Shown here: piece after piece, positions 1 to 64,000 of the stretch
Position numbering within the stretch: position 1 is the stretch's first letter
Layout of the letters: each line of letters starts with the position of its first letter
Source of the DNA: Parcubacteria group bacterium
Lineage (GTDB): Bacteria; Patescibacteriota; Minisyncoccia; Moranbacterales; UBA2206
DNA: 64,000 bases
Assembly (NCBI GenBank): GCA_041661275.1
Contig: JBAZUU010000001.1
Span: 229,057-293,056, forward strand
Direction: 5' to 3'
Notes under the pieces: generated by a model
Told to the model about the DNA's origin: nothing
Databases searched by the model: none
The model's input: the letters and a program-made list of their open reading frames with translations, nothing else
Program-made: the position numbers and the translations under genes

Positions 1-258
1 ATCCAATCAAGCGAATTTTCATCAGTTGCATGTTCTGTCGCTTCCAGGATATCCCGAATGTATATTCTAAAAATCTCCCTCCCTTCATCTGATACTTTTC
101 CAGTACAGAGATATTCATTGACATTCTCCCTGTTTATCTCGTGCATCAAATGAAGACTGAGAAGCAATCCCTTTTGTGCTGAAGAAAGAATTTTCCATAG
201 TCTGGCTACATTTGGGTATTCTTCTTTAACTGGCTTAATATTCATTTCGCTCTCCATA
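1..258 (-). CDS. hypothetical protein, 5'-partial view (runs off window start)
   Basis: Reverse-strand reading from an ATG near 258 (MESEMNIKPVKEEYPNVARLWKIL...) stays open to the window edge. It is absent from the supplied ORF track and I recognise no domain. Confidence 0.3.
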
Positions 259-372
259 ATTTTCAAATATATATTTTAAAGAACTTCCCATCCTCTGAAA
301 CCACTTCACTTTGAAATGATTTCGGAAATGGAGCCCAGCGATATGCGGTGGCATATGCTGGGCGGAAGAGGG

Positions 373-876
373 TTATTTTCGTGTCAGTTTGTACACTGAC
401 ACATACTTATCATAGTTGAAGATGTCAAAGTGGTACCGATATGTCTTACCACGACTGATTGAACAAGTTTTGAATTCAAACTGGTTCGTGTTTGTCAGTC
501 CTGCATCGTTCAGAAGGGGCTCGACTATTTCTTTGCTCCAAAACTGATCCGAAGTGGCAGCTATTGCTTTTACTTCTACTTCGATCCCTGCAGCAAGAAA
601 CTTTTCTTCAACTTCATCAGAGAAGAAGCATTGGGAGTGTGTCACTATATTAGGCAAACTACCCTCGCCTATTATGGCTACATAATCCATGTGACCCAGT
701 TCTTTGTAGGCAGTGATCATTGCTTCCACGCCTCTGTCGAAGTTTTCTTGCGGATTATCGTACCTATTTGCTGCTGCTTTCCTTATTTCATACATCCATT
801 CACTATGAGGTACTGTTCCATTCAAGACAACGGGGTCATTTACGACTCCAAGTACCATTTTTTTGGATTTTTCCAT
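373..876 (-). CDS. hypothetical protein
   Basis: 167 aa ORF from the track with a plausible start context. I recognise no family. Confidence 0.5.
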   Translation of the reverse strand: MEKSKKMVLGVVNDPVVLNGTVPHSEWMYEIRKAAANRYDNPQENFDRGVEAMITAYKELGHMDYVAIIGEGSLPNIVTHSQCFFSDEVEEKFLAAGIEVEVKAIAATSDQFWSKEIVEPLLNDAGLTNTNQFEFKTCSISRGKTYRYHFDIFNYDKYVSVYKLTRK

Positions 877-1147
877 TTTTTTCTCCTCTATTTAGCAATG
901 GTAATTTAATAAACCCTCTATTCTCAACGAACTGTGTTACGAGTTCTGTCTTTTCGGCTTCTCACCGTAACAGCCTAGTATACCATTTTTTTGACCATTA
1001 GTCCATAGTTAATGACAATAGGCAAGTATAACCAAGAAGGACATAGTCTATATTTGGCTTATATATTGCATTATCTAGCGATATATGCTACAATAATAGT
1101 GTCGTCATATTTGATGACAGCAATGTATAAATTGCAAAAAACCACCC

Positions 1148-1175
1148 GTAGAGACGCATTGCAATGCGTCTCTAC
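1148..1175. repeat. perfect 28 bp palindrome GTAGAGACGCATTGCAATGCGTCTCTAC upstream of the TrmB-like gene
   Basis: Read directly from the sequence. It shares the stem GTAGAGACG/CGTCTCTAC with the hairpin at 1935-1963. Confidence 0.6.
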
Positions 1176-1194
1176 GTCGCGGGAAACATAATAT

Positions 1195-1920
1195 ATGCAC
1201 ATAGACGAACTAAAAAAGGCTGGTTTAAGCGAAAATGAGGCCAAGGTGTATCTGGCGGCTTTGGAGCTGGGCGAAACCAGTGTGTATAGGCTAGCCAAGA
1301 AATCAGGGGTCAAAAGGACAACCACCTATCTGGCAGTAGAGAATTTGAAGGAAAAAGGGCTGATGAGCAGTTATGAAAGCAATAATGTGGCGGTGGTTTA
1401 TGCCGAAAACCCCAAAAAACTGGTAGAATCCATGGAAAACAAGAAAAGAGATCTGGAAAGAATACTTCCGGAACTTTTGGCTTTTAATAATTTGATCGAT
1501 AAAAAACCGAAAATAAAATATTTTGAGGGGAAAGAATCGTATAAAGAAGTTTTTAGCGATGTTTTGAAATATCCTGACAGCGAAATGTTGGGCACGTTCA
1601 ATGAAAAATTTTGGGATTGGGAAGGATATTTTACCAGTTATTTCATGCCAAAAAGAAAAGAAAAAAAAATTTGGGCAAGAGTTTTGTTTAAGGATAATCC
1701 TGAACTGAAAAGTATTGCCGAGAGTGGAAATGTTACCTTTTCCCAAATTAAAATGGTGCCATCAGAGAAATTTAATATTGAAATAGAAATGGTGGTTTAT
1801 GGAAAGAATAAAGTGGGAATGGTTTCCTATGACGAAGAAATGGCTATCATTATTGAAAGCCAGAAAATCCATGATACCCAGAAGAGCTTTTTTGAAGTAA
1901 TGTGGGATATGCTACAATAG
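1195..1920 (+). CDS. TrmB-family (sugar-specific) transcriptional regulator
   Basis: N-terminal winged HTH (SENEAKVYLAALELGETSVYRLAKKSGVKRTTTYLAVENLKEKGL) typical of TrmB. It is a paralog of the ORF at 22560-23306. Confidence 0.7.
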   Translation: MHIDELKKAGLSENEAKVYLAALELGETSVYRLAKKSGVKRTTTYLAVENLKEKGLMSSYESNNVAVVYAENPKKLVESMENKKRDLERILPELLAFNNLIDKKPKIKYFEGKESYKEVFSDVLKYPDSEMLGTFNEKFWDWEGYFTSYFMPKRKEKKIWARVLFKDNPELKSIAESGNVTFSQIKMVPSEKFNIEIEMVVYGKNKVGMVSYDEEMAIIIESQKIHDTQKSFFEVMWDMLQ

Positions 1921-1934
1921 CCAGGTTACCTTGC

Positions 1935-1963
1935 GTAGAGACGAGGCACTGCCTCGTCTCTAC
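1935..1963. repeat. hairpin GTAGAGACGAGGCACTGCCTCGTCTCTAC downstream of the TrmB-like gene
   Basis: A 13 bp stem with a 3 nt loop and the same outer stem as 1148-1175. It may act as a terminator or is a small repeat family. Confidence 0.55.
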
Positions 1964-1980
1964 GAGAAGGCGAAATATGA

Positions 1981-4221
1981 ATGTCTAAAATCCTAGAAAA
2001 ACTAAATCCTTCCCAGCGCGAGGCGGTGGAGACGATTGATGGGCCGGTGCTTATCATTGCCGGAGCGGGTTCAGGGAAAACGCGGGCGCTCACTCATCGG
2101 GTGGCGTATTTGATTTGTGACAAAAATGTCAGTCCAAGGCGAATTTTGGCGGTGACATTCACAAACAAAGCTGCTCAAGAGATGAAGGAACGGATTGCAG
2201 AATTATTAGGTACTGATGACAACGATGGGAGTTCGACTCCCATTATGGGAGTCGAACTCCCAAGGAAAGAGATGCCGTTGGTGGGCACTTTTCATTCAAT
2301 CTGTGTGAGAATTTTGCGGCGGGAAATTGAGAAAGTGGGATATAAAAAATCATTTTCAATTCTCGATGCGCAGGATCAATTGGCACTTATGAAAAGGACG
2401 ATGAAGGAAATGCAAATTGATACCGATCAATTTAAACCACAAGCCATTTTGGGAGCAATTTCCAAAGCTAAAAACGAATTGATAGATGAAGCGGTTTTTG
2501 AAGAAGGCATCGGCGGATATTGGGAAGACGCAGTGTCGAAAGTTTATAAAACATATCAAAAAAAACTAAAAGACCAAAACGCTTTGGATTTTGACGATCT
2601 CATTATGCAAACAGTCAAAATTTTCAAGACATACCCAGAAATTTTGGCCAAATATCAGGAATTTTGGCGGTACATCATGGTGGATGAATATCAGGATACT
2701 AATCACGCGCAATATACTTTGGTAAAGCTGTTGTCTCAAAAGTATAAAAACATATGGGTTTGCGGTGATGACTGGCAAGGAATTTATATGTTTAGAGGCG
2801 CAGACATTCAAAACATACTCGACTTTGAAAAAGACTATTCAGACGCCAAAGTGATAAAACTAGAACAAAATTATCGTTCTACACAAAACATTCTGGACGC
2901 GGCTTACGGTGTTATTTCTAAAAACATTAATCGAAAAGATAAAAAAATATGGACCGACCAAGCGGGCGGGCATCTCATTACTTCATATGAAGCGGAAGAT
3001 GAAAGGGATGAGTCTGGTTTTATCGCCGAAGAAATCCGGAGAATAAGAAAAAAAGAAAACTATTCATTTTCCGATTTTGTGATTTTATATAGAACCAATG
3101 CTCAATCACGAACCATTGAAGAAGCGATGCTCAAAAATTCCCTGCCCTATCGAATTATTGGGGGCTTAAAATTCTATCAAAGAAAAGAAATAAAAGACGT
3201 CATTGCCTACCTTCGGCTTATTGAAAATTTTTATGACGAAGTTTCTTTGGAGCGCGTTATAAATGTTCCCAAAAAAGATATCGGCGAGATAACCTTGAAT
3301 AAATGGATAAAATTAGCCAGAGAAAATAATGTTAATCCGATAGGGTTTGGAGCTGGTAATTTAAAGATAGAGCCCTCTCCTGTCGCGAAGACGCGACATC
3401 CTCTCCCAGAGGGAGAGGAGGAAAGTAATGTGTTTTTAATTCCTTCCTCTAAAAAAGATAAAATTGCCAAGTTTTGTGAGTTTATAAAGAGGATGAATGA
3501 TGTAAAAAATAATATTCCACTGACTGATTTTATCCAAAAAGTCTTCATTGAATCCGGCTATGAAAAATTTTTGCTCGATGGAACGGAAGAAGGTGAAATG
3601 AGAAATGAGAACGTGCGCGAACTTTTGACGGTGGCTAAAAAATATGATGAATACGAAAGCGATGAAGGTTTGAAATTATTTTTGGAAGAAGTGGCACTTG
3701 TTTCTGATACGGACAATATCGATCAAAATAAAGACGCGGTGCATCTGATGACTTTGCACTCAGCCAAAGGACTGGAATTTAAGGTAGTTTTCATTGCCGG
3801 CCTCGAAGAGGGACTTCTGCCACATTCTCGAAGCATGATAGACGGTCGGGAGATGGAAGAGGAAAGAAGGTTGATGTACGTAGGAATAACTCGCGCCAAA
3901 GTCAAAGTATATTTATTATTTACCAGAGAAAGAAACATCTTTGGCTCAACGCAAGTCAATGCTCCGTCAAGATTTCTTGACGATATTCCGGAACACCTGC
4001 TCGAAGACTCAAATCCCAAATCTCAAATCCCAAATTCCAAACAAATCACAAATCCAAAATCACAAATTCAAAATTCTTTTCGAGATGGTGACAAAGTCAG
4101 TCATGAAATTTTTGGTGAGGGAAGAATAATCGCGACGCAAGGAGATATAATAACTGTGGCGTTTAAAAAAGCAGGATTGAAAAAACTAGCAGCGTCGATA
4201 GCGCCGTTAAGAAAAATTTAG
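1981..4221 (+). CDS. uvrD: UvrD/PcrA/Rep-family ATP-dependent DNA helicase
   Basis: Walker A (AGAGSGKTRALTHR) and the helicase motifs (VDEYQDTN, YRST, LMTLHSAKGLEF, VGITRAK) are present. The ORF also contains three repeat-derived in-frame insertions (see findings). Confidence 0.9.
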   Translation: MSKILEKLNPSQREAVETIDGPVLIIAGAGSGKTRALTHRVAYLICDKNVSPRRILAVTFTNKAAQEMKERIAELLGTDDNDGSSTPIMGVELPRKEMPLVGTFHSICVRILRREIEKVGYKKSFSILDAQDQLALMKRTMKEMQIDTDQFKPQAILGAISKAKNELIDEAVFEEGIGGYWEDAVSKVYKTYQKKLKDQNALDFDDLIMQTVKIFKTYPEILAKYQEFWRYIMVDEYQDTNHAQYTLVKLLSQKYKNIWVCGDDWQGIYMFRGADIQNILDFEKDYSDAKVIKLEQNYRSTQNILDAAYGVISKNINRKDKKIWTDQAGGHLITSYEAEDERDESGFIAEEIRRIRKKENYSFSDFVILYRTNAQSRTIEEAMLKNSLPYRIIGGLKFYQRKEIKDVIAYLRLIENFYDEVSLERVINVPKKDIGEITLNKWIKLARENNVNPIGFGAGNLKIEPSPVAKTRHPLPEGEEESNVFLIPSSKKDKIAKFCEFIKRMNDVKNNIPLTDFIQKVFIESGYEKFLLDGTEEGEMRNENVRELLTVAKKYDEYESDEGLKLFLEEVALVSDTDNIDQNKDAVHLMTLHSAKGLEFKVVFIAGLEEGLLPHSRSMIDGREMEEERRLMYVGITRAKVKVYLLFTRERNIFGSTQVNAPSRFLDDIPEHLLEDSNPKSQIPNSKQITNPKSQIQNSFRDGDKVSHEIFGEGRIIATQGDIITVAFKKAGLKKLAASIAPLRKI
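3372..3422 (+). repeat. CCCTCTCC/GGGAGAGGAGGA structured repeat, copy 1, in frame inside uvrD
   Basis: CCCTCTCCTGTC-GCGAAGACGC-GACATCCTCTCCCAGAGGGAGAGGAGGA. It encodes ...EPSPVAKTRHPLPEGEEE... within the helicase. Confidence 0.8.
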
Positions 4222-4343
4222 AATTTGAAATTTGAAATGAATTTTAAATGATTAAATTTAAAATTAAGACATTCAGAAATTTAAAATTGATTAAAAATTA
4301 AAAATTCTAAATTAAAAATTGAATAAGATAGTCTTAATAAAAC

Positions 4344-4375
4344 AAAAAAACCCAGGATTACTCCGGGCTTTTTTT
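4344..4375. terminator. putative bidirectional intrinsic terminator between convergent uvrD and the LysM/CHAP gene
   Basis: An A-run, an imperfect GC hairpin (CCCAGGATTACTCCGGG) and a T-run. Confidence 0.45.
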
Positions 4376-4385
4376 ACAATAAAAT

Positions 4386-5639
4386 CTAGTATACAAATCC
4401 CTTAACCGCTCTACTTCCTATCGGTATGGTTCTAGTGGATCTCTTGGCGAAGCCTGCATAGTTCATTTCGGATATAGTGAACGAAGATCCGCTGACTGAT
4501 TCTACGATAGCCACGTGTCCCCACCAGGATTCAGAAGAAACCATAATAGCTCCCGGTCTCGGAGTTTTCCCCGTGGAATATCCAGCCGCTTTGGCGTGAT
4601 AGAGCCATGTACCAGCATTTCCGCCCCAAGGAACGTAACGACGAGAGGCTACATACCAAGTGCAGTATCCGTATGGGAAGCTGTGGCCAGCGCCTGCTTT
4701 TCCGGAAAGCACTGATTTTCCGGCGGTGAATGAATCATATTGACGTGGAGCAATACCAATGGAAGAGCCACTGGAAGTAGAAGGAGTGGTAGCTTGTGGA
4801 ACTTCTTTCTGACCATCTGGAATAGTTATTTCTTCGCCCTCCTTTAGCTCTCCATTAGCCGGAAGTCCGTTAAAAGCAATAATTTTATCCTTGTCGGCTT
4901 TATATTCATTACTGACACTATCGATAGTATCACCCTTCTTTACGGTATATGTTAATCCGGAAACAGGGAGAATGAATATCTTATCTCCGGGCATAATGTC
5001 GTCAACATTATCCATTTCGTTTGCCCAGAGAATTGTGTTTACGCTAATCTTGTGGCTAGCGGCAATAGCGCTGACTGTATCGCCAGGCTGAACTTCATAG
5101 ATAACAACTCCGCCATCTTCTTCCGGGTCTTTTCGCACAGGACTCATTCCGGCGATAAGTGATTGTCCTTGAAGCATAAGCGGGCTTTCTTCTTCATCTT
5201 TTGATTCGGGATCGGGAGAGGTGCTGGCTTCAGCCAAAGGCGCCAAGGCTACATTAGTCTTTTTAGCGGATTTCAGAAACATTTTATCTTTTAGCGGATT
5301 ATCATAGTTTTCTTCTTGTCCAAAATAGCCAAATAAAAACCCGCTAGACTCACGGCCTGCGGTGAAATTGGTAGCGGAAACCAAAAGAGCGCAGGAAGCA
5401 ACAACGATAAACGCGCTGTAATTCCGGAATAGGTGCAGAACCTTGATGGTTCGCCGCTCTTTTATGAAACGCACTAATGCTTTTTGTATGATGTGAACCC
5501 GGGCAGCCAGGTTTTTGAGATTTTCGCGTCCTAATAAACTGATGGATAGAGTTTCGAGTAGTTTACTAATAACGATAAACCTTTCTTGTGTTTTGGGCTT
5601 TGGAATTGGCTGAAACCAGCTGTTTCCTTTGACCCTCAC
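4386..5639 (-). CDS. secreted/membrane-anchored peptidoglycan hydrolase with LysM repeats and a C-terminal CHAP domain
   Basis: N-terminal TM segment, two LysM-like segments (GDTVSAIAASHKISVNTILWANE; YTVKKGDTIDSVSNEY) and a CHAP-like C-terminus (YGYCTWYV...GHVAIV). Confidence 0.75.
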   Translation of the reverse strand: MRVKGNSWFQPIPKPKTQERFIVISKLLETLSISLLGRENLKNLAARVHIIQKALVRFIKERRTIKVLHLFRNYSAFIVVASCALLVSATNFTAGRESSGFLFGYFGQEENYDNPLKDKMFLKSAKKTNVALAPLAEASTSPDPESKDEEESPLMLQGQSLIAGMSPVRKDPEEDGGVVIYEVQPGDTVSAIAASHKISVNTILWANEMDNVDDIMPGDKIFILPVSGLTYTVKKGDTIDSVSNEYKADKDKIIAFNGLPANGELKEGEEITIPDGQKEVPQATTPSTSSGSSIGIAPRQYDSFTAGKSVLSGKAGAGHSFPYGYCTWYVASRRYVPWGGNAGTWLYHAKAAGYSTGKTPRPGAIMVSSESWWGHVAIVESVSGSSFTISEMNYAGFAKRSTRTIPIGSRAVKGFVY

Positions 5640-5716
5640 CCTAATTCTTACGTGCTTTCCAGTATAGCCGAAACGGCTTTTTTTGTCAAAACGGATTATT
5701 GTCGCTATAATGATAA

Positions 5717-6679
5717 GTGTCGCAAAACGAAGTTATGAATATCCAAAGCCTAAAAACCCAATTCCTGGAATATCTAGAAATTGAACGCTCGCGGTCGCCA
5801 AAGACCATCGAAAATTATAGCCACTATCTGGATGTCTTTTTGAATTGGGCTCATATCAATGATCCAAAAGAGATAAATGATGATCTGGTGAGAAATTTTC
5901 GCATCCATCTCAACCGCTTGGAGGACAAAAAGGGCAAGCGGCTTCAAAAGGTGACTCAGGGGTATTATGTCATTGCTCTACGCTCATTTTTGAAATATCT
6001 GGCCAAGCGTGATATCAAGACATTGCAAGCGGAAAAAGTGGAAATTGGTAAAACACCAGATCGAGAAGTGGAGTTCCTGGAAGAAGATGAGGTGGAGAGG
6101 CTTTTGGGTGCGGCGAAGGGATCTGATTTCAAATCGCTTCGCGACCGGGCAATTCTCGAGATGCTATTTTCCGCTGGACTGCGTGTTTCGGAGCTGACTG
6201 GTATCAATCGGGATAAATTAAACTTGAAATCAGGCGAGCTGTCTGTTCGTGGAAAAGGCGATAAAATCAGGGTGGTTTTTATTTCCGATACGGCCAAAGA
6301 TGCTTTGAAATCATATTTAGAAAAAAGAACAGATATTGACCCGGCACTTTTTGTGCGGGATGCCAAGGCGCAAGAAAAATTCGAATCAAAAAACAAAAAA
6401 AATAAAAAAGATAATGATAATCTTCGTCTCACCCCCCGTTCCATCCAAAGAATCGTAAAACATTATGCGGTCAAAGCCGGTATTGTCAAAAATGTCCACC
6501 CGCACACGTTACGTCATTCTTTCGCGACTGATTTGTTAATTAACGGAGCGGATATAAGAAGCGTTCAGGCCATGCTCGGCCATTCTTCGATCACCACAAC
6601 GCAGGTCTATACTCACATAACAAACCAACAACTTCGCGAAGTGCACAAAGCCTTTCATGCGAGGAGGAGGAAGAAATAA
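5717..6679 (+). CDS. tyrosine site-specific recombinase, XerC/XerD family
   Basis: The catalytic C-terminus (HPHTLRHSFATDLLINGADIRSVQAMLGHSSITTTQVYTH) matches the family. A K/N-rich low-complexity insertion lies before the catalytic domain. Confidence 0.85.
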   Translation: MSQNEVMNIQSLKTQFLEYLEIERSRSPKTIENYSHYLDVFLNWAHINDPKEINDDLVRNFRIHLNRLEDKKGKRLQKVTQGYYVIALRSFLKYLAKRDIKTLQAEKVEIGKTPDREVEFLEEDEVERLLGAAKGSDFKSLRDRAILEMLFSAGLRVSELTGINRDKLNLKSGELSVRGKGDKIRVVFISDTAKDALKSYLEKRTDIDPALFVRDAKAQEKFESKNKKNKKDNDNLRLTPRSIQRIVKHYAVKAGIVKNVHPHTLRHSFATDLLINGADIRSVQAMLGHSSITTTQVYTHITNQQLREVHKAFHARRRKK

Positions 6680-6722
6680 AAATATAAACAAATAAAATAC
6701 CTTGCAAGGTATTTTTATATTG

Positions 6723-6795
6723 TGGGACTGGCTGGATTTGAACCAGCGACCAAACGATTATGAGTCGTCCGCTCTGACCACTGAGCTACAGTCCC
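6723..6795 (-). tRNA. tRNA with CAU anticodon (Met elongator, or Ile2 via lysidine; tilS is present in this window)
   Basis: Manual cloverleaf: GGGACTG-TA-GCTC..GAGC-GACGA-CTCATAA-TCGTT..GGTTCAAATCC..CAGTCCC-A. Confidence 0.8.
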
Positions 6796-6814
6796 GTATT
6801 TAGTTTATAATTCG

Positions 6815-6888
6815 TGGGTCTGTGCAGACTCGAACTGCAGACCTCGTCGATGTCAACGACGCGCTCTAACCAACTGAGCTACAGACCC
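6815..6888 (-). tRNA. tRNA-Val(GAC)
   Basis: Manual cloverleaf: GGGTCTG-TA-GCTCAGTTGGTTAGAGC-G-CGTCG-TTGACAT-CGACG...TTCGAGT...CAGACCC-A. Confidence 0.8.
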
Positions 6889-6991
6889 GCATCAATATAA
6901 TCTTATTTTAATTTGTCGCTCTAGTCAATGAAACATAAAACATGAAACATAAAACTGCCAAAACAATCAGGCAGTTTTATTTTGTGAAAAT

Positions 6992-7957
6992 TTACTTTTC
7001 AATTTCAGCTGTTTTCACAGGATCTACTGTGGGAAGAATTTCTTTTTCCACTTCCTCGATCGGTTCTTCTATTTTTTCTTCCACTATTGGTGTGGCTATT
7101 TCGTGGAAAAAGAGAAGCCAGGCGGTTTGGTGGAAAACTTGAAAAACGGATTGAATAAGAAGAATAATAATACATATGGCCAATCCTATGATGACAGTAA
7201 CGGCGATGCCGATTTTTCCTAAAAAGGCGAAAGCGACAGCCAGTACTGCCAGTGGAGCGATAAGAATCATCATAGCTATCATCAAAATAATTCCCACCGG
7301 GATGAAAAGAATTCCCATAATCAAACTTGTGGCCAGGTTTTTTCTAAAAAGTTCATAGGATGTTTCGATGGCGTTCCAGGACGATAGTTTTCCGGAAACA
7401 ATGTAGATTTCTCCGTAAGTCTTGATATACGTGACCAGAATTACTATGGGGATAAAAATGAGAACGGCAAAAATAGCCAGCATCACTCCAAGAATATATG
7501 ATTTGGCTATGAAAAGGAAAATTACCGGTGTAGCAAGAATTACGATGGAAGCTATCATTAAGAGACATAATATTATGCCAAGAAGAAATATTTTCCAAAA
7601 GTATTTTTTCCCTTCTCGCATTCCGGAACGAAATTCAAAAGGTTTGTTTTTTAACACCTTTTCGATAGATTCAATAATTCCTCCCCGGGCGATGATGGAT
7701 AAAACTACAAACATCAGAAATATGACAGTAAGTATTATCGCTCCAGTAATGACCAGCCCTAAATGATCAGAGATAAACTGTGTAGCTCGTTCACTACTAT
7801 TTTTGTTTTTCTCATCAAAAGCATAATTCATATTACCCATTCCTCCGCCAAGCGCCAGTAACAACCCAAACCACCAAAGAGCTCGGTTTTTCCAAGTGAT
7901 GTCGAATGCTTTTTTGAAGATATCGATATAGGCGATATCTTGTAATTTTTTATTCAT
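6992..7957 (-). CDS. polytopic membrane protein, unknown function
   Basis: Multiple hydrophobic helices and a C-terminal acidic tail. I assign no family. Confidence 0.55.
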   Translation of the reverse strand: MNKKLQDIAYIDIFKKAFDITWKNRALWWFGLLLALGGGMGNMNYAFDEKNKNSSERATQFISDHLGLVITGAIILTVIFLMFVVLSIIARGGIIESIEKVLKNKPFEFRSGMREGKKYFWKIFLLGIILCLLMIASIVILATPVIFLFIAKSYILGVMLAIFAVLIFIPIVILVTYIKTYGEIYIVSGKLSSWNAIETSYELFRKNLATSLIMGILFIPVGIILMIAMMILIAPLAVLAVAFAFLGKIGIAVTVIIGLAICIIILLIQSVFQVFHQTAWLLFFHEIATPIVEEKIEEPIEEVEKEILPTVDPVKTAEIEK

Positions 7958-9788
7958 CTTTTTTTATTTCTTTTTTAATTCCGGCTATCTCATTGAATTC
8001 TTCTTGTTCTATTGTTTCTTTTTCCAAAAGAACAGAAGACAATTTGTCGAGTGTTTCCTTCTTCTCTTTTAATATTTTTTCTGTCACGTTGTAGGCGTCA
8101 CTAATGAATTTAGAAACCTGGTCGTCAATTTCTTCCGCCATTTTGTCGGAATAGTTTTTTTCTTCGTGGATTTCTTTGCCCAGGAAAATCATTTCTTCCT
8201 TATGGCCGAAAGTGCGCGGCCCCAGATCACTCATGCCATATCGAGTGACCAAGTTTCTCGCAATCTTAGTTGCTCGATCGAGATCGTTTGACGCACCGGT
8301 AGTGATATCACCAAAAGTCATTTTTTCACTGGCATATCCTCCAAGGAGAACGGACAATTCATCAATGAAATATCCCCGGCTAAGAAGAGTCTTGTCTTTT
8401 TCCGGGGCACTAAAAGTATATCCGCCAGCGTGTCCACGGGAGATGATAGAAATTTTTTGTACCGGATCAGCGTGTGGAAGGCTGGCGGCAACAAGCGCGT
8501 GTCCCGCTTCGTGGTAGGCGATAATTTTTTTCTCGTCCTCTTCTATTCTTCGGCTCTTTCGTTCTGGTCCGAGGATTACTTTTTCAATTGATTCAGTCAT
8601 CTCAAAGAGTCCAATCTCTTTTTTGTTGCGTCTGGCGGCCAGAATCGCCGCTTCATTCAAAAGATTGGAAAGATCAGCGCCGGAAAAACCGGGAGTGCGC
8701 CGGGCAATGACGCGAATATCTGTTCCTTTTTCCACCGGCTTATTTTTGGAGTGAATTTTCAAGATTTCTACGCGTTCGTCAATGTCAGGAAGATCCATAA
8801 CCACTCTTCGGTCAAATCGGCCTGGGCGAAGAAGAGCTGGATCAAGAACGTCAGGCCTATTGGTAGCAGCAATGACAATAACATTAGTGAAAGTGTCAAA
8901 ACCGTCCATTTCAACCAGGATTTGGTTTAGAGTTTGTTCTCGTTCATCATGCCCCCCACCCAATCCCGCTCCACGATGACGGCCGACCGCATCAATTTCA
9001 TCGATAAAAACAATGGAAGGAGCATTCTTTTTAGCTTGTTTGAAAAGATCGCGGACGCGCGAAGCTCCCACTCCCACAAACATTTCCACAAATTCTGATC
9101 CGGAGATGTTGAAAAATGGGACATTGGCTTCCCCAGCCACGGCTTTGGAAATCAGTGTTTTTCCGGTTCCTGGAGGACCAAGAAGGAGAACGCCTTTGGG
9201 AATTTTAGCGCCGAGAGCCAAAAATTTCTTAGGATTTCGCAGAAATTCTACTATTTCATAGAGTTCTTCTTTGGATTCTTTGGCACCGGCCACGTCAGCA
9301 AAAGTTATTCTTTTCTTCTTGTCCTTGGGGTCAGTCATGCGCGCGCGGGAAAGTCCGAAAGAAAGCGCTTGTGTGTTTCCACGTTGCGCTTGTCGGAGCA
9401 TAAACCATATGAAAACGGAAATAAGAATAAAAGGAAGTAAAAACGGTAAAATTATTCCCGCCCAAGCTCCCGCAGAAGACTCGCCCTTAACATCCAAATT
9501 AACGGATTGTAATTTCTGTGTATCCACACCATAGTTTTTCAAAGATTCAGTGAGACCCGTTTCTTTTTCCTTAGTAGCTTTTTCAGATTTTCCGTCATTG
9601 AGCTCAACAGCCAACTCATTATTGTCTACGGTAATTTTTTTGACCTGACCGTCGTTTACCTGATTGGCTAGTTGAGTAAGAGAGATTTGTTCTGGTTTTT
9701 GTTGCGGGGCGCTATAGAGAACAAGTATTCCGGATATGAACAAAAATACCAAGAGCACAATGCCGATATTTTTAAATAATTTATTCAT
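7950..9788 (-). CDS. ftsH: ATP-dependent zinc metalloprotease FtsH
   Basis: N-terminal TM segments, an AAA module ([12 protein letters not shown]) and the HEAGH zinc motif. Confidence 0.95.
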
Positions 9789-9808
9789 AATTATTATATT
9801 TTACAAAG

Positions 9809-10795
9809 TTATTTGATTAGTTCTATTTTCAGTTTATCACCTTGTCTTGTTACTTTCAATCCTTTGAATAATACAACCTGGCGCTTATTCTTATTACTAG
9901 CGATGATCTTGATCAGTTCTTTTATATGCGCCGACTCAATATCCTTGAGACCAGATTTTTTATCGGAAATTGCCCGTAAAATCACTCTTTTTTGGATAGC
10001 GGGCGGAAGATCAAGGATTTTTTTGACGCTTAACTCTTTATTCTTGGCATATGCCCTATCCGAGACTTGTGAAATATATTCCAGATCCTCGGCGATAGTT
10101 TCAATGGAAGAAAAAATAGTCTTTTTGATCTGCGGATTGAAATTTTTTTCAAGATATGGAATGAGTTTGTTTCTGATCTTGTTCCTTAGATATTTTGATT
10201 CGAGGTTGGTTTTGTCAATTCTGTATTTTAATTTATTCTCTTTTAAATATTTTTCGATTTCAGCTCGGGGAATATTTAGGAGCGGTCGGATAACTTTCTC
10301 ATTTTTATACTGCATAGCAGAGAGTCCCTGAAGTCCCGCGCCGCGGATAATTCTCATGAGATATGTTTCTACCTGATCGTCCTGATTATGAGCAACAGCG
10401 ATAAGATCAAAATTATTTTCAGATCGAACTTTTTCAAAAAAATCATAGCGGATGTCACGCAGTTCTTTTTCAGAAGGAGTTTTCCTAAAACCCGGTTTTA
10501 GGATTTTTATTTTCAAGCCGTATTTTTTTGCCAAATCGCGGACGAATTTTTCATCCTTGTCGCTGTCTTTTCCGCGCAGGCCATAATTTACATGAGCAAT
10601 GATCAGCTCAAGGTCGTATTTTTTTTGTAATTTACTAAAAATATCCAAGATACAAGTTGAGTCTGGTCCGCCGGAAACTGCTAGAATAATTTTTGACCCA
10701 CGCTCAAAGATTTTATGTTGAAAGATAGTGTTCTGAACTTTTTTAACTAGACTTTTCATTAATTTTGGATTGGATGAATCCGAGCACTTTCTCAA
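9809..10795 (-). CDS. tilS: tRNA(Ile)-lysidine synthetase TilS
   Basis: PP-loop ILAVSGGPDSTCIL. The position next to ftsH matches the conserved tilS-ftsH neighbourhood. The true start is probably an internal Met, because the ORF overlaps cmk. Confidence 0.85.
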   Translation of the reverse strand: MRKCSDSSNPKLMKSLVKKVQNTIFQHKIFERGSKIILAVSGGPDSTCILDIFSKLQKKYDLELIIAHVNYGLRGKDSDKDEKFVRDLAKKYGLKIKILKPGFRKTPSEKELRDIRYDFFEKVRSENNFDLIAVAHNQDDQVETYLMRIIRGAGLQGLSAMQYKNEKVIRPLLNIPRAEIEKYLKENKLKYRIDKTNLESKYLRNKIRNKLIPYLEKNFNPQIKKTIFSSIETIAEDLEYISQVSDRAYAKNKELSVKKILDLPPAIQKRVILRAISDKKSGLKDIESAHIKELIKIIASNKNKRQVVLFKGLKVTRQGDKLKIELIK

Positions 10796-11315
10796 AAACT
10801 TGTTCTGGATCCAGATCGGTAGTATCTACTACGAAATCGTAATTATTCTTGTTTCTGATATTTATCCCGTAATATTGCATATATCTCTTATCATCAGTTT
10901 CTCTTCTTTCCTGAACTTTTTTCATAACGTAATCTACGGAAGCGGGCGGTTTTTTTGTTTCATTCCTGTTGTTCTTTTCCAGAATCTCTTTATATATACG
11001 CTTAGCGCCTTCCTCTTCGGCTACTTTCAGATAAATTTTTATAGAATTTGGGATGAAATGCCAGGCTACCCGGCTATCAATGATAAAGTTATCCTGTTCT
11101 TTAGATAATTTTATTACATAATCATCAACTTCTTTATCTATGCTAGGATCGGTTTCGCCTAGCTTTAGATATTCAACCAAACTCAACCCTCTTTTTTTAG
11201 ACATTTCGCGGAAAATTTCTCCGGTCGTGTATCGGGTAAAATTTATTTTTTCTGCCAATTTTTTGGCAACCGTAGTTTTTCCCGATCCCTCGTCGCCGTT
11301 GATAGTTATGATCAT
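10743..11315 (-). CDS. cmk: cytidylate kinase
   Basis: P-loop GDEGSGKTT and an NMP-kinase architecture. Its position immediately upstream of rpsA matches the conserved cmk-rpsA pair. Confidence 0.75.
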   Translation of the reverse strand: MIITINGDEGSGKTTVAKKLAEKINFTRYTTGEIFREMSKKRGLSLVEYLKLGETDPSIDKEVDDYVIKLSKEQDNFIIDSRVAWHFIPNSIKIYLKVAEEEGAKRIYKEILEKNNRNETKKPPASVDYVMKKVQERRETDDKRYMQYYGINIRNKNNYDFVVDTTDLDPEQVFEKVLGFIQSKINEKSS

Positions 11316-11325
11316 ACTTTTTTAT

Positions 11326-12672
11326 TTATTTTTCCTCTTTTTTACTTTTCTTTGTCTTCTTAGGCTTTTCGCCTTCTTCTTTTTTCGCCTTTTTTTCTTT
11401 TTTCTCTGTCTTTTCCTCTTTCCTTTCAGTCTTTTCGGCTTTTTTTGCTTTCTTTTTGTCCGCCAAAACTAAGCCCATGCGATGTTCTTTTGGTTCAATA
11501 GAAAGTATCTGCCATTGGTATTTTTCTCCGTTTTTGATCAGTTCGTCGAGCGTTTTTCCAGGATAAGCTTCGCTCATCTCGGAGATGTGCGCCAAACCAT
11601 GGATGTCTTTGTCGAGATAAACAAAAGCACCAAAAGGATTTATCTTATGTACAGTTCCAGTAACAATATCGTTCACTTTATATTTCTTTTCTACTTCACT
11701 CCAAGGATCTTTCTGGAGAGCGCGCATAGAAAGAGAAATTTTGTCGGCGTCTATACCGATAATTTTTGCTTCTACCCGGTCGCCAACTTTCACAATAGTC
11801 CTTGGGTCTTCAATGAGTTGCCAGGCTAATTCTGATATGTGGACCAATCCTTCCATCTTTTCACCGTCAGTTGTTTCTTCGCTATTTTTTCCGGGAGCGG
11901 AAAATTTTACGAAAGCTCCAAAGTCAACTACGCCACTCACTTCACCACTCACAACATCGCCAACGGCCATATTGGAAATGATTTCTCTATCTTTGTCGGA
12001 AGTAGCCGCTTTTTCACTAACAATCAGTTTTTGTGATTCTCGGTCAGCGTCCAAAATCTTTACTTCCAGTTCTTTGCCGATCAATTTTTTCAAGAGATTT
12101 AATATCTTATTCTTGTCACCATCTTCAACTCTTGGATAGTTTTTGCTGGAAAGCTGGGAAACGGGCAAAAATCCGGAAATTCCGTTGACTTCAACCAAAA
12201 GTCCGCCTTTGTTAGCGCTAAGAATTTTTGTACCGATCTTTTCCTGGGTATCACGCTTAGATTCGATGTCATCCCATGCCTTTTCATAAGAAGCTTCACG
12301 GATGGAAAGTTCGATATATCCATCTTCATTTTCCGTTTCCGTGACCACTGCTGTCACCTCATCACCGATTTTCAATTTTCCCGCGGCCATTCCGTCTTTG
12401 ATCTCTTTTCCCATGACCACTCCGGTGCCAAAAGGCGCCAGGTCCATATATATTTCAGAGGTAGAAACCTCGATTACACGCCCAACGATCGTTTCGCCTA
12501 CAGTTGGATATGTAATCGGATTTTTTCCGATCAATTTTCCCATTAAAGTTTCATCCTTGACTTCTTCTTTGGCATCTTTCACGCTTTTCTTTTCTTTTTT
12601 AGCGCTTTCTACAATTTCAGTGTCAGAAATTTTGTCCACTTCTTTAGCCAGATTGTCCAATATGTCGTTCAT
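11326..12672 (-). CDS. rpsA: 30S ribosomal protein S1 (short form) with lysine-rich C-terminal tail
   Basis: Repeated S1 domains (VGDVVSGEVSGVVDFGAFVKF; VNDIVTGTVHKINPFGAFVYL) and a KKAKK-type tail. Confidence 0.85.
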   Translation of the reverse strand: MNDILDNLAKEVDKISDTEIVESAKKEKKSVKDAKEEVKDETLMGKLIGKNPITYPTVGETIVGRVIEVSTSEIYMDLAPFGTGVVMGKEIKDGMAAGKLKIGDEVTAVVTETENEDGYIELSIREASYEKAWDDIESKRDTQEKIGTKILSANKGGLLVEVNGISGFLPVSQLSSKNYPRVEDGDKNKILNLLKKLIGKELEVKILDADRESQKLIVSEKAATSDKDREIISNMAVGDVVSGEVSGVVDFGAFVKFSAPGKNSEETTDGEKMEGLVHISELAWQLIEDPRTIVKVGDRVEAKIIGIDADKISLSMRALQKDPWSEVEKKYKVNDIVTGTVHKINPFGAFVYLDKDIHGLAHISEMSEAYPGKTLDELIKNGEKYQWQILSIEPKEHRMGLVLADKKKAKKAEKTERKEEKTEKKEKKAKKEEGEKPKKTKKSKKEEK

Positions 12673-12831
12673 TTTTGTGTGAATAATAAATTAATGATTA
12701 ATAAGTATTAAAACAAAAAATTCCCTAAAAAAGGAATTATTAAGAAAGTGTTCGGGAATTAAAGCATTCCCTATTTGATTTTTCTTAATAATTATATAGT
12801 AAAGTATAGTTTAGGCCTTAGATTTTGTCAA

Positions 12832-12900
12832 CCCCGCACTAACTTTGCACCAGCACAAAGTGCTGAATTGGCCAAGGGCCAGTGCAAAGTTAGTGCGGGG
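12832..12900. promoter_or_regulatory. 19 bp perfect inverted repeat (CCCCGCACTAACTTTGCAC ... GTGCAAAGTTAGTGCGGGG) with a 31 nt loop that contains a nested hairpin
   Basis: Read directly. It lies about 160 nt upstream of the rpsA start on the minus strand and overlaps the 3' end of the 12890-13447 ORF. No T-run follows it. Confidence 0.5.
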
Positions 12901-13447
12901 TCAAATTCTTATGCCTTTTTACTAAATATATCACGAGATAGGCTAAAATAATCAATGAATAGTTGGTTATCATAAACCAGGGTGTGCCCCAATGGACACC
13001 ATTCACCTTAAAATCGGAAAAAGGCCAAAGGAAGGGCGTAGGATAGAAATCATAGGAATGAGACGGAATGTCCATAATAATATGAATGATCCAGCCAAGC
13101 ATTTCCCACACTGGTCGTCTAAAAATCAGCCAAATTAGGCCGAAAATAAGGAAAAATATGAGCAGACTATGGCTTAGGTTATACAGATGATGGGTCAAAT
13201 TGTTGATAACAAGCCCATTTCCGGTGGCTGGCTCCATGTGGGCCGGTCCTGGATGGTCCATTTTAGGAATTCCTGGGAATATATATGAGGCGAACATATA
13301 TATGAAAGCCGGCGCGAAAGCAAAAACATCCGGAAAAACGCCAAAAACCACCATTTTCCACGTTTTTAACGGTTTTTTCTTGAATATTTTAATATTCCCA
13401 GCCTTCGAAGCTGCCCCAGCCCAAAGGCCGTGTGCGAAAACATCCAT
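12890..13447 (-). CDS. membrane-bound metal-dependent hydrolase-like protein (DUF457/YdjM-like)
   Basis: MDVFAHGLWAG start, histidine-rich motifs and several TM helices. The family call is tentative. Confidence 0.5.
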   Translation of the reverse strand: MDVFAHGLWAGAASKAGNIKIFKKKPLKTWKMVVFGVFPDVFAFAPAFIYMFASYIFPGIPKMDHPGPAHMEPATGNGLVINNLTHHLYNLSHSLLIFFLIFGLIWLIFRRPVWEMLGWIIHIIMDIPSHSYDFYPTPFLWPFSDFKVNGVHWGTPWFMITNYSLIILAYLVIYLVKRHKNLTPH

Positions 13448-13590
13448 CCGGTAGTAGAATTTCGACTGAGTTTTCCTCTGGAAAACTCAAATCAAAACTA
13501 AATAAAATTAATTAAACTTCTAATTAAATACAATTTAATGAATATATAATGACTAAGATTTTAAAAGTCGAAATTTCACTACCGGATCCA

Positions 13591-13854
13591 TCAGCGTTTT
13601 TTATAAAAATACTCTTTTAGCCTTCTCTTTAATAACCTCCTACCATGACTAGTTTTGAAATATTTCTCTCGCCTCTTAGCATCATTTTCATTTAAAACTG
13701 CTTCATAATAAATTAATTTCCATGGCATATATCTTTTTGTCGATTGCGATATTCCTGAATTATGTTCTTCAAATCTTCTTTTTAGGTCAGTAGTATAGCC
13801 AATATAGAGTTCGCTATTTTTCAAGCTTTCTAGTATATATGTATAATAAAACAT
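13591..13854 (-). CDS. GIY-YIG nuclease-superfamily small protein
   Basis: YYTYILES...LYIGYTTDLKRRFEEHN matches the GIY-YIG motif arrangement. Confidence 0.75.
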   Translation of the reverse strand: MFYYTYILESLKNSELYIGYTTDLKRRFEEHNSGISQSTKRYMPWKLIYYEAVLNENDAKRREKYFKTSHGRRLLKRRLKEYFYKKR

Positions 13855-13969
13855 TTTTTTTGTTTTCTCTATTATTACACACTTTAACCAAATAAAATAG
13901 CCCGCATAATCCTCTCTCCTCCTTAAAGAGTGGAAAATGCGGGCGGGTGTTTGTTGACGGTTGTGTTTG

Positions 13970-14863
13970 TCAGGCTGCTTTGGCAGCGAGGGCCAGAATC
14001 TCTTTCTGGACGTCCGGATCCTGAAAATGGCCAGGATTATTCTGGAAGTCGCAAATCACGCGATATTCGTCCGGACGCATTACTTTTTGTAGCTTGGGCA
14101 GCTTTTCATCAAACTCAATAATGTAGTTGACTTCCAGTTCAGCGGGAACCAAACCGAGTTCCGGATTGAAAGCAAAATCGGACGCCTTTTTTCGGTTGTT
14201 TGCGCTTCTATTCAAGGTGTAAAAAACCTTGTTGCAAGTGACCGATATCCTGCTTTGCTGGGCTGCCCAGAGCACGATGAGTCTGGCAATCAGTTTACTT
14301 CCCAGATCGTTTGCCATATCGTCGAATATGCCGACGATATCACCATTTCGGAGACGGGCCTCGACAAATTCCTTCTGGCCGTACTGCTGCGCAGAGTCCG
14401 TGCTGATTTTTCGAAGCAGATCCATGCACTCTTGTGGAGTGCGGACTTTTTCAGGCAGTGGCCTTGTGTAACCGATCCGGCGACTCCGATCGTTGTAGGC
14501 GAGCGAAGCGACAGCTGTTCCTCCGATGAGTGGAACTCCTGCCATTTCAATTCCGATGAGGACATCAAGGCTATGGACGAGGATGAGATCGGCCATCGCT
14601 CTGCATACATCATGAAAAAGCTTGGCGGAATCGCCGATCGGTCGCATGTTGTAAAACCAGGGTGCCCAACTATCGTTTTTTAGTGTCCAGCCTTCCAGAC
14701 GGTTCTTTTCTTTTGCCGCGTTCCAGAGAGTTTGTAAATACATCTCTCTATAGAGCGGAATTATGAGCAGATCTGCCCATTCTTCTTTTGATCGGTAGGC
14801 CATCTTTTCCGTCCTTTCTTGAAATAGAGGAGAAGCTGGCTGCTGATTAGGCGGCGTGCACAA
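13970..14863 (-). CDS. pyrE: type I phosphoribosyltransferase, orotate phosphoribosyltransferase-like
   Basis: PRTase-like segments (LDVLIGIEMAGVPLIGGTAVAS; NGDIVGIFDDMANDLGSKL). It overlaps the OMP-decarboxylase gene by 17 nt. The local GC content is far above the window average. Confidence 0.55.
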   Translation of the reverse strand: MCTPPNQQPASPLFQERTEKMAYRSKEEWADLLIIPLYREMYLQTLWNAAKEKNRLEGWTLKNDSWAPWFYNMRPIGDSAKLFHDVCRAMADLILVHSLDVLIGIEMAGVPLIGGTAVASLAYNDRSRRIGYTRPLPEKVRTPQECMDLLRKISTDSAQQYGQKEFVEARLRNGDIVGIFDDMANDLGSKLIARLIVLWAAQQSRISVTCNKVFYTLNRSANNRKKASDFAFNPELGLVPAELEVNYIIEFDEKLPKLQKVMRPDEYRVICDFQNNPGHFQDPDVQKEILALAAKAA

Positions 14864-15881
14864 GAGCTTCGTTGATGTTCCTTTGCATTTTCATGGCGAC
14901 CTTAGCTGATGCTTCTGCAAAATCGGGGCCGTCGGAAGCGAAATCGATCTCGGAGGCGCTGTTGATGGACATGCTTCCCTCTCCCCGATAGCCCGCCTTG
15001 ACGGTCTGAAAAATGAATCCGCCTTGAGTTCCGACCCCCGGGACCAGAAACCACAGGTAATCCTTGACGATTTCTCGGCAACGGGAAAGATGCCAGGAAA
15101 AAATGTTGCCGGATCCTTTTTCTTCCGGCGGTTCGTAGGCGGCGGCCATCACGAGACCGGCGTCAGCCTGTACGCCGAACTTTTCTGACCAGGCCAGTAC
15201 GCGTTCCGCAATGAATTCCCAGTAATGTCTGCCGTCGGCCAGTTTGATGTCCTGGACTTCCCGTGCGGAAGGGTTGCTGGTGTAGCACAAACTGACGATA
15301 GCCCGGCCGGGCGTGGCATTACTTATCAGGCTTTCCATGCATTCTGAACCCATATAGGGGCCGAAGTTCATGCCATCGACCCCGTCGATTTCCAAATGAG
15401 CAATACGGTAGCGTTGCTGTGTCCGACCGATATCTCCACGCTTGCAGTCCAGAAAGACTGGGATGCTGGGATGGAACTTGTGGATATGATCGACAATGGC
15501 CTGAAGAGCCAGTCGCCCCCCCTCAAAGGCCTCGTAATGAGCGACCTGCGGTTTGAAGTGTAACGTGTACGGCGCTGTCGAATCCACGATTTCTGTCATC
15601 CATTTGGCGCATCGGCGCCAGTCGCTTGGAAAAGATCTGCGAACAATATCCGGACATTTTTCCATTATTGGGTCCAGACCAACGCAAACCAGTGACTTGA
15701 CTTTTCTTTCACGCAATACCAGTTTTTGTCTGAAACCTATTGCCTCACTCATGATTTTCTCCCTTTTCATTTTTTCGCGCGAATTCATTCCCGGCGGCAA
15801 CGATTGCCACCAGATCCATAGCCCTTTTTTCTGTAATTTTCTCCTATTTTGTAAATGCAATTCAATTTTTCGCAAAGTCAA
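14847..15881 (-). CDS. pyrF: orotidine-5'-phosphate decarboxylase, type 2
   Basis: VCVGLDP, FLDCKRGDIGRT and LVPGVGTQGG motifs. The N-terminal 40-60 aa are probably not translated, since an internal Met (MSEAIGF...) is a likelier start. The gene is GC-rich. Confidence 0.75.
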   Translation of the reverse strand: MTLRKIELHLQNRRKLQKKGLWIWWQSLPPGMNSREKMKREKIMSEAIGFRQKLVLRERKVKSLVCVGLDPIMEKCPDIVRRSFPSDWRRCAKWMTEIVDSTAPYTLHFKPQVAHYEAFEGGRLALQAIVDHIHKFHPSIPVFLDCKRGDIGRTQQRYRIAHLEIDGVDGMNFGPYMGSECMESLISNATPGRAIVSLCYTSNPSAREVQDIKLADGRHYWEFIAERVLAWSEKFGVQADAGLVMAAAYEPPEEKGSGNIFSWHLSRCREIVKDYLWFLVPGVGTQGGFIFQTVKAGYRGEGSMSINSASEIDFASDGPDFAEASAKVAMKMQRNINEALVHAA

Positions 15882-16098
15882 ATTTCAACGAACTGTTTAA
15901 AAAATCCCAAAGAAAAATTTCTCCTTGAGCCTCCTTAGCCAATTTTTAATCTATCTTAAACCTACGGCAAAATCCCCCATCCGTCAACAAAAATCCATCC
16001 AAAATACTCTCGACAACGCCTGTTTATTATGATAATATGACATAGTATTGTATCTTTTTTATACAAAATACTATATACTAAATACCAAATACTATTCT

Positions 16099-16758
16099 AT
16101 GATTATCCAATACTACGGGCATTCTTGCTTTAAAATAACCACAAAACCGGCCGGACGAGGACAAGATGATGTGACGATGTTCATCGATCCTTTTGACAAA
16201 GCCATTGGTCTTCGTCCGCCACAAGGACAAGCAGATTTGGTTTTGGTGACACACGACCATCATGACCATAATAATGTCGAAGCGATCAAAGGTGAACCAT
16301 ATATCATCGACATTCCGGGAGAATATTCGGTCAAAGGTGTCAATATTGTCGGAATGAAGACGTTCCATGACAAAAAAGAAGGCGCTGAACGCGGAGCTAA
16401 TACTATATATATACTAGAAACAGAAGAATTGCGGATCTGCCATATGGGTGATTTGGGGCATTCTCTCTCTGAAAAGGAGCTGGAAGCGATAAATGGTGTG
16501 AATATTTTGATGATTCCCATTGGCGGAAAATATACGCTCGACGGAAAAGAAGCGGTTGATATAATCAAAAAGATTGAGCCGGAAATTGTTATTCCAATTC
16601 ACTATAAAATAAGTGGGTCAACAGTGGACGTGGATGACGAGAAAAAGTTTTGCAAAGAAATTGGAAACTGTCCGAAAGAAAAAGTAACAAAGATCAATAT
16701 CAAGAAAAAAGATTTGGAGGGAAAAAGTATGGAAGTAATACTTATGGGAGTCGAATAA
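16099..16758 (+). CDS. metallo-beta-lactamase-fold metal-dependent hydrolase (UPF0173-like)
   Basis: HxHxDH motif (VTHDHHDHNN). The track ORF starts at 16048, but MIIQYYGHSCF at 16099 is the likelier start. Confidence 0.75.
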   Translation: MIIQYYGHSCFKITTKPAGRGQDDVTMFIDPFDKAIGLRPPQGQADLVLVTHDHHDHNNVEAIKGEPYIIDIPGEYSVKGVNIVGMKTFHDKKEGAERGANTIYILETEELRICHMGDLGHSLSEKELEAINGVNILMIPIGGKYTLDGKEAVDIIKKIEPEIVIPIHYKISGSTVDVDDEKKFCKEIGNCPKEKVTKINIKKKDLEGKSMEVILMGVE

Positions 16759-16782
16759 AAATTTAAAAATATTTATAACTAC

Positions 16783-17106
16783 ATGGGGTTTATACAGAAC
16801 AAAATAAACGAAATAAGAAAAAAGCCAGAACATATCAGGATCCGTTACGCTTGGGCTTGTGCTGCTGGCGTAACATTTTTGGTCATCATCATCTGGATCG
16901 TTTCTCTCACTGCTAAGAATCAGGACGAAATTACCAATCAGGAAATTTTTACTCCAGAACAGATGAAACCGATCGAAGACCTGAAAACTAGTGGACAAGA
17001 TCTGAAGAACGCTACGGATAAATTGAAAGATGCCGCAGGAAATGCCCAAAACCAACAGAAGATCAGTAATCCGCAGAATCCGGGAGAAGGATTTAATAAC
17101 CAATAA
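16783..17106 (+). CDS. small membrane-anchored protein, unknown function
   Basis: A single TM helix followed by a Q/N-rich tail. Confidence 0.4.
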   Translation: MGFIQNKINEIRKKPEHIRIRYAWACAAGVTFLVIIIWIVSLTAKNQDEITNQEIFTPEQMKPIEDLKTSGQDLKNATDKLKDAAGNAQNQQKISNPQNPGEGFNNQ

Positions 17107-17262
17107 GAATTGGAATTTCTAATTTTCAATTTCTAATTTCTAAACAATTTCTAATTTCTAAACAATTTCTAATTTTTCAATGACTAAATTTCCAAATTGA
17201 AGAATTAAAACATTGGAAATTGTTTGAAAATTGAAAATTATAAATTGAAAATTAGTTTTCGT
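17107..17262. repeat. AT-rich tandem and inverted repeats (AATTTCTAATTTCTAAACA units; TTGAAAATTGAAAATT)
   Basis: Read directly. They are related to the low-complexity repeats at 4008-4075, 4222-4330 and 49838-49968. Confidence 0.6.
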
Positions 17263-17263
17263 T

Positions 17264-20200
17264 ATGGAAAAAGATATCAAAAATACTAGCGTTATTCAAT
17301 CGCGGGAAATTACCGAAGAAATTTCGCAATCCTATTTGGATTATGCTATGAGCGTCATTGTCGCTCGCGCTTTGCCTGATGTTCGCGATGGCTTGAAGCC
17401 GGTTCACCGAAGAATCCTCTATTCCATGTGGAACACTGGTCTTCGCGCCAATGCTAAATTCCGAAAATCAGCCACAGTGGTCGGAGAAGTCTTGGGAAAA
17501 TATCACCCGCATGGCGACGTGGCGGTCTATGATTCTATGGTGAGAATGGCCCAGGATTTTTCTCTACGCTATCCATTGGTGCGCGGTCAGGGAAACTTCG
17601 GTTGTTTTACAAAAGACACTAGGGTCAAACTGGCTGATGGGCGGAATTTAAGCTTCGAAGATCTTATAAAAGAAGATAAACAGGGCAAAAAAAATTACAC
17701 CTATACGGTTAATTCTTTGGGTTTAATTTCAATAGCTCAAATAAAAAAACCTCGCCTTACCATTGAAAATGCAGAAGTCATTAGAGTTGTGCTGGACAAT
17801 GGGCAGAAAATTAAATGTACTCCTAATCATTTGTTTATGCTCAAAAACGGCCAATATGAAGAAGCGCAAAATCTGAAAAAAGAGGATTCTCTAATGCCGT
17901 TATATGAAAAGTTATCGGAAAAAACTGATAGGCTAAATCGTGAAGGATATACTCTAGTATACCAGCCCAAAAAAGACGAATGGGTTCCCGTGCACCACCT
18001 GGCTGATAATTTCAATTTGACTGTTGGAAAATACATAAAAAGTGTCGGTAGGGTAAGGCATCATTCGGATTTCAATAAACTTAATAACAGTCCTGAAAAT
18101 ATTGTCAGAATGAATTGGAAAGAGCATTGGAGCGTTCATTATGAAAACGCTTCCTTGTTGCATAAAAGCGCGAATTATCGCCAAAAAATTAAAGAAGGTC
18201 GGGATAAATATTGGTCAGACTCTCAAGTTCGAGAGCAATATGCAAAGCGTTTATCTGAAAGGAATGTGATAAATTGGGAAAATCCGGAATATCGGGAAAA
18301 GATGCGTCTTTTTTTGAGCGAGATGAATAAGCAGTATATGAAAGATCATCCGGAAAAACGCCAGGAAATTAGTGAGCGCGCTACAAAAACTTTGAAAAGG
18401 CTTTGGAAAAATCCCGAGTATCGCGCGATAATGCATGAAAGAATAATCAAGGGAAACAAAAATCACAAAACCAATAAAACCGGCAGGTTAAAGTTCCTCA
18501 ATGTTTGTAAGGAAATTATTGCAAAAAATCTTGAGATAAATGAAAAAAATTATTCTCAATTCAGAAAAAAAGTTTATGCCTATGGAGCGGCAACGCTATG
18601 GGAGACAGGATTGAATAAATATTTTCAAAATAGTCCTGACCTGATTCGACAGGAAATAAGCAAAAATCACAGAATCGTTAGGATCGAAAAGATAAAAGAA
18701 AAAGAAGATGTGTTTGACCTTACGATTGATAATTCTCACAACTTTTGTTTGGGTGCCGGAGTATTTGTTCATAACTCGATGGATGGTGATAGCGCGGCAG
18801 CCTATCGTTATACAGAAGCCAAGCTTTCTGTCATTGCTGAAGAAATGCTTATTGACATCGAAAAGAATACTGTCGATTTTGTGCCGAACTTTGACGGACA
18901 GCACAAAGAACCAACTGTTCTTCCCGCCGGACTCCCTCAGCTTCTTCTCAACGGTTCTATGGGAATCGCTGTCGGGATGGCGACAAACATCCCTCCGCAT
19001 AATTTAGGCGAACTTATCGACGGCATCAATTGTCTTATTGAAAATCCGGACGCGGAAATTTCTGATCTCGCGGAATTTGTGAAAGGTCCGGACTTCCCTA
19101 CTGGTGGTATAATTTACAACAAAAAAGACATCCTGGAAGCCTACAAGACCGGACGGGGAAAAATTCTCACGCGAGCCAAGGCGGAAATCGTGGAAACAAA
19201 AGCCGGTGCGTTTCAAATCATTGTGAGCGAAATGACTTATGCCACTAACAAAGCGACAATGATTGAGCGAATGGCTGATCTGGTGCATGAAGGAAAAATT
19301 GTCGGTATTAGGGACATTCGAGATGAATCAGACAAGGAAGGAGTGCGGCTGGTCATTGAGCTCAAAAAAGACGCTTATCCGCAAAAAGTTTTGAATAAAC
19401 TATATTCCCTCACCGATCTCCAAAAAAACTTTGGAGTGAATATGTTGGCGCTGGTCGGTGGCATTGAACCGCAGATCTTGAACCTGAAAGATATTTTGGA
19501 AGAATATATCGAACACCGAAAAATTGTCATCACTCGCCGGACTAAATATGATCTGGAAAAAGCACGAGACCGGGCGCATATTTTAGAGGGCTTGAAAATC
19601 GCTCTTGATCATATCGACGCGGTGATAGAAACAATCAAAAAATCAGAAACCAAGGAAATTGCTCATGTCAATTTGATGAAAAAATTCAAATTATCCGACA
19701 GACAGGCTACAGCAATTCTCGAAATGAGATTGCAAACTTTGGCGGGGCTAGAGCAAAAGAAAATCGAAGACGAGCTAGCCGAAAAACTGAAACTGATTGC
19801 GGAGCTCGAAGCTATTCTAAAGAGTGAAAAGAAAATTTTAGGAATAGTCAAAGATGAGTTGGCGCGCGTCAAAGAAAAATATGGCGATGAGAGAAAAACC
19901 AAGATCGTGAAAGGCGGCATCACCGAATTCAAGCAAGAAGACCTTGTGCCGAACGATGAAGCGATAATCACTATTTCCAAAGAAGGATATATTAAAAGAA
20001 TGGATCCGGCCGTATACAAAGTTCAGCGTCGGGGCGGAAAAGGAGTGATTGGCGCCACCACCAAAGAAGGCGATGAAATTTCTGAAATGCTGGGCGTTAT
20101 GGCGCACGACAATCTTCTCTTTTTCACCAACACCGGAAAAGTTTTCCAGACGAAAGCTTATGAAATTCCCGCTTCCACCCGGATCGCCAAAGGCCAGTCC

Positions 20201-20884
20201 ATTGTCAATTTCCTTTCACTTTCCAGTGAAGAAAAAATAACCGCGTTGGTGGCGTCTGGAAAAGATGACGCCTATAAATATATGTTTATGGCCACGGAAA
20301 ACGGCACAGTGAAAAAAACATCGATCGAAGAATTTGAAAATGTCAGGCGTTCCGGACTCATCGCGATAAAGCTGGAAAAAGGTGACGCGCTTTCCTGGGC
20401 GGAAGCGACATCGGGATCTGACGAGGTAGTCATCACTACGCAAAAAGGACAAGCCATCCGCTTTCGCGAATCCGATGTCCGTCCGATGGGTCGTGCTGCA
20501 GCGGGAGTGCGTGGCATCAAACTAAAAACCGAAGACAAAGTGGTCGGGATGGATGTCGTTTTTAAAGGACAAAAAGGCAATCAGCTTTTGGTCATCGGAG
20601 AAAATGGATATGGAAAAAGATCAGATCTCAAATCATACAAAGTCCAGAAGCGCGGTGGGTCAGGAATCAAGACTGCTTCCATCACAGCCAAGACTGGAAA
20701 ACTGATCGGAGCGCAAGTAGTCAATCTTGATGATATTGAACAAGATCTTATTATGACAAGTGAGAAAGGACAGATCATCCGCATTGAGCTAAAAACCGTC
20801 TCCGTCCTCGGCCGCGCGACGCAAGGTGTCAGGGTTATGCGTCCACAACCCGGCGACAAAGTTTCGGCGATAACGGTTTTGTAA
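17264..20884 (+). CDS. gyrA: DNA gyrase subunit A, interrupted by an intein
   Basis: [23 protein letters not shown] and [12 protein letters not shown], then the intein, then [17 protein letters not shown] and the GyrA beta-pinwheel repeats. The extein totals about 815 aa. Confidence 0.95.
17603..18775 (+). mobile_element. GyrA intein (about 391 aa) at the canonical site between GNFG and SMDGD
   Basis: It begins with Cys ([13 protein letters not shown]...), ends ...[12 protein letters not shown] and is followed by Ser. The central domain carries tandem NPEYR(E/A) repeats. I see no LAGLIDADG motif. Confidence 0.85.
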
Positions 20885-21042
20885 AAATAACACAATATAA
20901 AATTTTGCAGGGGCAGACCTTGTGTCTGTCCTTTTTCCGTGTTTAAAAAATGTAGGGAATAAAAATTTTTGTTCCCTACTGTTGGTGTTCATAGGAAAAC
21001 AAAAAAGGAAGCGTCGAATTTTCAAACGCTTCCCTAGGTAAA

Positions 21043-21315
21043 TTAATTGCAACGCTTCCACTCTACGCGATAGTTGTTGATGAACATCCATCCTTCATCC
21101 GGAAGAACGTAAATAATTCTTCCGTCAGTGATGTAGATGTCAGCATCTTCAAGGTCGATTTCGTCTCCGACTTTCAAATTGGGAAAAGAGACATTGATAT
21201 CAAGATATGCTTCGCCGTATTTTGTTGCGACGATAGCGATTATTTTTTTGTCATCTTCGAAGCTGGTAATCTTGCCTGTTAGCGATGCGGGAATTTTTTC
21301 CATTGTTGTCTCCAA
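21043..21315 (-). CDS. hypothetical protein
   Basis: 90 aa ORF, third gene of a same-strand trio. I recognise no family. Confidence 0.4.
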   Translation of the reverse strand: METTMEKIPASLTGKITSFEDDKKIIAIVATKYGEAYLDINVSFPNLKVGDEIDLEDADIYITDGRIIYVLPDEGWMFINNYRVEWKRCN

Positions 21316-21321
21316 AAGATA

Positions 21322-21708
21322 TCAATAGCGATCATCACATCGGACAAAAACGTACGGAGGATCTTCTTCTAGCCGATAAATATAATCTACATCTCTGTCC
21401 GTGGATTCTATTACATCTCGATCTTTTTTTATATAATATAACTCCTTCCAGTCGGACAGTGTCCCTATCGTTGTAAGTTTTGAAGCTTGGAGGTCTTCGA
21501 ACCATCTTTGCATCTTTTTGAGATGCTTAGGCGGTACATTTTCAATGGGATAGTTTGGGTCCGAAAGTGCTAAATATAATCCAATTGACGCTTCCAGGGA
21601 ACCGAAAGAGAACTCACTAAACTCTCCGGCCGCTATCTTTTTCAAGAGATTCTTCGCCTCTTCTACTATAAACTTGTCATATATTCGAAAAAACCCCTTT
21701 TTTGACAT
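21322..21708 (-). CDS. hypothetical protein
   Basis: 128 aa ORF with a 6 nt gap to the downstream ORF. Confidence 0.45.
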   Translation of the reverse strand: MSKKGFFRIYDKFIVEEAKNLLKKIAAGEFSEFSFGSLEASIGLYLALSDPNYPIENVPPKHLKKMQRWFEDLQASKLTTIGTLSDWKELYYIKKDRDVIESTDRDVDYIYRLEEDPPYVFVRCDDRY

Positions 21709-21840
21709 GACTACTCCTTTTTGATGACGGATTTAATTTCAATGAGCTATCATTTCACTTGAATTTTCCTTGAACAATTCAAGAAAAACTCGAGAAAATG
21801 TGGGAAGTTTTGAGGATAAACTTCCCGGAAACCATAGTGG

Positions 21841-22182
21841 TTAGGAAATATAATGTCCTCCGTCATTCAGTCTATTCTCCCACCACCGATCTACTCTTTT
21901 CCTTCTATTTTCATTTAACACCACCCTATCGCCAGAATAGGAATCGAAAACTTGTATTTCCTTCCCAGCATCCAGAAGCGCAAATGCGTTCCGAAGGGCA
22001 TTATTGAAATCATCTCTAAAGCATGCTGAGCAGATTCCACCGAAGATAACTACGGAATTTGATATTAAAGGAAGATCAGTGTAGGGTTCAAGCTTTATTA
22101 CCTCGGTAGCCTTATTTTCCAACTCTTGATCTTTGCGTCCCTCACCAAATGCTTCTCCTTTTACGAATGTGTAATTTATCAT
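21841..22182 (-). CDS. hypothetical protein
   Basis: 113 aa ORF. An inverted CCCTCTCC-family repeat lies about 236 nt upstream and is oriented toward it. Confidence 0.45.
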   Translation of the reverse strand: MINYTFVKGEAFGEGRKDQELENKATEVIKLEPYTDLPLISNSVVIFGGICSACFRDDFNNALRNAFALLDAGKEIQVFDSYSGDRVVLNENRRKRVDRWWENRLNDGGHYIS

Positions 22183-22417
22183 TTCCTACTCCTTGTGAAA
22201 TCAGGGCAATTATTTATATGAACTTTTTTAAGATTCCAGCTCCCCTTTGGAACTTTCATCTTAACTGTCTATTATACTCCCGAACGGCCAAAATGTCAAA
22301 GATGGACGTCAAGTAAATGGGGTAAAATATAATAAAATGGCTTAAACAAGCCACAAGAATATTGAAAAGTACATACAATGTTGACGGATAGTGCCGACAT
22401 ATGGTAGAATAGAGGTA

Positions 22418-22467
22418 TCCTCCTCTCCCTTTGGGAGAGGATGCCGAGTCTTCGAGGCAGGAGAGGG
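22418..22467 (-). repeat. CCCTCTCC/GGGAGAGGAGGA structured repeat, copy 2 (reverse orientation, degenerate inner hairpin)
   Basis: On the plus strand it reads TCCTCCTCTCCCTTTGGGAGAGGATGCC...GCAGGAGAGGG. Confidence 0.7.
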
Positions 22468-22498
22468 CTCTTAATTAAAATCGTTAATCTAACGAAGA

Positions 22499-22554
22499 GC
22501 CCTCTCTGTCACGATAAGAATCGCGACATCTCTCCCAAAGGGAGAGAGGGAGGA
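22499..22554 (+). repeat. CCCTCTCC structured repeat, copy 3, ending 6 nt before the TrmB-paralog ATG
   Basis: GCCCTCTCTGTC-ACGATAAGAATCGC-GACATCTCTCCCAAAGGGAGAGAGGGAGGA. The GGAGG serves as the Shine-Dalgarno sequence. Confidence 0.8.
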
Positions 22555-22559
22555 ATTTT

Positions 22560-23306
22560 ATGGACACGAAACTTACCCTCGAACAATTTGGCCTGCATGG
22601 CAGAAAGGCAGATGTGTATCTGGCGGCTTTGGAATTGGGTGGAGCCAGTGTCATTGATATTTCCCGAAAAGCCAATACTAAAAGAACAACGGTATATGAC
22701 ATACTGCTCGATCTTAAAAATGACGGACTAATATCCGAAACAATGAAAGGCGCGAAGAGACTTTTTATCGGTGAAGATCCGGAAAAGATAAAAAAAGATC
22801 TGGAAAAAAAGGAAGCTTTGTTTTCGGAAATCCTTCCCCAGTTGAAATCCATATACAACGTCAAAGGAATGAAACCGAAGATAAAATTCTATGAAGGGAA
22901 AGAAGGACTCATCGAAGCTTATGATGACGCGCTAAAATATTCCGGAGAAGTTTTGGCGTTTGGATCGGAAGATGTATTAAATGTCTTGGGCCAGGATTGG
23001 GCTGAGCAATATATAAAAAGAAGAGTGAAAAAAAATATCAGGATTCGCGCTATCCTGCCAGAAACAAAACAACTAACGGAAAATATCGTGGCGAGAGATC
23101 AGGAACATTTGCGCGCGTGTAAATTAATCAAAAAAGAAAAATATCCTTTTTCAGTGGAAGTGGATATTTATGGGCATCAAAAAGTAGCGCTCATTTCCTG
23201 CAAAGAACAAATGGCAGTGATAATAGAAAGCGCGGAGATAAATAATACGATGAAATGGATTTTTGAAATGTGTTGGGACAATTTACCGGAGATAAAGATA
23301 AAATAA
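22560..23306 (+). CDS. TrmB-family transcriptional regulator (second paralog)
   Basis: ADVYLAALELGGASVIDISRKANTKRTTVYDILLDLKNDGL has the same architecture as the ORF at 1195-1920. Confidence 0.7.
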   Translation: MDTKLTLEQFGLHGRKADVYLAALELGGASVIDISRKANTKRTTVYDILLDLKNDGLISETMKGAKRLFIGEDPEKIKKDLEKKEALFSEILPQLKSIYNVKGMKPKIKFYEGKEGLIEAYDDALKYSGEVLAFGSEDVLNVLGQDWAEQYIKRRVKKNIRIRAILPETKQLTENIVARDQEHLRACKLIKKEKYPFSVEVDIYGHQKVALISCKEQMAVIIESAEINNTMKWIFEMCWDNLPEIKIK

Positions 23307-23345
23307 TAATGTTGTTTTTTTCGGGGAATATTGTAATATAGTAGT

Positions 23346-23524
23346 ATGAGTAACAAAAAATTAACCACAATCTTAAGAAAATATCAAAAATCCCCTCGTA
23401 AAAAGGGCACTTTTTCTGCATTTGAAAAGAAGATGCTATACAGGACAACCAAGACCGAAAATCCTCAAACAAGTATGTCTATGGTGGAAAAAGTGCTTAA
23501 AATGTTTTCAGCTAAAACTTCATG
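23346..23524 (+). CDS. small ORF (59 aa) overlapping the Fic start by ATGA; possible Fic-associated antitoxin-like partner
   Basis: Translated by eye (MSNKKLTTILRKYQKSPRKKGTFSAFEKKMLYRTTKTENPQTSMSMVEKVLKMFSAKTS). It is below the track cutoff and speculative. Confidence 0.3.
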
Positions 23525-24142
23525 AAAAGAAAAATTGGAGAGACGAGTTATAAACAAACCGCTTTCGGAATAATCCCGCGTTCAAAATTGATCCTTCTGG
23601 AAATAGAAGGAACTAAACGAGCGTGGGATTTTATTTTGCATCAAGGATCCAAAAGAAAAATTCCAATTACTGTTGAGTTTATAAAAAAATTGCACAATGT
23701 TGGTTTTGGTTGGATATTTCCGAAATTTGGTGGCAACTTCAGAAAAATTAATGTGCAAGTTTCCAATCATAAACCGCCGCAATTTTATCTGATAGACCAA
23801 CTCATGGCAAACTTTACGAAAGATTTAGAAGCCAGATTGAAATATTTGCCCAAAATCGAAAAATATAATTTTCTTCCAGAACTCATTTCCCTTCTCTCCT
23901 GGTCGCATCATCGTTTTTTATGGATTCATCCATTTGCCGATTATAACGGACGTATTGCTAGACTGCTCACAAATATTATTCTTCTAAATCTCAACCTTCC
24001 TCCGATCGAACTCAAAATCGAAACAAAGGCGGGAAGATTAAAATACATAAACGCATTACACTTGGCTGACCAGGGAAATTGTGTAAAGCTGGAAAAAATA
24101 ATCAGAGAGGCAATAGAAGAATCAGCGAAAGAATTGAACTAA
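23522..24142 (+). CDS. Fic/Doc-family protein (Fido domain)
   Basis: HPFADYNGRIARLL matches the Fic motif HPFx(D/E)GNGRxxR, with G replaced by Y. Confidence 0.8.
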   Translation: MKRKIGETSYKQTAFGIIPRSKLILLEIEGTKRAWDFILHQGSKRKIPITVEFIKKLHNVGFGWIFPKFGGNFRKINVQVSNHKPPQFYLIDQLMANFTKDLEARLKYLPKIEKYNFLPELISLLSWSHHRFLWIHPFADYNGRIARLLTNIILLNLNLPPIELKIETKAGRLKYINALHLADQGNCVKLEKIIREAIEESAKELN

Positions 24143-24162
24143 GCGCAACATTTTTCTATAAA

Positions 24163-24194
24163 CAAAAAAGACGGATCGATACCCGTCTTTTTTA
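24163..24194. terminator. bidirectional intrinsic terminator (fic / O-antigen-ligase-family gene)
   Basis: AAAAAAGACGG-ATCGATAC-CCGTCTTTTTT. Confidence 0.7.
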
Positions 24195-24227
24195 ATTTTA
24201 CATACAACTTTATAAAGTTTGTCAAAT

Positions 24228-25802
24228 TTAAGAATCTTTATAAAGTTTCATCCCGGCAATAAATCCCAAAATAATCCACAACATCAGACTCCCCTGCTGG
24301 ATATCCCAGAAATAGTGGTCAAAGAGCATTATGAAGATGAAACCCAGGAGAATGCCTTTGAAATAGCGAAGAGAGATATCTATTGACAAATAGGTATTAT
24401 CGTTGCTTAATATAGGTTTAGCAGTAAATACCTTGTATAACCAGTATATAAATAGCCCAAGGCCTATAATCCCCAATTCACTCCAAATCAAAAGGAAGAC
24501 ATTATGAACCGGTTGGAACTGCCAGACTTCTAGTGGAACAAGGGCGTACCTTTGCATGTTCCACACAAATTGCCCTATTCCCACTCCCAGGACGGGATTG
24601 GCCAGAATTGTTCCACGTGAAACATTTAGGTAGGTCAGGCGCTCCTGAAAAGACTGCTCTAAATTTCGGTCCAAATCCTGGTTGGCCAAAAGGCCAAGGG
24701 ATATAATTATCAATATTGAGAGTATAGCAATGCGTAATCGAGAATTGTTCCACCCCGTAACGACTTCAGATGTTCCACGTGGAACATATATGTATAGCAA
24801 AGCTACGAATAATCCCAAAATGGCAGATTTAGAGAACGACAAAATTAGAGCGAAAACCTGTAAGGCTAAAACGGCGTATAGGATTACTTGGAGTAATCTA
24901 ACATATCCGACTAGGATTGTTCCACCCCGAAGGAATTCAAATTGTTCCACGCCCGCCTCGCGTCGACGAGTCTCCGCGAGTCGAGGCGGGTGGAACAATT
25001 TAAGATAAAGGAGGGTCAAGATGATTGATAGTAGTAAATATCCTCCCAGGATATTGGGATGAGGGAAGAGTCCATAGGCTCGGATATAACGTTCCCCGCC
25101 CGCCTCGCCGAAGACGGCAAGTCGAGGCAGGTGGAACACTATTTTGGCCACTCCGGGGATGTTTGGGGCTATCATACTTTCGCCCAAAACTGACAAGCCA
25201 ATTGAGCGCTGGATCAAAACCTGTATTATTCCTATAGCGGATTGGATAAAACCGACCAGTATGATAATAAGTGAGAAGATGTTCCACGTGGAACAATTTA
25301 GTGTTGTTGATGTCTTGTTGGATGTAGAATGTTCCACGTGGAACATTCGTGGTACGAAGCGGAATATTATAAACAGATATAAAAGATAAAACTCCAATAA
25401 CTTGGCAGATCTAAAAAAGGCAATGGTATGGTTGTCCGACCATAAAATTGACAAAAATGACCAAATGACCAAAAGGAGCGGAAGGGACAAATAAAGAGAT
25501 TTTAAAAATCGTCTTGACGTGGGGGATAACTTGTGTTTTAACCAAGTTATCCACAGTCTATACATTGACGAATAATCTTTTGTGTTGTATAATATAGTAA
25601 ACAACCATAAAACTATGGTTACCCCTAGTAAGATATCGGATATATAAACATATATCCCAGCGTACTCATTGAATGTTCCTTGAAATGGGAAGTATAATAT
25701 TACTTTTCTTAACGTTAAGGAAAAACTAAATAAAAACAAAAAGAAAAGCCAAATATCCGGTTGTATTTTTATGTTTTCCCAAATTTTTCTTATTTTTTCC
25801 AT
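24228..25802 (-). CDS. O-antigen ligase family (Wzy_C) polytopic membrane protein carrying multiple in-frame palindromic-repeat insertions
   Basis: The hallmark ILSFSKSAILGLFVALL segment and about 10 TM helices are present. The ORF stays open across roughly 600 bp of nested palindromes. Confidence 0.65.
   Translation of the reverse strand: MEKIRKIWENIKIQPDIWLFFLFLFSFSLTLRKVILYFPFQGTFNEYAGIYVYISDILLGVTIVLWLFTILYNTKDYSSMYRLWITWLKHKLSPTSRRFLKSLYLSLPLLLVIWSFLSILWSDNHTIAFFRSAKLLEFYLLYLFIIFRFVPRMFHVEHSTSNKTSTTLNCSTWNIFSLIIILVGFIQSAIGIIQVLIQRSIGLSVLGESMIAPNIPGVAKIVFHLPRLAVFGEAGGERYIRAYGLFPHPNILGGYLLLSIILTLLYLKLFHPPRLAETRRREAGVEQFEFLRGGTILVGYVRLLQVILYAVLALQVFALILSFSKSAILGLFVALLYIYVPRGTSEVVTGWNNSRLRIAILSILIIISLGLLANQDLDRNLEQSFQERLTYLNVSRGTILANPVLGVGIGQFVWNMQRYALVPLEVWQFQPVHNVFLLIWSELGIIGLGLFIYWLYKVFTAKPILSNDNTYLSIDISLRYFKGILLGFIFIMLFDHYFWDIQQGSLMLWIILGFIAGMKLYKDS
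24745..25347. repeat. nested MITE/RPE-like palindromic elements (TTGTTCCAC ... GTGGAACAA; core TGTTCCACGTGGAACA; GC-rich inner hairpins CGCCCGCCTCG...CGAGGCGGG)
   Basis: Copies at 24746-24786, 24916-24999, 25090-25139, 25279-25298 and 25328-25347, read directly. All lie inside the 24228-25802 ORF. Confidence 0.75.
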
Positions 25803-25931
25803 ATATAGTTGCTTCTATTATACAAGCCACTCGAATAAAAACAAATGTTATGCTAGACTGGACAAAGCTCATTAAATTAAAAATCAAATAACAACTCAAT
25901 CTTAAACATTACACAGAAAGGATTTGTAAAA

Positions 25932-26999
25932 ATGGCCGCTACCTTTAAGGAAATGCTAGAGGAATTGTCATCGCGTATTGTCCAGGGCGGAATGGGTGTA
26001 AGAATTTCCCTTTCCGGCTTGGCATCTGCGGTAATGGCAGAAGGCGGCCTGGGAGTTATTTCTTTGGCTGCTATTGGAATGGGCGAACCTAACTTTGCCA
26101 AGAAATATTTCGAAGCCAACATCTCAGCTGCAAAGGAAGAAATAAGAAAGGCTCGAGAGATGGCCAAGGGAATCCTTGGTGTTAACATCATGGTGGCTCT
26201 AAGTGATTTTGCCAGTATGGTGGAGATAGCCATAAAGGAAAGGGTGGACGTGATTTTTTCCGGAGCAGGACTTCCTCTTGATCTGCCGAGATTTCTTACT
26301 GATGGGTCTCTGACAAAATTGGTTCCCATTATCTCATCAGGAAAGGCAGCCAGAGTCTTGTGCAAAAAATGGCTCAAAGAGTTTAATTATCTTCCTGACG
26401 GATTTGTTGTTGAAGGTCCGAAGGCTGGTGGGCATCTAGGATTTTCCCAAGATGAAATTGATAATCCAAACTTTGCCTTGGAAAAGCTCGTAACCGATGT
26501 TGTTCAGGAAATTTATCCATTTGAGAAGGAATGCAAAAAAGAAATTGCTGTCATTCCAGCTGGAGGAATCTGGAGCGGGAAGGACGTAGAAAAATTTTTG
26601 TGTCTCGGATTTCCTGCAGTGCAGATGGCCACGCGATTTGTGGCTACAGACGAATGTGATGCAGCTCTTCCTTTCAAACAATCCTATGTTGATTCTAAGG
26701 AGGGAAGTACCTGCATTATAAAAAGCCCAGTCGGAATGCCAGGAAGGGCGATACGGAATAAGTTTATTCAGGATACGGAAGAAGGAGGAAAGAAACCGGA
26801 CAGATGCTTTTGCCACTGCATCAAGACATGCGATCCAAAAAAGGCGCCTTATTGCATTTCAAAAGCATTGCAAAACGCTCAAAAGGGCGACCTTGATGAG
26901 GGATTTGCTTTTGCTGGCGCGAATGTACATCAGGTGGAAAAAATAGTTCCAGTTCGCGAGCTTATGGAGGCTATCCAAAAAGAACGCCAAGAAGATTAG
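25932..26999 (+). CDS. nitronate monooxygenase / NPD-family FMN oxidoreductase (FabK-like)
   Basis: IVQGGMGVRISLSGLASAVMAEGGLGVI and a TIM-barrel FMN-binding pattern. Confidence 0.75.
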   Translation: MAATFKEMLEELSSRIVQGGMGVRISLSGLASAVMAEGGLGVISLAAIGMGEPNFAKKYFEANISAAKEEIRKAREMAKGILGVNIMVALSDFASMVEIAIKERVDVIFSGAGLPLDLPRFLTDGSLTKLVPIISSGKAARVLCKKWLKEFNYLPDGFVVEGPKAGGHLGFSQDEIDNPNFALEKLVTDVVQEIYPFEKECKKEIAVIPAGGIWSGKDVEKFLCLGFPAVQMATRFVATDECDAALPFKQSYVDSKEGSTCIIKSPVGMPGRAIRNKFIQDTEEGGKKPDRCFCHCIKTCDPKKAPYCISKALQNAQKGDLDEGFAFAGANVHQVEKIVPVRELMEAIQKERQED

Positions 27000-27113
27000 A
27001 ATGTATAATGCATACCAACTAGCCCGTCGGGTAACATTCCGGCGGGCTCGGTTTTTATTGACCTACATTATTTTAGTTGGTATGATAAAATGTATTGTAT
27101 AATAAGAATAAAT

Positions 27114-27186
27114 GGGCCATTAGCTCATCTGGTAGAGCGCATCCATGGCATGGATGAGGTGACCGGTTCGATCCCGGTATGGTCCA
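27114..27186 (+). tRNA. tRNA-Ala(GGC)
   Basis: GGGCCAT-TA-GCTCATCTGGTAGAGC-G-CATCC-ATGGCAT-GGATG...ATGGTCC-A, with the G3:U70 alanine identity pair. A TATAAT-like box lies about 12 nt upstream. Confidence 0.85.
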
Positions 27187-27228
27187 CGATTTTGTTAGTC
27201 AATTTGCTCAGCTTGTCCCCCACCACTT

Positions 27229-27302
<74 letters not shown>

Positions 27303-27323
27303 CCCAAGTGGTGGGGGATAAAG

Positions 27324-27378
27324 TTAGAGCGCTCCGTTCACATCGGAGAGGTCTCTGGTTCGAGTCCAGATACACCCA
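27324..27378 (+). ncRNA. tRNA-Val(CAC)-like 3' fragment (D-stem 3' strand through acceptor 3' strand) lacking a recognisable 5' half
   Basis: TTAGAGCG-CTCCG-TTCACAT-CGGAG-AGGTC-TCTGG-TTCGAGT-CCAGA-TACACCC-A. Relative to the upstream tRNA-Val it shows compensatory changes in the anticodon and T stems. Confidence 0.5.
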
Positions 27379-27394
27379 CTATAAAATTTATAAA

Positions 27395-27910
27395 ATGGAA
27401 AAAGTAATTTTAGTTGATGAGAAAGATAATTCTGTCGGCGAGGCGGAAAAATTAGAAGCACATAAGAAAGGACTTCTTCATCGGGCATTTTCTATTTTTA
27501 TTTTTAATTCAAAAGGAGAATTGTTATTACAAAAAAGGGCGAAAGCAAAGTATCATTCTGGAGGGTTGTGGTCTAATACTTGCTGTTCTCATCCAGCGCC
27601 GAAAAAAAATATTTTAGACGAAGCGCATAGGAGATTAAAAGAAGAGATGGGAATTGATTGTGAACTCAAAGAAATATATACATTTATATATAAGGCAAAA
27701 TTGAACAATGATCTGACGGAATATGAATATGATCATGTCTTTGCCGGAAGATACGATGAAAATCCAAAGCCTAATTCAGACGAAGTGGAGGATTGGAAAT
27801 GGGTCAATTTAGATTGGTTGGCCGAAGACATAAAAAATAATCCGCAAAATTATACATATTGGCTGAAGGATTGTTATAGGGATGTGGTGGAGAAAATAAG
27901 GGGCTTGTAG
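27395..27910 (+). CDS. idi: isopentenyl-diphosphate delta-isomerase, type 1 (Nudix)
   Basis: HRAFSIFIFNSKGELLLQKRAKAKYHSGGLWSNTCCSHP includes the NTCCSHP signature. The track start at 27308 lies inside the tRNA-like sequence, so the Met at 27395 is the likelier start. Confidence 0.85.
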   Translation: MEKVILVDEKDNSVGEAEKLEAHKKGLLHRAFSIFIFNSKGELLLQKRAKAKYHSGGLWSNTCCSHPAPKKNILDEAHRRLKEEMGIDCELKEIYTFIYKAKLNNDLTEYEYDHVFAGRYDENPKPNSDEVEDWKWVNLDWLAEDIKNNPQNYTYWLKDCYRDVVEKIRGL

Positions 27911-27973
27911 CTCATCTGGTAGAGCGCCGCATTCGCATTGCGGAGGTAAGGAGTTCGAGTCTCCTCAAGTCCA
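27901..27973 (+). tRNA. tRNA-Ala(CGC)
   Basis: GGGCTTG-TA-GCTCATCTGGTAGAGC-G-CCGCA-TTCGCAT-TGCGG...CAAGTCC-A with G3:U70. It overlaps the idi stop codon. Confidence 0.85.
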
Positions 27974-27987
27974 CAAAAAATAATAAG

Positions 27988-28539
27988 ATGAGTAAAAAAA
28001 TAATTTTCATTCCAGGGTGGTTAGATCAGGGAATAAACTTTCCCCAATATGAGACGCTGGAAATTTGGAAAGAGAATATAAAGCCAGATGTGAAATTAGA
28101 TTGCGATGTCATCATCGCTCATAGCCTCGGTTGTCATTTTGCTCTTTTCGATTGGGAAAACGCGAAAGATAAAAAAATAGTTTTTGTGAACCCACTAGTG
28201 AGCAACCGAAATGTTTTTTCCTGGTTCTGGCGGTGGGTGAAATTTAGAATGGGAGAGACGCAATCCGTTCAGAGGAAATATATAATAAGTCCAAGACGGG
28301 TAGCCAGAGGAGTTTTCTATTATTTCAAATTTCTCATGCCAGATGCATTTTCTCGATTGGATAATATGACCGATCATAATATGATTGTCATCAGAGGTAA
28401 AAAAGATTTATATTTTTGCGATGAAGAATCATGCGTATTGTTAAAAGAGAAAAAAATTGAAGTTATAGAATTGGATGAAGTAGGGCATCTTTGGAATAGC
28501 AAAATTGATGAAGAGATTAGAAGAATAATTGGTGAGTAA
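27988..28539 (+). CDS. alpha/beta-hydrolase-fold serine hydrolase (YdeN-like)
   Basis: Nucleophile elbow AHSLGC and a C-terminal Asp/His region. Confidence 0.55.
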   Translation: MSKKIIFIPGWLDQGINFPQYETLEIWKENIKPDVKLDCDVIIAHSLGCHFALFDWENAKDKKIVFVNPLVSNRNVFSWFWRWVKFRMGETQSVQRKYIISPRRVARGVFYYFKFLMPDAFSRLDNMTDHNMIVIRGKKDLYFCDEESCVLLKEKKIEVIELDEVGHLWNSKIDEEIRRIIGE

Positions 28540-28542
28540 TTA

Positions 28543-28615
28543 GCGCTTGTAGCTCAGTGGATAGAGCGCCGCCGTCCTAAGGCGGGCGTCGCAGGTTCGA
28601 TTCCTGCCAAGCGCA
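28543..28615 (+). tRNA. tRNA-Arg(CCT)
   Basis: GCGCTTG-TA-GCTCAGTGGATAGAGC-G-CCGCC-GTCCTAA-GGCGG...CAAGCGC-A. Confidence 0.8.
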
Positions 28616-28632
28616 CGGTAAAATAAAAAAAC

Positions 28633-28658
28633 ATTCCTGTTGGCAGGGATGTTTTTTG
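28633..28658 (+). terminator. intrinsic terminator after the tRNA/hydrolase cluster
   Basis: CATTCCTG-TTGG-CAGGGATG followed by TTTTTT. Confidence 0.75.
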
Positions 28659-28667
28659 AAAGATAAT

Positions 28668-29111
28668 TTATTTTATTTTCTTCAACTCTTTTCGCAACTG
28701 ATTGGCGTGGAGTTCGGTGTCTTTGTTTAATCTTTCCATAACTTTTTTCACAGTAATGTTGGTCGGAATGAACATATCAAAACACTTTTTTTCAAGCATT
28801 GATTGTTCAATGCGAAGAGCAATATTTATCGCATCTGCATGAGATAGTTTGGCTTTTTTAGCTTCCTCTATTTTTTCTTCCACATATCCGCTGACATAAC
28901 TCACTACACCCCTGGTGAACTTATTTTCTTTGAACAATTCTTTTTCCTTGGCAAAATTTTTGGCAATCTCTTTGGCGTGGATCACTTCTTCATCAGAAAT
29001 CTTTTTCCAGAAAGCCTTTTTGGCAGGAATCTTTTGAGAGTAGAGATTATATAAAATACTTATCTTCAATTCATTGTCTTCAAAAAGATCTATGATGGAG
29101 CGTTCTTTCAT
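28668..29111 (-). CDS. hypothetical protein (helical, possibly ferritin-like)
   Basis: 147 aa ORF. I have no confident family assignment. Confidence 0.45.
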   Translation of the reverse strand: MKERSIIDLFEDNELKISILYNLYSQKIPAKKAFWKKISDEEVIHAKEIAKNFAKEKELFKENKFTRGVVSYVSGYVEEKIEEAKKAKLSHADAINIALRIEQSMLEKKCFDMFIPTNITVKKVMERLNKDTELHANQLRKELKKIK

Positions 29112-29224
29112 GGTTTTAGTTTAGGTTATTACTACTGAAATTATAATAGGTTTTTGGGAAATAAAAAAGCCTCAGGTTGAGAGAAGTAATATGCAAGAAA
29201 TGCATAGTGCGATTAAAACGAATC

Positions 29225-29359
29225 TGTGCATTTTTTGCACATATTAAATAAGGATGCATTTGATTGTTCACAATGGACACATGTTCCATTTTGGAACATA
29301 TTAAAAAAATCAATTCTTTTCAAAAAGGGAATGGTTCAGTTATCCGGAAATTCCGGATA
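29225..29359. promoter_or_regulatory. three operator-like palindromes upstream of the GHKL/STAS operon
   Basis: TGTGCA-N5-TGCACA (29225-29241), ATGTTCCA-TTTT-TGGAACAT (29281-29299) and TATCCGGAA-A-TTCCGGATA (29339-29359). Confidence 0.5.
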
Positions 29360-29409
29360 GTTGGGTGATAATTTTTGACTGTAGAGGTATTATTTAGTAT
29401 AGTCTTACT

Positions 29410-29982
29410 ATGGATACCAACTTAGAAAAATTAGGATATCAGTGGATAACTGCGACATCCGACAGTGTCGACGTTGAGAGTGAGTATTATTGCCAGACGA
29501 AAGATATCTTTGAAGCAAGAAATGATAGGATGTCCGAGGAACTTATAATCAGGGGAATGGATGACGGGTTGGCTTATCTCATTTACGCGATCGCCGGAGA
29601 GTTGGGGAATAACTCTTTTGATCATAATATTGGCAATTGGCCCAATGTAATGGGAATTTTTTATGCTTTTGATTATGATGGAAAAAATGGGATTTTAGTA
29701 ATAGCGGACAGGGGAATCGGTGTCTTGGGTAGCCTAAAGAATGCCGTGTCAAATCTAAAAGATGATAAGGAAGCATTAGAGATAGCATTTACCAAGAAAA
29801 TATCTAGTCGTGTTTTGGAAAATAGGGGCAATGGATTAAAGTTTATCAAAAGCAATGTTTCAGAGAAGAATTTTACGCTGGAATTTATTTCCGGAAACGC
29901 TAAGGCGGATCTCAATCATGATATGAAGATAAGCGAAGCCGAGCAGCTCATTGCTGGGTGCCTGGCGATTTTAAAATTTTAA
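29410..29982 (+). CDS. GHKL-superfamily ATPase-domain protein (HATPase_c; anti-sigma/serine-kinase-like)
   Basis: N box ELGNNSFDH, G1 box ADRGIGV and G2 box NRGNGLKF. Confidence 0.7.
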   Translation: MDTNLEKLGYQWITATSDSVDVESEYYCQTKDIFEARNDRMSEELIIRGMDDGLAYLIYAIAGELGNNSFDHNIGNWPNVMGIFYAFDYDGKNGILVIADRGIGVLGSLKNAVSNLKDDKEALEIAFTKKISSRVLENRGNGLKFIKSNVSEKNFTLEFISGNAKADLNHDMKISEAEQLIAGCLAILKF

Positions 29983-29987
29983 AAATT

Positions 29988-30269
29988 ATGAAAATTGAAA
30001 TAATAAAATACGGCGACAAGCTTGTTTCTCGCCCATCAGGAAGAGAAGTGTTTTTGTCTATGGAGTCGAATATTCTAAAAGACTTATCAAATGATGAGCC
30101 TATAGAGATAGATTTCGCCGGAGTAAAGGCACTGACTCCTTCTTGGGCTGATGAAGTAATTACAAAAATCGCTCAGCGATTTAAAAAGGTGAGTTTAGTC
30201 AATACTGAAAATATGACCGTCCAGGCGACACTGAAAACCCTACGGGAATATTCGGATTTGAAGGTATAG
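29988..30269 (+). CDS. STAS-like (DUF4325-like) small protein, partner of the upstream GHKL ATPase
   Basis: DFAGVKALTPSWADEVITKIAQ resembles a STAS/DUF4325 core. I take the start at MKIEIIKYG, 6 nt after the upstream stop. Confidence 0.5.
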   Translation: MKIEIIKYGDKLVSRPSGREVFLSMESNILKDLSNDEPIEIDFAGVKALTPSWADEVITKIAQRFKKVSLVNTENMTVQATLKTLREYSDLKV

Positions 30270-30435
30270 AAAACATTGCAATGAATTTGCTGCGGCAAAA
30301 AATGTAGTGTTTTTTTATTTTGTTTTTTGGAAATAAAAAAGCCCGGCGCGGTGGCGTTGAGTAGAACAAAAAATAAAAAAAGCCTGGAATATTTTGATTT
30401 TCCAGGCGGTGGTTATTTTGTCTTTGTGAGTAGTA

Positions 30436-30933
30436 TTATTGAAAGTCAAGTGATTTGAGAATTTTCTTCCAAAATGAACGATGTTCTTTTTTTGATTGAC
30501 AAAAGGACTCCTGACTTACTTTGACTTTGAGCATGTCTCTAAAATAAGAGCATTCAGTCGGTGGTTCAACCTTGATGCCCTCCCCTGAATCTGAACCCCA
30601 TGGCAGATCGATCGTGTTCGGATGTGGTTTTCCACCATTTCTGTCCCAGATGACCAGACCATAAATTTCATAATTGCCAGGCAAAAGAAATCTTATCGTT
30701 GTCTCTTTTTGGAAAAGAGGAATAAATTTCTTTTCCCAGATACGCAGATAGTTTCGACTTCCCTCGGAATTGCAGGCGACTATGATAGCCATAAATGGTT
30801 TTGTTGCCCAGTGTGTTTGCAGGTCGGATTCAAGATATTTATCAATTTCCCATTTTAGCACCAATTCCGGTTTTTCCAATTCCATCACCGGAGTTGTCCA
30901 GTCATCACTTTCTCTCTTAAAAAGACGGCTCAT
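30436..30933 (-). CDS. hypothetical protein
   Basis: 165 aa ORF. Its GC content is higher than the flanking DNA. Confidence 0.45.
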   Translation of the reverse strand: MSRLFKRESDDWTTPVMELEKPELVLKWEIDKYLESDLQTHWATKPFMAIIVACNSEGSRNYLRIWEKKFIPLFQKETTIRFLLPGNYEIYGLVIWDRNGGKPHPNTIDLPWGSDSGEGIKVEPPTECSYFRDMLKVKVSQESFCQSKKEHRSFWKKILKSLDFQ

Positions 30934-30948
30934 GATACTATCCTTTCC

Positions 30949-31467
30949 TCAGAACTGTGTGAACAGCTCTCTCAGAGCTTCTATTATCAGAAACACCCGA
31001 TAGTAATGATCTCCGAGCCCGTAGTTAACTGAGTGATAATGGTTTCCGCACTGCTGGACCGCCTGAATATGGAGCTTACCTTCATCGTCTGAAAATAAAA
31101 AAAGAGAATGAAATTTGGGGTGGCACTTTCTCATGTAATCAAAATTTCTCTCTTCCTCGGCCTTCTCTACCAAAAGAAGATATTTCTTTTCGATTGCAGT
31201 TTGGCAAGACTCAGGAAAATTGAATGGTGCGTAAAGACAGGTTAATGGTAGGTGAATTCCTCTCGCTTGAAGTCTCCTTAACATCTCTTCGATCGCATGT
31301 CTTGATGCGCTACCGAAGCACATGAATATTGATCCATGCAGTTGTTGCATCTGGCTGATGGAAAGCAGAAGTATAATTGATTTTTCCTCTCCACTGATTA
31401 TCTTTTCAGTCAGATCTTGTATTTCATCTGGACCATAAAACCTGTTCCAATCCGATTTAATATCCAT
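30949..31467 (-). CDS. hypothetical protein
   Basis: 172 aa, Cys/His-rich, with no family recognised. Confidence 0.45.
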   Translation of the reverse strand: MDIKSDWNRFYGPDEIQDLTEKIISGEEKSIILLLSISQMQQLHGSIFMCFGSASRHAIEEMLRRLQARGIHLPLTCLYAPFNFPESCQTAIEKKYLLLVEKAEEERNFDYMRKCHPKFHSLFLFSDDEGKLHIQAVQQCGNHYHSVNYGLGDHYYRVFLIIEALRELFTQF

Positions 31468-31729
31468 TTAATTCCCCTTTCCTTTTTTGTCGTTCAAGTT
31501 CTCGATTGAGCCTGCAAAATCCATCGTAACTATCAATTAAAAATACTCCAAACATACCAAAAGTAACAATAGTTAGAATGATGAAAATTGCGACAATATA
31601 AATGATGCAAACAAGATAAAGTATAAGAAGTATCAATTTGCAAAGTATTTTCACTAAAAGCCACGCAATTTCGAAGATGCTAGGATCTTGCTTCATTACT
31701 TCTCCAATTCCACTGGGGGTATTTTTCAA
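31457..31729 (-). CDS. small membrane protein
   Basis: 90 aa with one long hydrophobic segment. It overlaps the downstream ORF by 11 nt. Confidence 0.4.
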   Translation of the reverse strand: MKNTPSGIGEVMKQDPSIFEIAWLLVKILCKLILLILYLVCIIYIVAIFIILTIVTFGMFGVFLIDSYDGFCRLNRELERQKRKGELNGY

Positions 31730-31862
31730 AGATCCCTGTCTTTTATAGACATCTAGCTATTCTAGAGAAAAATTTATTGTTTGTCAATATATTTAAAACA
31801 AATTATTGACTAATTTTTAAAAATAAGCTAGAATTTGGCTATAAAGTGCTAATGTTTATAAA

Positions 31863-32846
31863 ATGCTGGAAGAATTAGACAAAAAGATGTTATATAGCTT
31901 GGATGAAGATTCATCGAAATCTTTGACGCATATAAGCCAAGAATTGGAGATTACGCCGCAGCTGGTCAAATATCACCTGGAAAAACTGGAAAAAGAGGGT
32001 ATTATTTTGGCTTATTGGCCAATGATTGAGTTTAGAAAACTGGGGTATTTTAACGTGTCTTACTTCCTAAAATTAAAAAACCTCTCTTTGGAAATTGAAA
32101 AAAACATCTACCAATATCTGAAAAATAAAAATGATTTCAATATTGTAATGCGGGGAGACGGGTATTGGGACTTGCATATAACAATTTCCACCAAAAGTAT
32201 TTTTAGGTCGGTGGAAATTTTCAATGAATTTTATGATAAGTTTCATCATTATATTTTTACCTATGATACAGCCATTTCCGTCGGCTTCTATCAATTTAGA
32301 AGAGAATATCTAAACGATAAAAAATCAATAAAGCAAAGATCAAAAATTCCAATGGCTTATACTGGAGCCGATGTTGCCAAGGTTGAACTAAAAAAGAAAG
32401 ATTTGGAGATAATTTCTGAGTTAAATAGAAATTCTAGGCAAAATTACGCGGATCTGGCGAAAAAGTTAAAAATATCAAGAGACAGTGTGATTTATAGTTT
32501 GGAAAAAATTAAAAAAGACGAAATTATCCAAAGTCATACATATTTGTTAAATCATGAAAAAATTGGCTTTCCGCGATACAGAATTTTAGTGCAAATGACC
32601 AATCTGACGAGTGAAAAATTTCAGGATTTTTTTGATTTTTGTCAGGATCATCCTAACATAATTCATCTTCTGCGGTTATTCGGCAATTGGCAGGCGCTGA
32701 TTGACGTAGAAATTGAGAATCGGGAGAAGCTGAGAAAGCTATTTGGGCAGATTACTAATAATTTTGATGGTTTAGTTTTGCGTCTGGAAAATACGCAAGT
32801 GTATAAGATTGATAAGTTTCGGGATGTGCCATTTGATATTATTTGA
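31863..32846 (+). CDS. tandem-duplicated Lrp/AsnC-like winged-helix transcriptional regulator
   Basis: Two HTH-like segments (LTHISQELEITPQLVKYHLEKLEKEGII; YADLAKKLKISRDSVIYSLEKIKKDEII), each followed by a RAM-like region. Confidence 0.5.
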   Translation: MLEELDKKMLYSLDEDSSKSLTHISQELEITPQLVKYHLEKLEKEGIILAYWPMIEFRKLGYFNVSYFLKLKNLSLEIEKNIYQYLKNKNDFNIVMRGDGYWDLHITISTKSIFRSVEIFNEFYDKFHHYIFTYDTAISVGFYQFRREYLNDKKSIKQRSKIPMAYTGADVAKVELKKKDLEIISELNRNSRQNYADLAKKLKISRDSVIYSLEKIKKDEIIQSHTYLLNHEKIGFPRYRILVQMTNLTSEKFQDFFDFCQDHPNIIHLLRLFGNWQALIDVEIENREKLRKLFGQITNNFDGLVLRLENTQVYKIDKFRDVPFDII

Positions 32847-32888
32847 AATTTTCGTCGGTGGATGGTAGTGTATAATACCAATGAAGGT

Positions 32889-32942
32889 GCCCTCTCTGTC
32901 ACGATAAGAATCGTGACATCTCTCCCGGAGGGAGAGAAGGAT
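32889..32942 (+). repeat. CCCTCTCC structured repeat, copy 4, upstream of cca
   Basis: GCCCTCTCTGTC-ACGATAAGAATCGT-GACATCTCTCCCGGAGGGAGAGAAGGATA. A TATAAT box lies just upstream at about 32870. Confidence 0.8.
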
Positions 32943-32956
32943 AATGAAGAAGATTT

Positions 32957-34525
32957 ATGATTGATAAAATCCCACAATATGTAATTGGAATTATCCAAAA
33001 ACTTGAAACTGCCGGTTTTGAGGGTTTTGTGGTGGGCGGGTGCGTGCGGGATATACTTTTGGATAAAGAGCCAAAGGATTGGGATGTGGCGACGAACGCC
33101 AAGCCGGAGGAAATAATGAAAATATTTACGGACAGTGTTTATGAGAATGAATTTGGAACAGTTGGAATAAAAATTAAGGCCGATCCGAATCTACGAATGA
33201 AATCCGAATCTACGAATGAGTCAGGAGTAACCATTGATGTTGTGGAAATTACCACTTATAGAATTGAATCCAAGTATTCTGATAAGCGGCATCCGGATAG
33301 TGTAAAATTTGCGAAGACTCTGGAAGAAGATTTGAGTCGGAGAGATTTTACGGTTAATGCGATGGCGTTGCGTTTGAATTTTTCTAAGGTTCGACCTTTC
33401 CCTTCCTCGAGCAAAGCTCTCGGAATTCCTCAAGGTCAAACCTTGAAAAATTTCGAATATGAAATAATTGATCCGTTTATTGGACAAAATGATCTGAAAA
33501 ATAAAATCATTCGGGCTGTTGGAAAAGCGAATGATAGGTTCAACGAAGATGCGCTGCGCATGATGCGAGCGATTCGTTTTGCAGTGCAGTTAGATTTTAA
33601 GATTGAGAAAAAGACATTTCTAGCTATCAAAAAGAATGCGAAAAACTTAAAGTTCATTTCCCAAGAAAGGATAAAAGACGAGTTTGAAAAGATAATTTTG
33701 TCGCCAAAGCCGGCGGAAGGGATAAAACTTCTTTATGAGTCCGGATTACTTTTTCAATTCATTCCTGAAATGGAGGAATCAGTCGGATTTGAACAGGGTT
33801 TTCATCATTATCACGGGCCATATCGCATGGTTTTTGATCATATGGTGGCGTCGCTCGAACATTGTCCATCAGAAAAACTCGAAGTACGATTAGCTTGTCT
33901 ATTTCATGATATTGGAAAACCAAGAACGGCTGGAGGAAAGGGGATAGAAACTACGTTTTATAACCACCAATACGCCGGAGCAAGAATGACGCGCGAAATC
34001 CTGCGACGTTTGCGATTTTCACGTGAAACAATTGAAAAGACAGTTATGCTGGTGCAAAACCATATGTTTTTCTATGATGTTGATCAAGTGGGGGAAGCAG
34101 GAGTGAGGCGAGTAGTGCGTCGGGTAGGACTGGAAAATATCAACGACCTCATCGACGTGCGGATTGGAGATAGGCTTGGGTCGGGAGTGGCGAAGGCGGT
34201 GCCATATAAACTGCGTCACTTCAAATATATGGTGGAAAAAGTATCGCATGATCCGATTTCGGTGAAACAATTGAAAATAAACGGCAATGATTTAATGAAT
34301 GAGTTGAAACTTGCTCCCGGACCGAAAATTGGGGCGATTTTGGACGTGCTGCTAGCAGAGGTTATTGATAACCCGGCGTTGAATGATAAAAAACAACTGT
34401 TAAAAAGGGCTAAGGATTTGGAAATCAGGGATATTGGGGAAATTAGGGAAATGGCCAAAAGGAAAATAGAAGAGGAAAAACAGGTGGAAGATAAAAAAAT
34501 CAAAGGAAAGTACTGGGTTAAATAG
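32957..34525 (+). CDS. cca: CCA-adding tRNA nucleotidyltransferase / poly(A)-polymerase family with HD domain
   Basis: GGCVRDILL...DWD head domain and HD motif LACLFHDIGKP. It contains a tandem 16/19 nt duplication (33184-33218) that encodes an extra loop. Confidence 0.8.
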   Translation: MIDKIPQYVIGIIQKLETAGFEGFVVGGCVRDILLDKEPKDWDVATNAKPEEIMKIFTDSVYENEFGTVGIKIKADPNLRMKSESTNESGVTIDVVEITTYRIESKYSDKRHPDSVKFAKTLEEDLSRRDFTVNAMALRLNFSKVRPFPSSSKALGIPQGQTLKNFEYEIIDPFIGQNDLKNKIIRAVGKANDRFNEDALRMMRAIRFAVQLDFKIEKKTFLAIKKNAKNLKFISQERIKDEFEKIILSPKPAEGIKLLYESGLLFQFIPEMEESVGFEQGFHHYHGPYRMVFDHMVASLEHCPSEKLEVRLACLFHDIGKPRTAGGKGIETTFYNHQYAGARMTREILRRLRFSRETIEKTVMLVQNHMFFYDVDQVGEAGVRRVVRRVGLENINDLIDVRIGDRLGSGVAKAVPYKLRHFKYMVEKVSHDPISVKQLKINGNDLMNELKLAPGPKIGAILDVLLAEVIDNPALNDKKQLLKRAKDLEIRDIGEIREMAKRKIEEEKQVEDKKIKGKYWVK

Positions 34526-34545
34526 CATTCTGGTATAATAAAGGT

Positions 34546-34614
34546 GCCCTCTCCTGTCAGCCAGAATTTTAAGAAAAATTCAGACTGACATCCTCTCCCA
34601 AAGGGAGAGGAGGA
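34546..34614 (+). repeat. CCCTCTCC structured repeat, copy 5 (long inner hairpin), upstream of the ORF at 34634
   Basis: GCCCTCTCCTGTC-AGCCAGAATTTTAAGAAAAATTCAGACT-GACATCCTCTCCCAAAGGGAGAGGAGGA, with TATAAT immediately upstream. Confidence 0.8.
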
Positions 34615-34633
34615 TAATGCAGGTTACTATTTT

Positions 34634-35278
34634 ATGGCTTCGCAAATTGCCCATATAATATATGACAATAGTTTCTTCAAAAAAATTGAGAAAAGTGGGA
34701 TTTCCGGTTTAATCTTGCCGGCGGAAAAATTGAATCGAGAGGAGTTTATTCTAGGTTCGGTTTTTCCCGATGTCAGAAGGATTGATAATTCTATCAAGAG
34801 AAGGGACACGCATATGCACTTTACCTTAATCGATCTTGATTTTTCCGGGCTAACTTCTTTTGAAGCAGGATGGAAGTTCCATCTCTATTGTGATATGAGG
34901 CGGGAAGAAATTTTGAATAAATATAAGTTTTATGATCTAGAAAACACTTCTGATTTCTATGGACATCCGGCGAAAATTTTGGAAGACGAATTGGTCTATG
35001 ATGATTATAATAACTGGGAAAAGATGTCGCTCTATCTCAAAAATCCGCCATTTCATCCGGTTCTTGATAGTGTCAATGAAGATACATACCGGCTTTGGTA
35101 TGCAATGATTTCCAGATATGTAGAAAGAAAACCTGATGATGCGACAATGCGAACTTTTCTTCTCAAGCAAGTTAATCTGGATGCAAAAATAAATCTTCTG
35201 GTAGAACACGTGGGGAAAATAAGGAAAAACAAAAAAGCAAAGGAAATTTTATTAAAAATTAAGGAAGAAATAATATGA
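34634..35278 (+). CDS. hypothetical protein
   Basis: 214 aa. Its stop overlaps the start of the next gene (ATGA). Confidence 0.45.
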   Translation: MASQIAHIIYDNSFFKKIEKSGISGLILPAEKLNREEFILGSVFPDVRRIDNSIKRRDTHMHFTLIDLDFSGLTSFEAGWKFHLYCDMRREEILNKYKFYDLENTSDFYGHPAKILEDELVYDDYNNWEKMSLYLKNPPFHPVLDSVNEDTYRLWYAMISRYVERKPDDATMRTFLLKQVNLDAKINLLVEHVGKIRKNKKAKEILLKIKEEII

Positions 35279-35718
35279 AAATAATAAACCATGTGATGAA
35301 GATGACGACCAGCGCTACCTTGGATTTTATTGATGTAACGGACAAAGTGAAGAAAATAATAAAGGAAAAAGGAATAAAAAACGGGATAATCAATGTTCAG
35401 TCGATGCATACAACTTTTGCCGTTATTATCCAGGAGGCCGAACCCTTGCTTTTAGGCGATCTCAAAAAGACGTTGGAAAAGGTAGCGCCAAGAACGACAA
35501 AATATATGCATGACAATTTCAAAATTCGGACTGTGAACATGAATCCGAATGAACCTATAAACGGGCATAGCCATTGCAAAGCAGTCTTTTTGACGCCTGG
35601 AGTATTTTTGAATATTGTGAAATCAGAATTGCAGTTAGGACAGTGGCAAAGAATTTTCGCGGTGGAACTTGATGACGCGCGGCCGAGAAGGATCGCTTTA
35701 CAGATAATTGGACGATGA
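35275..35718 (+). CDS. YjbQ/UPF0047-family protein (secondary thiamine-phosphate synthase-like)
   Basis: Length and motifs (GIINVQSMHTTFAVIIQE...NGHSHCKA) fit YjbQ. Confidence 0.7.
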   Translation: MKIINHVMKMTTSATLDFIDVTDKVKKIIKEKGIKNGIINVQSMHTTFAVIIQEAEPLLLGDLKKTLEKVAPRTTKYMHDNFKIRTVNMNPNEPINGHSHCKAVFLTPGVFLNIVKSELQLGQWQRIFAVELDDARPRRIALQIIGR

Positions 35719-35806
35719 AATAACGTAAGTTGACATTGACAGAAAAGGAATTTTTCGAGATTAAAAATTCTTTTTATTTCTTATAATTATCTTATATTTT
35801 AAAATT

Positions 35807-37477
35807 ATGAAATCAGACATTCAAATCGCGCAGGAAGCAAAAATGAAACCGATAAAGGAAATAGCAAAAAAAGCAGGGATAGGGGAAAAAGATCTGGAAT
35901 TTTATGGTGATTATAAAGCCAAATTGAAACCAGAACTTTGGGATAAGATCAAAAAAAGAAAAGATGGAAAGTTGATATTGGTTACAGCTATCAATCCGAC
36001 TCCGGCGGGAGAAGGAAAGACCACCACTTCTATAGGGCTTGCGCAAGCGATGAACGCTATGGGGAAAAGAACGATGCTGGCGCTTCGCGAACCATCCCTT
36101 GGCCCATGCATGGGAATAAAGGGTGGAGCGGCGGGTGGCGGATATTCGCAAGTAATGCCGATGGATGAGATAAATCTGCATTTTACTGGTGACATTCACG
36201 CGGTGACGACGGCCAATAATCTATTGTCCGCGATGATTGATAATCATATCTATCACGGAAATATCCTGGGAATTGATCCGGAAAAAGTGATTTGGAAAAG
36301 ATGTATGGATTTGAACGACAGGGCACTGCGAAAAGTGACGGTGGATTTGAGCAAAAAAAATAAAAAATTAATCCGTGATGACAATTTTAATATCTCCGTA
36401 GCATCAGAAATAATGGCCATTCTTTGTCTTTCAGAGAATATCATTGATCTCAAAAAAAGAATTGACCGGATAATCGTAGCGTATAATTTTCGAGGATTTC
36501 CAATATACGCCAAAGATTTGAAAGCGACAGGCGCCATAGCCGTACTTCTAAAAGATGCTCTGAAACCTAACTTGGTACAAACTCTTGAGCATACGCCAGC
36601 ATTAATCCACGGCGGGCCGTTTGCCAACATTGCTCATGGTTGTAATTCCATCCTTGCTACCCGCTATGGCTTGAAACTGGGGGATTATCTCATAACGGAA
36701 GCGGGATTCGGAGCAGACCTTGGGGCGGAAAAATTTTTTGACATAAAATGCCGGATGGCGAAATTAAAACCGGATGCTGTGGTCGTCGTAGCAACGATCA
36801 GATCTTTGAAGTACAACGGGGGAACTAATCTAGCGGACGTAAAGACGCAAAATCTTGCGTCTCTACAAAGGGGCGCGGCCAATTTGGGAAAGCATATTGA
36901 AAATATCAAAAAATTTGGCGTGCCAGCGATAGTAGCGGTCAATGTTTTTCCGGATGATACGAAAGAGGAAATAGAATTGGTGAAAAATATTTGCCAAAAG
37001 CTAGGTGCGGAAATGGCGGTGTCGCGAGTTTGGGCGGAGGGCGGAGAAGGCGGAAAGGAACTGGCTCAAACCCTACTCAAAACTTTAAAAAATAAAAAAT
37101 CCCATTTCAAACCTGTTTATGACACAAAGAAAAGTATTAAAGAAAAAATAAATATCATTGCCCGGGAAATTTATGGAGCGCGCGATGTGAAATTTTCCGC
37201 GCGGGCGATAGAGAATATAAAAAAGATAGAAAAAAATAAACTGGATAAAGTTCCAGTTTGCATTGCCAAGACACAATATTCTTTGACGGATGATCCCAAA
37301 ATTTTGGGTCGTCCAAAAGATTTTACAATTTCTGTTTCCGAAGTAAGAATCAGTAATGGCGCGGGATTTGTGGTGGCGCTGGCTGGAGACATAATGACTA
37401 TGCCAGGATTGCCCAAAGTTCCGGCGGCAGAAAAGATTGATGTTGATGGCAAAGGTAGGATTTCGGGATTGTTCTAG
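35807..37477 (+). CDS. fhs: formate--tetrahydrofolate ligase
   Basis: [17 protein letters not shown] and colinearity with FTHFS throughout. Confidence 0.95.
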
Positions 37478-37618
37478 CTTAAGAGGAGAGAATAAAAAAT
37501 ATTTTTAAAATAACTCGAACGCTCTATTTTCTTTTCAAAATTTTCCCTCAATCGACGGCATCCGAAGGAAAATTTTGAAGAAAATAGGCATTCTCAAACA
37601 AGATTTTAAAAATATTTT

Positions 37619-38824
37619 TTATTCTCTCCTTTCTGTGTTTATATATTTTTTATTTTTTAATTCTTCTGGCAGATAAACTTGATCCGAACTATTTTCAAGC
37701 GGAGTATATTTGTAATCTTTTCCGTAGCCCAAATCTTTCATCAATTTTGTTGGGGCATTTCGAATGTGAAGCGGAACAGGCAAATTGCCGAATTTTTCCA
37801 CGTCAGCCTTGGCCTTGCCATAAGCTGAATAGGCTGTAACGTCCTTTTTCGAGTTGGAAAGATAAATGACGCACTGCGCCAGATGGACGTTGCATTCCGG
37901 CATACCCAGTTTGTGACAAGCGTCAAAAACAGCATTGGCTAAAATAAGCGCAGTATTGTTAGCTAAGCCGATATCTTCGGATGCGAAACGTACTAATCTT
38001 CTGGCAATATAAACCGGATCTTCGCCGCCTTCAAGCATCCGAGCGAGCCAATAGACGGCGGCATTGGCATCGCCTCCGCGCATTGATTTGTGGAGTGCCG
38101 AAATAATATTATAATGTTCTTCGCCGGTTTTGTCGTAAAGCAGATGGGATTTTTGCAAAACTTCATGGACTAATTTTTCCGTGATGTTTTTGCTTTGATT
38201 GGCCGAAGCTTCAAGGGTGTTGATCGCCATCCTGGCGTCGCCATTGGAGAGATGGGAGATAAGGGTGATAAGGGAAGGCTTTATGGAAATTTTCTTTTTA
38301 TTCTCACTGTTTATTTTTTTAATCGCTCGGTTTATGATTTCATCAATATCTTTAGAGCTCAATTTTTCCAGAACAAAAACGCGCGAGCGGGAAACGAGAG
38401 CGCCGATAACTTCAAAGGATGGATTTTCAGTAGTGGCGCCGATGAGAATGATCGTCCCATTTTCCACATAAGGCAAAAGCGCGTCCTGCTGGGCTTTGTT
38501 CCAGCGATGAATTTCATCGATGAAAAGAATTGTTTTTTGACCAAGACGCTTATTTGTTTTTGCTTTTTCAATAACCTCCAGCAAATTTTTCTTTCCTGAT
38601 GAGACTGCGCTCAACTTTATGAAATCCGACTTCGTAATATTGGCAATGATAGTTGCCAGAGTGGTTTTTCCTGATCCCGGCGGTCCCCAAAGGATCATTG
38701 AAGGCACACTGTCGCTTTCAATGGCTTTCTTTAGGAATGAATTTTTGCCGACCAATTTCTCTTGTCCAAAAAATTCTTCGAGAGACTGTGGACGAATCTG
38801 GTCGGCAAGGGGAGAGGAGTTCAT
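37619..38824 (-). CDS. rarA: replication-associated recombination protein A (MgsA/RarA AAA+ ATPase)
   Basis: ILWGPPGSGKTTLA, DEIHRWNKAQQD and the C-terminal MRGGDANAAVYWLARML. Confidence 0.9.
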   Translation of the reverse strand: MNSSPLADQIRPQSLEEFFGQEKLVGKNSFLKKAIESDSVPSMILWGPPGSGKTTLATIIANITKSDFIKLSAVSSGKKNLLEVIEKAKTNKRLGQKTILFIDEIHRWNKAQQDALLPYVENGTIILIGATTENPSFEVIGALVSRSRVFVLEKLSSKDIDEIINRAIKKINSENKKKISIKPSLITLISHLSNGDARMAINTLEASANQSKNITEKLVHEVLQKSHLLYDKTGEEHYNIISALHKSMRGGDANAAVYWLARMLEGGEDPVYIARRLVRFASEDIGLANNTALILANAVFDACHKLGMPECNVHLAQCVIYLSNSKKDVTAYSAYGKAKADVEKFGNLPVPLHIRNAPTKLMKDLGYGKDYKYTPLENSSDQVYLPEELKNKKYINTERRE

Positions 38825-38941
38825 AGGAGGTGAAGGGGGTAAAGACGGATTAGGACTAGCTAGTGATATTGTATCACTAACATTATAATTTAGGCAAATA
38901 TATAAAAGCCCCCGGAGGGGCCTTTATCTGTTCTATTCAAT

Positions 38942-39181
38942 TTAGTCTCCCATATCTGATGACCCGTTGTCTGAATCATTGTCTCCTGACCTGTCTCCTT
39001 CATGTCTGTCACCTCTGTCGCCACGATTATCGCGATTCTCGCTGTGACGATCGCCTCTGTGGTCTCCGCTGTTGCCATTTTCCTTGGCGAATGCCACCGG
39101 AGCGGCGAATACGCCTAAAGCGAGAACAAGGGAGGAAACTCCGACAAATGCCGCTTTTTTAACTGATGTTAAACTTTTCAT
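38942..39181 (-). CDS. small secreted low-complexity protein with repeated RGD / GDR motifs
   Basis: Signal peptide (MKSLTSVKKAAFVGVSSLVLALGVFAAPVAFA) followed by DHRGDRHSENRDNRGDRGDRHEGDRSGDNDSD. Confidence 0.45.
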   Translation of the reverse strand: MKSLTSVKKAAFVGVSSLVLALGVFAAPVAFAKENGNSGDHRGDRHSENRDNRGDRGDRHEGDRSGDNDSDNGSSDMGD

Positions 39182-39348
39182 TGTTTTGATTTTAATAATT
39201 ACGAATATCTAAAAATATATTATTTTCCCCTATTGCTAGTTATACAAGGGAAAGGCCATTATATTTCTACTCATTCAGTAGGAATTAAAATACTGGCCAA
39301 AAATGGTTTTAGCAGGTAGTATAAAAATATTGATTATTATTACTACTT

Positions 39349-40206
39349 ATGAACGCAAAAATTATTGATGGCAAAAAGATTTCTGCCCAAATAAAAGAAG
39401 AATTGCGAGCAGAGGTAGAAGAACTAAAAAAGAAAAATATAATGCCAGGACTGGCAGTTGTTATTGTCGGCGTCGATCCAGCTTCGACTATTTATGTTCA
39501 CAACAAAAAGAAAGCGGCCAAAGATTTAGGAATATATTCGGAAGTATATGAGATGCCTGAAAATACCAAAGAAGAAGAGCTGATCGAATTGATTAACAAG
39601 CTGAATAAAAACGAAAAAATCCACGGAGTTTTAGTCCAGCTTCCTTTGCCCAAGCATATCAATGAAGAAAGAATAATTCTAACGATTGATCCCAAAAAAG
39701 ACGTTGATTGTTTTCATCCGGAAAATATTGGAAAAGTTATGATTGGTGGGGCTATAGTTTTTCCATGCACGCCAGCGGGGATAGTCGAACTTCTAAAACG
39801 AAGTAAGATTGAAATTTCGGGGCGTGATTGTGTGGTAATTGGCAGAAGTAATATTGTCGGAAAACCAGCGGCTCTTATGCTTCTTCAAGAAAACGCGACG
39901 GTGACTATTTGTCACTCCAAGACAAAAGATCTGAAAAAATACTGTCTTGAAGCGGATATAATAATTGCGGCAGTGGGAAAAGCAAAGATGGTGACGGCGG
40001 ATATGATAAAGAATGGCGCGGTAGTCATTGACGTAGGCATAAACCGATTGCCAGACGGAAAATTAGTGGGAGATGTGGATTTTGGTGGTGTGATTGACAA
40101 GATTTCAGCGATAACACCAGTTCCGGGTGGAGTAGGCCCAATGACGATTGCGATGCTAATGAAAAACACAATAAATATAGCCAAAAATTATGAAAATAGA
40201 AATTGA
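39349..40206 (+). CDS. folD: bifunctional methylenetetrahydrofolate dehydrogenase/cyclohydrolase
   Basis: The conserved YVHNKKKA..., GRSNIVGKPAALML and PGGVGPMT motifs. Confidence 0.9.
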   Translation: MNAKIIDGKKISAQIKEELRAEVEELKKKNIMPGLAVVIVGVDPASTIYVHNKKKAAKDLGIYSEVYEMPENTKEEELIELINKLNKNEKIHGVLVQLPLPKHINEERIILTIDPKKDVDCFHPENIGKVMIGGAIVFPCTPAGIVELLKRSKIEISGRDCVVIGRSNIVGKPAALMLLQENATVTICHSKTKDLKKYCLEADIIIAAVGKAKMVTADMIKNGAVVIDVGINRLPDGKLVGDVDFGGVIDKISAITPVPGGVGPMTIAMLMKNTINIAKNYENRN

Positions 40207-40483
40207 AAAATTATCAACCAACCCGGCCAATGCTATGCGGCGGGCGGGGTATACGTTTCAGCGGCAAGAAGGGGAGGAGATGAGTTTTGTGCGTCCATTT
40301 TCTCAATCCGGGTATCCGCGGTTCCATGTCTATGTCAAAGTGGTGGGCGCGGGGCTAGCTATCAGTTTTCATTACGATGCTAAAAAAGAAACTTATGGTG
40401 AAGGGACGAGGCATCATGGGGAATATGAAGAAGGCGGGATATTAAAAGAAGAGGTAGAACGGTTGAAAAAGGCGCTAGCATAG
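40190..40483 (+). CDS. hypothetical protein, co-transcribed with folD
   Basis: 97 aa, overlapping the folD end by 17 nt. Confidence 0.45.
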   Translation: MKIEIEKLSTNPANAMRRAGYTFQRQEGEEMSFVRPFSQSGYPRFHVYVKVVGAGLAISFHYDAKKETYGEGTRHHGEYEEGGILKEEVERLKKALA

Positions 40484-40528
40484 ATGTTGTCAAAAAGTAA
40501 TATTAACTGTAGAATGATTAGGTTTGCT

Positions 40529-40577
40529 CCCTCTCCTGTCCCGAAACGGGACATCCTCTCCCGGAGGGAGAGGAGGA
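40529..40577 (+). repeat. CCCTCTCC structured repeat, copy 6, 21 nt upstream of tRNA-Leu(CAG)
   Basis: CCCTCTCCTGTC-CCGAAACGG-GACATCCTCTCCCGGAGGGAGAGGAGGA, preceded by a TAGAAT box. Confidence 0.8.
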
Positions 40578-40598
40578 TTTGAAGGTTACTGTTTATAG

Positions 40599-40682
40599 GC
40601 CCAGGTGGCGGAATTGGTATACGCGCTAGTTTCAGGTACTAGTTCCCGTAAGGGATTGGAGGTTCGAGTCCTCTTCTGGGCA
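40599..40682 (+). tRNA. tRNA-Leu(CAG)
   Basis: Type II tRNA with a long variable arm and anticodon loop TTCAGGT. Confidence 0.85.
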
Positions 40683-40717
40683 CAAGGATTAAAATAAAAA
40701 GTGAAAAGCAAATATTT

Positions 40718-40801
40718 GCCCGGGTGGCGGAATTGGTATACGCGCTAGTCTTAGGAACTAGTACTCGCAAGGGTTTGAAGGTTCGAGTCCTTTCCCGGGC
40801 A
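40718..40801 (+). tRNA. tRNA-Leu(TAG)
   Basis: Type II tRNA with anticodon loop CTTAGGA. Confidence 0.85.
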
Positions 40802-40816
40802 CTTAATTTTAAATCA

Positions 40817-40937
40817 GAGAGGCGGAATTGGCTTGCCTCGATTCGACGAGATGTCTCATCGAGTCGAAGCGGGTATACGCGTCCCGCCTTGGCGGGATAC
40901 TCGCAAGGGTTTGAAGGTTCGAGTCCTTTCCCGGGCA
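40817..40937 (+). pseudogene. degenerate tRNA-Leu(TAG)-derived tRNA-like sequence
   Basis: The 3' 39 nt are identical to tRNA-Leu(TAG). A roughly 41 nt hairpin is inserted in the D-loop. The anticodon arm is replaced by the tight hairpin TCCCGCCTTGGCGGGA. The 5' acceptor strand is not complementary to the 3' strand. Confidence 0.5.
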
Positions 40938-40939
40938 CG

Positions 40940-41896
40940 ATGAAAAAAATAACTGTCGAAAAAAATAATTCAGAACAAAGAATTGATAAGTTCCTGGTGA
41001 AGGAATTTTTTTCTTATACTCGCGGAGAAATTATCCGCCAGATAAAAAATGGTAATGTTTTGGCTAATGGTAAAAAAACAAAACCCAGCTATATCCTGAA
41101 AGAAAACGATGAGCTGGAAATAAATCTGGAAGAAACCAGTTCGGAACTTCTTCCTAATAAAAAAATAAAATTGGAAATTATTTTTCAAGACGAAAATATC
41201 GTTGTTGTCAACAAACCCGCTGGTTTGCAGGTCCACCCAGACTTTCACGAGAAAAAAAATACGCTTGTAAACGCATTGATTAATAAATTCCCGGAAATAA
41301 AAAATGTCGGCGAGAATATGATGCGACCGGGGATTGTTCATCGCCTAGACAAAGATACTTCGGGTGTAATTATCATTGCTAGAAATCAGAAGACATTTGT
41401 GGAGTTGAAAAATAAGTTTAAAAATAGGGAAGTAGAAAAAAAATACTGGGCGATTGTTTACCGGGCTTCGGAATCGGGAAGATTAGGGGAATCGGGGATT
41501 TTATCGGGGGTAATCGAGGCGCCAATTGCTCGATCATCTAAGTATCGAAAGCAGGTGATTGCCGGAAAGAAAACAAAAACTAAAGTCAGAGAAGCAGTTA
41601 CTAAGTATAGAGTGTTGAAAGAATGGAATATTTTTTCTCTTTTAGAAGTTACTCCGAAAACTGGGCGGATGCATCAAATTCGAGTCCATCTGACTTCTAT
41701 CGGTCATCCAATCGTGGGGGATAAACTTTATAAGAATAAGACCAATAGGACAAATAGGACGAATATAATAGAGAACAGAGCAGTAAGGCAGATGCTTCAT
41801 GCCAAAAGCATCAGATTTAATCTTTTTGGGGAGGACTTCTCGTTTGAGGCACAGATACCAGAAGATTTCAATCAATTCTTGACTTCCAGCCGATAA
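40940..41896 (+). CDS. RluA-family pseudouridine synthase (RluD-like, with S4-like N-terminus)
   Basis: HRLDKDTSGVIIIARN catalytic motif. The track ORF starts at 40724 and spuriously spans the tRNAs, so I take the start at MKKITVEKN. Confidence 0.85.
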   Translation: MKKITVEKNNSEQRIDKFLVKEFFSYTRGEIIRQIKNGNVLANGKKTKPSYILKENDELEINLEETSSELLPNKKIKLEIIFQDENIVVVNKPAGLQVHPDFHEKKNTLVNALINKFPEIKNVGENMMRPGIVHRLDKDTSGVIIIARNQKTFVELKNKFKNREVEKKYWAIVYRASESGRLGESGILSGVIEAPIARSSKYRKQVIAGKKTKTKVREAVTKYRVLKEWNIFSLLEVTPKTGRMHQIRVHLTSIGHPIVGDKLYKNKTNRTNRTNIIENRAVRQMLHAKSIRFNLFGEDFSFEAQIPEDFNQFLTSSR

Positions 41897-41966
41897 AAAG
41901 GTATCCTGAATAGGCTAAAAGCAAGAGTTGCTTTTTTTATTTTAATTATTTGTATATAATAATCGT

Positions 41967-42419
41967 ATGCGTAAAGAAATCATCGAATTTAACAAAAGCC
42001 AGAGAGGGTCGAAGAAAATGGATTTTCAGGCCGGAGATGTAGTGAAGGTGAGCATGAAGATCAAGGAAGGCGGAAAAGAAAGAATCCAGATTTTTGAAGG
42101 TCTGGTTATTGCGGTTAAGGGGCGACAAAGTTCTTCCCCGACTTTGACTGTCCGAAAAGTTTCTCACGGAGTGGGAGTGGAGATGATCATTCCGGTTCTT
42201 TCTCCGAACATTTCCAAGATAACCTTGGTCAAACGGGCGAAAGTCCGACGATCGAAACTATATTATGTCCGTGATCTGACGGCCAAGCAAAGCCGCATGA
42301 AATATAAGGACATTGCGGAATTTATCAAAGACGAAACGTCTGACGTTCCTGCTGCCGAAGAAGTTAAGGAAGAAAAATTAGAAACCGAAGAAAAAATAGT
42401 AGCAAAAGAGGAGAAATAA
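41967..42419 (+). CDS. rplS: 50S ribosomal protein L19 with K/E-rich C-terminal extension
   Basis: FQAGDVVKVSMKIKEGGKERIQIFEGLVIAVKG...TVRK matches L19. Confidence 0.9.
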   Translation: MRKEIIEFNKSQRGSKKMDFQAGDVVKVSMKIKEGGKERIQIFEGLVIAVKGRQSSSPTLTVRKVSHGVGVEMIIPVLSPNISKITLVKRAKVRRSKLYYVRDLTAKQSRMKYKDIAEFIKDETSDVPAAEEVKEEKLETEEKIVAKEEK

Positions 42420-42433
42420 TAGCCAATGGCCAA

Positions 42434-42518
42434 GCGAACGTGGCGGAACTTGGTATACGCGCTACCTTGAGGTGGTAGTGGGAGCAATCCCGTGGAGGTT
42501 CGAGTCCTCTCGTTCGCA
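42434..42518 (+). tRNA. tRNA-Leu(GAG)
   Basis: Type II tRNA with anticodon loop TTGAGGT. Confidence 0.85.
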
Positions 42519-42679
42519 CTAACACGTTGTCTATGCGGGCTCGCCCCGTACCATTTTTCGGAAAATTTTTCTTTATAGATTAATTTAAGGCGAAGCCGCT
42601 TCGCTTTCAGATCTACTTACCAGATAAATTGTTGTTGAAAATGGTACGGGGTGAAAGTCCCGCCGAAGGCACTTTGCGG

Positions 42680-42752
42680 GGATCCCTAGCTCAATGGCTA
42701 GAGCACTTCATTTACACTGAAGGGGTTATAGGTTCGAGTCCTATGGGATCCA
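42680..42752 (+). tRNA. tRNA-Val(TAC)
   Basis: GGATCCC-TA-GCTCAATGGCTAGAGC-A-CTTCA-TTTACAC-TGAAG...GGGATCC-A. Confidence 0.85.
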
Positions 42753-42775
42753 CACACATTGGAATTATATAGTTT

Positions 42776-42825
42776 CCCTCTCCTGTCCCGCAGACGGGAC
42801 ATCCTCTCCCAGAGGGAGAGGAGGA
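42776..42825 (+). repeat. CCCTCTCC structured repeat, copy 7, 21 nt upstream of tRNA-Phe
   Basis: CCCTCTCCTGTC-CCGCAGACGG-GACATCCTCTCCCAGAGGGAGAGGAGGA, preceded by a TATATA box. Confidence 0.8.
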
Positions 42826-42846
42826 TTTGAAGAATACTGTTTGTAG

Positions 42847-43152
42847 GCCAGGTTAGCTCAGCGGTAGAGCGAAGGACTGAATTTCGGTCCGTCCGGCAGT
42901 AATGCCGGAATGAAAATTGGGTGAATTCGAGGAAACCTAAGTTGCCGATGAGGCAAAATGGCAATCTCGAGCCAAGTCTTGATGGGCATAGTTTTCAAGA
43001 AAGGTGTAGAGACTAGCGAGTGAGTCCCAACAATAATCTCGCATTAGCGCCCAATATCCTGATGAAGGATAATGAAATAGTCCAATCCTTGGGGAAACTC
43101 AAGAAGGAAAAGGAAAATCCTTGCGTGCCCAGTTCGACTCTGGGACCTGGCA
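42847..43152 (+). tRNA. tRNA-Phe(GAA) split by a group I intron in the anticodon loop
   Basis: Exon 1 is GCCAGGT-TA-GCTCAGCGGTAGAGC-G-AAGGA-CT (42847-42878). Exon 2 is GAAAA-TCCTT-GCGTG-CCCAG-TTCGACT-CTGGG-ACCTGGC-A (43113-43152). Spliced loop is CTGAAAA. Confidence 0.75.
42879..43112 (+). ncRNA. group I intron (234 nt), no ORF
   Basis: The internal guide GGTCC pairs with exon 1 GGACU through a U:G at the splice site, and the intron ends in G. Its core resembles the cyanobacterial tRNA-Leu intron as I recall it (GGAAACCTAA; CTCGAGCCAAGTC; GGTGTAGAGACTAGCG; TAGTCCAATCC). Confidence 0.75.
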
Positions 43153-43209
43153 CTTACAAAGTTAAAAGTTCAAAATTAAAAGTTAAAAGTTTGGCTAACT
43201 TTTAACTAT

Positions 43210-43281
43210 GCGGGTGTAGTATAGTGGTTATTACGTCAGGTTGCCAATCTGAATACGGCGGTTCGATTCCGCTCACCCGCT
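43210..43281 (+). tRNA. tRNA-Gly(GCC)
   Basis: GCGGGTG...TCAGG-TTGCCAA-TCTGA...GGCGGTTCGATTCCGCT-CACCCGC-T. Confidence 0.85.
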
Positions 43282-43291
43282 CAAAATCACG

Positions 43292-43318
43292 AAAAACGGC
43301 TTAAATAGGCCGTTTTTG
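43292..43318 (+). terminator. intrinsic terminator closing the tRNA cluster
   Basis: AACGGC-TTAAATAG-GCCGTT followed by TTTT. Confidence 0.75.
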
Positions 43319-43399
43319 TGTTTGACAAATATGAAATTATGTAATAATATATATTGTTGATAGCATGTAACTAGGAATGGGTATTAAAAGGAGGAAAAT

Positions 43400-43693
43400 A
43401 TGAAACTGCTCAAAGAAGCACCCTTCGAAATCGTCTTCGGTACCAAAGAGGGAGAGGAAAAGGATGTGCACAGTAATTTGTCAGCGTGGCTTATTATGAC
43501 GACCCTTTCATCCGGGAAGCCCATTGTGCGCGTGAATTATGCTATCGATTCGGGGAAAATGGTTGGCGAGCATTATGAGAAATCAGAAGGATGGAATGTC
43601 ATGTCTCTCGAGGAAGTAGAAAGGTTTGTGAAAAAGCTAGAGGAATTTATTGAAAAAGGAAAGGAGTTTTTAAGAGAACATAAACAGAAGTAG
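43400..43693 (+). CDS. hypothetical small protein
   Basis: Strong RBS (AAAGGAGGAAAATATG), 97 aa, and a terminator-like hairpin downstream. Confidence 0.5.
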   Translation: MKLLKEAPFEIVFGTKEGEEKDVHSNLSAWLIMTTLSSGKPIVRVNYAIDSGKMVGEHYEKSEGWNVMSLEEVERFVKKLEEFIEKGKEFLREHKQK

Positions 43694-43985
43694 AATTCGA
43701 CCTTTACGGCTCGCTGCTCAAACAGGGCGGGTCGTTTTTATTCTCAAATAAGTACTTCTTCTCCGAATCCAGTTCTAACTGCATGTACCAAGGAGCTCAC
43801 TTTTTTGAAAACACGACTTTTTGTAGATCGTGTTTTTAGTTACGTTATACTATGAGTATATTTGACTTTTTCGTTCCTAAATAGAGAATATTATATGGAC
43901 TAACGCAAAATATTGATAACTTTCGCCAAAATAAATAGGCGCCCAGGTTTAGGCACCTATCGATGAGAAAAGAGTCTGCTTATCT

Positions 43986-44240
43986 TCAGTCTGTCCAGTT
44001 CCTTTCCGACCAGACTTCATTATGAGCTTTTTTGAATATTTCTTCGTGCTTTTCTCTCCGTTGACATTCCTCACCACACAAATCGGATTGCCAATGAAAA
44101 GCACTGTCGGGACTAGAGAGAAAGCAGTTGGAATTACTTATTACGATCAAGCATTCATTGTAAAGAGCTTGGTCGTCCATTTCCTCAAGCCGTTTTTGGT
44201 AAAACTCCCTTTTTTCTTCTGCCGTTTCCTTTGTTTTCAT
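43986..44240 (-). CDS. hypothetical Cys-containing small protein
   Basis: 84 aa with a CxxxC ... C pattern. Confidence 0.35.
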   Translation of the reverse strand: MKTKETAEEKREFYQKRLEEMDDQALYNECLIVISNSNCFLSSPDSAFHWQSDLCGEECQRREKHEEIFKKAHNEVWSERNWTD

Positions 44241-44439
44241 GTGGTACCTCCTTTATTTTTTCCATCAATACATTCGTCACGCTTCTTGATTGTGATAAGA
44301 AGCTTAGCATTATCTTAGGAATAGTCAATATATTTAATACTCGAGTTTAAATAATCCATTATTAGATTCAGTCCTTACTGTACGTACTAGTTAGTTTCAA
44401 AATATTTGAAATCCCCTACGTAGGAGATTTTTGTTTTTT

Positions 44440-44498
44440 GTGGCTTATTTAAGCCATATTAGGTACTTTGATGTATATCAAATGGCTTATTTAAGCCA
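44440..44498. promoter_or_regulatory. two copies of the near-palindrome TGGCTTATTTAAGCCA, 43 nt apart, upstream of the 3D-domain gene
   Basis: Read directly. The arrangement is operator-like. Confidence 0.4.
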
Positions 44499-44622
44499 AA
44501 ATAAGCGAACAGTTGTTGACTACTGGACGGCAATTTGCTATAATGTCCAGTTAGCATGAGAAAGCCTTGAATATGGCTTTTTATGTTAGCCTAGTACCGC
44601 TTAACAAATAACATACTATTTA

Positions 44623-45180
44623 ATGCGTATCATTAGGATTGCGTTGTTACTGACCATATTATTTGTGCCGGTAACTCCTCAGATTGCTCTTGCGGCAACT
44701 GAGCAAGACTCTAATGAAACAAATATAAAATTTAATATAAAAGACGACCTGGTCATTGAAAACGGAGTGATAAAAAATAAGCCTTTCGCTTTTATTAAGG
44801 AAGACTACAAGCCGGTGAAAACTAATCGTGATATAGAAATTGAAAAGATAATTGAGAAATATCACGAAAGACACGAGAGTGCCAGACTTCCCGAAGGACA
44901 ATTCATTATCAACGCTTCAGCGTACACTGCGGCGGCCGATGAATGTGGAAAGTCCGACGGAATTACCGCTTCCGGGCTTATGGTTAAAGAAAATGAAACT
45001 ATCGCTTGTCCTCCGCAGTTTCCATTCGGAACGAAACTACAAATCGACGGAATGGGAACATATATGTGTCAGGACCGTGGTGGAGCCATTAAGGCCAATC
45101 ATATAGACATCTATGTGGAGACTAAAAAGGAAGCTTTCAGTTTCGGAAGACGAAATCTTTTGGCCCAAGTAGTGGAATAA
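44623..45180 (+). CDS. secreted 3D-domain protein (MltA/YuiC/YabE-like cell-wall-binding or lytic-transglycosylase-like)
   Basis: Signal peptide and a C-terminal 3D-domain pattern (GITASGLMV...ACPPQFPFGTKLQIDGMGTYMCQDRGGAIK..HIDIY). Confidence 0.7.
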   Translation: MRIIRIALLLTILFVPVTPQIALAATEQDSNETNIKFNIKDDLVIENGVIKNKPFAFIKEDYKPVKTNRDIEIEKIIEKYHERHESARLPEGQFIINASAYTAAADECGKSDGITASGLMVKENETIACPPQFPFGTKLQIDGMGTYMCQDRGGAIKANHIDIYVETKKEAFSFGRRNLLAQVVE

Positions 45181-45199
45181 AAACAAATTATTAAAGCAA

Positions 45200-45226
45200 G
45201 GGCCTCGCAGTAATGCGGGGTTTTTG
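45200..45226 (+). terminator. intrinsic terminator
   Basis: GGCCTCGCA-GTAA-TGCGGGG followed by TTTTT. Confidence 0.7.
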
Positions 45227-45338
45227 TATTGACAATATGCCGTTGATTACTTAAGCTAGATTAGTATATGACATTGTCGCTCCTTGATAATAACGGTATA
45301 ATATACTATAATTGCAGTATGTAGTATAGCCACCTAAT

Positions 45339-46076
45339 ATGGGCATAAAATATCAGGTCAATGAAAAATTTTTCGATAAATGGTCATTGGAAATGGCATA
45401 TATTCTTGGATATTTGTATGCAGATGGAAGCTTGGAAGATGCGAGTTATTTAAGAGGAAAGTATCTGAGGGTTTCCAGTATAGATAGGGAGTCGATATTG
45501 AAAATAAAGCACTTATTGAACTCCAAACATAAGATTGTCAAAAAGAAAAACTTATCAGGAAACCAGAAGAACTGTTATCTTTTGAGAATTGGAAGTCATG
45601 TTTTATATAACAGACTTATTGAACTAGGGCTGTTCCCGAACAAATCACTTTCGATGAAATTTCCTGATATGCCCGAAAAATATCTGCGTTTTTTTGTCCT
45701 AGGTTATTTTGATGGAGATGGGTGTGTTATGGTGCGCAAGGAGAGAAATAAAAAAGGTGCATTTGTATTAAAAGGGCTTCGCGTTGTGTTTACTTGTGGC
45801 AGTATCGATTTTTTGGAGAAGTTAGCTAAAAGAATAAATAATGCTATCAATACAAAGCAATTAAAAATATATAACGGACATAGATCGTATATGCTTTCTT
45901 ATTCAACAGACGATAGTGTATTGATTTTTAAATTCATATATAATATAAGTAAGCCAATTTTTTTAAAAAGAAAGTTTGTAAAATTCTGTGATTATTTCGA
46001 TTTAAGAATTAATAGAAAGGATAAGTATGTGTGCAAGATAATCGAAAGGTTTAATCTTGGCCGTGTGGCGAAGTAG
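45339..46076 (+). CDS. free-standing double-motif LAGLIDADG homing endonuclease
   Basis: Two LAGLIDADG motifs (LGYLYADGSL and LGYFDGDGCV) about 100 aa apart. The ORF end overlaps tRNA-Cys by about 18 nt. Confidence 0.8.
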   Translation: MGIKYQVNEKFFDKWSLEMAYILGYLYADGSLEDASYLRGKYLRVSSIDRESILKIKHLLNSKHKIVKKKNLSGNQKNCYLLRIGSHVLYNRLIELGLFPNKSLSMKFPDMPEKYLRFFVLGYFDGDGCVMVRKERNKKGAFVLKGLRVVFTCGSIDFLEKLAKRINNAINTKQLKIYNGHRSYMLSYSTDDSVLIFKFIYNISKPIFLKRKFVKFCDYFDLRINRKDKYVCKIIERFNLGRVAK

Positions 46077-46131
46077 TTAACGCGGCGGTCTGCAAAACCG
46101 CTACGCGTGGGTGCAAATCCCACCGCGGCCT
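46059..46131 (+). tRNA. tRNA-Cys(GCA)
   Basis: GGCCGTG-TG-GCG...GCGGT-CTGCAAA-ACCGC...GTGGGTGCAAATCCCAC-CGCGGCC-T. Confidence 0.8.
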
Positions 46132-46140
46132 CAAGATATT

Positions 46141-46224
46141 GCCCAGGTGGTGTAATCGGCAGCCACGCGAGACTTAAAATTTCGTGACCGAAAGGTCGTG
46201 CGGGTTCGAGTCCCGCCCTGGGCA
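46141..46224 (+). tRNA. tRNA-Leu(TAA), intron-less
   Basis: Type II tRNA with anticodon stem CGAGA/TTTCG (one G:U) and loop CTTAAAA. Confidence 0.8.
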
Positions 46225-46227
46225 CGC

Positions 46228-46262
46228 AAAAAAATCGTTCCGATTAGGCGGGACGATTTTAG
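46228..46262. terminator. bidirectional intrinsic terminator (tRNA cluster / udg)
   Basis: A-run, ATCGTTCCG-ATTAGG-CGGGACGAT, then a T-run. Confidence 0.65.
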
Positions 46263-46846
46263 TTTTCTCCGCTTTTTATTTTTTCGATCACCTTAGGGAT
46301 TCGTTTGAAATCTTTGATGAGAACTTCGCGCATACTTCCATTATATAGCGCGGCGGCGGGGTGATAGAGAGTATAGAAAACCTGTTTTCCGATGCCGTCT
46401 ATTTCGCGTCTCTTAGCTTGTCCGTGAATTTTGGATATTAGCATTCCGGGTAAAAACCTTTCCATCGAATGTCGGCCGAGTGTGACAATTAATTTAGGCT
46501 CAATAATTCTTATCTGTTCCAGAAGCCATGGCCAGCAAGACGCGACTTCGTCAGGCAGGGGATCACGGTTTTGCGGCGGACGGCATTTGACGACGTTGGC
46601 GATATAGACATCTTCACGTTTCAAATTAATAATACCGAGCATCTCGTCTAGAAATTTTCCAGCGGCTCCTACGAATGGCCGTCCCAATTCGTCTTCCTTG
46701 GCACCAGGTCCTTCACCGATGAACATAATTTCAGCTTCCGCATTGCCTTCGCCCGGAACGACATTCTTGCAACTCGTGCGCAAAACGCATTGGGAGCACG
46801 CTGTCATTTTTTTATTCAATTCTTCAAGAAGTTGTTGTTTAGACAT
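46259..46846 (-). CDS. uracil-DNA glycosylase, family 4 (4Fe-4S type)
   Basis: GEGPGAKEDELGRPFVGAAGKFL and the Cys ligands (C..C ... C). Confidence 0.85.
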   Translation of the reverse strand: MSKQQLLEELNKKMTACSQCVLRTSCKNVVPGEGNAEAEIMFIGEGPGAKEDELGRPFVGAAGKFLDEMLGIINLKREDVYIANVVKCRPPQNRDPLPDEVASCWPWLLEQIRIIEPKLIVTLGRHSMERFLPGMLISKIHGQAKRREIDGIGKQVFYTLYHPAAALYNGSMREVLIKDFKRIPKVIEKIKSGEN

Positions 46847-46864
46847 AGTTGTAAAAAAAGTGTT

Positions 46865-46917
46865 TCCCTCTCTCCCTCTGGGAGAGATGTCACGATTCTT
46901 ATCGTGACAGAGAGGGT
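46865..46917 (-). repeat. CCCTCTCC structured repeat, copy 8, oriented toward and just upstream of udg
   Basis: The reverse complement reads ACCCTCTCTGTC-ACGATAAGAATCGT-GACATCTCTCCCAGAGGGAGAGAGGGA, with a TATATA box upstream on the minus strand. Confidence 0.8.
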
Positions 46918-46967
46918 ACTATATAAAACTGAATAAAATATATAATTTTGTGAATTTAATTTAGAGT

Positions 46968-47018
46968 CCTCTCCTATCCCGCCAAGGCGGGACATCCTCT
47001 CCCAAAGGGAGAGGAGGA
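46968..47018 (+). repeat. CCCTCTCC structured repeat, copy 9 (variant TCCTCTCCTATC), with no gene downstream on its strand
   Basis: TCCTCTCCTATC-CCGCCAAGGCGG-GACATCCTCTCCCAAAGGGAGAGGAGGA. Confidence 0.75.
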
Positions 47019-47035
47019 AGCGCTAACTGTTTTTA

Positions 47036-47539
47036 TTATTTCAAATCGTGCACTCTTACTAACTTACAACTATCGTTCTCTGTATTCCATACCGCAAAAG
47101 TTGGCGGATAGAAATCTCCAGTCACATTTCCCGGATTGAGCATTTTGCATTTTCCAATAGTTTCTTCCCATGGTTTGTGCGTGTGGCCATAAAAAACAAA
47201 CGAATAATTTTTGCTCTCACATAATTCTTTCGCAATATTGGGGTAATGAGTAAATGCCACCTTATTTTTATCAAGCAAAACTTCACCGAAATTGGAAAAT
47301 ATTTTTAAATTTTTATGATCCTTGGAAAAATCTATATCTTTATGCTGGTCGCGATCCATATTGCCGAAGGCGTAGTAGAAAGTACCCGTGAAATTATTAT
47401 TCACGAACTTCAATGTTTCTTTCGATGCCAAATCGCCGCAACAAATAATGGTGCTGATATTATTTTCCTGGCAATAATCCAGAACTTTTTTCAAGTTTAC
47501 TTCGTTGTTGTGAACGTCAGAGATGATGGCGATTTTCAT
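47036..47539 (-). CDS. metallophosphoesterase (YfcE/MJ0936-like phosphodiesterase)
   Basis: DVHNN, GDL and GHTH motifs. Confidence 0.8.
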   Translation of the reverse strand: MKIAIISDVHNNEVNLKKVLDYCQENNISTIICCGDLASKETLKFVNNNFTGTFYYAFGNMDRDQHKDIDFSKDHKNLKIFSNFGEVLLDKNKVAFTHYPNIAKELCESKNYSFVFYGHTHKPWEETIGKCKMLNPGNVTGDFYPPTFAVWNTENDSCKLVRVHDLK

Positions 47540-47675
47540 AATGCGTAACCCGTCATTCTGAGCGGAATGAACCCGTCTTGGCGGGAGAATGAAGTCGAAG
47601 AATCTGCCAAATATTAGTGCTAGTGATAATTTATAGTAGATCCTTCGACTACGTCCAATAAGAATTGGACTTCGC

Positions 47676-48506
47676 TCAGGATGACGACTTTCTTAGTTTT
47701 TTCAAAATTTCAATATCTTCCCTTACCTTATCATGTTCTGTTTCCAAAATCATATCAATATCATTCTTTTTGGCAAAAGCGACGATATTTTTGAAGGCAT
47801 CAAGGCCGATTTTTCCCTCGCCGATGTGGGTGTGGCGGTCGCGGTTGGAATTGAATTCTGTTTGGCTGTCGTTGGTGTGGAATAATTTAATTTTATTCAA
47901 TCCTATTTCTTTATCGATTCGCCTGATAGTTTTTTCAAAATCATGCCAGTCGTAACCCGATGCAAAACTATGCTGGGTATCGAGACAAATTCCGGCGATG
48001 GCTGGACTATTTACTCCTTTGATTATTTCCGCCAGTTCTTTCAAATCATCGCCGATGATCATGCCTGTTCCGGCGCTGTTTTCCAAAAGCAATTTTGTTT
48101 CTCCCAAGTAATCTTTCAGACATTCTTTCAACATTTCAATTACTTTTTTGGTGGCTTCTTTTTTGCCTAAGTCTTTGGCACTGCCTAGATGAGTCATCAC
48201 ATATTTCGCGCCGATTAGACTTCCACGTTCCAGTTCGTCGCGGACAACTTTCACTGAACCATAGCGGATGCGGTTATTGGCAGAAGCGAAATTGATGTAA
48301 TATGGCGTATGAACGTAAGTATTTAGTATTTGATATTTAGTATTTTGTAGCTTAAAAGACTCGATAATTTCAGATGTTAATTCTGACGCCCTGCCTCCCT
48401 GAGGAGCCCGGGTGAAAATTTGCGTCACCTCGCAACCCAAATCCGCCGCGTTTTTAGGCGCATTCTGTATTCCGCCGGCAATTGAGACGTGACAGCCGAT
48501 ATTCAT
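47676..48506 (-). CDS. nfo: endonuclease IV (AP endonuclease family 2)
   Basis: TIM-barrel Nfo motifs (HVSIAGG...; HTPYYINFAS; THLG; ENSAGTG). Confidence 0.9.
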   Translation of the reverse strand: MNIGCHVSIAGGIQNAPKNAADLGCEVTQIFTRAPQGGRASELTSEIIESFKLQNTKYQILNTYVHTPYYINFASANNRIRYGSVKVVRDELERGSLIGAKYVMTHLGSAKDLGKKEATKKVIEMLKECLKDYLGETKLLLENSAGTGMIIGDDLKELAEIIKGVNSPAIAGICLDTQHSFASGYDWHDFEKTIRRIDKEIGLNKIKLFHTNDSQTEFNSNRDRHTHIGEGKIGLDAFKNIVAFAKKNDIDMILETEHDKVREDIEILKKLRKSSS

Positions 48507-48551
48507 ATGATAAGTATAAGGGATATTTGGGATATTGGGGAGATGGGAAAA

Positions 48552-49511
48552 TTAAACTATCTTCCATCCCTCCTCCGTCTCCACAATTTTTCCTTTGATT
48601 TCGAACCCGCTGGCTAGTTTGTGGCCGCCGCCGCCAAATGTCGCGGCAAGCTTGGAAACGTCCATGTCTTTATATTCCTCACTCCGGAGACTACCCTTCA
48701 CAATTCCACCTTCTCGTTCAGATAAGATCAAAGAAAATTTTGTTCCCGGGACAGTGTTTAGGATGCTTGCTACCTGGGCGATATCTTCTGATGAAGCCTG
48801 ACATTCTTCCATATCTTTTTGCGTGATGACAGAAGCAATCATACCATTTTTCGAATTAACTTTAGCTTTTTCAAAAGCTCGTCCCCATAATTTCAATGTG
48901 CAGATACCTTTATTACTAAGAGTGGTCTGGACAATTTTGGCCACTGGCGCGCCTTTTTTCATTAAGTCACTCGCTATTTCCATGGTGCGAGCGGTAGTGT
49001 TGGAATGCTGGAAAGTTCCAGTGTCGCCCAGAATTCCCATCATCAGATAGGTCGCCATTTTTCTGGTGATTTCGATTTTATTAAAAACAAAAAATTCATA
49101 AACTAATTCGCAGACCGAAGAGACGCCGGCATCAAGAATATTAATGTCTTTTTTCATAGTGATGTCTGGATGATGGTCGAGAATGGCGACAACTTGGTCA
49201 GAGGTGAATTTATCCACGATCTTATCAAAACCTCTCTCGACACTATCGCAGGCAATGATCAGCTTATATTTTCCTGCATCAAGATCCGATGGTAATTCAA
49301 ATTTCTCCGGAACTATGGGGCTAAGAGATTCCGGGAATGGATCAAGACAGGATAGGTCAGCATTTTTTCCAAGTGATTTTGCGTATTCTCTCAACGCCAA
49401 AACAGACCCGGTCGTATCAGGGTCAGGGTGGGAGTGGGCGAAAAGAAGAATATTATCCGATTCTTTTATGACGTAGTTAAGAGTATGGAACTCTTTTGCA
49501 AAATTTTTCAT
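48552..49511 (-). CDS. nrnA: DHH/DHHA1 phosphoesterase (NrnA-like oligoribonuclease / pAp phosphatase)
   Basis: FAHSHPDPD, the DHH motif (ILDHHPD) and the DHHA1 GGGGH motif. Confidence 0.8.
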   Translation of the reverse strand: MKNFAKEFHTLNYVIKESDNILLFAHSHPDPDTTGSVLALREYAKSLGKNADLSCLDPFPESLSPIVPEKFELPSDLDAGKYKLIIACDSVERGFDKIVDKFTSDQVVAILDHHPDITMKKDINILDAGVSSVCELVYEFFVFNKIEITRKMATYLMMGILGDTGTFQHSNTTARTMEIASDLMKKGAPVAKIVQTTLSNKGICTLKLWGRAFEKAKVNSKNGMIASVITQKDMEECQASSEDIAQVASILNTVPGTKFSLILSEREGGIVKGSLRSEEYKDMDVSKLAATFGGGGHKLASGFEIKGKIVETEEGWKIV

Positions 49512-49837
49512 ATCTCTTTCAGAAGTCGTTCGATTTCGTCAGCTTTGGATTCGGTTGTGTCTAGTTGAAATACGATCTTGGGCAAAGGCCGCATATGCAA
49601 TTTTTTGTTGAGCGCACCCTGGATCACAAAAATTTCTTTTTCCAGAGTTTTCATGGCGTAATCCCTTTCACTCTCCGGAAAAATACTGACGAATATACGA
49701 GTATAACGGAGATCGGGAGTAGTGTCAACTTTGGCGATAGTTACAAAAACACCCCCTTTTAAAGAGAGTTCTTTGAGAATGATATCGTTGACGTGTTGTC
49801 GGATAAGCTCGTTAATTTTTAGTGTCCTTTCTGACAT
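49508..49837 (-). CDS. rbfA: ribosome-binding factor A
   Basis: Length, the KH-like pattern and its position immediately downstream of infB. Confidence 0.85.
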   Translation of the reverse strand: MSERTLKINELIRQHVNDIILKELSLKGGVFVTIAKVDTTPDLRYTRIFVSIFPESERDYAMKTLEKEIFVIQGALNKKLHMRPLPKIVFQLDTTESKADEIERLLKEI

Positions 49838-49968
49838 AAAAATCCAAAATCCAAAATCTCAAATTCCAAATAAATCACAATGACCAAAATCCAAAGTTAT
49901 AAACCGTTTCGGATTTCGAGCCTTTATATTTTGAATTTATTTGTGATTTGTAATTTTGAATTTGTAAT
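49838..49968. repeat. AT-rich imperfect palindromic repeat (AAAATCCAAAATCTCAAATTCCAAATAAATCACAA ... TTGTGATTTGTAATTTTGAATTTG)
   Basis: Read directly. It matches the in-frame uvrD segment at 4008-4075. Confidence 0.6.
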
Positions 49969-51744
49969 TTACAAAGTCTTCTTCTTCACTTCTTCCCTAT
50001 AGCAAACAATAGTGTCTCCTTCTTTTATCTTCGTCTCACCCAAAAAAGTTATTCCGCATTCATTGTCCCGCTCACACTCCGGAACATTAATTTTATTTTG
50101 TTGAAGGTTGTCTAATTTTCCTTGTCCGATAATGTTGTCATCTCTCATAACTTCAAGAAGACAACCGTTAGCTAGTCTTCCTGTGGTCACTTTTCCTCCG
50201 ACGATCATATCTTTCTTTCCGGTTTTGAAAAGTGCCAGAACTTTCATCTTGCCCAGGTCATTGCGAATAATTTCCGGTGGCAGCATATCAATCAATCTAT
50301 TTTTTATATCTTCGATAAGTTCATAAATAATTTTGTAACTTTTCACTTCCACATTGGAATTTTCAGCCATTCTTTTGGCGACTGGCGTGATTTCCACACT
50401 GAATCCATAAATAATAGCTTTGGCGCTGGCGGCTAGCCGCACATCTGATTCGGTTATATTACCGACACCAGTCGCGACATAATCAATAGCCACTTCATCT
50501 GATTTAATTTCCCCCAAAATCTGCTCGATAGCTTCGAGAGACCCTTGCACATCTGATTTTAGGATAACATTAAGCTTTTTCACGTTTTCGTCAGCGATGG
50601 TTTTCATCATTTTTTGCGCGGTGAAGGCGCCTTTTTCTTCTATTTGCTGGTTTCTGATGGCGTCATGCTTGGCTCGGGCAGATTTGGCGGAAATAACCTG
50701 GACTATATCATTAGTATTAGGAGCGCTATTGAGGCCAATGAGACTAACTGGGGTGGAGGGTAGAGCCTGAACAATTCTAATTCCTCTAAAATCCTCAAGG
50801 CGTCTTACGCGGCCATAAGTTTGGCCGGCAATAATGTCCTGCCCCTCTTTTAGTGTTCCAGTTTTAACAAGAACTGTGGCGACAGGTCCTTTTTGCGGGT
50901 CAAGATGAGATTCCAGTACCACGCCCAGGGCATCGCGAGTATAATCAGCCTTAAATTCTTCTACTTCATCGATCAGAAGTATATTTTCCAAAAGTTCGTC
51001 GATGCCGATATTTTGCTTGGCACTAATCTTGGAATATAGAACGTCACCGCCCCAGTCTTCCAGAAGAATCCCGTTTTCGCCTAATTCTTGTTTTACTCTT
51101 TGTATATTTACTCCCGGTTTATCGATCTTGTTTATTGCCACAACTGTCGGAATTTTTTTAGCGAGAAGATATTCGATAACTTCTTTCGTCTGCGGTCGCA
51201 CGCCGTCGTCTGCTGCCACCACAAGAACAGCAATGTCAGCCAGGCTCACGCCGCGTTCGCGCATAGCAGAGAAAGCTTCGTGGCCGGGAGTATCAACAAA
51301 AGTGATGAGTTGCCCCTTCTTTTTTACCTGATAAGCATTGATATGCTGGGTGATCCCTCCGGCTTCTTTGGCGACGACATTGGTTTTTCTGATGGTGTCG
51401 AGAAGGGTGGTTTTCCCATGGTCAACGTGGCCCAAAATTGTGACGATAGGCGGACGTTTTTTCAAATGTTCTCCTGATTCTTTTTCCTGTTTTAATATTT
51501 CGATCAATTTTTCCAGAGTCATCCCGGCCTCTTTTTCCGTTATTTCTTCAGAAACTTCAAAACCCAGGTCAGACGCAATAATAGAGGCTGTCTCGAAATC
51601 AATTCTCTCGTTTATCGTAGCCAGAATGCCATTTTTCATTAGTTCAGTGATAACAGCATTCAAGGGCAAGTTTAAAAGCTCACTGAATTTTTTGACAGTG
51701 ACAGACGCGGGCAATGAAACCTTTTTTGTTGCTATATCGGGCAT
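49969..51744 (-). CDS. infB: translation initiation factor IF-2 (short form)
   Basis: G domain (GHVDHGKTTLLD, DTPGH, NKID) and the C-terminal beta-barrels. Confidence 0.95.
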   Translation of the reverse strand: MPDIATKKVSLPASVTVKKFSELLNLPLNAVITELMKNGILATINERIDFETASIIASDLGFEVSEEITEKEAGMTLEKLIEILKQEKESGEHLKKRPPIVTILGHVDHGKTTLLDTIRKTNVVAKEAGGITQHINAYQVKKKGQLITFVDTPGHEAFSAMRERGVSLADIAVLVVAADDGVRPQTKEVIEYLLAKKIPTVVAINKIDKPGVNIQRVKQELGENGILLEDWGGDVLYSKISAKQNIGIDELLENILLIDEVEEFKADYTRDALGVVLESHLDPQKGPVATVLVKTGTLKEGQDIIAGQTYGRVRRLEDFRGIRIVQALPSTPVSLIGLNSAPNTNDIVQVISAKSARAKHDAIRNQQIEEKGAFTAQKMMKTIADENVKKLNVILKSDVQGSLEAIEQILGEIKSDEVAIDYVATGVGNITESDVRLAASAKAIIYGFSVEITPVAKRMAENSNVEVKSYKIIYELIEDIKNRLIDMLPPEIIRNDLGKMKVLALFKTGKKDMIVGGKVTTGRLANGCLLEVMRDDNIIGQGKLDNLQQNKINVPECERDNECGITFLGETKIKEGDTIVCYREEVKKKTL

Positions 51745-51759
51745 AAAATAACTTATAGT

Positions 51760-52263
51760 CTACTTCTTATTAATAGCGATTTTTATCGCTTCTTTTTCTT
51801 CATCAGTTAGCGGATATTTTTCCGACTGGCCGTCGGTAATATTTTTGCAATATATTCTTGTTCCTTCGCGGGAATAGAGAGAACTGATGGTTAGTCCGGT
51901 ATTTTTTCCGTTGAGAAGAGCAATGGCAAAACTCTGATCGCCGCCTACGTCCCGGAAAGGATTGAAGCGGACAATGCCTACTTTGAATAATCCGCGCGAG
52001 GCTAAGTTGTTGATCTGGTTGGAAATATTAAACAGCTCTTGAATATCGTGATCGAGCGTTTTTATGGCTTTCCCCTGGCTCAAAAGCAGCTCTTCCAGAT
52101 TTCCTGTTTTCCCTCCGGAAAAGAATTCCTCGTTTTTTTTGGCTAATCTTTTCAATTTTACCTGCAAAATGATGTTCCAAATAAAAAGAATAATCAAAAA
52201 AACAAGGAACACCAAGAGTAATAATGGCAGAAAATGTTGGATTACTGTTGCTATATTAGCCAT
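51760..52263 (-). CDS. membrane-anchored hypothetical protein (DUF4446-like)
   Basis: N-terminal TM helix and the conserved VGIVRFNPFRDVGGDQSFAIALL segment. Confidence 0.5.
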   Translation of the reverse strand: MANIATVIQHFLPLLLLVFLVFLIILFIWNIILQVKLKRLAKKNEEFFSGGKTGNLEELLLSQGKAIKTLDHDIQELFNISNQINNLASRGLFKVGIVRFNPFRDVGGDQSFAIALLNGKNTGLTISSLYSREGTRIYCKNITDGQSEKYPLTDEEKEAIKIAINKK

Positions 52264-52328
52264 TTATTTCGATTATTGCGGGGGATAAACTTATTTCAGG
52301 CTAACATTAGTGGGGGTAAATGTAAAGG

Positions 52329-52417
52329 CGGAAGCGGAGGGATTCGAACCCCCGATACCCTTTCGGGTATACCGCATTTCGAGTGCGGCCCATTCAACCG
52401 GACTCTGGCACGCTTCC
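52329..52417 (-). tRNA. tRNA-Ser(CGA)
   Basis: The reverse complement reads GGAAGCG-TG-CCAG...CCGCA-CTCGAAA-TGCGG, a long variable arm, then GGGGGTTCGAATCCCTC-CGCTTCC-G. Confidence 0.8.
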
Positions 52418-52508
52418 AAAATATTATATTGTTGATTAATCAAAATTATTGTACAATATAAACACAGACAATCACTTTCTAGTTTAAAACAAAAAAATAA
52501 ATAAGCCA

Positions 52509-53111
52509 ATGGGCAAGACAAAAAATTCTATTATTTCTGAAAAGCTGGATGTTCCAGTCGATGGGGCGAAATTTTTGAATCCGGAAAAAATTGTGAAAGA
52601 GATGGAAATAAAGCCGGGGATGATCATTGCTGATTTTGGTTGTGGTACCGGATATTTTTGTTTTCCTTTGGCTCAGAAAGTGGGGAAAGGCGGAAAGATA
52701 TACGCTATTGATATATTGAATTCCAAGTTGGAAACAGTAGCCAGCCAGGCCAAACTCAGCGGTATCAATAATATTATAACCAGCCGGGCCAATCTGGAAG
52801 CGACAGAAGGATCAAAGCTTCAAAAAGAAAGTGTTGACTGGGTAATTTTGGTCAATATGCTTTTTCAAAATAACAGTGAGGGGAAAAAGAAGATCATGCA
52901 GGAAGCTAAAAGAGTATTGAAAAAAGGAGGAAATATACTGGTTATCGAGTGGGATAAGGACAAGTCAACTATCGGTCCTGAAAAAACTATCAGAGTTTCC
53001 AAAGATGAAATGATGAGAATCGCCCGGGAATATGGTCTTGGGATTGCGACAGAAATTCCGGTTAGTGATTTCCATTACGGAATGATTTTGGCAAAATATA
53101 AAGAAAACTAA
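52509..53111 (+). CDS. class I SAM-dependent methyltransferase
   Basis: Motif I IADFGCGTGYF and motif II KIYAIDI. Confidence 0.75.
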   Translation: MGKTKNSIISEKLDVPVDGAKFLNPEKIVKEMEIKPGMIIADFGCGTGYFCFPLAQKVGKGGKIYAIDILNSKLETVASQAKLSGINNIITSRANLEATEGSKLQKESVDWVILVNMLFQNNSEGKKKIMQEAKRVLKKGGNILVIEWDKDKSTIGPEKTIRVSKDEMMRIAREYGLGIATEIPVSDFHYGMILAKYKEN

Positions 53112-53143
53112 GGCGGACGAATTAATACGCAAATATAAATAAG

Positions 53144-54520
53144 ATGAAAAATAAAATCGTTATATCAATTCTTTTTTTTACGATGCTGCTGACTCTTTCC
53201 GGTTGCGGATGTAAGTCAAATAATGCCGGTCAGGCAGCGATAGAATTGGAAATTTGGGGACCCATTGATGACAGCTTTACCTATAAGGATGTGTTCGAGG
53301 CCTATCAGAAGTTATATCCCAATGTTAAGGATATAAGGTATAGGAGATTTTCTCCGGATACGTATGAAAAAGAATTGGTGGACGCCCTGGCCTCGGGACA
53401 AGGTCCGGATATATTTCTTATTCACAATACCTGGCTTCCGAGTTTTAAGGATAAAATTATTCCGGCGCCCGCGGAGATCATCAATGAACAAAGATTCCGA
53501 TCGAATTTCGTCGATGTGGTTGTTGCCGATTTTTTGGATCAGGGAAAAGTTTGGGCCTCTCCGCTTTCAGTTGATTCTCTGGGGCTTTACTATAATAAGG
53601 ATCTTTTCAATGAAGCTGGTATCAGCACTCCGCCAAAAAACTGGGATGAATTTGGAAAAGATGCTCGGCTGTTGACTAAATTTTCAACGAGCCATGAAAT
53701 TATCCAGTCGGGGGCGGCATTCGGCGCAGCTTATAATATTAATCGCTCAACAGATGTCCTTAATCTGCTTATGATGCAAAGCGGGACGCAAACAAATGAT
53801 AAGGGCGTTCTGGACTTAAGAACCTCCAAAGTTACCGGCGGGTCTAACTATTCTCCGGCCGAAGATGCTTTGAGTTTTTATACTCAGTTTGCTCAAGCTA
53901 CCTCGCCCTACTATTCCTGGAACTCGCGGATGCACTATTCCATTGACGCTTTTTCAGAAGGGACTCTGGCTATGATGTTCAATTATTCCTGGCACATTCA
54001 GACTATAAAAGACAAATCACCCAAGCTGAACTTTGCCGTTGCTTCGGTTCCGCAGTTTGCCGGAAGCTCGCCGATGAATTTCGCCAACTATTGGGGGTTT
54101 GCTGTGGCTAAAAATAAACAAACTGCGGAAGGGGTAACCAATGAAACCAGGATTTCTGAAAGTTGGAAGCTTATTAATTTTTTGACAACCAAGCCGGAAG
54201 GACAGTTTGCTGCCGCGAACGGAGGGATGCTGGGTAGTGGAGCGATCGACTCCAATTATGATCCGGCGAAAGAATATCTCGAAAAGACAAGAAAGCCGGC
54301 GGCCAGACGCGATCTGATTGAAACGCAAAAAACTGACGCGGAACTGGGAGTGTTTGCCAAGGATAACCTGATAGCCAAGAGTTGGAAGGAAGTCCAGCCG
54401 GACGCGATCGAAAGCATATTGGCGGAAATGATAGACCAGGTGAATAAAGGTCAGGCTAATGTTACCGACGCGATAGAAACAGCCAGTCAGAGGATAGGGA
54501 AATTAAGTAGCGAGGAATAA
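53144..54520 (+). CDS. ABC-transporter extracellular solute-binding lipoprotein (carbohydrate family 1-like)
   Basis: Lipobox LTLSGCG and an SBP_bac_1-like architecture. Confidence 0.75.
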   Translation: MKNKIVISILFFTMLLTLSGCGCKSNNAGQAAIELEIWGPIDDSFTYKDVFEAYQKLYPNVKDIRYRRFSPDTYEKELVDALASGQGPDIFLIHNTWLPSFKDKIIPAPAEIINEQRFRSNFVDVVVADFLDQGKVWASPLSVDSLGLYYNKDLFNEAGISTPPKNWDEFGKDARLLTKFSTSHEIIQSGAAFGAAYNINRSTDVLNLLMMQSGTQTNDKGVLDLRTSKVTGGSNYSPAEDALSFYTQFAQATSPYYSWNSRMHYSIDAFSEGTLAMMFNYSWHIQTIKDKSPKLNFAVASVPQFAGSSPMNFANYWGFAVAKNKQTAEGVTNETRISESWKLINFLTTKPEGQFAAANGGMLGSGAIDSNYDPAKEYLEKTRKPAARRDLIETQKTDAELGVFAKDNLIAKSWKEVQPDAIESILAEMIDQVNKGQANVTDAIETASQRIGKLSSEE

Positions 54521-54550
54521 TATTTTAATATAATATAAAATAAAAATAAA

Positions 54551-55282
54551 ATGAAGAAAAAAAATATAGCGATTTTCATTATTATGTTTCTAGGACTGAT
54601 TGCCGTATCAAACATAATAACAGCACAGGCCGCTACAACCACAACTGATACCGCATTAGAACAATTAACTGGGAAAACATCAACCACTTCTTCCTCAAGC
54701 GATTCAACAATTTCCTTTTCTTTTCTTAATCCTATTGGCGCCACTACTGTTGCCGCGGTTCTTAAGAGCTTATTGACCAACCTGCAATCAGTAGTCATTA
54801 CTATTGCCATAATCTTTATAGTCATCGGAGGTCTTATGTATATGATGTCCGGCGGGAGCGAAAAAACAATCACGCGCGCCAAGTCATGTGTTGCCGGGGC
54901 AGTGATAGGATTGGCGATAGTGCTGGCGGCACCTATATTCCTAAATGAAGTTATAGCTATTTTTGGCGGCTCCAGCGGAATTGGTTCTACCGGCAGTAGC
55001 GTCAGGCTCAAGACTGTTGTGGAAAAAATTCTGGATTTGTTGTTGTCTGTTTTAGGAATCATTGCTATAATCTCTCTAGTTGTCGGAGGCGGAATGTATC
55101 TCACTTCCTATGGCGATGAAGACAGAATAAAGACGGCTAAAAAAATTGTTACTTACGCCATAATTGGAATAGTGATTTCTCTTTCAGCATTGGTTATTGT
55201 AAGTGAAGTAGGAAGTATTTTAGGCGGAACCACTTCGAGCAGTACCTCATCCACTTCAATATCGAGCTTGTTGGGATTTTAA
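54551..55282 (+). CDS. VirB2/TrbC-like pilin-family protein, internally duplicated (two pilin units)
   Basis: Signal peptide, then two repeats of TM helix, G(G)xMY..(S/T)GxE...(R/K)AK loop, and a second TM helix. Confidence 0.55.
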   Translation: MKKKNIAIFIIMFLGLIAVSNIITAQAATTTTDTALEQLTGKTSTTSSSSDSTISFSFLNPIGATTVAAVLKSLLTNLQSVVITIAIIFIVIGGLMYMMSGGSEKTITRAKSCVAGAVIGLAIVLAAPIFLNEVIAIFGGSSGIGSTGSSVRLKTVVEKILDLLLSVLGIIAIISLVVGGGMYLTSYGDEDRIKTAKKIVTYAIIGIVISLSALVIVSEVGSILGGTTSSSTSSTSISSLLGF

Positions 55283-55298
55283 ATAGAAAGTTGAGGTA

Positions 55299-55456
55299 AC
55301 CCCAGCACCAATTCCGATAAAAATTTACATATTATAAAGATTAGTGCTCGGATTCGCCTTCGGCTTAGAATTAAACAAAAACCAAAGTCTCTCGAGTGAA
55401 TTGGTGCGGGGTTCTCAATTTTGTAACCACTCGCTTCGCTCGCGGACAAAATTGGA
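55299..55456. repeat. conserved structured leader upstream of pilin paralog 2
   Basis: IR CCCCAGCACCAATTC/GAATTGGTGCGGGG plus a CAATTTTG...CAAAATTG hairpin. The region is duplicated at 55929-56082. Confidence 0.65.
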
Positions 55457-55478
55457 AAAATAGAAAGGCAGGTGTTAT

Positions 55479-55829
55479 ATGAAAAAAATAAAAATGTTGT
55501 TCTATTCTATGAATGTCGCGTTGCTGACTGTTCCGGCGTTGGCTTCGGCTCAATTGACCAAACCGACAGGAACCGGACTTCCTGAAAGCACCCTTTCTAC
55601 CATTGTTCAGAACGTAATGTATTGGCTTTTGTGGCTGGTGGGAATCGTCGGAGTTATCGGATTTGCTATTGCCGGACTTCTCTATCTCACCGCAACGGGA
55701 GATGAAACCAGATTAAACAGAGCTAAAAGCGCTATGCTTTATTCCATAATCGGAATTATCGTGGCTTTGGCCGGACTTATTGCCATCAACTTCGCCTATG
55801 GCCTTTTGGGAGGAGCGAAAAAATTCTAA
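55479..55829 (+). CDS. VirB2/TrbC-like pilin-family protein
   Basis: Signal peptide (..ALASA), GLP motif, TM helix, TGDETRLNRAK loop, TM helix. Confidence 0.6.
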   Translation: MKKIKMLFYSMNVALLTVPALASAQLTKPTGTGLPESTLSTIVQNVMYWLLWLVGIVGVIGFAIAGLLYLTATGDETRLNRAKSAMLYSIIGIIVALAGLIAINFAYGLLGGAKKF

Positions 55830-55928
55830 GTGATCATTTTGAATTTTTCAGATAAAAACAGTCTGCGGGTTATCCACAGGCTGTTTTGTTTTGTGAAGTG
55901 TGGTATAATAATGCTGCGGTGAAATAAT

Positions 55929-56082
55929 CCCAGCACCAATTCCGACAAGGATTAACAAAGTGTAAAGATTAGCGCTCGGATTCGCCTACGGCTTTAATTT
56001 AAAATAAATATTAAAATAAGTTTGCGAATTGGTGCGGGATGCTCAATTTTGTAGCTACTCGCAAGGCTCGCAGACAAAATTG
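55929..56082. repeat. conserved structured leader upstream of pilin paralog 3 (second copy)
   Basis: Same blocks and IRs as 55299-55456, at roughly 85% identity by eye. Confidence 0.65.
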
Positions 56083-56096
56083 GCAAAATACAAAAA

Positions 56097-56465
56097 ATGA
56101 AAAAGAAAATATCTTTTCTCGCCGCAGTTGTTGTTTCTCTTTTATTTTCGGTCGTGGATACCGGAAATGTTTTTGCAGCTTGGAGCGCTGACACCTTAAC
56201 CACATTCGGTCTACCAAGCGGAACTATAACATCAATCGTGGGATATATCTTGTTGTGGCTTCTATATATGCTGGGTATTGTGGGTGTGATCGGATTTGTC
56301 ATTTCGGGTCTTATGTATCTTATTTCAACAGGGGATCAAACTATGATCGATCGCGCCAAAAAAGGGATGACCTATTCAATAGTCGGAATCGTTGTAGGTT
56401 TGGTCGGTCTGGTTATCATTAGGGCGGTTGATACCATACTAAGAGGAGCTTCATCAACTTTTTAA
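56097..56465 (+). CDS. VirB2/TrbC-like pilin-family protein
   Basis: Signal peptide, GLP motif, TM helix, TGDQTMIDRAK loop, TM helix. Confidence 0.6.
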   Translation: MKKKISFLAAVVVSLLFSVVDTGNVFAAWSADTLTTFGLPSGTITSIVGYILLWLLYMLGIVGVIGFVISGLMYLISTGDQTMIDRAKKGMTYSIVGIVVGLVGLVIIRAVDTILRGASSTF

Positions 56466-56468
56466 GGA

Positions 56469-56837
56469 ATGGAAATGAAAAAAGTAAAAAAATATCTATT
56501 ATTGGTATTCTCAATAGCTTTCGTGTCTTTTCATTGTGAAACAGTTATGGCTGCCTATTCTCTTCCCACCAATACCGGCTTGCCAACTTCCAGTTCAGGA
56601 ATAAAAGGAATTCTTGCCAATCTGCTTAGCTGGCTCCTGTCGATTTTTGGCATAATCGCTATCATCGGGTTTGTTGTTTCCGGTATTCAATATTTTCTGG
56701 CTACGGGAGATGAGAAAATGATGCAGACCGCCAAGAGAAACGCTCTATATTCAATCCTTGGTGTTATTGTGGCGCTTTCCGCTTATGTTGTCATAAAGGC
56801 AATCGATACCGCGCTTAGAGGATCTTCCGGTTTTTAG
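56469..56837 (+). CDS. VirB2/TrbC-like pilin-family protein
   Basis: Same architecture (TGDEKMMQTAK loop). It starts 4 nt after paralog 3. Confidence 0.6.
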   Translation: MEMKKVKKYLLLVFSIAFVSFHCETVMAAYSLPTNTGLPTSSSGIKGILANLLSWLLSIFGIIAIIGFVVSGIQYFLATGDEKMMQTAKRNALYSILGVIVALSAYVVIKAIDTALRGSSGF

Positions 56838-56904
56838 TTTTTGGAAATTTAAAAAAGGCGTCCCGTATTGAACGGTTCGCCTTTTTTGATTTGCCGCAAT
56901 CCTT

Positions 56905-58107
56905 TTATTGCGGCGTCAATATTATTTTTTGGCAGAGAGAAATAATCTCCACCTCTTCTTGATCCGACTTCAGGACAAACCCGAAGTCGTTGGTAGCTAT
57001 TTGTTTCTTAACTTCCGCGTCCAGAAAGGCGCAGATACGGTGGCTGCTAGTATACCTTGCTGCCTCCAGGGGAATAATTTTTCCGTAAACCGTCCCTTTT
57101 TCAGTCTCTCTCTTGTCTAGCACCAGAGAAATCGGTTCTTTTTTTTGGTTCCCTTTTTTAGGATCGGATCCGGGATTTTTTTCCGGCAATTTCTCTGAAA
57201 ACTTTCCTACCGGAATAAATCCGACATATTTTCCCGGCTGATCCGTCACTGGATCGGGCAGGGAAAATTTTTCGAAGATGACGCCGTTGACTTCAACAGA
57301 TTCATCCATGGCGACAACCTCGGTCGATTTTGTATATTTCAAAGTGAGGGGTATACAACCGGAAGTTGTGCAAGAATACACGGTTTCTCCGGCCGGAATC
57401 TGTCGTGTGCGCTGGGATTGATTGAGCTCACGCGATTTCAGATTCAGTGAGCTAAACAATCCATTCGCGAAACCGGTTTTTCCGGTACCGGGAATCAGGC
57501 CTGGAGGAATAATGAGATATACAGAATACAAGAAGCATCCAATCGCGTAGTAATAGATGACATCTTTGTATAAAGTAAATCCCTTTTCCCATTTCCATGC
57601 TGCAAGCTTTATAATCAACAGGCTTGAAAGCATGAGTATGATAGCACGACGGTCAGTGCCGAATGGAAGGGTGCCCAGAAACAAGGATGCTATGGACGCC
57701 CAAAGCAATACGGTGCCAACCGTGTCTATGTATTTGTCCAGAAAATCTTTCACCGCTTTCTTTTTTTCTAATTCAACTTCTATTTCTATTGACTCATCTC
57801 CAGTTTTATCCGGAGTTTTTTTAAAGAGTCTGGAGAATGCTTCCAGGCCAAGCACGGACAGGACTATTCCTTCTCTCGATGCCACGAATATGACAAGAAG
57901 AGAAATGATGAGGCCGATAATCAGATTTATACCTTTCAGGCCGACTAGGTTTAGAGCATACTCCGCGAGAATAAGAGGAATGATGAGCAATATTGTTCTC
58001 ATCAAAAACCTGCTATGAATTTTTTTCCCTCTTTCCTTCAGTGATCCTAGTGTGTCATTGGGATCCAGCCCGAAAATTTTTGCCAGTATTTCAAGAATAT
58101 CGTTCAT
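56905..58107 (-). CDS. polytopic membrane protein with C-terminal extracytoplasmic domain
   Basis: 400 aa with at least 6 TM helices in the N-terminal half. It is convergent with the pilin cluster. Confidence 0.5.
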   Translation of the reverse strand: MNDILEILAKIFGLDPNDTLGSLKERGKKIHSRFLMRTILLIIPLILAEYALNLVGLKGINLIIGLIISLLVIFVASREGIVLSVLGLEAFSRLFKKTPDKTGDESIEIEVELEKKKAVKDFLDKYIDTVGTVLLWASIASLFLGTLPFGTDRRAIILMLSSLLIIKLAAWKWEKGFTLYKDVIYYYAIGCFLYSVYLIIPPGLIPGTGKTGFANGLFSSLNLKSRELNQSQRTRQIPAGETVYSCTTSGCIPLTLKYTKSTEVVAMDESVEVNGVIFEKFSLPDPVTDQPGKYVGFIPVGKFSEKLPEKNPGSDPKKGNQKKEPISLVLDKRETEKGTVYGKIIPLEAARYTSSHRICAFLDAEVKKQIATNDFGFVLKSDQEEVEIISLCQKIILTPQ

Positions 58108-58110
58108 GGG

Positions 58111-58896
58111 TTATTTTCCTCCTACAGTGGCGATAGTATAGAGAAGAAAGGTCATAATTGATGCATATCCAAGGATAAACAGAACTCGTTTTGTGGGTGA
58201 GTTGGACAAACGGAAATCAAACACATTAGCCCAGTAGCTCATTCCTGGATTTCTTCCAGCGATTTTTTTGTTCATACCATCCAAGCCGGAAATGACATCG
58301 TTTTTGTTTTCCGATGCCCACTTCTTGAACTTTTCGAGTTTTCTTTCCCAATCGCCCTTGAGAACCCCAGTAGAATCAAGAAGATTGAGTTTCTGGTGAT
58401 TAGTCAGCTTGGAAAAAGCGATAAGAAATCTTACGGCCGGATTAGTTCTGATTTCGGTGGTTTTCTCTTTTACTTCCGGAGCACTTTTCGCGCGGGGTAT
58501 TTCATGACGTTCCTTGGTTACCCTGCAACTTTCCTCATGATAAAGAATTCCCAGGGAAACCCTAAAACGTTCATTCTGTGTTCCATCCAGGTGTTTTTTC
58601 TGGAAAGCAACAATTTTGGCCAGAGCTCGCGGGTCTTTCTTTTCCAGCTTTTCCATAAGCCTTCCGCAAAGATCTAAATAAATAGCCGTGTCGGAAAGAT
58701 TAAGAAAACCTCCGAATTTCAGTTCCGGACCAGCCGTTTCAGCTGTAGTTTCTCCTGTTCCCGCGATTCCCGAAGCGACCTTGTTCCCCAAAGCAGAAGA
58801 AATGTATTTCTTCATCTGGTTCAGGCTGAAAAGTTCCGTTACAGTATCACTGAAGAGACTTATTATGGTTTCTTTTGCTGTGTCGAGCATGCTCAT
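58111..58896 (-). CDS. hypothetical protein with C-terminal TM anchor
   Basis: 261 aa, 4 nt upstream of the ORF at 56905-58107. Confidence 0.45.
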   Translation of the reverse strand: MSMLDTAKETIISLFSDTVTELFSLNQMKKYISSALGNKVASGIAGTGETTAETAGPELKFGGFLNLSDTAIYLDLCGRLMEKLEKKDPRALAKIVAFQKKHLDGTQNERFRVSLGILYHEESCRVTKERHEIPRAKSAPEVKEKTTEIRTNPAVRFLIAFSKLTNHQKLNLLDSTGVLKGDWERKLEKFKKWASENKNDVISGLDGMNKKIAGRNPGMSYWANVFDFRLSNSPTKRVLFILGYASIMTFLLYTIATVGGK

Positions 58897-59091
58897 GATT
58901 CCCCCCTATATGTATTATGTAATTTTCAAAGAGCCCGGAGGCTCAAAAATAAGCCTATTATCAGTACATCTGATAACATCAAATACTAGCATAAATTTTG
59001 GAAAAATGCAAGGGAGATTGACAGGAATTTAGCAATATGTAATAATTATATTACAAAAAGGTGTATAATATGTAATTAAATTAATACAATT

Positions 59092-60285
59092 ATGAAAAAA
59101 AGACTACTTTATTATGAAATTATACCTTACATAAGCCATAAAAACGCCATTGTTATTACCGGAATGCGTCAGGTGGGAAAAACGACATTAATGAGACAGA
59201 TTTTCGAAGATATTGACCAAAATAAGCCAAAAATATGGTTTGACTTTGATAATCCTTTAGACCAAAGGACTTTCGAAGATTTGGAGTATCGGAATATTTT
59301 CGAAAGACTGAAAATTGCCAGTGGGGCAGAGAGAGACGAGCAAATATATGTTTTTATTGATGAAATTCAGAATTTTCCCGAAATAACCAAAATAATAAAA
59401 TTTCTTATCGACAATTTTGGGGTAAAGTTTATTGTTACCGGATCATCAAATTTTTATCTCAAAAATCTGTTTCCGGAGTCGCTTTCCGGAAGAAAGTTTC
59501 TCTATGAACTTTCTCCGCTTAGCTTTCGGGAGTGCTTATATTTTAGGGATAAATTATCCATGGAGCAAGCAATGAAGGTACGGCTCGAGGAAGGACTGGC
59601 TGAAAAAAATATTACCGAATTTCAAAAGCTGGATCAGGAGTATGAGGAATATTTACGTTTCGGAGGATTTCCGGAAGTAGTTCTGACTTCAGACATCGAA
59701 ACAAAACGGCTAGTGCTAAAAAATATATTTACGTCATTTTTTGAAAAAGATCTGAAAATAATCTCAGGCTTTAAGGACGTTCGGGAACTACGTGATTTTA
59801 TCCTCCTGCTTGTTCCAAGGGTGGGATCCATGCTGGATGTTTCAAAATTAGCGGCTGAATTGGGGATATTAAGGCCGAAAGCCTACAGCTATTTGGAATT
59901 TTTGCGGGGAATATTTTTTATCCGGCTTCTTCCAAAATTTACTAAAAGTATCGACCGGTCAGTTGCCGGAGGAAAAAAAATATATTTTACCGATAACGGT
60001 ATCCTGACTACCGTTGGTAACGTTAATGATGCTCAACTTTTCGAAAATGCGGTCGTGAATCAGCTGGCTCTCTACGGCGACCTGAGTTTCTACAATAAAA
60101 GAAACAAGGAAGAGATTGATATAATTCTCAAAAAAGAAAAAGCTTTTGAAGTGAAGCTCGGAGGAAGCAAAAAATATCTCGAAAAAGCGGAAAGGATATC
60201 TGCAAAAATTGATATTAAACAGGTTTTTGTCGTGAGTCGAAAGTATAGCAAGGAGGCGGGTATGGTTTTTCCAATGTTTTTATAG
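59092..60285 (+). CDS. AAA+ ATPase with DUF4143-type C-terminus
   Basis: P-loop GMRQVGKTTL and length/architecture typical of this family. Confidence 0.75.
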   Translation: MKKRLLYYEIIPYISHKNAIVITGMRQVGKTTLMRQIFEDIDQNKPKIWFDFDNPLDQRTFEDLEYRNIFERLKIASGAERDEQIYVFIDEIQNFPEITKIIKFLIDNFGVKFIVTGSSNFYLKNLFPESLSGRKFLYELSPLSFRECLYFRDKLSMEQAMKVRLEEGLAEKNITEFQKLDQEYEEYLRFGGFPEVVLTSDIETKRLVLKNIFTSFFEKDLKIISGFKDVRELRDFILLLVPRVGSMLDVSKLAAELGILRPKAYSYLEFLRGIFFIRLLPKFTKSIDRSVAGGKKIYFTDNGILTTVGNVNDAQLFENAVVNQLALYGDLSFYNKRNKEEIDIILKKEKAFEVKLGGSKKYLEKAERISAKIDIKQVFVVSRKYSKEAGMVFPMFL

Positions 60286-60440
60286 CCGTAGTTGTTGAGA
60301 ATGGGCATGAAAAGGGGCTGAAAATCAGGCTTTCTTTGACCTTCTTTATGCCGATGTTATAATAAAAGCATTAAGCAACAATTAATATAAAAATAAAAAT
60401 GAGTAGTTATAAAAATGAGAATCAGACCAGAAAAAGAATA

Positions 60441-60472
60441 GGAAGACTTTTTTTATCGGTCTTCTTTTTTGT
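60441..60472 (+). terminator. intrinsic terminator after the AAA+ ATPase gene
   Basis: GAAGAC ... GTCTTC hairpin followed by a T-run. Confidence 0.55.
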
Positions 60473-60551
60473 TTTGTTTTTTTGTGTTTCTGGTAACTCC
60501 GCTTTGGCTGCCGAAACCCAAGGCGGATTTTTTTCGGATAAAATCTGGGTT

Positions 60552-60586
60552 TGACACAAATTTTAGGTTCTGATAGTATAAAAATG
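60552..60586 (+). promoter_or_regulatory. sigma70-like promoter for nusA (TTGACA, 17 nt spacer, TAGTAT)
   Basis: Read directly. About 150 nt of highly structured leader follow, including the hairpin GTTCGCG-CAA-GCGAAC and the inverted repeat AATCTACGAAT/ATTCGTAGATT. Confidence 0.6.
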
Positions 60587-60745
60587 TAAGTAGCAGGTAT
60601 GGAGTTCGCGCAAGCGAACTTTCTTTGTTAAATAGACGCGATTCGAATCAGCGAATGCATTCGAATCTACGAATAAAAGAAGAGCGATTCGTAGATTTTG
60701 TAGATTCGTTTAACGTATTCGTAAATTCGAATCGGTATAAAAAAT

Positions 60746-62092
60746 ATGACTCCAAGAAAAAAGAAAATGCAAAATGACGCTGATGCGTCAGGAAGAGGGG
60801 ATTTCGGTTCAGCTATCGCGCAAATCTGCGAAGAAAAAGGAATTTCCAAAGACAAGGTGATCGAAACGATTCAGTTGGCGCTGGCGGCGGCTTACAAAAA
60901 AGACTATGGCAAGAAAGGCCAGAATATTCGGGCGGAATTCAATGAAGTGTCCGGTGACACTAATTTTTTTCTGGTGAAAGAGGTGGTAGATGAAACTACC
61001 CGGGAATTTCCAGTAGAAGAACCCGCCGACGCTGAAGCTATAGCGGGCGAGGAAGAAAAAAAGGAAGGAAAGAAAGAAAAAAGAGAAGAATCTACTTTCG
61101 TTCCGGGAGATGAAGAAAAACTTCCTCGATTCAATCCGGAGCGCGATTTGACCATGGAAGAGGCAAAGAAGGTCAAAAAAGGTGCGAAAGTCGGTGATAT
61201 TGTCGAAACAGAATTGGAAGCGAAAAAAGATTATGGCCGGGTAGCAGCGCAAACGGCCAAGCAGGTTATCATCCAACGTATTCGTGAAGCGGAACGCGAC
61301 GCGATGTATGACGAATATAAAAACCGCGAAGGGGAAGTAGTCAGTGGTGTGGTGCAACGGGTGGAGGGTCGGAATGTTTTTGTGGATCTTGGAAAGTCAA
61401 TAGGTATTCTTTTTCCTTCTGAGCAGGTGGAAAGAGAGAGTTATCGTGTTGGTCAGAGAATCAAAGTTTATGTGGCAAAAGTTGATGCCGGAACGAAAGG
61501 CCCCGGAATAACTCTTTCGCGAGTGCACCCGGAAATGATCAAAAGGCTATTCGAGTTGGAAGTGCCGGAAATTTTTGCCGGTACCGTTGAGATAAAGGCT
61601 ATTGCGAGGGAGGCAGGAGAGAGAACGAAAATCGCCGTGTCTTCCAATGAAGAGGGAATCGATCCGATCGGTTCTTGTGTCGGACAAAAGGGAACACGGG
61701 TGCAGGCAGTAATCGACGAATTAGGCGGAGAAAAGATCGATATAATTCTTTGGGATGATGATATCGCTAAATTCATTTCCTCTGCCCTTTCACCGGCCAA
61801 GGTTCTGCGAGTCGATATTAGGGAAATGCAAAAGGAAGCAGTGGTGGTAGTTCCGGAAGACCAGCTTTCCCTGGCTATCGGCAAACGTGGTCAGAATGTG
61901 CGCCTAGCGGCCAAGTTAACTGGATGGAAAATTGACATTTCTGGCGTATCACCGGAGGGAGATAAGGTAGAAAAAGAGAAAAAAGAAGAAGTGAAAGAAA
62001 AAAAAGAAGATAGCGAGACTGAAGAAAAGATTGAAACTGAAGGAATTAAAGAAGATGCAAAAGAGGAGGCAAAAGAGAAAGTAGAAGAATAA
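60746..62092 (+). CDS. nusA: transcription termination/antitermination factor NusA with acidic/lysine-rich insertions
   Basis: [19 protein letters not shown], an S1 domain ([21 protein letters not shown]) and two KH domains. Confidence 0.9.
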
Positions 62093-62112
62093 TTATTTTA
62101 ATTTTTAAAAAT

Positions 62113-64000
62113 ATGACGACACTATTCATCCTTGGAGGGGCAGTGATGGCTATCATCTATGGCTTGGTGCTGATCGAGACAGTTCTCAAATTACCGGAGG
62201 GAAATGAGAAAATGAAAGAGATCGCCAAAGCGATCCAGGAGGGAGCCAAAGCCTATCTCAATCGCCAGTATAAAACGGTAGCAATGGTGGCAGTGATTCT
62301 TTTTGTGGTTATTGGATTTGTTCCATCTCTTGGCTGGATGACAGCTTTGGCTTTCATTATTGGCGCTTTTCTTTCCGCTCTCACAGGCTACATCGGAATG
62401 AATGTGTCAGTCAGAGCCAACGTCAGGACAACTGAAGCGGCTCGCGGCGGAATGCAAAAAGCATTGACTGTAGCTTTCCGTGGCGGTTCAGTTACCGGAC
62501 TACTGGTTGTAGGTCTCGCTCTTTTGGGAACAGCCGGATTTTATTTTGTGACTAAAGACATTCATGCGCTTATCGGTTTTGGTTTTGGAGGATCTCTGAT
62601 TTCCATTTTTGCGCGACTGGGTGGAGGAATTTTTACTAAAGCGGCTGACGTCGGAGCAGATCTAGTCGGAAAAGTAGAAGCGGGTATTCCGGAGGATGAT
62701 CCAAGAAACCCAGCAGTGATTGCGGACAATGTTGGTGACAACGTCGGAGATTGCGCGGGAATGGCAGCTGATCTATTTGAGACATACGCCGTCACTTCCA
62801 TCGCTACTATGATCCTGGGATCGCTTCTTTTCAAAAGCTTTCCCGACGCGGTGATTTTCCCCCTTGTTCTTGGCGCAATTTCCATCGTTACTTCGATCAT
62901 CGGAACATTTTTTGTGAAACTGGGAAAGACGCAAAATATTATGGGAGCATTATATAAGGGACTGATCGTCTCTGGAGTTTTGGCGGCCATTCTTTTTTAC
63001 CCAGCGACGCAATACATTATGGGAGGAAACGGAATTTATTCTGTAATGAGCCTATATCTCGCATCTCTTATTGGTCTTCTCGTGACCGCGGCTATGGTAG
63101 TTATCACTGAATATTATACTTCTACAAGCTATCAACCAGTGAAGGATATCGCCAAAGCTTCTGAAACTGGACACGGCACCAATGTCATTGCAGGACTAGC
63201 CGTATCAATGAAATCAACTGCTTGGCCGGTCATCGTCATTGTGGCGGCCATTCTTGGCGCCTTCGAGCTCGCTGGAATATATGGCGTGGCAATTGCTGCT
63301 ATGTCTATGCTTTCTATGGCGGGAATAATTGTGGCTATCGATTCTTACGGACCGATTACTGATAACGCTGGTGGAATTGCGGAAATGGCGGAACTGGGAG
63401 ATGATGTTCGAAATATCACTGATCCACTGGACGCTGTTGGTAACACGACAAAAGCGGTGACTAAGGGTTATGCTATCGGCAGTGCGGCTCTGGCAGCACT
63501 TGTACTATTCGCCGACTTCACTCATTCCATTCCGGACACTTTTCAGTTTATGATAAATGATCCGCGGGTTCTTGCTGGACTTTTCATCGGCGGCCTCTTG
63601 CCATACTATTTTGGCGCGCTTTCTATGCAAGCGGTGGGTCGCGCTGCAGGTGCAGTTGTTGAAGACGTGAGAAATCAGTTTAGAAATAATCCAGGAATTA
63701 TGGCGGGAACATCAAAACCAGACTATGGTTCAACTGTGGACATCGTAACGAAAGCCGCCATCAAGGAAATGATTTTCCCGGCTCTTATTCCAGTTCTAGC
63801 TCCAATCCTCGTTGGATTTATTCTCGGAGTTCACGCATTGGGCGGACTGCTTGTTGGTTCGATTGTCACTGGAATTTTTGTGGCCGTTTCCATGACTTCT
63901 GGCGGTGGCGCTTGGGACAATGCCAAAAAATATATCGAGTCAGGAAATTATGGTGGTAAGGGTTCATTTGCTCATCAAGCCGCGGTAACCGGCGATACGG
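62113..64000 (+). CDS. hppA: membrane H+(or Na+)-translocating pyrophosphatase, 3'-truncated by the window end
   Basis: Hallmark segments ([14 protein letters not shown]..., [27 protein letters not shown]) and many TM helices. Absent from the track only because it runs off the window. Confidence 0.9.

Follow-up and report, generated by a model that had tools for sequence, protein, structure and literature searches.

HNH-type inteins were reportedly first described by Dalgaard et al. in 1997, and we take their prototype to be the Ssp GyrB intein of Synechocystis, of 435 aa. In architecture the insert in gyrA described here agrees with them: a splicing (Hint) domain encloses an HNH module, which comes with helical repeats and with a helical subdomain at its C-terminal end. 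Splicing of the Ssp GyrB intein, and of a mini form from which the endonuclease has been deleted, has been shown experimentally (PMC3620165). The GyrB inteins of 432-435 aa, inserted at EGDSAGG/S (here and below a slash marks the point of insertion), align end to end with the gyrA intein at 31-37% identity and share with it both the GVFVHN end and the DSLMPLY...HHxDFNKxNN core; the cyanobacterial GyrB inteins P0091 and P0105 are among the homologues. Ssp GyrB itself is a putative member of the family. The gyrA intein differs from the HNH GyrB inteins in its host protein and site (GyrA, at GNFG/S), in its CPR host and in having fewer repeats, which is why it is 391 aa long rather than about 435.

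A second point of comparison is I-HmuI (PDB 1U3E), an HNH homing endonuclease that an intron of Bacillus phage SPO1 encodes. Its catalytic core is homologous to that of the gyrA intein, and the two share the same logic, in which an HNH core is followed by helical elements and then by a C-terminal DNA-binding domain (a presumed one in the intein). I-HmuI, however, is free-standing and intron-encoded, its N-terminal NUMOD4 sheet and NUMOD-like C-terminal domain are undetectable in the gyrA intein, and the 21-aa repeat array of the intein is absent from it. The last metal ligand also differs, being a His in the gyrA intein (H-N-H) where I-HmuI aligns with ...QKIN.

Among described elements, one to compare with the repeats is NUMOD3, an alpha-helical motif for the minor groove that occurs in I-TevI, I-BmoI and I-HmuI (PMC2853131). 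Like them, it is a short tandem helical motif placed between the nuclease core and the C-terminal helical domain of homing endonucleases. Its consensus (a His or Asn plus a Pro or Ser as helix cap, basic residues and a conserved Ser) is loosely similar to that of the repeat. The gyrA-intein units are longer (21-22 aa) and have a conserved Trp at the end, and the resemblance is an analogy, not demonstrated membership.

The mycobacterial GyrA inteins Mxe and Mle share the host protein, belong to the same class 1 and likewise interrupt the region of the catalytic tyrosine. They contain a LAGLIDADG domain or none, and presumably they lie directly after the catalytic Tyr (..AMRY/C...HN/TEA), 12 residues downstream of GNFG/S; if so, GNFG/S would be a GyrA site distinct from the mycobacterial one. 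No Mxe GyrA chain was among the PDB sequence matches of the gyrA intein, and literature searches for GyrB intein with HNH and for intein with CPR and gyrA found no paper.

The gyrA insert and its splicing domain

The host is an uncultured Candidatus Moraniibacteriota (Patescibacteria/CPR) bacterium, and the locus lies in a window of 64,000 nt, the whole stretch of DNA that was analysed; all features given here are on the forward strand. The gyrA ORF, stop codon included, occupies positions 17264..20884 and encodes a 1206-aa precursor, or an 815-aa GyrA once spliced. The precursor matches Pfam DNA_topoisoIV (2.2e-149) and six DNA_gyraseA_C blades, and an exact-sequence look-up returned no record of it. 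The insertion point, GNFG/SMDGD, falls between Gly113 and a Ser: the N-extein of 113 aa (17264..17602) ends ...RGQGNFG, and the C-extein (18776..20884) begins with Ser+1 (18776-18778). Twelve residues past the junction is the putative catalytic Tyr (the second Y of YRYTE, 18809-18811), an assignment that assumes homology with Tyr122 of E. coli GyrA. The GC content is 35.8% in the intein and 45.5% in the exteins. Another self-splicing element of the window is a group I intron located in a tRNA-Phe gene.

The intein itself (17603..18775) is in frame and exactly 391 aa long, and its translation runs CFTKDT...GVFVHN from Cys1 to His390-Asn391. The preliminary description, made from the sequence, had claimed a GyrA intein of about this length at this site, with a Cys start, a His-Asn end, Ser+1 and Hint blocks at both ends, and all of these were found. 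The N-terminal Hint half (aa 1-97, 17603..17893) matches TIGR01445 intein_Nterm over aa 1-79 (8.3e-11) as well as solved inteins by Foldseek; it contains block A, which is Cys1, the N-terminal nucleophile (17603-17605), and block B, T73-P-N-H76 (TxxH, 17819-17830). The C-terminal half (aa 355-391, 18665..18775), with the VFVHN end and blocks F and G, matches TIGR01443 intein_Cterm over aa 369-391 (9.6e-4). Pfam Intein_splicing matches the insert at E=4.9e-23 (82 bits vs. a cutoff of 35.8); these intein profile hits are far beyond chance. The AF2 model of the intein (pLDDT 91.2) resembles 36 Hint/intein chains among solved structures (Foldseek, E<=0.001).

The catalytic and block residues of a class-1 intein are in place (Cys1, T73-x-x-H76, His390-Asn391 and Ser+1), and since the catalytic residues are intact and the chemistry of inteins is established, we infer that the GyrA precursor is spliced. 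Acting after translation, the two Hint halves (aa 1-97 and 355-391) would together take the insert out. An acyl shift at Cys1, aided by the block-B His76, would be followed by movement of the N-extein onto Ser+1; Asn391, aided by His390, would then cyclise, and the exteins would be ligated to give normal 815-aa GyrA. Taking profiles and models together, the insert is very probably a full-length, bifunctional class-1 intein with an HNH homing module, set in frame in gyrA.

The HNH nuclease core

Nested in the Hint domain are 257 aa that would make up the homing module, namely an HNH core (98-187), a run of helices (188-288) and a four-helix subdomain (289-354). The middle of the intein had at first been read as lacking both LAGLIDADG and HNH signatures and as possibly degenerate. 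The LAGLIDADG part of that reading stands, Pfam scans at E<=1 to 10 having given no match to any family of this kind. The rest has to be revised: by profile and by model, the middle opens with an I-HmuI-type HNH nuclease core, and degeneration is not indicated, all family-invariant residues being intact.

The core is of the beta-beta-alpha-metal type (17894..18163) and carries the invariant HH...N.P.N...H...H motif; in the AF2 model, strands at 151-154 and 167-170 are followed by a helix at 172-187. The motif residues are H153 and H154 (18059-18064), N162 (18086-18088), N166 (18098-18100), H175 (18125-18127) and H179 (18137-18139), and each of the columns concerned is either invariant or conserved to 90% or more among 44-58 family members. 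Across 44 diverse members the HNH columns H56, H57, H78 and H82 are invariant and N65, P67 and N69 nearly so, and the gyrA intein keeps all of them; intact in it are M98, P99, Y116, H131, H153, H154, N162, P164, N166, H175 and H179.

PHROG 7545 ("HNH endonuclease") matches the gyrA intein at 2.9e-7. Pfam HNH_3, run against the intein's own sequence, gives E=0.098 and 12.8 bits, under the cutoff of 24.8, so that it is family-level profiles and a predicted structure that carry the HNH assignment. Among relatives, 12 of 46 match HNH_3 at E<=1e-5 (best 1.1e-15). The family profile searched against the PDB has a sole match, I-HmuI (1U3E, E=6.3e-6), and hhalign places the core on I-HmuI residues 37-95, the Pfam HNH_3 region, with 95.2% probability and E=2.4e-8. 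A Foldseek search of BFVD with the predicted structure found phage HNH and I-HmuI-like endonucleases (probability about 1.0, E 5e-5 to 1e-1). The AF2 model of the endonuclease module has a pLDDT of 94.3, but at a pTM of 0.55-0.68 the AF2 models leave it uncertain how the helices are arranged relative to one another. Against the PDB the module model gave no Foldseek match at E<=0.001; judged by this search, an HNH module of comparable kind is not visible in any solved intein, and the high-confidence predicted models (pLDDT 91-94) provide a first anatomy of one.

Tandem repeats and C-terminal subdomain

Behind the core lie tandem helical repeats (aa 188-288, 18164..18466) with a net charge of +11. 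The repeat HMM finds four significant units, at aa 206-225 (18218-18277), 227-245 (18281-18337), 249-268 (18347-18406) and 270-288 (18410-18466), spaced 21/22/21 aa, and a weaker fifth at aa 188-205 (18164-18217). The two NPEYR units quoted originally are real, but the array is one of four to five units. The repeats are amphipathic basic helices of 21-22 aa with the pattern W-x-[D/N]-P-E-[Y/F]-R..., and both AF2 models give each unit one long helix, with very short linkers between. Copy number differs among family members, and in the GyrA-site inteins each repeat position has its own conserved signature. Taken over all its nuclease partners, the repeat forms arrays that range from 2 units to over 10.

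The repeat is also found in P0241, a free-standing HNH protein, and with other nuclease domains in P0190 (HNH_3), P0204 (Phage_endo_I) and P0257 (REase_MTES_1575); its nuclease partners thus number at least four, namely the HNH of the intein, an HNH_3 placed C-terminally, and domains resembling endonuclease I and MTES_1575. One further candidate carrier, P0141 (3688 aa, 15 "stretches"), was rejected as a false positive, being a fibre-like repeat protein. Given these further nuclease partners, the repeats may plausibly bind DNA in the manner of a NUMOD. The original likening to NUMOD-type repeats holds to the extent that they behave as a nuclease-associated modular repeat, but neither the repeat region of the gyrA intein nor that of a 10-unit relative matched Pfam NUMOD3, NUMOD1 or NUMOD4 at E<=10. 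It is very improbable that the middle of the intein is instead a novel or degenerate non-HNH domain, for DNA binding or cleavage, built of NUMOD-type repeats. Such a reading could point to repeats that are real and basic and to a middle with no above-threshold Pfam domain match, but it is contradicted by the presence of an HNH core homologous to I-HmuI and by this same failure of the NUMOD models.

Searched against the PDB, the repeat profile found neither I-TevI nor I-HmuI, only designed helical proteins at E>0.08. Neither Pfam nor NCBIfam has a dedicated model for the tandem helical repeat, which current libraries mislabel as GerD, STI1-DP or NHase_alpha, and a literature search with the motif strings DPEYR, NPEYR and DPEFR brought up apparently nothing related among the matches listed. 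NUMOD2 was reportedly described by Sitbon and Pietrokovski in 2003; a literature search on it found no paper. That the repeats are an uncatalogued, nuclease-associated modular DNA-binding unit, in effect a further NUMOD, is a tentative and somewhat doubtful proposal, made by comparison with NUMOD1, NUMOD3 and NUMOD4. If it were true, each unit would contact a few base pairs, and copy number and sequence would set the length and specificity of the target.

Instead of reading DNA sequence, the array might serve as a stiff ruler that fixes how far the HNH site stands from the C-terminal subdomain, or as a scaffold packing against the Hint domain. The single long helix of each unit and the shortness of the linkers would suit this, as would the variable copy number and the lack of a match between the repeats and any known DNA-binding fold. 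We think it unlikely, however, given the position-specific signature that each repeat conserves among GyrA-site inteins, the strongly basic character of the array and its reuse with four nuclease types, which better fits a DNA-binding module than an intein-specific scaffold.

The module ends in a basic subdomain (aa 289-354, 18467..18664) with a net charge of +7 and, in the AF2 model, four helices (292-307, 314-324, 333-341 and 345-353); P0241, the free-standing relative, has this subdomain too. It presumably binds DNA. No match to it came from the profile search of the PDB or from hhalign against I-HmuI, and neither the repeats nor this subdomain matched solved structures or curated DNA-binding families. 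The inteins P0103 and P0113, in dCTP-deaminase-like hosts, have at the position of the subdomain the sequence AAAEKLGVSKQTLYRRF, which looks like a candidate helix-turn-helix.

Distribution, homing and wider meaning

Comparison with the gyrA genes of relatives, suggested at the outset as a check, found the site empty and contiguous across GNFG-SMDGD in 80 of the 80 nearest loci (56-90% GyrA identity, mostly Moraniibacteriota), and tblastn of the intein against these 80 gave no match. In L002, for example, the intein-less site reads ...GGCCAGGGAAATTTCGGC/TCGATGGACGGTGAC... at about position 3310. Since all 80 genes are uninterrupted, the insert is a sporadic mobile element and not a conserved domain of GyrA. 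The nearest homologues of the intein, 50-69% identical and at the same site, include those of DPANN archaea, and the GyrA exteins around them are only 64-86% identical to the exteins described here. GNFG/S had been put forward as a GyrA intein insertion site, and the family does use it, in no fewer than 19 full-length GyrA inteins besides this one. The GyrA hosts of the family are those of CPR bacteria and of DPANN archaea; its other hosts are GyrB, T4-like phage portal proteins, RtcB and dCTP deaminase-like proteins. The homologues number roughly 445. That the insert should be a genuine, lineage-specific and immobile GyrA domain is hardly credible: the reading frame runs through it and the ORF is unbroken, but 80 of 80 related gyrA genes lack it, it contains Hint splicing blocks, and its homologues sit in those unrelated host proteins.

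Several traits of the intein are those of homing elements, namely its sporadic spread, the use of one site by hosts that are distantly related, and a decay series, with partly deleted and mini derivatives at the same GyrA site (P0020, P0014, P0052, P0055 and P0111). The lower GC content of the intein relative to the exteins also speaks for mobility. By the likeliest mechanism, the helices and C-terminal subdomain would lay the protein along intein-less gyrA DNA around GGTCARGGAAAYTTYGGT/TCRATGGAYGGYGA, the HNH site would nick or cut near this target, and repair would copy the intein gene from an intein-carrying allele into the cut gyrA. The make-up of the module is shown here; that its parts act in this way we infer.

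Two states of the endonuclease are to be considered. Every family-invariant nuclease residue is kept, and for this reason the enzyme probably still works or has only lately fallen idle; the 391-aa architecture is also whole, with no frameshifts or deletions. It is possible, if rather unlikely, that the intein is real and its endonuclease module an inactive relic, homing having been lost and the element kept since an essential gene seldom sheds an insert precisely. The family does decay, as the deleted and mini derivatives show, and the gyrA intein scores under the Pfam HNH_3 cutoff. No second copy more than 70% identical was found, so that recent spread is not demonstrated, and a scan of the window found no second copy of the intein, HNH core or repeat. 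Against a relic stand the intact invariant and near-invariant HNH residues, the full architecture and the plentiful empty target sites among relatives.

The gyrA intein is a selfish element of known kind. The element itself is ordinary, since HNH inteins have reportedly been known since 1997 and NCBI protein names already include "intein-containing DNA gyrase subunit A/B". The only fresh element of the gyrA intein is its repeat module, which has no entry of its own in Pfam or NCBIfam, and a proper family model of the tandem helical repeat would improve annotation. The gyrA intein is a further case of the dense colonisation of CPR and DPANN genomes by self-splicing elements, and its family, spread as it is across CPR bacteria, DPANN archaea, cyanobacteria and phage portal genes, is a useful tracer of gene flow.

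The gyrA intein and its HNH core

The 1206-aa gyrA precursor ORF (17264..20884, +; Pfam DNA_topoisoIV, the GyrA catalytic domain, 2.2e-149) includes the six C-terminal blades of GyrA and carries the intein at 17603-18775 (+), at GNFG|SMDGD. The preliminary description had the coordinates and end residues of the insert right, as this interval translates to exactly 391 residues, preceded by ...RGQGNFG and ending in GAGVFVHN. Its assignment to the inteins is borne out by Pfam Intein_splicing (82 bits where 35.8 would suffice, E=4.9e-23), by TIGR01445 intein_Nterm (8.3e-11) and TIGR01443 intein_Cterm (9.6e-4), and by the predicted fold: the whole-intein AlphaFold2 model, built on an alignment of 58 homologues (mean pLDDT 91.2), matched 36 solved intein or Hint chains at Foldseek E<=0.001, among them Pho CDC21-1, Mtu RecA, NrdJ-1, Npu DnaE and Ssp DnaB. 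The NCBIfam model for intein-containing RtcB also matches the insert (2.7e-41). The splicing residues are all found (block B T73-P-N-H76, His390-Asn391 and Ser+1), and catalytic residues are intact for splicing as well as for HNH catalysis.

The 257-aa central module between the Hint halves had been thought to lack an HNH signature and perhaps to be degenerate, but the motif lies at aa 150-179 and is common to 44 diverse family members, 24-52% identical to the present intein. In their alignment M98, P99, Y116, H153, H154, H175 and H179 are invariant and H131, N162, P164 and N166 at least 90% conserved; the present copy retains every one of them. Taken alone, its sequence scores below threshold with Pfam HNH_3 (E=0.098), and it matches PHROG 7545 'HNH endonuclease' at 2.9e-7. 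Searched against the whole PDB, the family profile gave exactly one match, the HNH homing endonuclease I-HmuI (1U3E, E=6.3e-6), and hhalign aligned the two over the Pfam HNH_3 region of I-HmuI itself, residues 37-95 (probability 95.2%, E=2.4e-8). In the whole-intein model two strands (151-154 and 167-170) are followed by a helix (172-187), a predicted order that is the beta-beta-alpha arrangement expected for an HNH motif. The model of the central module (pLDDT 94.3), compared by Foldseek with predicted viral structures, matched a Hint-domain protein of Bacillus phage SP-15 (7.6e-10) and, with probability ~1.0, dozens of phage proteins named 'HNH endonuclease', 'HNH homing endonuclease' or 'I-HmuI', the phage HNH matches aligning ~80-90 residues at roughly 3 A. 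Sequence and model alike mark the central module as an HNH endonuclease, with predicted activity.

Tandem helical repeats and the C-terminal subdomain

The iterated family repeat HMM converges to a 20-aa consensus whose units recur mostly every 21-22 aa, and finds four significant units at aa 206-225, 227-245, 249-268 and 270-288, preceded by a weaker fifth at aa 188-205. In both AlphaFold2 models every unit is a single long helix, and the break falls at the W-x-N-P junction; by our reading these helices would be amphipathic, hydrophobic positions recurring about every four residues in the consensus as judged by eye. The array holds 26 Lys+Arg against 15 Asp+Glu. Among GyrA-site inteins every repeat position retains its own conserved signature, a pattern that would fit, and does not prove, specialised contacts with a fixed target.

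The same 21-aa repeat, of the form W-x-D/N-P-E-Y/F-R, also occurs outside inteins, in four proteins from our searches. P0190 has a Zn-ribbon, ~8 repeats and then a C-terminal HNH_3; P0204 a MucR-like finger, ~10 repeats and a Phage_endo_I-like domain; P0257 many repeats followed by REase_MTES_1575 and Mom; and P0241 is a free-standing protein of 301 aa that shares the HNH core and C-terminal subdomain of the intein, has six repeats and lacks a Hint domain. Such reuse across nuclease contexts is, by analogy, how a modular DNA-binding element associated with nucleases behaves. The earlier comparison of the repeats to NUMODs is thereby plausible as analogy, but membership finds no support, the array matching neither NUMOD3 nor NUMOD1 nor NUMOD4 of Pfam even at E<=10. 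The repeats are functionally comparable to NUMOD3, which in I-TevI and I-HmuI is a helix lying in the minor groove (PMC2853131), yet do not score as NUMOD3.

The repeat profile found no natural protein in the PDB. Repeat-rich relatives gave spurious matches to GerD (also in NCBIfam), STI1-DP, NHase_alpha and DUF3306, and the GerD, STI1-DP and NHase_alpha scores on repeat arrays in Pfam and NCBIfam are likely mis-annotations. The 21-22-aa helical repeat is the sole element without a model in curated libraries, and may or may not equal NUMOD2 (Sitbon & Pietrokovski 2003).

The subdomain at aa 289-354 is predicted to form four helices and has +7 net charge; its family profile had no match in the PDB, and none was found to the C-terminal domain of I-HmuI. 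Inteins of dCTP-deaminase-like hosts have at the same position AAAEKLGVSKQTLYRRF, which looks by eye like a helix-turn-helix, and a DNA-binding role for the subdomain is putative.

Empty sites and origin

The gyrA genes of relatives were gathered with the spliced 815-aa GyrA as query, one genome per species (GTDB), and yielded 80 loci with GyrA 56-90% identical, mostly annotated as Candidatus Moraniibacteriota/Moranbacteria or other Patescibacteria, which marks the source of the intein-bearing gyrA as a CPR bacterium. All 80 encode an uninterrupted ...GQGNFGSMDGD... peptide and none gave a tblastn match to the intein, so that the insert is no domain of GyrA. Its GC content is 35.8%, whereas the exteins have 45.5% and the whole window 40.4% (0.33-0.41 across 17564-18764 versus 0.42-0.53 in most of the remaining gyrA), which fits either a foreign origin or the composition of a Lys/Asn-rich module. 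The nearest intein homologues are 50-69% identical, and their GyrA exteins only 64-86% identical to the query's, below what is typical of intein-free relatives. Because of the empty sites, the AT-richness and the lesser likeness of the carriers' exteins, the element is sporadic, and its presence in gyrA is most simply explained by horizontal acquisition.

The window holds a second self-splicing element, in a tRNA-Phe(GAA) gene at 42847-43153 (+; Rfam, ARAGORN) whose anticodon loop is interrupted by a group I intron of 234 nt (Rfam Intron_gpI, 87.4 bits, 42869-43104). ARAGORN reports this tRNA only with introns allowed, and the intron is, from its length, too short for an ORF of homing-endonuclease size. 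Directly after tRNA-Val(CAC), a weak tRNA-like match at 27314-27378 (+; Rfam 34.9 bits, gathering score 29), not reported by ARAGORN, could represent a degenerate tRNA or an unusual one.

The family, its hosts and homing

Among 5.8 billion proteins searched, 445 matched. Full-length relatives form three host-site groups. One lies in GyrA at GNFG|S, its hosts being Patescibacteria, Omnitrophica and, among DPANN archaea, Woesearchaeota, Nanoarchaeota and Micrarchaeota; a second, which includes cyanobacterial members, interrupts GyrB at EGDSAGG|S (432-435 aa, 31-37% identical to the present intein); the third is found in a dCTP-deaminase-like protein. The central module alone retrieved 540 cluster representatives in an exhaustive HMMER search; among the 46 scanned with Pfam, 44 carry Intein_splicing and 12 HNH_3 at E<=1e-5 (best 1.1e-15), with GyrA (11), GyrB (9), T4-like portal protein (8), RtcB, radical SAM and others as hosts. 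At the same GyrA site there are shortened derivatives, one without the HNH motif (P0020), one without the late repeats (P0014), and three, including mini-inteins, with the module mostly or wholly lost (P0052, P0055, P0111). Empty sites, full-length elements and decayed ones together make the classical picture of a homing cycle.

HNH inteins are an established class that makes up a minority of inteins, and 'intein-containing DNA gyrase subunit A/B' is already in use as an NCBI protein name. The mycobacterial GyrA inteins occupy another site, directly after the catalytic Tyr. We take the Ssp GyrB intein to be the prototype of HNH inteins, its mini-intein sequence presumably resembling our GyrB members closely; a 1997 paper by Dalgaard et al. 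reportedly, from its title, concerns HNH inteins. Splicing has been shown by experiment both for the Ssp GyrB intein and for a form of it from which the endonuclease is deleted (PMC3620165). P0059, a metagenomic GyrA fragment of 527 aa, has two inteins within residues 1-265, an HNH-type one at GNWG|C and, ~35 residues upstream, a LAGLIDADG-type one ending ...GMIAHN. There are therefore at least two GyrA intein sites in these lineages, and GyrA as a whole has several.

By analogy with established inteins, the precursor would splice through Cys1, Ser+1 and Asn391 to an 815-aa GyrA, placing the catalytic Tyr 12 residues past the junction. As in other homing endonucleases, the HNH module would recognise the DNA conserved at the empty site, for which the 80 empty alleles give the consensus GGTCAAGGAAACTTTGGT|TCAATGGATGGCGAC, and nick or cleave near it, repair then copying the intein gene in. 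This target would encode a motif conserved in bacterial and archaeal GyrA, which could be why the same intein is present in both CPR and DPANN genomes.

In the cultured Bacillus phage SP-15, gp22 'hypothetical protein' (locus L081, NC_031245.1 12315-13934) has the same HNH-plus-helical module, with 24.5% tblastn identity across 94% of the module (E=3e-9); BFVD, where it is the SP-15 match of the module model, names it a 'Hint domain-containing protein', and gp22 is an unannotated HNH intein. Several very long proteins of 1500-2400 aa (P0144, P0151, P0154, P0171, P0174, P0207, P0211, P0250 and similar) contain 2-4 HNH-intein modules each. If these coincide with the eight T4-like portal (gp20) hosts, some phage portal genes would carry several members of the intein family.

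Follow-up and report, generated by a model that had tools for sequence, protein, structure and literature searches.

The window, by which we mean the whole 64,000-nt stretch of Parcubacteria group bacterium DNA analyzed here (GCA_041661275.1, JBAZUU010000001.1:229057-293056), carries four full 16-bp palindromes that we label parS sites. Together with two split copies and four half-sites that have decayed, they lie within a single membrane-protein gene on the minus strand (24228-25802). The features are as follows, the palindromic ones being listed without a strand:

24228-25802, minus strand: host gene, a WaaL/Wzy_C-family polytopic membrane protein (intact 524-aa ORF; Pfam, AF2 and Foldseek).
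24533-24564, no strand: isolated half-sites GTGGAAC (24533-24539) and GTTCCAC (24558-24564), from a heptamer search.
24609-24624, no strand: parS site 1, TGTTCCACGTGAAACA (coding strand TGTTTCACGTGGAACA), encoding VSRGT, residues 394-398.
24747-24753, no strand: decayed site ATTGTTCCACCCC, encoding TGWNN; P0004 and P0005 read CSTWNN there.
24771-24786, no strand: parS site 2, perfect TGTTCCACGTGGAACA, encoding VPRGT, residues 340-344, in a low-confidence loop.
24919-24925, no strand: decayed site ATTGTTCCACCCC, encoding RGGTI; P0004 and P0005 read VPRGTI there.
24943-24997, no strand: split parS A, half-sites 24943-24950 and 24990-24997 around a 39-nt GC-rich hairpin (24951-24989) encoding PPRLAETRRREAG, residues 272-284.
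25090-25138, no strand: split parS-like B, a 33-nt GC-rich hairpin flanked by CGTTCCCC (25090-25097, a degenerate left half) and GTGGAACA (25131-25138, the right half).
25098-25130, no strand: the 33-nt hairpin of split site B, encoding LPRLAVFGEAG, residues 225-235.
25280-25295, no strand: parS site 3, perfect TGTTCCACGTGGAACA, encoding CSTWN, residues 170-174, in a loop.
25330-25345, no strand: parS site 4, perfect TGTTCCACGTGGAACA, encoding (M)FHVEH, residues 153-158, in a loop.

The host gene belongs to the Wzy_C/WaaL O-antigen ligase family, of which it has both the Pfam domain (Wzy_C, PF04932; E = 2.7e-15, 56.9 bits against a cutoff of 31.7) and the WaaL-like polytopic fold: the best Foldseek match of the AlphaFold (AF2) model of its product (pTM 0.85) is the WaaL O-antigen ligase 7TPG (7TPG_B; probability 1.0, E = 4.5e-4), with a TM-score of 0.62 when normalized to the target. 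The protein has more than 590 homologs in a homolog search and resembles the family in its conserved Arg and His positions; it differs from the family in its long hypervariable loops, made up largely of parS-encoded peptides. Single open frames in 78 of 81 independently assembled genes, 23 invariant columns in an alignment of 100 homologs and the WaaL fold of the model together argue that the gene stays functional. The first-pass annotation of this DNA had described nested palindromes stacked in frame inside an open gene of this family, a description that holds for a real and intact Wzy_C-family gene; the signature LSFSKSAILGLFVALL and all four quoted peptide strings (FHVEHSTSNKT... and three others) are present in the translation, and the possibility it raised, that a frameshift or stop would expose a pseudogene, is not borne out by the 78 open genes. 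Its figure of about 60% GC for the insert region (24745-25347) is too high: these 603 bp are 46% GC overall (gene ends, 32-36%) and exceed 70% in the hairpins alone. Annotated gene calls are shorter than the 524-aa ORF (372 aa at NCBI, where the start codon is the Met at parS site 4, and 315 aa at JGI), a truncation that a parS array would explain. No Rfam family matches within the host gene.

The four full sites fall within 740 bp, with none elsewhere in the 64-kb window. At three or fewer mismatches the window holds six parS matches against 0.13 expected, a count reached in 0 of 100 shuffles, and 14 of its 18 GTTCCAC heptamers lie in 24533-25344, when 3.9 would be expected for the whole window. 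Two of the three 16-mer positions reported at first pass stand (24771-24786 and 25330-25345); the third, given as 25281-25296, is corrected to 25280-25295, and site 1 had been missed. The GC-rich inner hairpins are likewise present, with their extents now set to 24951-24989 and 25098-25130. As single-stranded DNA, the composite palindrome of split site A folds with -24.8 kcal/mol (z = -7.9). Site 1 has the same DNA in P0002 and differs by one base in P0004, and 69 of 100 homologs carry a site at its position (residue 394) and in its frame; it is a positionally conserved, ancient site. Site 2 marks a hotspot, with a site there in 59 of 100 homologs. An intergenic palindrome at 29281-29299, which had been tied to the array, does exist (at 29283, as ATGTTCCA-TTT-TGGAACAT, with a spacer of 3 nt and not 4); its link to the array finds no support, because none of the related loci has a counterpart and its folding energy is not distinguishable from that of shuffled sequence (z = -1.35).

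In sequence, the 16-mer TGTTCCACGTGGAACA is the canonical chromosomal parS, the same as that of Pseudomonas. The general chromosomal parS consensus is TGTTNCACGTGAAACA, the parS of both P. putida and P. aeruginosa is TGTTCCACGTGGAACA, Myxococcus has 22 parS copies of TGTTCCACGTGGAACG, and GTTCCAC half-sites are bound by some ParBs (PMC7022226). The window matches this consensus with three perfect copies of TGTTCCACGTGGAACA and one TGTTCCACGTGAAACA, and a full-text literature search with the exact 16-mer returned the parS literature only. The 16-mer reads as VPRGT, FHVE(H/Q) or CSTWN and can sit inside an ORF because it contains no stop codon in any frame. The earlier suggestion that the core motif might be a protein-binding site is thus given a concrete identity as a putative ParB target, and the outer arms TTGTTCCAC/GTGGAACAA, which had been taken for the termini of a MITE, are the two halves of canonical parS and are not dispersed over the window or the flanks sampled in relatives. 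We consider it very probable that the palindromes are an array of chromosomal parS sites, serving as a bacterial centromere or place of ParB loading, and that the coding sequence of a WaaL/Wzy_C-family gene contains this array. The centromere reading is carried over to an uncultured lineage from other phyla, where parS sites of identical sequence have been studied.

The array is no peculiarity of one genome: this gene keeps it across the lineage. Peptides encoded by parS (VPRGT, FHVE, STWN and one-mismatch variants) occur in 118 of 120 listed homologs, at 1-12 per protein; the homolog search behind this figure picks candidates by shared 5-mers and could favor motif-bearing proteins, and loci were therefore retrieved independently of the motif with two conserved core peptide patterns, YGLFPHPN and [FI]IM[LF]FDHY. 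This yielded 80 loci from species-representative genomes, mostly Moranbacteria/Moraniibacteriota and Parcubacteria MAGs, with about ±10 kb examined per genome. When TGTTYCACGTGRAACA is counted at one or fewer mismatches, the 156 kb of gene sequence in these loci contain 630 sites (4.0/kb), whereas the 1.12 Mb of flanking DNA contain 6 (0.005/kb), four of which abut the gene (matched segment). Every locus has at least two sites, and exact-consensus counts have a median of 7 and a maximum of 18. In 0.5 Mb of CPR-like contigs ascertained by their hairpins, exact parS is found only on L110, whose 8 sites all lie within its Wzy homolog. Sites are hence dense in the gene and rare in the flanks, around parAB loci and in the other CPR-like contigs examined. 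Host proteins diverge down to about 30% identity while the 16-bp sites stay invariant. Homologs that shared the peptides without palindromic DNA would have spoken against a DNA element, and the homologs always have palindromic DNA.

Codon usage shows that selection acts on the DNA of the parS sites. The parS codons, which for VPRGT read GTTCCACGTGGAACA, specify 218 of 220 occurrences of VPRGT, 180 of 187 of FHVE and 141 of 146 of STWN, when the genes' own codon usage predicts 0.27%, 1.3% and 0.4%, respectively; among these 553 cases there are a handful of one- or two-base variants and none that is recoded. Sites occur in all three frames (266/188/141). The C/G variant, which is stop-free in every frame, accounts for 535 of 595 sites; the T/A variant has a TGA in one frame. 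In the protein, sites from 100 homologs fall in about six linker hotspots plus the residue-394 site, and in the AF2 model the hotspots are non-helical, low-pLDDT segments (residues 154-171, 205-240, 271-299 and 340-352). The sites are thus predicted to occupy hypervariable, low-confidence loops between conserved helices, with the exception of the VSRGT site, which the model places within a confident helix (residues 377-401).

The GC-rich inner hairpins are a separate entity: a dispersed, RPE-like palindromic mini-element of 39, 42 or 45 nt that usually lies in frame within genes of CPR-type genomes with low GC content. Those of the window (39 nt, 77% GC; 33 nt, 73% GC) were compared with empty sites in a codon-threaded DNA alignment with the two closest homologs. 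The insertion point of the 39-nt hairpin is TTCCAC|GTGGAA, which in both of these homologs is an uninterrupted parS, and the 33-nt hairpin directly follows GTGTTCCAC|, where the empty site of P0002 reads GTGTTCCAC|GGAGAAC; the 11 residues of the latter are also absent from the other 12 aligned homologs. The alignment identifies both hairpins as clean insertions, the first located precisely at the dyad of a parS and the second following a half-site that resembles parS. The reverse case also occurs: at the dyad of one site that the window has uninterrupted, P0002 carries a 42-nt insert, which itself contains a further intact parS. Strictly defined split sites number 47 across 81 genes, with spacers that are mostly GC-rich hairpins and have a length divisible by 3 in 38. 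Split sites, with their half-sites 33-39 bp apart, may not bind ParB.

The hairpin family of the window (CCGCCTCG...CGAGGCGG) is present in at least 11 of the gene-ascertained genomes, at parS dyads and elsewhere, including other long ORFs. In these gene-ascertained loci the gene is about 11-fold denser in hairpins than the flanks are, and the copies within it lie at dyads that are parS or parS-like. When metagenomes were scanned with the core of the hairpin, at least 120 stretches matched, with 80 loci among the matches listed. Among these listed matches, host contigs are 31-50% GC and only 2 of 81 hairpin copies lie at parS dyads, a single Wzy homolog accounting for both; the other 79 have no parS arms. 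The parS dyad is hence a preferred but minor target of the hairpin. Of the listed copies, 37 lie in ORFs of at least 200 aa, and 36 of these share one length class modulo 3, which corresponds to the element sizes of 39, 42 and 45 nt; listed copies outside ORFs are spread over the three length classes (3/12/15). The 81 flanks among the matches listed show no consistent target-site duplication (TSD) or clear target consensus.

Dispersed copies, presence or absence at orthologous sites and in-frame occupancy of ORFs are features of RPE/MITE-type elements. Like Rickettsia palindromic elements, the hairpins are short, palindromic, dispersed in the genome and often in frame within genes whose ORF is preserved, and their lengths are held to whole codons (in 36 of the 37 ORF copies among the matches listed). 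Unlike them, they are 39-45 nt long and very GC-rich in a 31-50% GC background, reside in CPR hosts and share no sequence with RPEs, which are roughly 100-150 bp in length. REP/BIME and IS200/IS605-derived hairpin elements are similar in being imperfect GC-rich palindromes of ~35-45 nt present in many copies; REPs are essentially extragenic, in contrast to the hairpins, which lie mostly in frame within ORFs and show neither a target-site duplication nor a clear target consensus in the flanks of the matches listed.

A ParABS centromere goes with a cognate ParA and ParB encoded in the same genome, and the search for these proteins gave results that differ between the surroundings of the array and the genomes that carry it. 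Pfam annotation of about 60 ORFs found no ParA/ParB in the window, and there is none in the 10 kb beyond its left end; tblastn with Spo0J (a probe 100% identical to the real Spo0J) and Soj found none within ±10 kb in the 80 loci, six-frame translations of 1.38 Mb contain no GERRxRA motif, and a profile search with four reference ParBs returned Helicobacter and Bacillus matches only. A canonical ParA-ParB pair is encoded on contig L096, which was recovered as hairpin-bearing. Among its closest relatives are proteins that carry the NCBI name ParB in Candidatus Moranbacteria, Moraniibacteriota and the Parcubacteria group; all of these have the ParB_N, HTH_ParB and ParB_C domains, and the ParB motifs LGRGL, NPxQPR, GERR, ENxQRxDL, KSRSxxxNxxRL and GHAK are kept. 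Two MAGs encode both the array and a ParA/ParB pair: JBAQNM01, with ParB P0347 on JBAQNM010000015 and an array locus of 10 sites (L064) on JBAQNM010000007, and JAUSNP01, with ParB P0285 on JAUSNP010000002 and an array locus of 7 sites (L012) on JAUSNP010000003. No parS at two or fewer mismatches occurs in the 88 kb around parAB loci. Another candidate, P0294, was considered as the ParB of the window's genome and set aside; it comes from the same metagenome assembly and probably belongs to another MAG, because its NCBI accession is far from that of P0001.

Three other explanations of the palindromes deserve consideration. The first-pass annotation had treated arms and hairpin as one palindromic family, and under this hypothesis the whole nested structure would be a selfish MITE/RPE-like element inserted repeatedly and in frame into a tolerant gene. 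This label is apt for the inner hairpins, which are dispersed, mostly within ORFs and in frame, and nested insertions at dyads do occur, some of them with a further 16-mer; it does not extend to the 16-mer and the outer arms. The 16-mer is a pan-bacterial parS sequence that is confined to this gene across the loci of 81 sampled genomes: it does not occur in the remaining 62 kb of the window or in the 88 kb of parAB surroundings, is limited to one Wzy gene in the 0.5 Mb of CPR-like contigs and appears in 1.12 Mb of flanks as the 6 sites of which 4 abut the gene. One site, moreover, keeps a fixed position and frame in 69 of 100 homologs, and 79 of 81 hairpins among the matches listed are without parS arms. 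Two unrelated entities had therefore been merged, since the arms are parS halves and only the inner hairpins are RPE/MITE-like, and we regard a single MITE family as quite improbable.

We regard as very improbable that the palindromes are an operator array through which some other DNA-binding protein regulates an envelope gene, or CACGTG targets of a restriction-modification system. There is a TrmB-family HTH gene at a distance of 1 kb, the 6-bp palindrome CACGTG that forms the core is a common one, and CpG-to-TpG change at the dyad, the commonest form of decay, would fit cytosine methylation; nevertheless, conservation covers all 16 bp and so reaches beyond CACGTG, the TrmB and Fic neighbors are not syntenic in relatives, and a canonical ParB with its recognition helix intact is encoded in the same MAGs. 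A function in the product, whether through a peptide motif repeated in the loops of the ligase or through mRNA hairpins that control translation or stability, is in our view extremely improbable: the segments are indeed translated within an intact ORF and each 16-mer could form a small stem-loop, but the same DNA read in three frames gives peptides that have nothing in common, its codons are hardly ever replaced by synonymous ones, the peptides lie in low-pLDDT loops of variable length and the region has no Rfam family.

Returning to the parS array, we hypothesize, by analogy with other ParABS systems, that ParB from a parA-parB operon elsewhere in the genome would bind each 16-bp palindrome and build the partition complex on this gene. 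A stop-free C/G variant, insertion-tolerant loops and a compact genome may together have allowed the array to live inside an ORF, and local nested insertion may keep it there. There is turnover in the array. Sites are lost chiefly when the CpG of the dyad becomes TpG or when one of the two halves disappears, and new material enters by insertion at or beside parS dyads, the two hairpins of the window being such insertions. There is also a broader reading, tentative and to our minds a little short of an even chance, in which the only chromosomal centromere of Moranbacteria/Parcubacteria would reside in the loops of one envelope-glycosylation-type gene as a long-lived dual-coding locus; the array would renew itself by nested insertion because its dyads are insertion hotspots, capturing a dispersed GC-rich mini-element in the process, and split sites might work if cruciform extrusion rejoins their half-sites.

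The proposed array shares with known chromosomal parS clusters (Myxococcus xanthus with 22 sites, P. aeruginosa/P. putida and B. subtilis) a 16-bp palindrome in clustered copies within a restricted region, and with ParABS systems a canonical ParA/ParB pair in the genome (in the two array MAGs). It differs from these clusters in that the whole array (median 7 sites, up to 18, over ~1.7 kb) lies in one ORF conserved throughout the lineage, is read in three frames and is confined to membrane-protein loop regions, leaves the surroundings of parAB without a site and grows as nested insertions enter its dyads. Single parS sites within coding sequence are known, for example inside B. subtilis spo0J, where the site reads VPRET. 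No precedent emerged from literature searches that covered parS/ParB in Patescibacteria, CPR, Parcubacteria and Saccharibacteria as well as the peptides and in-frame palindromes, and nothing was found in the searchable literature on chromosome segregation in CPR/Patescibacteria. Clusters of parS and single intragenic parS sites were known already; for a multi-site array kept in one conserved ORF across a lineage, these searches found no earlier description.

The parS/ParB centromeres are well understood in cultured model bacteria. In the CPR lineage, the array could make it easy to locate the centromere region in hundreds of MAGs. An array long kept in one ORF would be an extreme case of overlapping codes, a 16-bp invariant translated in any of three frames, and would account for the recurrent FHVEH, VPRGT and CSTWN peptides in CPR proteins. 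It raises the questions of how ParB clamps operate alongside transcription of the host gene, why this gene was chosen and why parS dyads are prone to insertion. The in-frame GC-rich hairpin element, present in many CPR genes, additionally affects gene prediction and protein-family alignments.

With respect to chromosomal position, the 64-kb window contains neither a DnaA-box cluster nor a dnaA gene. The neighbors of the array include gyrA, tilS and ftsH, which is only suggestive of an origin-proximal location. A GC-skew switch near 14-16 kb of the window tracks gene strand.

Palindromic mini-elements that are GC-rich and 39, 42 or 45 nt in size (CCCGCCTCGCGTCGACGA...GAGTCGAGGCGGG) are dispersed over low-GC, CPR-like contigs, and no description of this family was found in the searchable literature. 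Copies lie at:

L085-L164, metagenome loci fetched by the hairpin core
L003:215, L004:15116, L005:11901 and L032:5122, around host-gene homologs in related genomes

Among the matches listed, 36 of the 37 copies embedded in ORFs keep the reading frame, and many copies are hosted by ORFs of great length, some reaching about 1000 aa. Near tRNA-like sequences, inverted repeats of the form GCCTGCC...GGCGGG were seen as flanking pairs (L014:8216, L043:7615, L063:2927), and GCCTGCCGGCAGGCAGG hairpins recur within GGAATCCCT...GGGAACC contexts in several genomes; both may represent hairpin insertions within or beside tRNA genes.

The length assigned to the host gene differs by gene caller (NCBI 372 aa; JGI 315 and 240 aa; ENA 524 aa; protein records P0001 and P0361-P0364), and the NCBI call begins at MFHVEH, which is encoded by the parS site at window 25330-25345. 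The palindrome contributes both ATG and GTG codons, which draw false start calls. The gene also contains one perfect DnaA box (TTATCCACA, window 25547-25555), which is isolated and is therefore probably a chance occurrence. Many contigs carrying this CPR-specific gene bear record titles of "uncultured Bdellovibrionales", "Ignavibacteriaceae" or "Methanosarcinales archaeon" MAGs (L002, L013, L016, L020, L061 and others), labels that probably reflect taxonomic misassignment or contaminated bins.

The most frequent imperfect parS sites, GTTCCACATGGAAC and GTTCCATGTGGAAC (L002, L003, L006, L008, L014 and others), are CpG-to-TpG changes at the dyad, the centre of the palindrome, a pattern that would be consistent either with methylated cytosines in CACGTG or with plain mutational decay. 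The first-pass annotation had also pointed to an intergenic palindrome of the window matching the half-sites, and its arms do resemble parS half-sites:

29283-29301, ATGTTCCA-TTT-TGGAACAT, intergenic, with divergent ORFs on either side

This palindrome lacks a counterpart in 80 related loci, and its folding is not significant (z = -1.35). The parAB surroundings are conserved within the lineage (ABC transporter/FtsX, FolD, ParA, ParB, RelA/SpoT, TopA and DprA; loci L208, L210 and L211), and parS is absent from this neighbourhood in the same three loci.

Elsewhere the window holds further elements:

17264-20884, +, GyrA gene with an intein (Pfam Intein_splicing, residues 123-504)
42869-43104, +, group I intron (Rfam RF00028, 87 bits), flanked by genes for tRNA-Val and tRNA-Gly
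45339-46076, +, LAGLIDADG endonuclease ORF, 2 kb downstream of the intron
54551-56837, +, four successive T4SS_pilin/TrbC-domain ORFs

No obvious host gene was called for the group I intron. The intein-bearing GyrA ORF spans 1206 aa; the homolog at the related locus L081 has only 815 aa and therefore probably lacks the intein. The four T4SS_pilin/TrbC ORFs form a paralogous pilin cluster.

Follow-up and report, generated by a model that had tools for sequence, protein, structure and literature searches.

A conserved GHKL kinase-like and DUF4325 STAS-like gene pair of Patescibacteria is related to VapK/VapS and CapK/CapS

Closest described systems and how the pair compares

VapK and CapK are GHKL kinases that phosphorylate a conserved serine of their STAS partners, VapS and CapS (PMC13373217, Chambers et al., EMBO J 2026). 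The acceptor residues, S54 in CapS and S48 in VapS, were demonstrated experimentally, and Asn218 of CapK is needed for kinase activity (PMC13373217). Both kinases contain an internal STAS domain, located N-terminal to the GHKL domain, which makes up half of an ssDNA-sensing groove with an essential Trp68 or Phe54 (PMC13373217). Phosphorylation of CapS alters its dimer and its DNA binding, and a phosphomimetic mutation in VapS alters VapC binding; VapKSC is a toxin-antitoxin and anti-phage system, in which the VapS tail (residues 94–116) inhibits VapC (PMC13373217).

A related gene pair is present in the window, the 64,000-nucleotide stretch of Parcubacteria group DNA analysed here. ORF1 (29410–29982, + strand) encodes a minimal GHKL (Bergerat-fold) kinase-like protein of 190 aa, a homologue of the VapK and CapK kinase domains. 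ORF2 (29988–30269, + strand, ATG start) encodes a bare, single-domain DUF4325 STAS-like protein homologous to the STAS domains of VapS and CapS. Both genes lie where an earlier note on this sequence had placed them, and the length of roughly 93 aa given there for ORF2 is borne out; the ORF1 stop codon and the ORF2 ATG are separated by 5 nt rather than by the 6 nt it had claimed. Existing annotation describes both proteins only as hypothetical or DUF4325.

Comparisons by hhalign, each made against a single sequence and giving moderate probabilities (67–87%) for the matches, relate both proteins to these systems. The ORF1 family matched VapK with a probability of 86.7 (E = 4.4e-6), with residues 34–190 of ORF1 aligned to residues 123–288 of VapK across the whole GHKL domain. 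CapK was matched with a probability of 70.9 (E = 3.8e-5), and Asn68 of ORF1 was placed on the catalytic Asn218. The probability for SpoIIAB was only 1.3, and no significant match was obtained between ORF2 and SpoIIAA. ORF2 matched VapS with a probability of 67 (E = 5e-5), the alignment reaching VapS residues 1–63, and its Ser52-Trp was aligned with Ser54-Phe of CapS; VapS itself scores 62.7 bits against the DUF4325 profile of Pfam (PF14213). Relative to the aromatic residue, VapS reads S-P-F and ORF2 reads P-S-W, so the acceptor position is offset by one between these relatives. On these alignments, the closest characterised relatives of the pair are VapK/VapS and CapK/CapS, not RsbW/RsbV. The RsbW/RsbV-like composition suggested in the earlier note holds as a type, a GHKL kinase with a STAS-like antagonist, but by sequence the kinase is nearer to VapK and CapK than to SpoIIAB.

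As in VapK/VapS, the GHKL kinase gene is directly followed by a small DUF4325 STAS-like gene, and the substrate has a conserved serine at the start of helix 2. Unlike VapKSC, the pair has no VapC PIN gene among its neighbours in the window, and ORF2 ends where the VapS STAS domain ends and thus has no VapC-inhibiting tail (94–116). VapKSC is scattered in diverse bacteria near defence genes, whereas the ORF1–ORF2 pair is Patescibacteria-wide. The pairing of a kinase with its substrate and a probable autoregulation at the pair's own promoter recall CapK/CapS, and many orthologues from the candidate phyla radiation (CPR) resemble CapK in having an N-terminal HTH on the kinase. Unlike CapKS, no CBASS, Bub or Thoeris operon is found downstream of ORF1–ORF2. 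The STAS domain inside CapK and VapK has no counterpart in ORF1, of which only residues 34–190 can be aligned, and the activation of ORF1 must therefore differ from that of CapK and VapK. The window pair is a minimal variant with no STAS domain in the kinase, no DNA-binding domain or tail in the substrate, and no toxin, immune operon or sigma factor.

SpoIIAB/SpoIIAA and RsbW/RsbV also consist of a small GHKL Ser kinase and a single-domain STAS-fold protein encoded by adjacent genes, and the acceptor Ser of SpoIIAA and RsbV is likewise found at the helix-2 N-terminus; the sequence relationship to these modules is much weaker, and neither a sigma factor nor a PP2C phosphatase is encoded near the pair. 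SiaB/SiaC of Pseudomonas aeruginosa similarly combines a kinase with a STAS-like domain-of-unknown-function protein and has an output other than a sigma factor (PMC7647112, PMC8457831). By its description, this system is set apart by phosphorylation of SiaC on Thr and by an operon that adds the phosphatase SiaA and the target SiaD. SiaC belongs to DUF1987, a family other than DUF4325. HipBA resembles the pair in being a two-gene autoregulated operon with a protein kinase, an HTH and a variable genomic location, but HipA adopts a eukaryotic-like kinase fold instead of GHKL and the HTH of HipBA resides on the antitoxin.

Structure and conservation of the two proteins

ORF1 contains the three boxes of a GHKL ATP-binding site in canonical order: an N box (G63-E64-L-G-N-N68-S-F-D-H72-N; 29599–29628, + strand) providing E64, N68 and H72, a G1 box (D100-R-G-I-G104; 29707–29721, + strand) providing D100, G102 and G104, and a G2 box (R139-G-N-G-L143; 29824–29838, + strand) providing G140, G142 and L143. 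The patterns GE.GNN..DH (64–72), DRG.G (100–104) and RGNGL (139–143) are invariant in an alignment of 44 ORF1 homologues, and the same ATP-site residues are at least 96% conserved among 97 representatives sharing no more than 50% identity with each other. Judged from these alignments, strong purifying selection acts on this site. In the AlphaFold model (pLDDT 91.2), the ATP-lid loop (residues 134–139) preceding the G2 box is of low confidence or disordered, and the short N-terminus (residues 1–50) is made of two helices, with neither an HTH nor an internal STAS domain. A Foldseek search of the PDB with this model returned GHKL proteins for all 50 matches listed, with TM scores of only 0.45–0.48; these include CheA P4, Hsp90/TRAP1 and related chaperones, PDK, ZraS, topoisomerase VI-B and ParE.

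ORF1 had no match in Pfam, NCBIfam, PADLOC or PDB sequences, and a PDB profile search was also empty. The Pfam profiles HATPase_c (PF02518) and HATPase_c_2 (PF13581) gave nothing even at E values up to 1, and their matches among the 97 ORF1 relatives are few and weak (10 for HATPase_c and 10 for HATPase_c_2; best E values 4e-5 and 6e-4, respectively). The phage protein family phrog_3364 matches ORF1 (E = 1e-13). The stand-alone HATPase_c protein described in the earlier note is thus borne out in its boxes and its GHKL fold, but not in any Pfam HATPase_c or HATPase_c_2 match. From motifs and model together, ORF1 is a GHKL protein with an intact Bergerat ATP site and is expected to use ATP. A redox switch formed by Cys28 and Cys184 was considered and rejected; Cys184 is often Thr or Val across the 97 representatives, and the two positions do not co-vary. 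Both cysteines are kept in the close subfamily of ORF1.

ORF2 scores 36.7 bits against PF14213 (E = 3.6e-9; cut-off 23), in agreement with the STAS/DUF4325-like core proposed for it earlier, and nearly all of the ORF2 homologues listed carry this domain; the Pfam STAS profile (PF01740) gives no match to ORF2. By its profile match, ORF2 is a bona fide DUF4325 STAS-like protein. A GTG-started form of 103 aa was discarded, almost all homologues listed having 93 aa. The mean column identity of ORF2 within its subfamily is 84%. The AlphaFold model (pLDDT 90.6) has the STAS order of elements, and its best Foldseek matches were RsbS (6jhk_B, TM 0.64, rmsd 2.7) and SLC26 STAS domains, which are statistically weak (E = 0.5–2). 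Helix 2 of the model spans residues 51–64, and its N-terminus bears the motif P-S-W-A-D-E. The P-S-W of this motif is present in 84 of 84 loci and Ser52 (codon 30141–30143, + strand) is invariant. By its alignment with CapS Ser54 and by analogy with that system, Ser52 is the predicted phospho-acceptor.

We consider it probable, on homology and analogy, that the two genes by themselves make up a phospho-switch of the same type as CapK/CapS and VapK/VapS, in the most reduced form known. ORF1 would bind ATP through its intact Bergerat site, as its fold and motifs suggest, and homology predicts that it would phosphorylate Ser52 of ORF2, the residue that caps helix 2 at its N-terminus. Phosphorylation may then shift the binding partners of ORF2, as it does with CapS (dimer, DNA) and VapS (VapC). 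The operon would be transcribed from its own sigma-70 promoter, and translation of ORF2 would be coupled to that of ORF1 across the 5-nt gap.

Promoter, repeats and palindromes upstream of the pair

A sigma-70-type promoter (TTGACT-N17-TATAGT; 29375–29403, + strand) is predicted to end 7 nt before the ORF1 ATG, so that the ORF1–ORF2 mRNA is probably leaderless. The same promoter geometry was found in 13 of 60 orthologous loci and also in L091, a syntenic locus from a relative. In many Patescibacteria, the kinase carries an N-terminal HTH fusion, usually of the MerR/HTH_17 type and sometimes a winged HTH or XRE domain. In these lineages TGCATAGATTT is directly repeated over the promoter, two to four times and with a phasing of 10, 20 or 21 nt. 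Phased self-repeats are present in 22 of 23 HTH-fused loci, with a count of 169 where 2.5 would be expected. The 3.6 kb of sequence upstream contains 26 copies of exact TGYATAGRTT, as against one copy in 159 kb elsewhere; the motif is found neither in HTH-less upstream regions nor anywhere in the window. The repeat pattern suggests that the HTH-fused form is probably an autoregulated, DNA-tethered kinase and that TGCATAGATTT is its putative operator. In CapKS the DNA-binding repressor is the substrate, CapS (STAS-wHTH), and CapK can do without its HTH, whereas the CPR form has its HTH on the kinase and no DNA-binding domain on the substrate; the operators of CapKS are wide or narrow palindromes, as against the phased direct repeats of the CPR form. 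In the lineage of the window, the HTH has been lost together with the TGCATAGATTT repeats.

The pair shares a 298-nt intergenic region with a divergent neighbour (28668–29111, − strand, 147 aa), which is syntenic in L091 and in a second relative's locus, L092; JGI names some homologues of its family 'rubrerythrin'. The three palindromes that had been reported here are real, two of them perfect and one imperfect. The imperfect inverted repeat (29189–29245) has 19-nt arms that are 84% complementary and includes TGTGCA-N5-TGCACA. The perfect palindrome ATGTTCCA-TTT-TGGAACAT (29281–29299) has a spacer of 3 nt, not the N4 originally given. The second perfect palindrome, TATCCGGAA-A-TTCCGGATA (29341–29359), is centred ∼60 nt upstream of the predicted transcription start and is embedded in a 15-pair hairpin (29334–29366; −22.3 kcal/mol, z −2.6). 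All three precede the core promoter, being centred at about −60, −120 and −177, and the two perfect palindromes with arms of at least 8 nt compare with 0.08 expected (P = 0.005). Because it is located upstream of the conserved promoter, the hairpin is unlikely to be co-transcribed with the operon; since no Rfam family matches it, a riboswitch or a known RNA was dismissed as well. The 8-mer ATGTTCCA occurs 10 times in the window (2.4 expected) and is identical to the half-site of the TGTTCCA-CG-TGGAACA palindromes inside the 24228–25802 ORF, of the Wzy_C family. The common half-site put forward in the earlier note is therefore correct for the 8-mer, but the spacers differ, being TTT in the intergenic region and CG in the ORF.

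All three palindromes are contained in a lineage-specific segment of ∼195 nt (29176–29369). The intergenic region of L091 is only 104 nt long and keeps the promoter but misses this segment, and none of the three palindromes was found upstream of any orthologue examined. The earlier note had suggested that, with these palindromes, the pair might be under complex control and had held that their absence from orthologous loci would speak against this; absent is what they proved to be. The segment was rejected as a multicopy element, with no other copy in the window or in the phage collection, and the palindromes were rejected as degenerate TGCATAGATTT operators, the best PWM score in the intergenic region being 8.2 against a threshold of 9 with no phased sites. 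From the sequence comparison, the three palindromes are part of a local ∼195-nt insert and not conserved operators of the module. That they are operators for ORF1–ORF2, the rubrerythrin-like gene or both, and that one DNA-binding protein also recognises the sites in the Wzy_C gene, is possible although we lean against it. Such a role would fit their excess over expectation within 298 nt, their positions upstream of the core promoter and the identity of one half-site with a family enriched in the window, and the divergent neighbour is a possible alternative target. It fits poorly with a segment that is absent from a syntenic orthologue retaining the promoter, with the lack of anything alike upstream of other orthologues, and with the TTT and CG spacers, both of which a dimeric binder would not fit. 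The Wzy_C copies, moreover, are inside a coding region beside long GC-rich hairpins and look like a spreading palindromic element rather than operators.

Distribution, mobility and possible roles

The gene pair was found in at least 504 species genomes across Patescibacteria, in Parcubacteria, Microgenomates, Saccharibacteria, Peregrinibacteria and Gracilibacteria. The comparison of genomic context across relatives that had been proposed for the locus revealed a stable pair in variable neighbourhoods. ORF1 and ORF2 are adjacent on one strand in all 89 loci fetched, mostly −11 to +20 nt apart, and phrog_5816, a profile of 441 positions, matches both proteins, which indicates a fused form. The neighbours are mostly housekeeping genes that differ from locus to locus, and no third gene is conserved beside the pair in 84 loci. 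An obligate third partner was rejected on the counts of the candidates in these loci: AAA_14/DUF4143 in 9, TrmB in 6, a CCA-adding enzyme in 5 and Fic in 5. The TrmB-like wHTH genes are a weak lead for the HTH-less lineages. Sigma factors and PP2C phosphatases are not recurrent neighbours among the 84 loci, an RpoD-like gene being near the pair in only three, and neither occurs within ∼3 kb of the window pair, in line with the earlier observation that no sigma factor is adjacent. The genes downstream of ORF2 are on the opposite strand, hypothetical and not conserved, and do not form an immune operon. A literature search for partner-switching together with Patescibacteria returned nothing, and DUF4325 is rarely mentioned in the literature searched.

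The pair behaves as a discrete cassette whose position changes; often, copies of the terminator of the upstream gene lie on either side of it. In the window it is flanked by a direct repeat, GTTTTTGGGAAATAAAAAAGCC, with an upstream copy at 29150–29171 (+ strand) and a downstream copy at 30322–30343 (+ strand) that is identical in 21 of 22 bases; L091 has repeat copies both upstream and downstream. Locus-specific flanking direct repeats of 22–141 nt are present in 18 of 73 loci (0.7 expected). Presence or absence is polymorphic, a Fic/RhuM gene occupying the site of the pair in L092. In the syntenic L091, the GHKL protein shares 54% identity with ORF1 and the flanking genes share 76–80%, a pattern that appears mildly incongruent by these identities. 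A phage origin was rejected, with one match in the 2.9 million viral contigs of IMG/VR and none in the 50,697 phage genomes of INPHARED. We regard as unlikely, though worth stating, the fuller proposal of a Patescibacteria-wide mobile phospho-switch cassette of ∼0.95 kb (promoter, kinase gene and STAS-like gene) that inserts behind terminators or gene 3′ ends, generates or carries the locus-specific direct repeats of 22–141 nt and encodes no recombinase, with a conserved host protein that takes part, for instance, in transcription, translation or DNA repair as the target of its bare STAS protein.

The same mobility could instead reflect a toxin-antitoxin-like or defence accessory module, VapKSC-like but with VapC lost or never present, in which growth would be arrested by the kinase or by an unlinked protein of the host, with the DUF4325 protein neutralising this effector, and which would spread horizontally within Patescibacteria. 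Its kinase–substrate biochemistry would be the same as in the phospho-switch favoured here, and only the biological role would differ. A different neighbourhood in almost every lineage, the excess of flanking repeats, the Fic/RhuM gene at the L092 site and the mildly incongruent identities in L091 would all suit such a module, and relatives occur in phage protein families and in a Francisella prophage (PMC7924643); HTH swapping and promoter-overlapping operators are also typical of autoregulated toxin-antitoxin operons. We nevertheless hold this role to be rather doubtful, given that a toxin-like third gene and a C-terminal tail like that of VapS are both missing, that viral and phage collections yielded a single match, and that the 80 genome loci retrieved each come from a different MAG. 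The high conservation of ORF2, the strong purifying selection on the ATP site of ORF1 and the mostly housekeeping neighbours also weigh against it. The blank PADLOC result was not counted as evidence against defence, since VapS and VapK give no meaningful match in PADLOC v2 either and the null is thus uninformative. The defence association raised in the earlier note accordingly survives as a link by homology to the VapK/CapK family but not as a defence-island context, the neighbours being mostly housekeeping genes even though the site varies between relatives.

Two further explanations concern the biochemistry itself. A classical RsbW/RsbV or SpoIIAB/SpoIIAA partner switch, with ORF1 as the anti-sigma factor for a sigma factor encoded elsewhere and released by unphosphorylated ORF2, seems very unlikely. 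The size of ORF1 and its E-x3-N-x3-H, DxGxG and GxGL motifs do resemble SpoIIAB, with the N and G1 boxes in register, RsbS-type STAS proteins are the best structural matches of ORF2, and JGI names one homologue 'anti-sigma regulatory factor (Ser/Thr protein kinase)'. These resemblances are outweighed by the hhalign probability of 1.3 for SpoIIAB against 86.7 for VapK, by the missing HATPase_c_2 (ORF1) and STAS PF01740 (ORF2) matches, and by the 84 loci, in which sigma factors and PP2C phosphatases do not recur; the DNA-binding domains fused to the kinase suggest a tether to DNA and not to a sigma factor. STAS domains regulate some ATPases without being phosphorylated, as MlaB does on MlaF, and ORF2 could in the same way be an allosteric partner of an ORF1 ATPase cycle, or ORF1 could be an ATP-dependent clamp or chaperone-like GHKL protein. 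The presence of Hsp90/TRAP1 and topoisomerase VI-B ATPases besides kinases among the top Foldseek matches would accord with a function involving no phosphotransfer. We consider this highly improbable: ORF1 is without the transducer or second domain that GHKL ATPases use, its homology is specifically to proven kinases, and the invariant Ser of ORF2 sits exactly at the CapS/VapS position.

The phospho-switch reading, which we prefer, adds to the CapK/VapK family a minimal member of two genes that lies outside defence loci and has no effector, and so prompts one to ask on what the bare STAS protein acts. The link to CapK and VapK yields predictions, namely that Ser52 is the acceptor, that Asn68 is the catalytic residue and that the HTH-fused forms have the TGCATAGATTT repeats as their operator. 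ORF1 also defines, for annotation, a GHKL subfamily currently missed by Pfam. The flanking repeats in a quarter of the loci hint at a movement of small cassettes that carry no recombinase of their own, which would be of wider interest if confirmed. If the mobile-cassette proposal is true, it would represent an undescribed mode of insertion or capture, and the pair would be a stress or DNA-damage switch for reduced genomes, either the ancestor or a descendant of the immune regulators CapKS and VapKSC. In the very small genomes of Patescibacteria few regulators can be recognised, and a pair conserved across five of their groups therefore likely controls something that these bacteria need.

Gene pair, protein families and distribution

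In this metagenome-assembled genome of the Parcubacteria group (Patescibacteria/CPR), the GHKL kinase-like gene ORF1 (29410–29982, 190 aa) has a product identical to NCBI protein WCV59_01455 and is followed, 5 nt past its stop codon, by ORF2 (29988–30269, 93 aa), the gene for a DUF4325 STAS-like protein. A divergent intergenic region of 298 nt (29112–29409) adjoins the pair, and a cluster of four tRNA genes (27114–28616) is located nearby. The neighbours are a NUDIX-like and a hydrolase-like gene, a divergent gene for a 147-aa protein (some of its homologues carry the JGI label 'rubrerythrin'), three hypothetical genes that are not conserved and lie on the opposite strand, a double winged-HTH protein and a CCA-adding enzyme; no sigma factor is encoded among these neighbouring genes. 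Directly behind tRNA-Val (27228–27306), a weak tRNA-like Rfam match (27314–27378, plus strand, 34.9 bits), which has no ARAGORN call and overlaps the start of the NUDIX ORF in its long, GTG-initiated reading, is possibly what remains of a tRNA.

ORF1 has no match in Pfam, NCBIfam, PADLOC or PDB sequences, profile query included. Its GE.GNN..DH, DRG.G and RGNGL motifs are nevertheless invariant across 44 homologues, and conservation of these residues is 96% or higher among 97 representatives of at most 50% mutual identity, 10 of which match HATPase_c weakly and 10 HATPase_c_2. The AlphaFold model of ORF1 (pLDDT 91.2) contains a single disordered loop, at the position of the ATP lid, and retrieves GHKL structures only, namely CheA P4, TRAP1/Hsp90, PDK and topoisomerase VI-B, with a modest TM of ∼0.48. 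ORF2 matches Pfam DUF4325 at 36.7 bits (cut-off 23); its model (pLDDT 90.6) shows secondary-structure elements in STAS order, and the best structural matches, RsbS and SLC26 STAS domains, are statistically weak. The gene pair proposed in the earlier note is confirmed with small corrections, and the GHKL motif call was correct despite the lack of a library match.

A word-indexed search identified 712 ORF1 homologues, a profile run against 1.84 billion representatives found 732 clusters, and 492 ORF2 homologues were found, nearly all exactly 93 aa long. Scanning one genome per species revealed at least 504 pair loci, in Moran-, Falkow-, Nealson-, Azam-, Staskawicz-, Magasanik- and Collierbacteria lineages and also in Ames-, Gottesman-, Berkel-, Peregrini-, Peri- and Gracilibacteria and Saccharibacteria; the few records under proteobacterial names come from short contigs or from MAGs with automatic labels. 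The kinase gene precedes the DUF4325 gene on one strand in all 89 loci fetched, with a spacing of mostly −11 to +20 nt. There is no conserved third gene, even the best candidate families being limited to 9 of 84 loci or fewer, and the neighbourhood (rpoBC, aspS, recA-ndk, hydrogenase maturation genes, polA) changes almost each time. In the 320-aa homologue P0243 (members P0391 and P0392), a cytidylyltransferase-like domain stands N-terminal to the kinase domain on three contigs; the join may be genuine or may come from two genes merged in gene calling.

Putative upstream control elements and palindromes

Many ORF1 relatives are 240–260 aa long and carry a DNA-binding domain at the N-terminus: MerR/HTH_17 in 30 of the 97 representatives, a winged HTH (MarR, HTH_24 or HTH_11) in several and XRE in a few. 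That several HTH classes have been joined independently to the same place strongly suggests that the kinase acts on DNA. Two to four direct repeats of the consensus TGCATAGATTT lie 5' of the HTH_17-fused kinase genes (loci L060–L089), all on one strand and 10, 20 or 21 nt apart (a 10–11-nt phase), overlapping the promoter and reaching 13–19 nt before the ATG. Phased 9-mer self-repeats are present in 22 of 23 loci (169 observed versus 2.5 in shuffles), and upstream regions totalling 3.6 kb contain 26 copies of the exact motif TGYATAGRTT versus one in the remaining 159 kb of locus sequence; both tests are independent of the derived TGCATAGATTT matrix and agree with it. The exact motif is found neither upstream of HTH-less orthologues nor within the window. 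Two loci whose fused winged HTHs are related (L056 and L086) have another repeat in common, TATAGTTTA/TAAACTATA, so the type of DNA-binding domain and the repeat sequence co-vary. We infer that the HTH-kinases regulate their own genes through iterated repeat sites, and that HTH and repeat sites were both lost in the lineage of the window.

The HTH-less promoter has the form TTGACx-N17-TAnnnT. In the window the −10 hexamer of this sigma-70-type element (29375–29403) stops exactly 7 nt short of the ATG, as it does in 13 of 60 loci and in L091, the truly syntenic relative. Because the promoter ends so close to the start codon, the kinase transcript may well be leaderless in these Parcubacteria.

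The three palindromes of the intergenic region are real and above chance (two perfect ones with 8-nt arms versus 0.08 expected); no Rfam family matches them. The earlier note suggested that they exert complex control over the pair, a reading judged wrong here. Orthologous upstream regions measure 46–127 nt, and the only features in them are terminator hairpins belonging to the preceding gene. L091 has Wzy_C, NMO, NUDIX and rubrerythrin-like genes and, divergently, the kinase, DUF4325, TrmB-like and CCA-adding enzyme genes; its intergenic region, 104 nt long, keeps the TTTTGGGAAATAAAAAAGCC element and the promoter and lacks a segment of ∼195 nt (window 29176–29369) that holds all three palindromes. 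This segment has no second copy in the window and no match in the phage collection. Comparison of these upstream sequences shows no conservation of the palindromes as operators of the kinase-STAS unit. They may act as regulatory sites of the local pair or stem from the palindromic element family of the Wzy_C-family gene. As copies of the TGCATAGATTT operator they were ruled out, since they do not match it.

The proposed sharing of half-sites with the Wzy_C-family ORF holds for the ATGTTCCA half-site itself, which palindromes inside that ORF also use, but the spacer differs. The ORF (24228–25802, minus strand, 524 aa) stays open despite its internal GTTCCAC...GTGGAAC palindrome family, with three perfect TGTTCCACGTGGAACA copies (24771, 25280 and 25330) and two long GC-rich hairpins (∼24941–24998 and ∼25089–25138). 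The syntenic L091 orthologue is only 382 aa long, a size difference that would fit in-frame palindromic insertions.

Elsewhere in the 64 kb, the hairpin TC(C)TCTCCC-N3-GGGAGAG(G)A occurs nine times (3399, 22421, 22529, 32919, 34591, 40554, 42802, 46869 and 46995), and a second palindrome, TGTCACGAT-N4-ATCGTGACA, adjoins it at 32897 and 46888 in opposite relative order. The hairpin set resembles a family of terminators or REP-like repeats. Between tRNA-Val(tac) (42680–42753) and tRNA-Gly (43210–43282) there is a full-length group I intron (42869–43104, plus strand; Rfam RF00028, 87.4 bits).

Cassette-like behaviour and possible biological role

The pair is flanked by the direct repeat GTTTTTGGGAAATAAAAAAGCC (29150–29171 and 30322–30343), which also surrounds it in L091. 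An exact flanking repeat of at least 12 nt is present in 12 of 76 loci versus 0.2 expected from mismatched loci, and local similarity of the flanks lies beyond the null's 99th percentile at 18 of 73 loci versus 0.7 expected. These repeats are locus-specific, 22–141 nt long and 81–99% identical, and they usually take in the upstream gene's terminator or 3' end. Often, the T-tract in the upstream copy runs directly into the operon's −35 element. The 94-nt repeat of locus L065 is exact over a core of 44 nt; mismatches upstream of this core seem to be synonymous, a pattern like that of attL and attR sites. The two-gene unit itself contains no recombinase. In L092, a relative with the same flanking genes, the position of the pair (3848–4867) is taken by a Fic/RhuM gene together with a gene for a 258-aa protein; this position beside the tRNA cluster seems to be a hotspot of variation. 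Pair identities are also mildly incongruent with those of the flanking genes.

Owing to these signs of mobility (flanking repeats, replacement in L092 and incongruent identities), a toxin-antitoxin or defence-like module is kept alive as the chief rival on biological role. Against such a role, the pair has no toxin gene and is highly conserved with its ATP site under selection, and it is near-absent from viral collections.

Relation to CapK- and VapK-type modules

The DUF4325 literature is almost empty: a 2017 PIN-domain survey couples a VapC group to DUF4325 genes, and a 293-aa protein adjoins a DUF4325 protein in a prophage table (PMC7924643). Two related systems, CapK/CapS and VapKSC, were characterised in 2026. 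CapK is an ssDNA-activated HTH-STAS-GHKL kinase that phosphorylates Ser54 of the STAS-wHTH repressor CapS (PMC13373217). Phosphorylation of VapS Ser48 by VapK, which frees the VapC nuclease, is indicated by phosphomimetic and alanine mutants of that serine and an AlphaFold 3 model (PMC13373217). With comparison sequences from the supplements of that paper, the alignment of the ORF1 family with VapK spans the complete kinase domain (probability 86.7, E 4.4e-6), and that with CapK has probability 70.9, Asn68 falling on the catalytic Asn218. For SpoIIAB, the probability was only 1.3. VapS is itself a strong DUF4325 member (62.7 bits) and aligned to ORF2 with probability 67. In the CapS alignment, Ser52-Trp of ORF2 falls on Ser54-Phe; the P-S-W motif of ORF2, present in 84 of 84 loci, caps helix 2. 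ORF1 also matches phrog_3364 (E 1e-13), and ORF1 and ORF2 match positions 161–277 and 368–419, respectively, of the 441-position profile phrog_5816, which suggests natural kinase-STAS fusions in phage genomes.

The pair differs from both systems in several respects. Unlike CapK and VapK, the window kinase is without an internal STAS domain; the alignment covers residues 34–190 alone and two helices make up the N-terminus, so an ssDNA groove of the CapK/VapK type is impossible in the same form. The substrate lacks the wHTH of CapS and the inhibitory tail of VapS, and the unit includes neither the nuclease of VapKSC nor the immune operon of CapKS, nor a sigma factor or phosphatase. It is a minimal variant and is not filed as VapKSC or CapKS proper. 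From the earlier interpretation, the kinase/STAS module and, by homology, the link to defence regulators are retained; RsbW/RsbV in the strict sense is not.

As in the CapK/VapK systems, kinase-dependent phosphorylation of the helix-2 serine of ORF2 would switch the partner of the STAS protein, and we consider such a kinase-substrate mechanism somewhat likely for ORF1 and ORF2. The pair is a new, minimal and CPR-wide form of the recently described CapK/VapK-type kinase-substrate modules.

Follow-up and report, generated by a model that had tools for sequence, protein, structure and literature searches.

A tRNA-Phe(GAA) gene in the DNA analyzed here very probably carries a functional group I intron in its anticodon loop, in the genome of a Moranbacteria-like bacterium of the CPR/Patescibacteria. 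The split gene occupies positions 42847–43152 on the forward strand of the window, by which we mean the whole 64,000-nt stretch under study. Our evidence consists of sequence features, a family match, a covariation-backed fold and the homology of the intron to one already published. An earlier note on this DNA had described a 234-nt group I intron that splits this tRNA between positions 33 and 34, with the spliced loop CU-GAA-AA; its coordinates proved exact, and the proposal was borne out both by the score against the Rfam family and by ARAGORN run on the spliced product. The gene is divided as follows:

42847–42878, forward strand: tRNA-Phe 5′ exon (acceptor strand, D arm, anticodon-stem 5′ strand AAGGA, C32 and U33), from in-silico splicing and ARAGORN
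42879–43112, forward strand: group I intron, 234 nt, without an ORF of its own, from RF00028, covariation in 73 homologues and the MFE fold
43112, forward strand: omega-G, the final intron base; all of alignment A2 (73 homologous precursors, see below) has the G|GAA junction
43113–43152, forward strand: tRNA-Phe 3′ exon (G34 A35 A36 A37 A38, stem 3′ strand UCCUU, variable loop, T arm, acceptor strand, discriminator A), from in-silico splicing and ARAGORN

The 5′ exon reads GCCAGGU-U-A-GCUC-AGCGGUA-GAGC-G-AAGGA-CU and ends in ...AAGGACU at 42878. The intron, located between U33 and G34, begins with GAAUUUCGGUCC and ends in ...GGAAAAG. The 3′ exon opens with GAAAAUCCUU and breaks down into GAA-AA-UCCUU-GCGUG-CCCAG-UUCGACU-CUGGG-ACCUGGC-A; its last base, A43152, is the discriminator A73, and CCA is not encoded. 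When the two exons were joined in silico (...GGACU|GAAAAUCC...), ARAGORN returned a tRNA-Phe(GAA) with a perfect cloverleaf and a 7-nt anticodon loop, CU-GAA-AA. Run without its intron mode on the window, the same program did not call the split gene. As an isotype check independent of the anticodon, the spliced tRNA was compared with E. coli genomes by BLAST; this short query gave no match, a result neutral on the isotype.

Since the first bases are GAA in the intron and GAAAA in the 3′ exon, an identical product results from four adjacent junctions. We chose 42878|42879 and 43112|43113, the only one of the four with a U at position −1 and a G at omega. Could the true junction lie elsewhere in the loop, so that the gene encodes another tRNA, for example one with a GGA or AAA anticodon? 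Errors of one or two bases in placing group I junctions are known for both ARAGORN and tFind (Nakagawa et al. 2026, mSystems, PMC13011429), and the intron mode of ARAGORN labeled some homologues of this gene as Pro, Ile, Val or SeC. We nevertheless regard such a shift as extremely improbable: only the junction at 42878/43113 has a U(−1) held in a U.G pair as well as a final intron G, and it leaves a 7-nt loop, the neighboring shifts yield the same product anyway, the register is fixed by covariation in P1 and P10, and the mislabeled homologues all resolve to GAA 33/34 under the U...G rule. We therefore continue with the assignment to tRNA-Phe(GAA), interrupted at 33/34.

The search with Rfam RF00028 that had been proposed as a check gave a full-length match (model positions 1–253 of 253) at 42869–43104, with a score of 87.4 bits, the gathering score being 50, and E = 6.4e-21, which is far above chance level. 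The core strings GGAAACCUAA, CUCGAGCCAAGUC, GUGUAGAGACUAGCG and UAGUCCAAUCC are all present in the intron. An ORF at 43020–43205 (61 aa, GTG start), which the earlier note had judged probably spurious, runs across the 3′ part of the intron, the 3′ exon and the spacer behind it, and has no match in Pfam; on these two grounds we agree that it is spurious.

To derive the secondary structure, helices were taken from the Rfam alignment and assigned by hand, and then tested on 73 distinct segments of tRNA-Phe precursors aligned with MAFFT (alignment A2). The resulting elements, with the number of pairs showing compensatory (both-side) changes in A2, are:

42874–42890, forward strand: P1, exon GGACU and intron GA paired with UC and the internal guide GGUCC (42886–42890); 2/5 pairs compensatory
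42882–42885, forward strand: 5′ extension of the guide, UUUC, forming P10 with the 3′ exon GAAA (43113–43116)
42892–42909, forward strand: P2 hairpin, 7 bp, GNRA tetraloop GUAA (42899–42902); 7/7 compensatory
42916–42923, forward strand: P3 5′ strand, partner 43048–43055; 4/8 compensatory, pairing as in the Rfam alignment
42927–42970, forward strand: P4/P5/P5a region; P4 = 42927–32 with 42965–70 (2/6 compensatory), J4/5 AAA, P5 = 42936–37 with 42960–61, P5a = 42942–46 with 42952–56 (5/5 compensatory)
42971–43005, forward strand: P6 (42971–73 with 43003–05) and P6a (42977–82 with 42995–43000; 6/6 compensatory)
43011–43015, forward strand: P7 5′ strand GACUA, partner UAGUC at 43078–43082, forming a pseudoknot with P3
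43016–43042, forward strand: extra hairpin between P7 and P3′ (P7.1-like), 5-bp stem, 17-nt loop UGAGUCCCAACAAUAAU; 100% paired, 4/5 compensatory
43048–43055, forward strand: P3 3′ strand, from the Rfam alignment and A2
43056–43070, forward strand: P8 hairpin, 5 bp, loop GAUGA; 4/5 compensatory
43078–43082, forward strand: P7 3′ strand UAGUC, from A2
43088–43103, forward strand: P9 hairpin, 6 bp, GAAA tetraloop (43094–43097); 6/6 compensatory among the 37–38 sequences with P9

Across A2, 92.0% of the cells held standard pairs, compared to 31–49% when the 3′ partners were slid by one to three columns, and compensatory changes were seen in 44 of 65 pairs. None of 500 shuffles reached the observed measures. 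As relatedness alone allows sequences to beat all shuffles, whether or not there is a structure, we place the weight on the slid control and the count of compensatory pairs. Independently of the alignment, an MFE fold computed for the window copy by itself (−78.6 kcal/mol, z = −4.05) recovered P1, P2, P3, P4, P5, P5a, P6, P6a, the extra hairpin, P8 and P9.

Covariation lends strong support to the pairings that define the splice sites. The wobble U42878.G42886 at the 5′ splice site, which together with the pairing of guide GGUCC to exon GGACU and the terminal G (G43112) had been read from the letters before, is a U.G in all 73 sequences of A2. The two P1 pairs adjoining the anticodon stem switch together with the stem of the host (G-C/C-G in 42/30 sequences and C-G/A-U in 40/33), giving exon/guide partners such as GGACU/GGUCC, GCCCU/GGGGC and GCCU/GGGC. 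Similarly, 99% of the P10 cells are paired, and at +4, 38 sequences have a C-G pair and 33 a U-A pair, tracking G37 or A37 of the tRNA. Within the core, P4 is 100% paired and P6a is paired in 99.5% of cells. P7, the location of the guanosine-binding site in group I introns, has five pairs that are all invariant in 73/73 sequences and are hence neutral on pairing; its 5′ strand, though not its 3′ strand, was fixed by the search pattern with which the homologues were collected. P8 is paired in just 76% of cells, which we attribute to an imperfect alignment of its loop. Among the peripheral elements, the P2 loop is of the GNRA type in 71 of the 73 sequences and is GUAA in 50, including the window, and P5 is flanked by CCUAAG...AAUGG, a tetraloop-receptor-like motif.

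Taken as a whole, this architecture suggests how the tRNA might be matured. A precursor of tRNA-Phe would be transcribed within the run of tRNA genes downstream of rplS. GGACU, comprising part of the 5′ strand of the anticodon stem and C32-U33, would pair with the guide GGUCC to form P1 and place U33 in the U.G wobble, while the intron folds into its P3–P8 and P4–P6 domains. The fold would probably be braced by the GUAA loop of P2 and by docking of the GAAA loop of P9 into the CCUAAG/AAUGG motif of P5. Free guanosine bound at P7 could then attack after U33, and pairing of the guide extension UUUC with the GAAA of the 3′ exon (P10) would align the latter. Finally, G43112 would take over the G site from the cofactor, and ligation of the exons would produce the loop CU-GAA-AA.

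We infer that the intron splices and that it does so autocatalytically, because a tRNA-Asn relative with 64.5% identity self-splices in vitro, the catalytic core is intact and a complete related genome has no tRNA-Phe gene besides the interrupted one. A variant of this reading is that the intron is real but requires a protein cofactor or chaperone in vivo and is not truly autocatalytic in the cell, as many group I introns need protein in vivo; the Phe introns have no ORF of their own, nor, at 202–302 nt, the room for one. We consider this unlikely, given that no part of the catalytic core or of the peripheral tetraloop contacts is missing and that these elements covary, that CPR genomes are poor in proteins and that close relatives within the phylum need no protein to self-splice in vitro (PMC13011429). 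Autocatalytic splicing thus remains our preferred reading.

The genomic setting is that of a housekeeping region. Directly after rplS, a run of tRNA genes on the same strand comprises tRNA-Leu(GAG), tRNA-Val(UAC), tRNA-Phe and tRNA-Gly(GCC), and the neighboring genes encode FTHFS, MgsA, FolD, an RluD-type pseudouridine synthase, ribosomal protein L19, UDG, RbfA and IF-2. Among the genomes compared, the nearest relatives were Moranbacteria/Moraniibacteriota and 'Parcubacteria group' MAGs, in which the pre-tRNA is 76–80% identical and FolD, RluD and L19 genes likewise lie upstream, with 65–71% nucleotide identity; Moraniibacteriota belongs within Patescibacteria (= CPR). The 306-nt locus had no BLAST match in collections of phages and plasmids, and with the housekeeping neighbors this led us to reject a phage or plasmid origin of the window. 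Two other places in the window had been considered for related elements. A permissive Rfam scan of 44400–46400 gave no group I signal, so the idea of a second, divergent intron beside tRNA-Cys at the LAGLIDADG ORF 45339–46076 was dropped. Candidate homing endonucleases between tRNA genes at 27308–28539 turned out to be a NUDIX hydrolase and an ORF with a weak hydrolase-like match. The tRNA-Leu(UAA) gene of the window, described previously as intron-less, is indeed uninterrupted at 46141–46225 according to both ARAGORN and Rfam.

To find homologues, we scanned GTDB genomes, one for each species, for a motif that covers P7 plus the hairpin behind it, GTGTAGAGACTAGNNNNTGAGN{0,2}CCAACAATAAT. At least 119 genomes matched, almost all of them labeled CPR. 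The CPR labels among the matches listed were Moran-, Saccharibacteria, Andersen-, Peregrini-, Berkel-, Magasanik-, Paceibacterota, Falkow-, Gracili-, Doudna-, Wolfe-, Uhr-, Yanofsky-, Specht-, Lipton-, Azam- and Buchananbacteria. Host genes were assigned by combining ARAGORN in intron mode, a strict rule-based search, a relaxed rule and inspection by eye. By far the largest class was tRNA-Phe(GAA) 33/34, with at least 101 loci (at least 102 including the window); two more of the listed loci had just a Phe-type 3′ exon on the contig. Also among the matches listed were about ten tRNA-Asn(GUU) 35/36 loci, seven of them with an intronic HNH endonuclease ORF, one tRNA-Leu(UAA) locus in a MAG labeled Pseudomonadota, one remnant (L041) and four loci cut by contig ends. 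For about a dozen homologues, ARAGORN in intron mode had proposed Pro, Ile, Val, SeC, Gly or Phe(AAA); we rejected these calls after the U(−1)/omega-G rule had resolved them to Phe(GAA) 33/34 or Asn(GUU) 35/36. Among the Phe introns, boundaries were strictly resolved for 87, and these were 202–302 nt long, a length that leaves no room for an endonuclease gene. The count of Phe introns is a lower bound, biased towards copies that keep the motif. Compared with the regulatory idea raised further below, it is a more modest and better-supported conclusion that the Phe(GAA) 33/34 intron occurs far more widely across CPR than one published case would lead one to expect.

These loci also bear on whether the gene in the window is alive. 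Conceivably, it could be a dead tRNA-Phe pseudogene with a decaying intron, while a second, intact tRNA-Phe gene supplies the cell: the window covers 64 kb of a contig of about 300 kb and hence part of the genome, and at the related locus L041 an intact intron-less tRNA-Phe sits beside a truncated intron remnant, indicating that replacement can occur. However, the L041 remnant scores below the RF00028 threshold and the window copy above it. Both exons of the window gene are intact and form a perfect cloverleaf, all core helices are intact with a high RF00028 score, and the intron is under structural selection across the 73 homologues. Furthermore, ARAGORN found no second tRNA-Phe gene in the 64-kb window, and no intron-less tRNA-Phe was found within the 101 interrupted loci listed (685 kb of flanking sequence). 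In the complete Doudnabacteria genome, the intron-bearing tRNA-Phe is likewise the only one (PMC13011429). A pseudogene is therefore highly improbable, and by analogy with the Doudnabacteria genome the intron-bearing gene may be the only tRNA-Phe gene of its own genome.

The Phe introns differ most from each other at their 3′ ends. Roughly half of the family, including the window intron, has the P9 hairpin. A GAAA loop on P9 co-occurs with CCUAA in P5 (18/5/5/45, Fisher p = 1.3e-8, with kinship ignored), whereas P9 loops of the GUAA or GCAA type are mostly found with a plain G-C-rich P5. The CCUAA motif resembles the 11-nt tetraloop receptor, with AAUGG in the window in place of the canonical UAUGG, and the overall pattern agrees with established tetraloop-receptor preferences and with the contact between the P9 loop and P5 in Azoarcus. 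In the other half, which lacks P9, the 3′ tail of the intron contains five nucleotides that repeat the anticodon-stem 5′ strand and are able to pair with the 3′ exon. As the tail aligns poorly, we used an alignment-free test, in which this pairing was found in 22 of 35 P9-less copies versus 2.9 ± 1.6 for shuffled tails; the pairing applies to the P9-less variants only. Two interchangeable 3′-domain architectures within the Phe 33/34 intron family are part of the same better-supported conclusion as the wide spread.

For annotation, the practical consequence is that judgements about the completeness or codon capacity of CPR genomes need intron-aware tRNA calling: because standard tRNA finders miss the split gene, such a genome would seem to be without tRNA-Phe. 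The locus adds to the evidence that reduced CPR genomes retain ORF-less ribozyme introns in essential single-copy tRNA genes. In CPR with a single gene, all tRNA-Phe would pass through a guanosine-dependent ribozyme step. One might speculate that the intron has been kept, in more than 100 species and without a homing endonuclease, as a gate that couples tRNA-Phe maturation, and with it translation, to the guanosine nucleotide or Mg2+ status of the cell. If true, the intron would be an RNA-only regulatory gate in a protein-poor genome; we regard this idea as a long shot. A regulatory role has been raised, also as a speculation, for Patescibacteria introns generally (PMC13011429).

With respect to known systems, the earlier note had likened the core to the cyanobacterial/plastid tRNA-Leu(UAA) intron. 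This holds in part. Like the classical IC3 introns, namely those of cyanobacterial/plastid tRNA-Leu(UAA) at 34/35 and Azoarcus tRNA-Ile(CAU), the window intron is a compact, ORF-less anticodon-loop intron that builds P1 from a strand of the anticodon stem; its P2 is capped by a GNRA loop and its P9 by a GAAA loop, the receptor of which lies in P5. Its P3–P8 core follows the same consensus, and the strings GAAACCUAAG, AUGGCAA, GAGCCAAG and GUGUAGAGACUAG would be common to both, the comparison with Azoarcus serving as a lead. However, host and site differ, and between P7 and P3′, where IC3 introns have no additional helices, the window intron has the 5-bp hairpin with its 17-nt loop at 43016–43042. 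An extra pairing at this position is a hallmark of IA rather than IC3. The IA pairing(s) at this place are called P7.1/P7.2, and the window intron has one hairpin there instead of two. The survey by Nakagawa et al. assigns none of the Patescibacteria tRNA introns to IC and nearly all to IA (PMC13011429), and the extra hairpin would fit this assignment.

The hairpin is shared more widely. Its 17-nt loop recurs in the Phe intron from Doudnabacteria and in two Asn introns from Saccharimonadia, all of which the authors of the survey detected via RF00028 alone (PMC13011429). Among our scanned homologues, loop conservation is partly by construction, since the search pattern covers the P7 5′ strand and the hairpin loop. 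The extra hairpin is missing from the assayed tRNA-Asp intron and from a tRNA-Met intron of the same survey (PMC13011429). The motif of P7 plus hairpin also occurs in seven IMG/VR viral contigs, of which six contain RF00028 group I introns and none a tRNA gene.

Among the relatives with experimental support, the Saccharimonadia tRNA-Asn(GUU) 35/36 intron (GCA_016700035.1) self-splices in vitro (PMC13011429) and is the one that is 64.5% identical to the window intron. It was chosen for splicing assays in the survey, whose abstract reports precise self-splicing in vitro, for the two introns asterisked in Table 1 (PMC13011429). The Saccharimonadia intron shares with the window the subfamily, the P3–P8 core, the loop of the extra hairpin and a P9 with GAAA. 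In contrast, the host tRNA of the Asn introns is a different one, the site lies two bases further 3′, and several carry an HNH endonuclease ORF, which no Phe copy does.

Whether a Phe(GAA) host is unusual, as the earlier note had thought, depends on the comparison. It is so relative to the four classical tRNA hosts, a set that had already been expanded from four to 21 classes in a preprint (Williams 2020, bioRxiv 10.1101/2020.01.27.920355), in the running text of which, its 21-class Table 1 aside, 'Phe' is absent. It is not so in view of the at least 101 species genomes found here and of the case already published: a 'Phe (GAA) 33/34' intron in Doudnabacteria GCA_016699995.1 is listed in Table 1 and Table S3 of Nakagawa et al. 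(PMC13011429), where the authors' pipeline, ARAGORN and tFind all called it alike. Each of these three tools also counted one tRNA-Phe in this complete genome (PMC13011429), so the interrupted gene is its sole tRNA-Phe. In that paper, the Doudnabacteria intron is tabulated without analysis or assay. We found no description of a tRNA-Phe group I intron in the literature beyond this paper, which does not state that the Phe(GAA) 33/34 class is common over many CPR lineages.

The Doudnabacteria intron and that of the window have the host tRNA, the anticodon, the site CU|GAAU...G|GAA and the core in common, are both ORF-less, and share the extra hairpin with the loop UGAG(U)CCCAACAAUAAUC. Intron identity is 68.6%; over the whole pre-tRNA, mean column identity is 81%. 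They differ in host lineage, Moranbacteria-like for the window versus Doudnabacteria, and in their 3′ domains: the Doudnabacteria copy is without P9 and has a short 3′ tail, whereas the window copy has a P9 with GAAA and the CCUAAG receptor-like motif in P5. The window intron is a further example of a class already tabulated, with its mechanism, site type and host tRNA on record, and opens no new category. What our analysis adds to this class is its wide spread across CPR, a covariation-backed fold with P1 and P10 matched to the anticodon arm of tRNA-Phe, and the two variants of the 3′ domain, of which the Doudnabacteria and window introns each represent one.

Among the 73 distinct tRNA-Phe precursor segments of our MAFFT alignment, the introns showed two architectures of the 3' domain. 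In one, a P9 hairpin is capped by a GNRA loop; in the other, P9 is absent and the intron tail is a repeat of the 5' strand of the anticodon stem, able to pair with the 3' exon. This pairing of tail and 3' exon was possible in 22 of the 35 aligned copies without P9, against 2.9 expected. The window intron has P9 as well as an AAGGA element at 43104-43108, complementary to UCCUU at 43118-43122. Such a combination of P9 and tail repeat was present in three of the 38 P9-containing copies in the alignment, the window intron being one of these.

A remnant of a tRNA-Phe intron was found in the uncultured bacterium MFD02248.bin.2.6 (locus L041; CAVRXN010000002.1, 6210-6456). Here, less than ∼30 nt separates an intact, intron-less tRNA-Phe(GAA) gene with encoded CCA (6210-6283) from a remnant that comprises the 3' half of the intron found in the window, from P6'/P7 onward, and the former 3' exon. 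The original junction has mutated (CAG|AAGAG), and the remnant scored below the threshold of RF00028, the Rfam group I intron model. The 5' exon and the intron's 5' half appear to have been replaced, perhaps by an element integrating into tRNA-Phe.

The CPR-type tRNA-Phe intron was also observed in many TPA co-assembly MAGs titled 'uncultured Gammaproteobacteria' or 'Bdellovibrionales' (L007, L008, L040, L057, L063 and others), with L008 showing 78% identity to the window over the pre-tRNA. The record names of these MAGs may be wrong.

Further features of the window are as follows:

17264-20884, + strand: GyrA ORF of 1206 aa with an intein inside
27314-27378, + strand: degenerate second copy of tRNA-Val(CAC), 34.9 bits with the Rfam tRNA model RF00005
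45339-46076, + strand: stand-alone, double-motif LAGLIDADG endonuclease ORF of 245 aa

The GyrA ORF owes its length to the intein it carries, for which a Pfam Intein_splicing match was obtained over residues 123-504, and residues 222-307 of the ORF match an HNH endonuclease in PHROG. With it, the window has a second element of the self-splicing or homing type. The final 18 nt of the LAGLIDADG ORF overlap the start of tRNA-Cys (46059), directly after which lies tRNA-Leu(UAA); a permissive Rfam scan of 44400-46400 detected no group I intron around this ORF. The degenerate tRNA-Val(CAC) lies 8 nt downstream of the intact copy (27228-27306), with which it shares the same anticodon and T arms, while its D arm and acceptor stem have decayed, and ARAGORN made no call for it. 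It overlaps the start position annotated for a NUDIX ORF, the domain of which starts as late as residue 57.

The subfamily to which the tRNA-Phe introns belong, whose members share an extra hairpin between P7 and P3', was also present at position 35/36 of tRNA-Asn(GUU) in seven CPR MAGs among the matches listed (L011, L019, L022, L056, L064, L084 and L098). In all seven, an ORF for an HNH-type endonuclease (motif ...CANCH.E.HA...) precedes P3; no tRNA-Phe copy among these matches has one. The subfamily may have its mobile source in the tRNA-Asn copies.

Outside the CPR, the tRNA-Leu(UAA) gene of a MAG labelled Pseudomonadota (L046; JBDRBN010000043.1, 1105-1376) is interrupted by an intron of this subfamily, which has the extra hairpin loop and scored 76.9 bits with RF00028. 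The motif of P7 plus hairpin further occurs in seven IMG/VR viral contigs (L122-L128), all of which lack a tRNA gene. RF00028 detected group I introns in six of the seven (58-72 bits), and in four of those six (L122, L123, L124 and L127) the detected intron includes the motif. The hairpin module is thus one that the subfamily shares with phage-borne introns.
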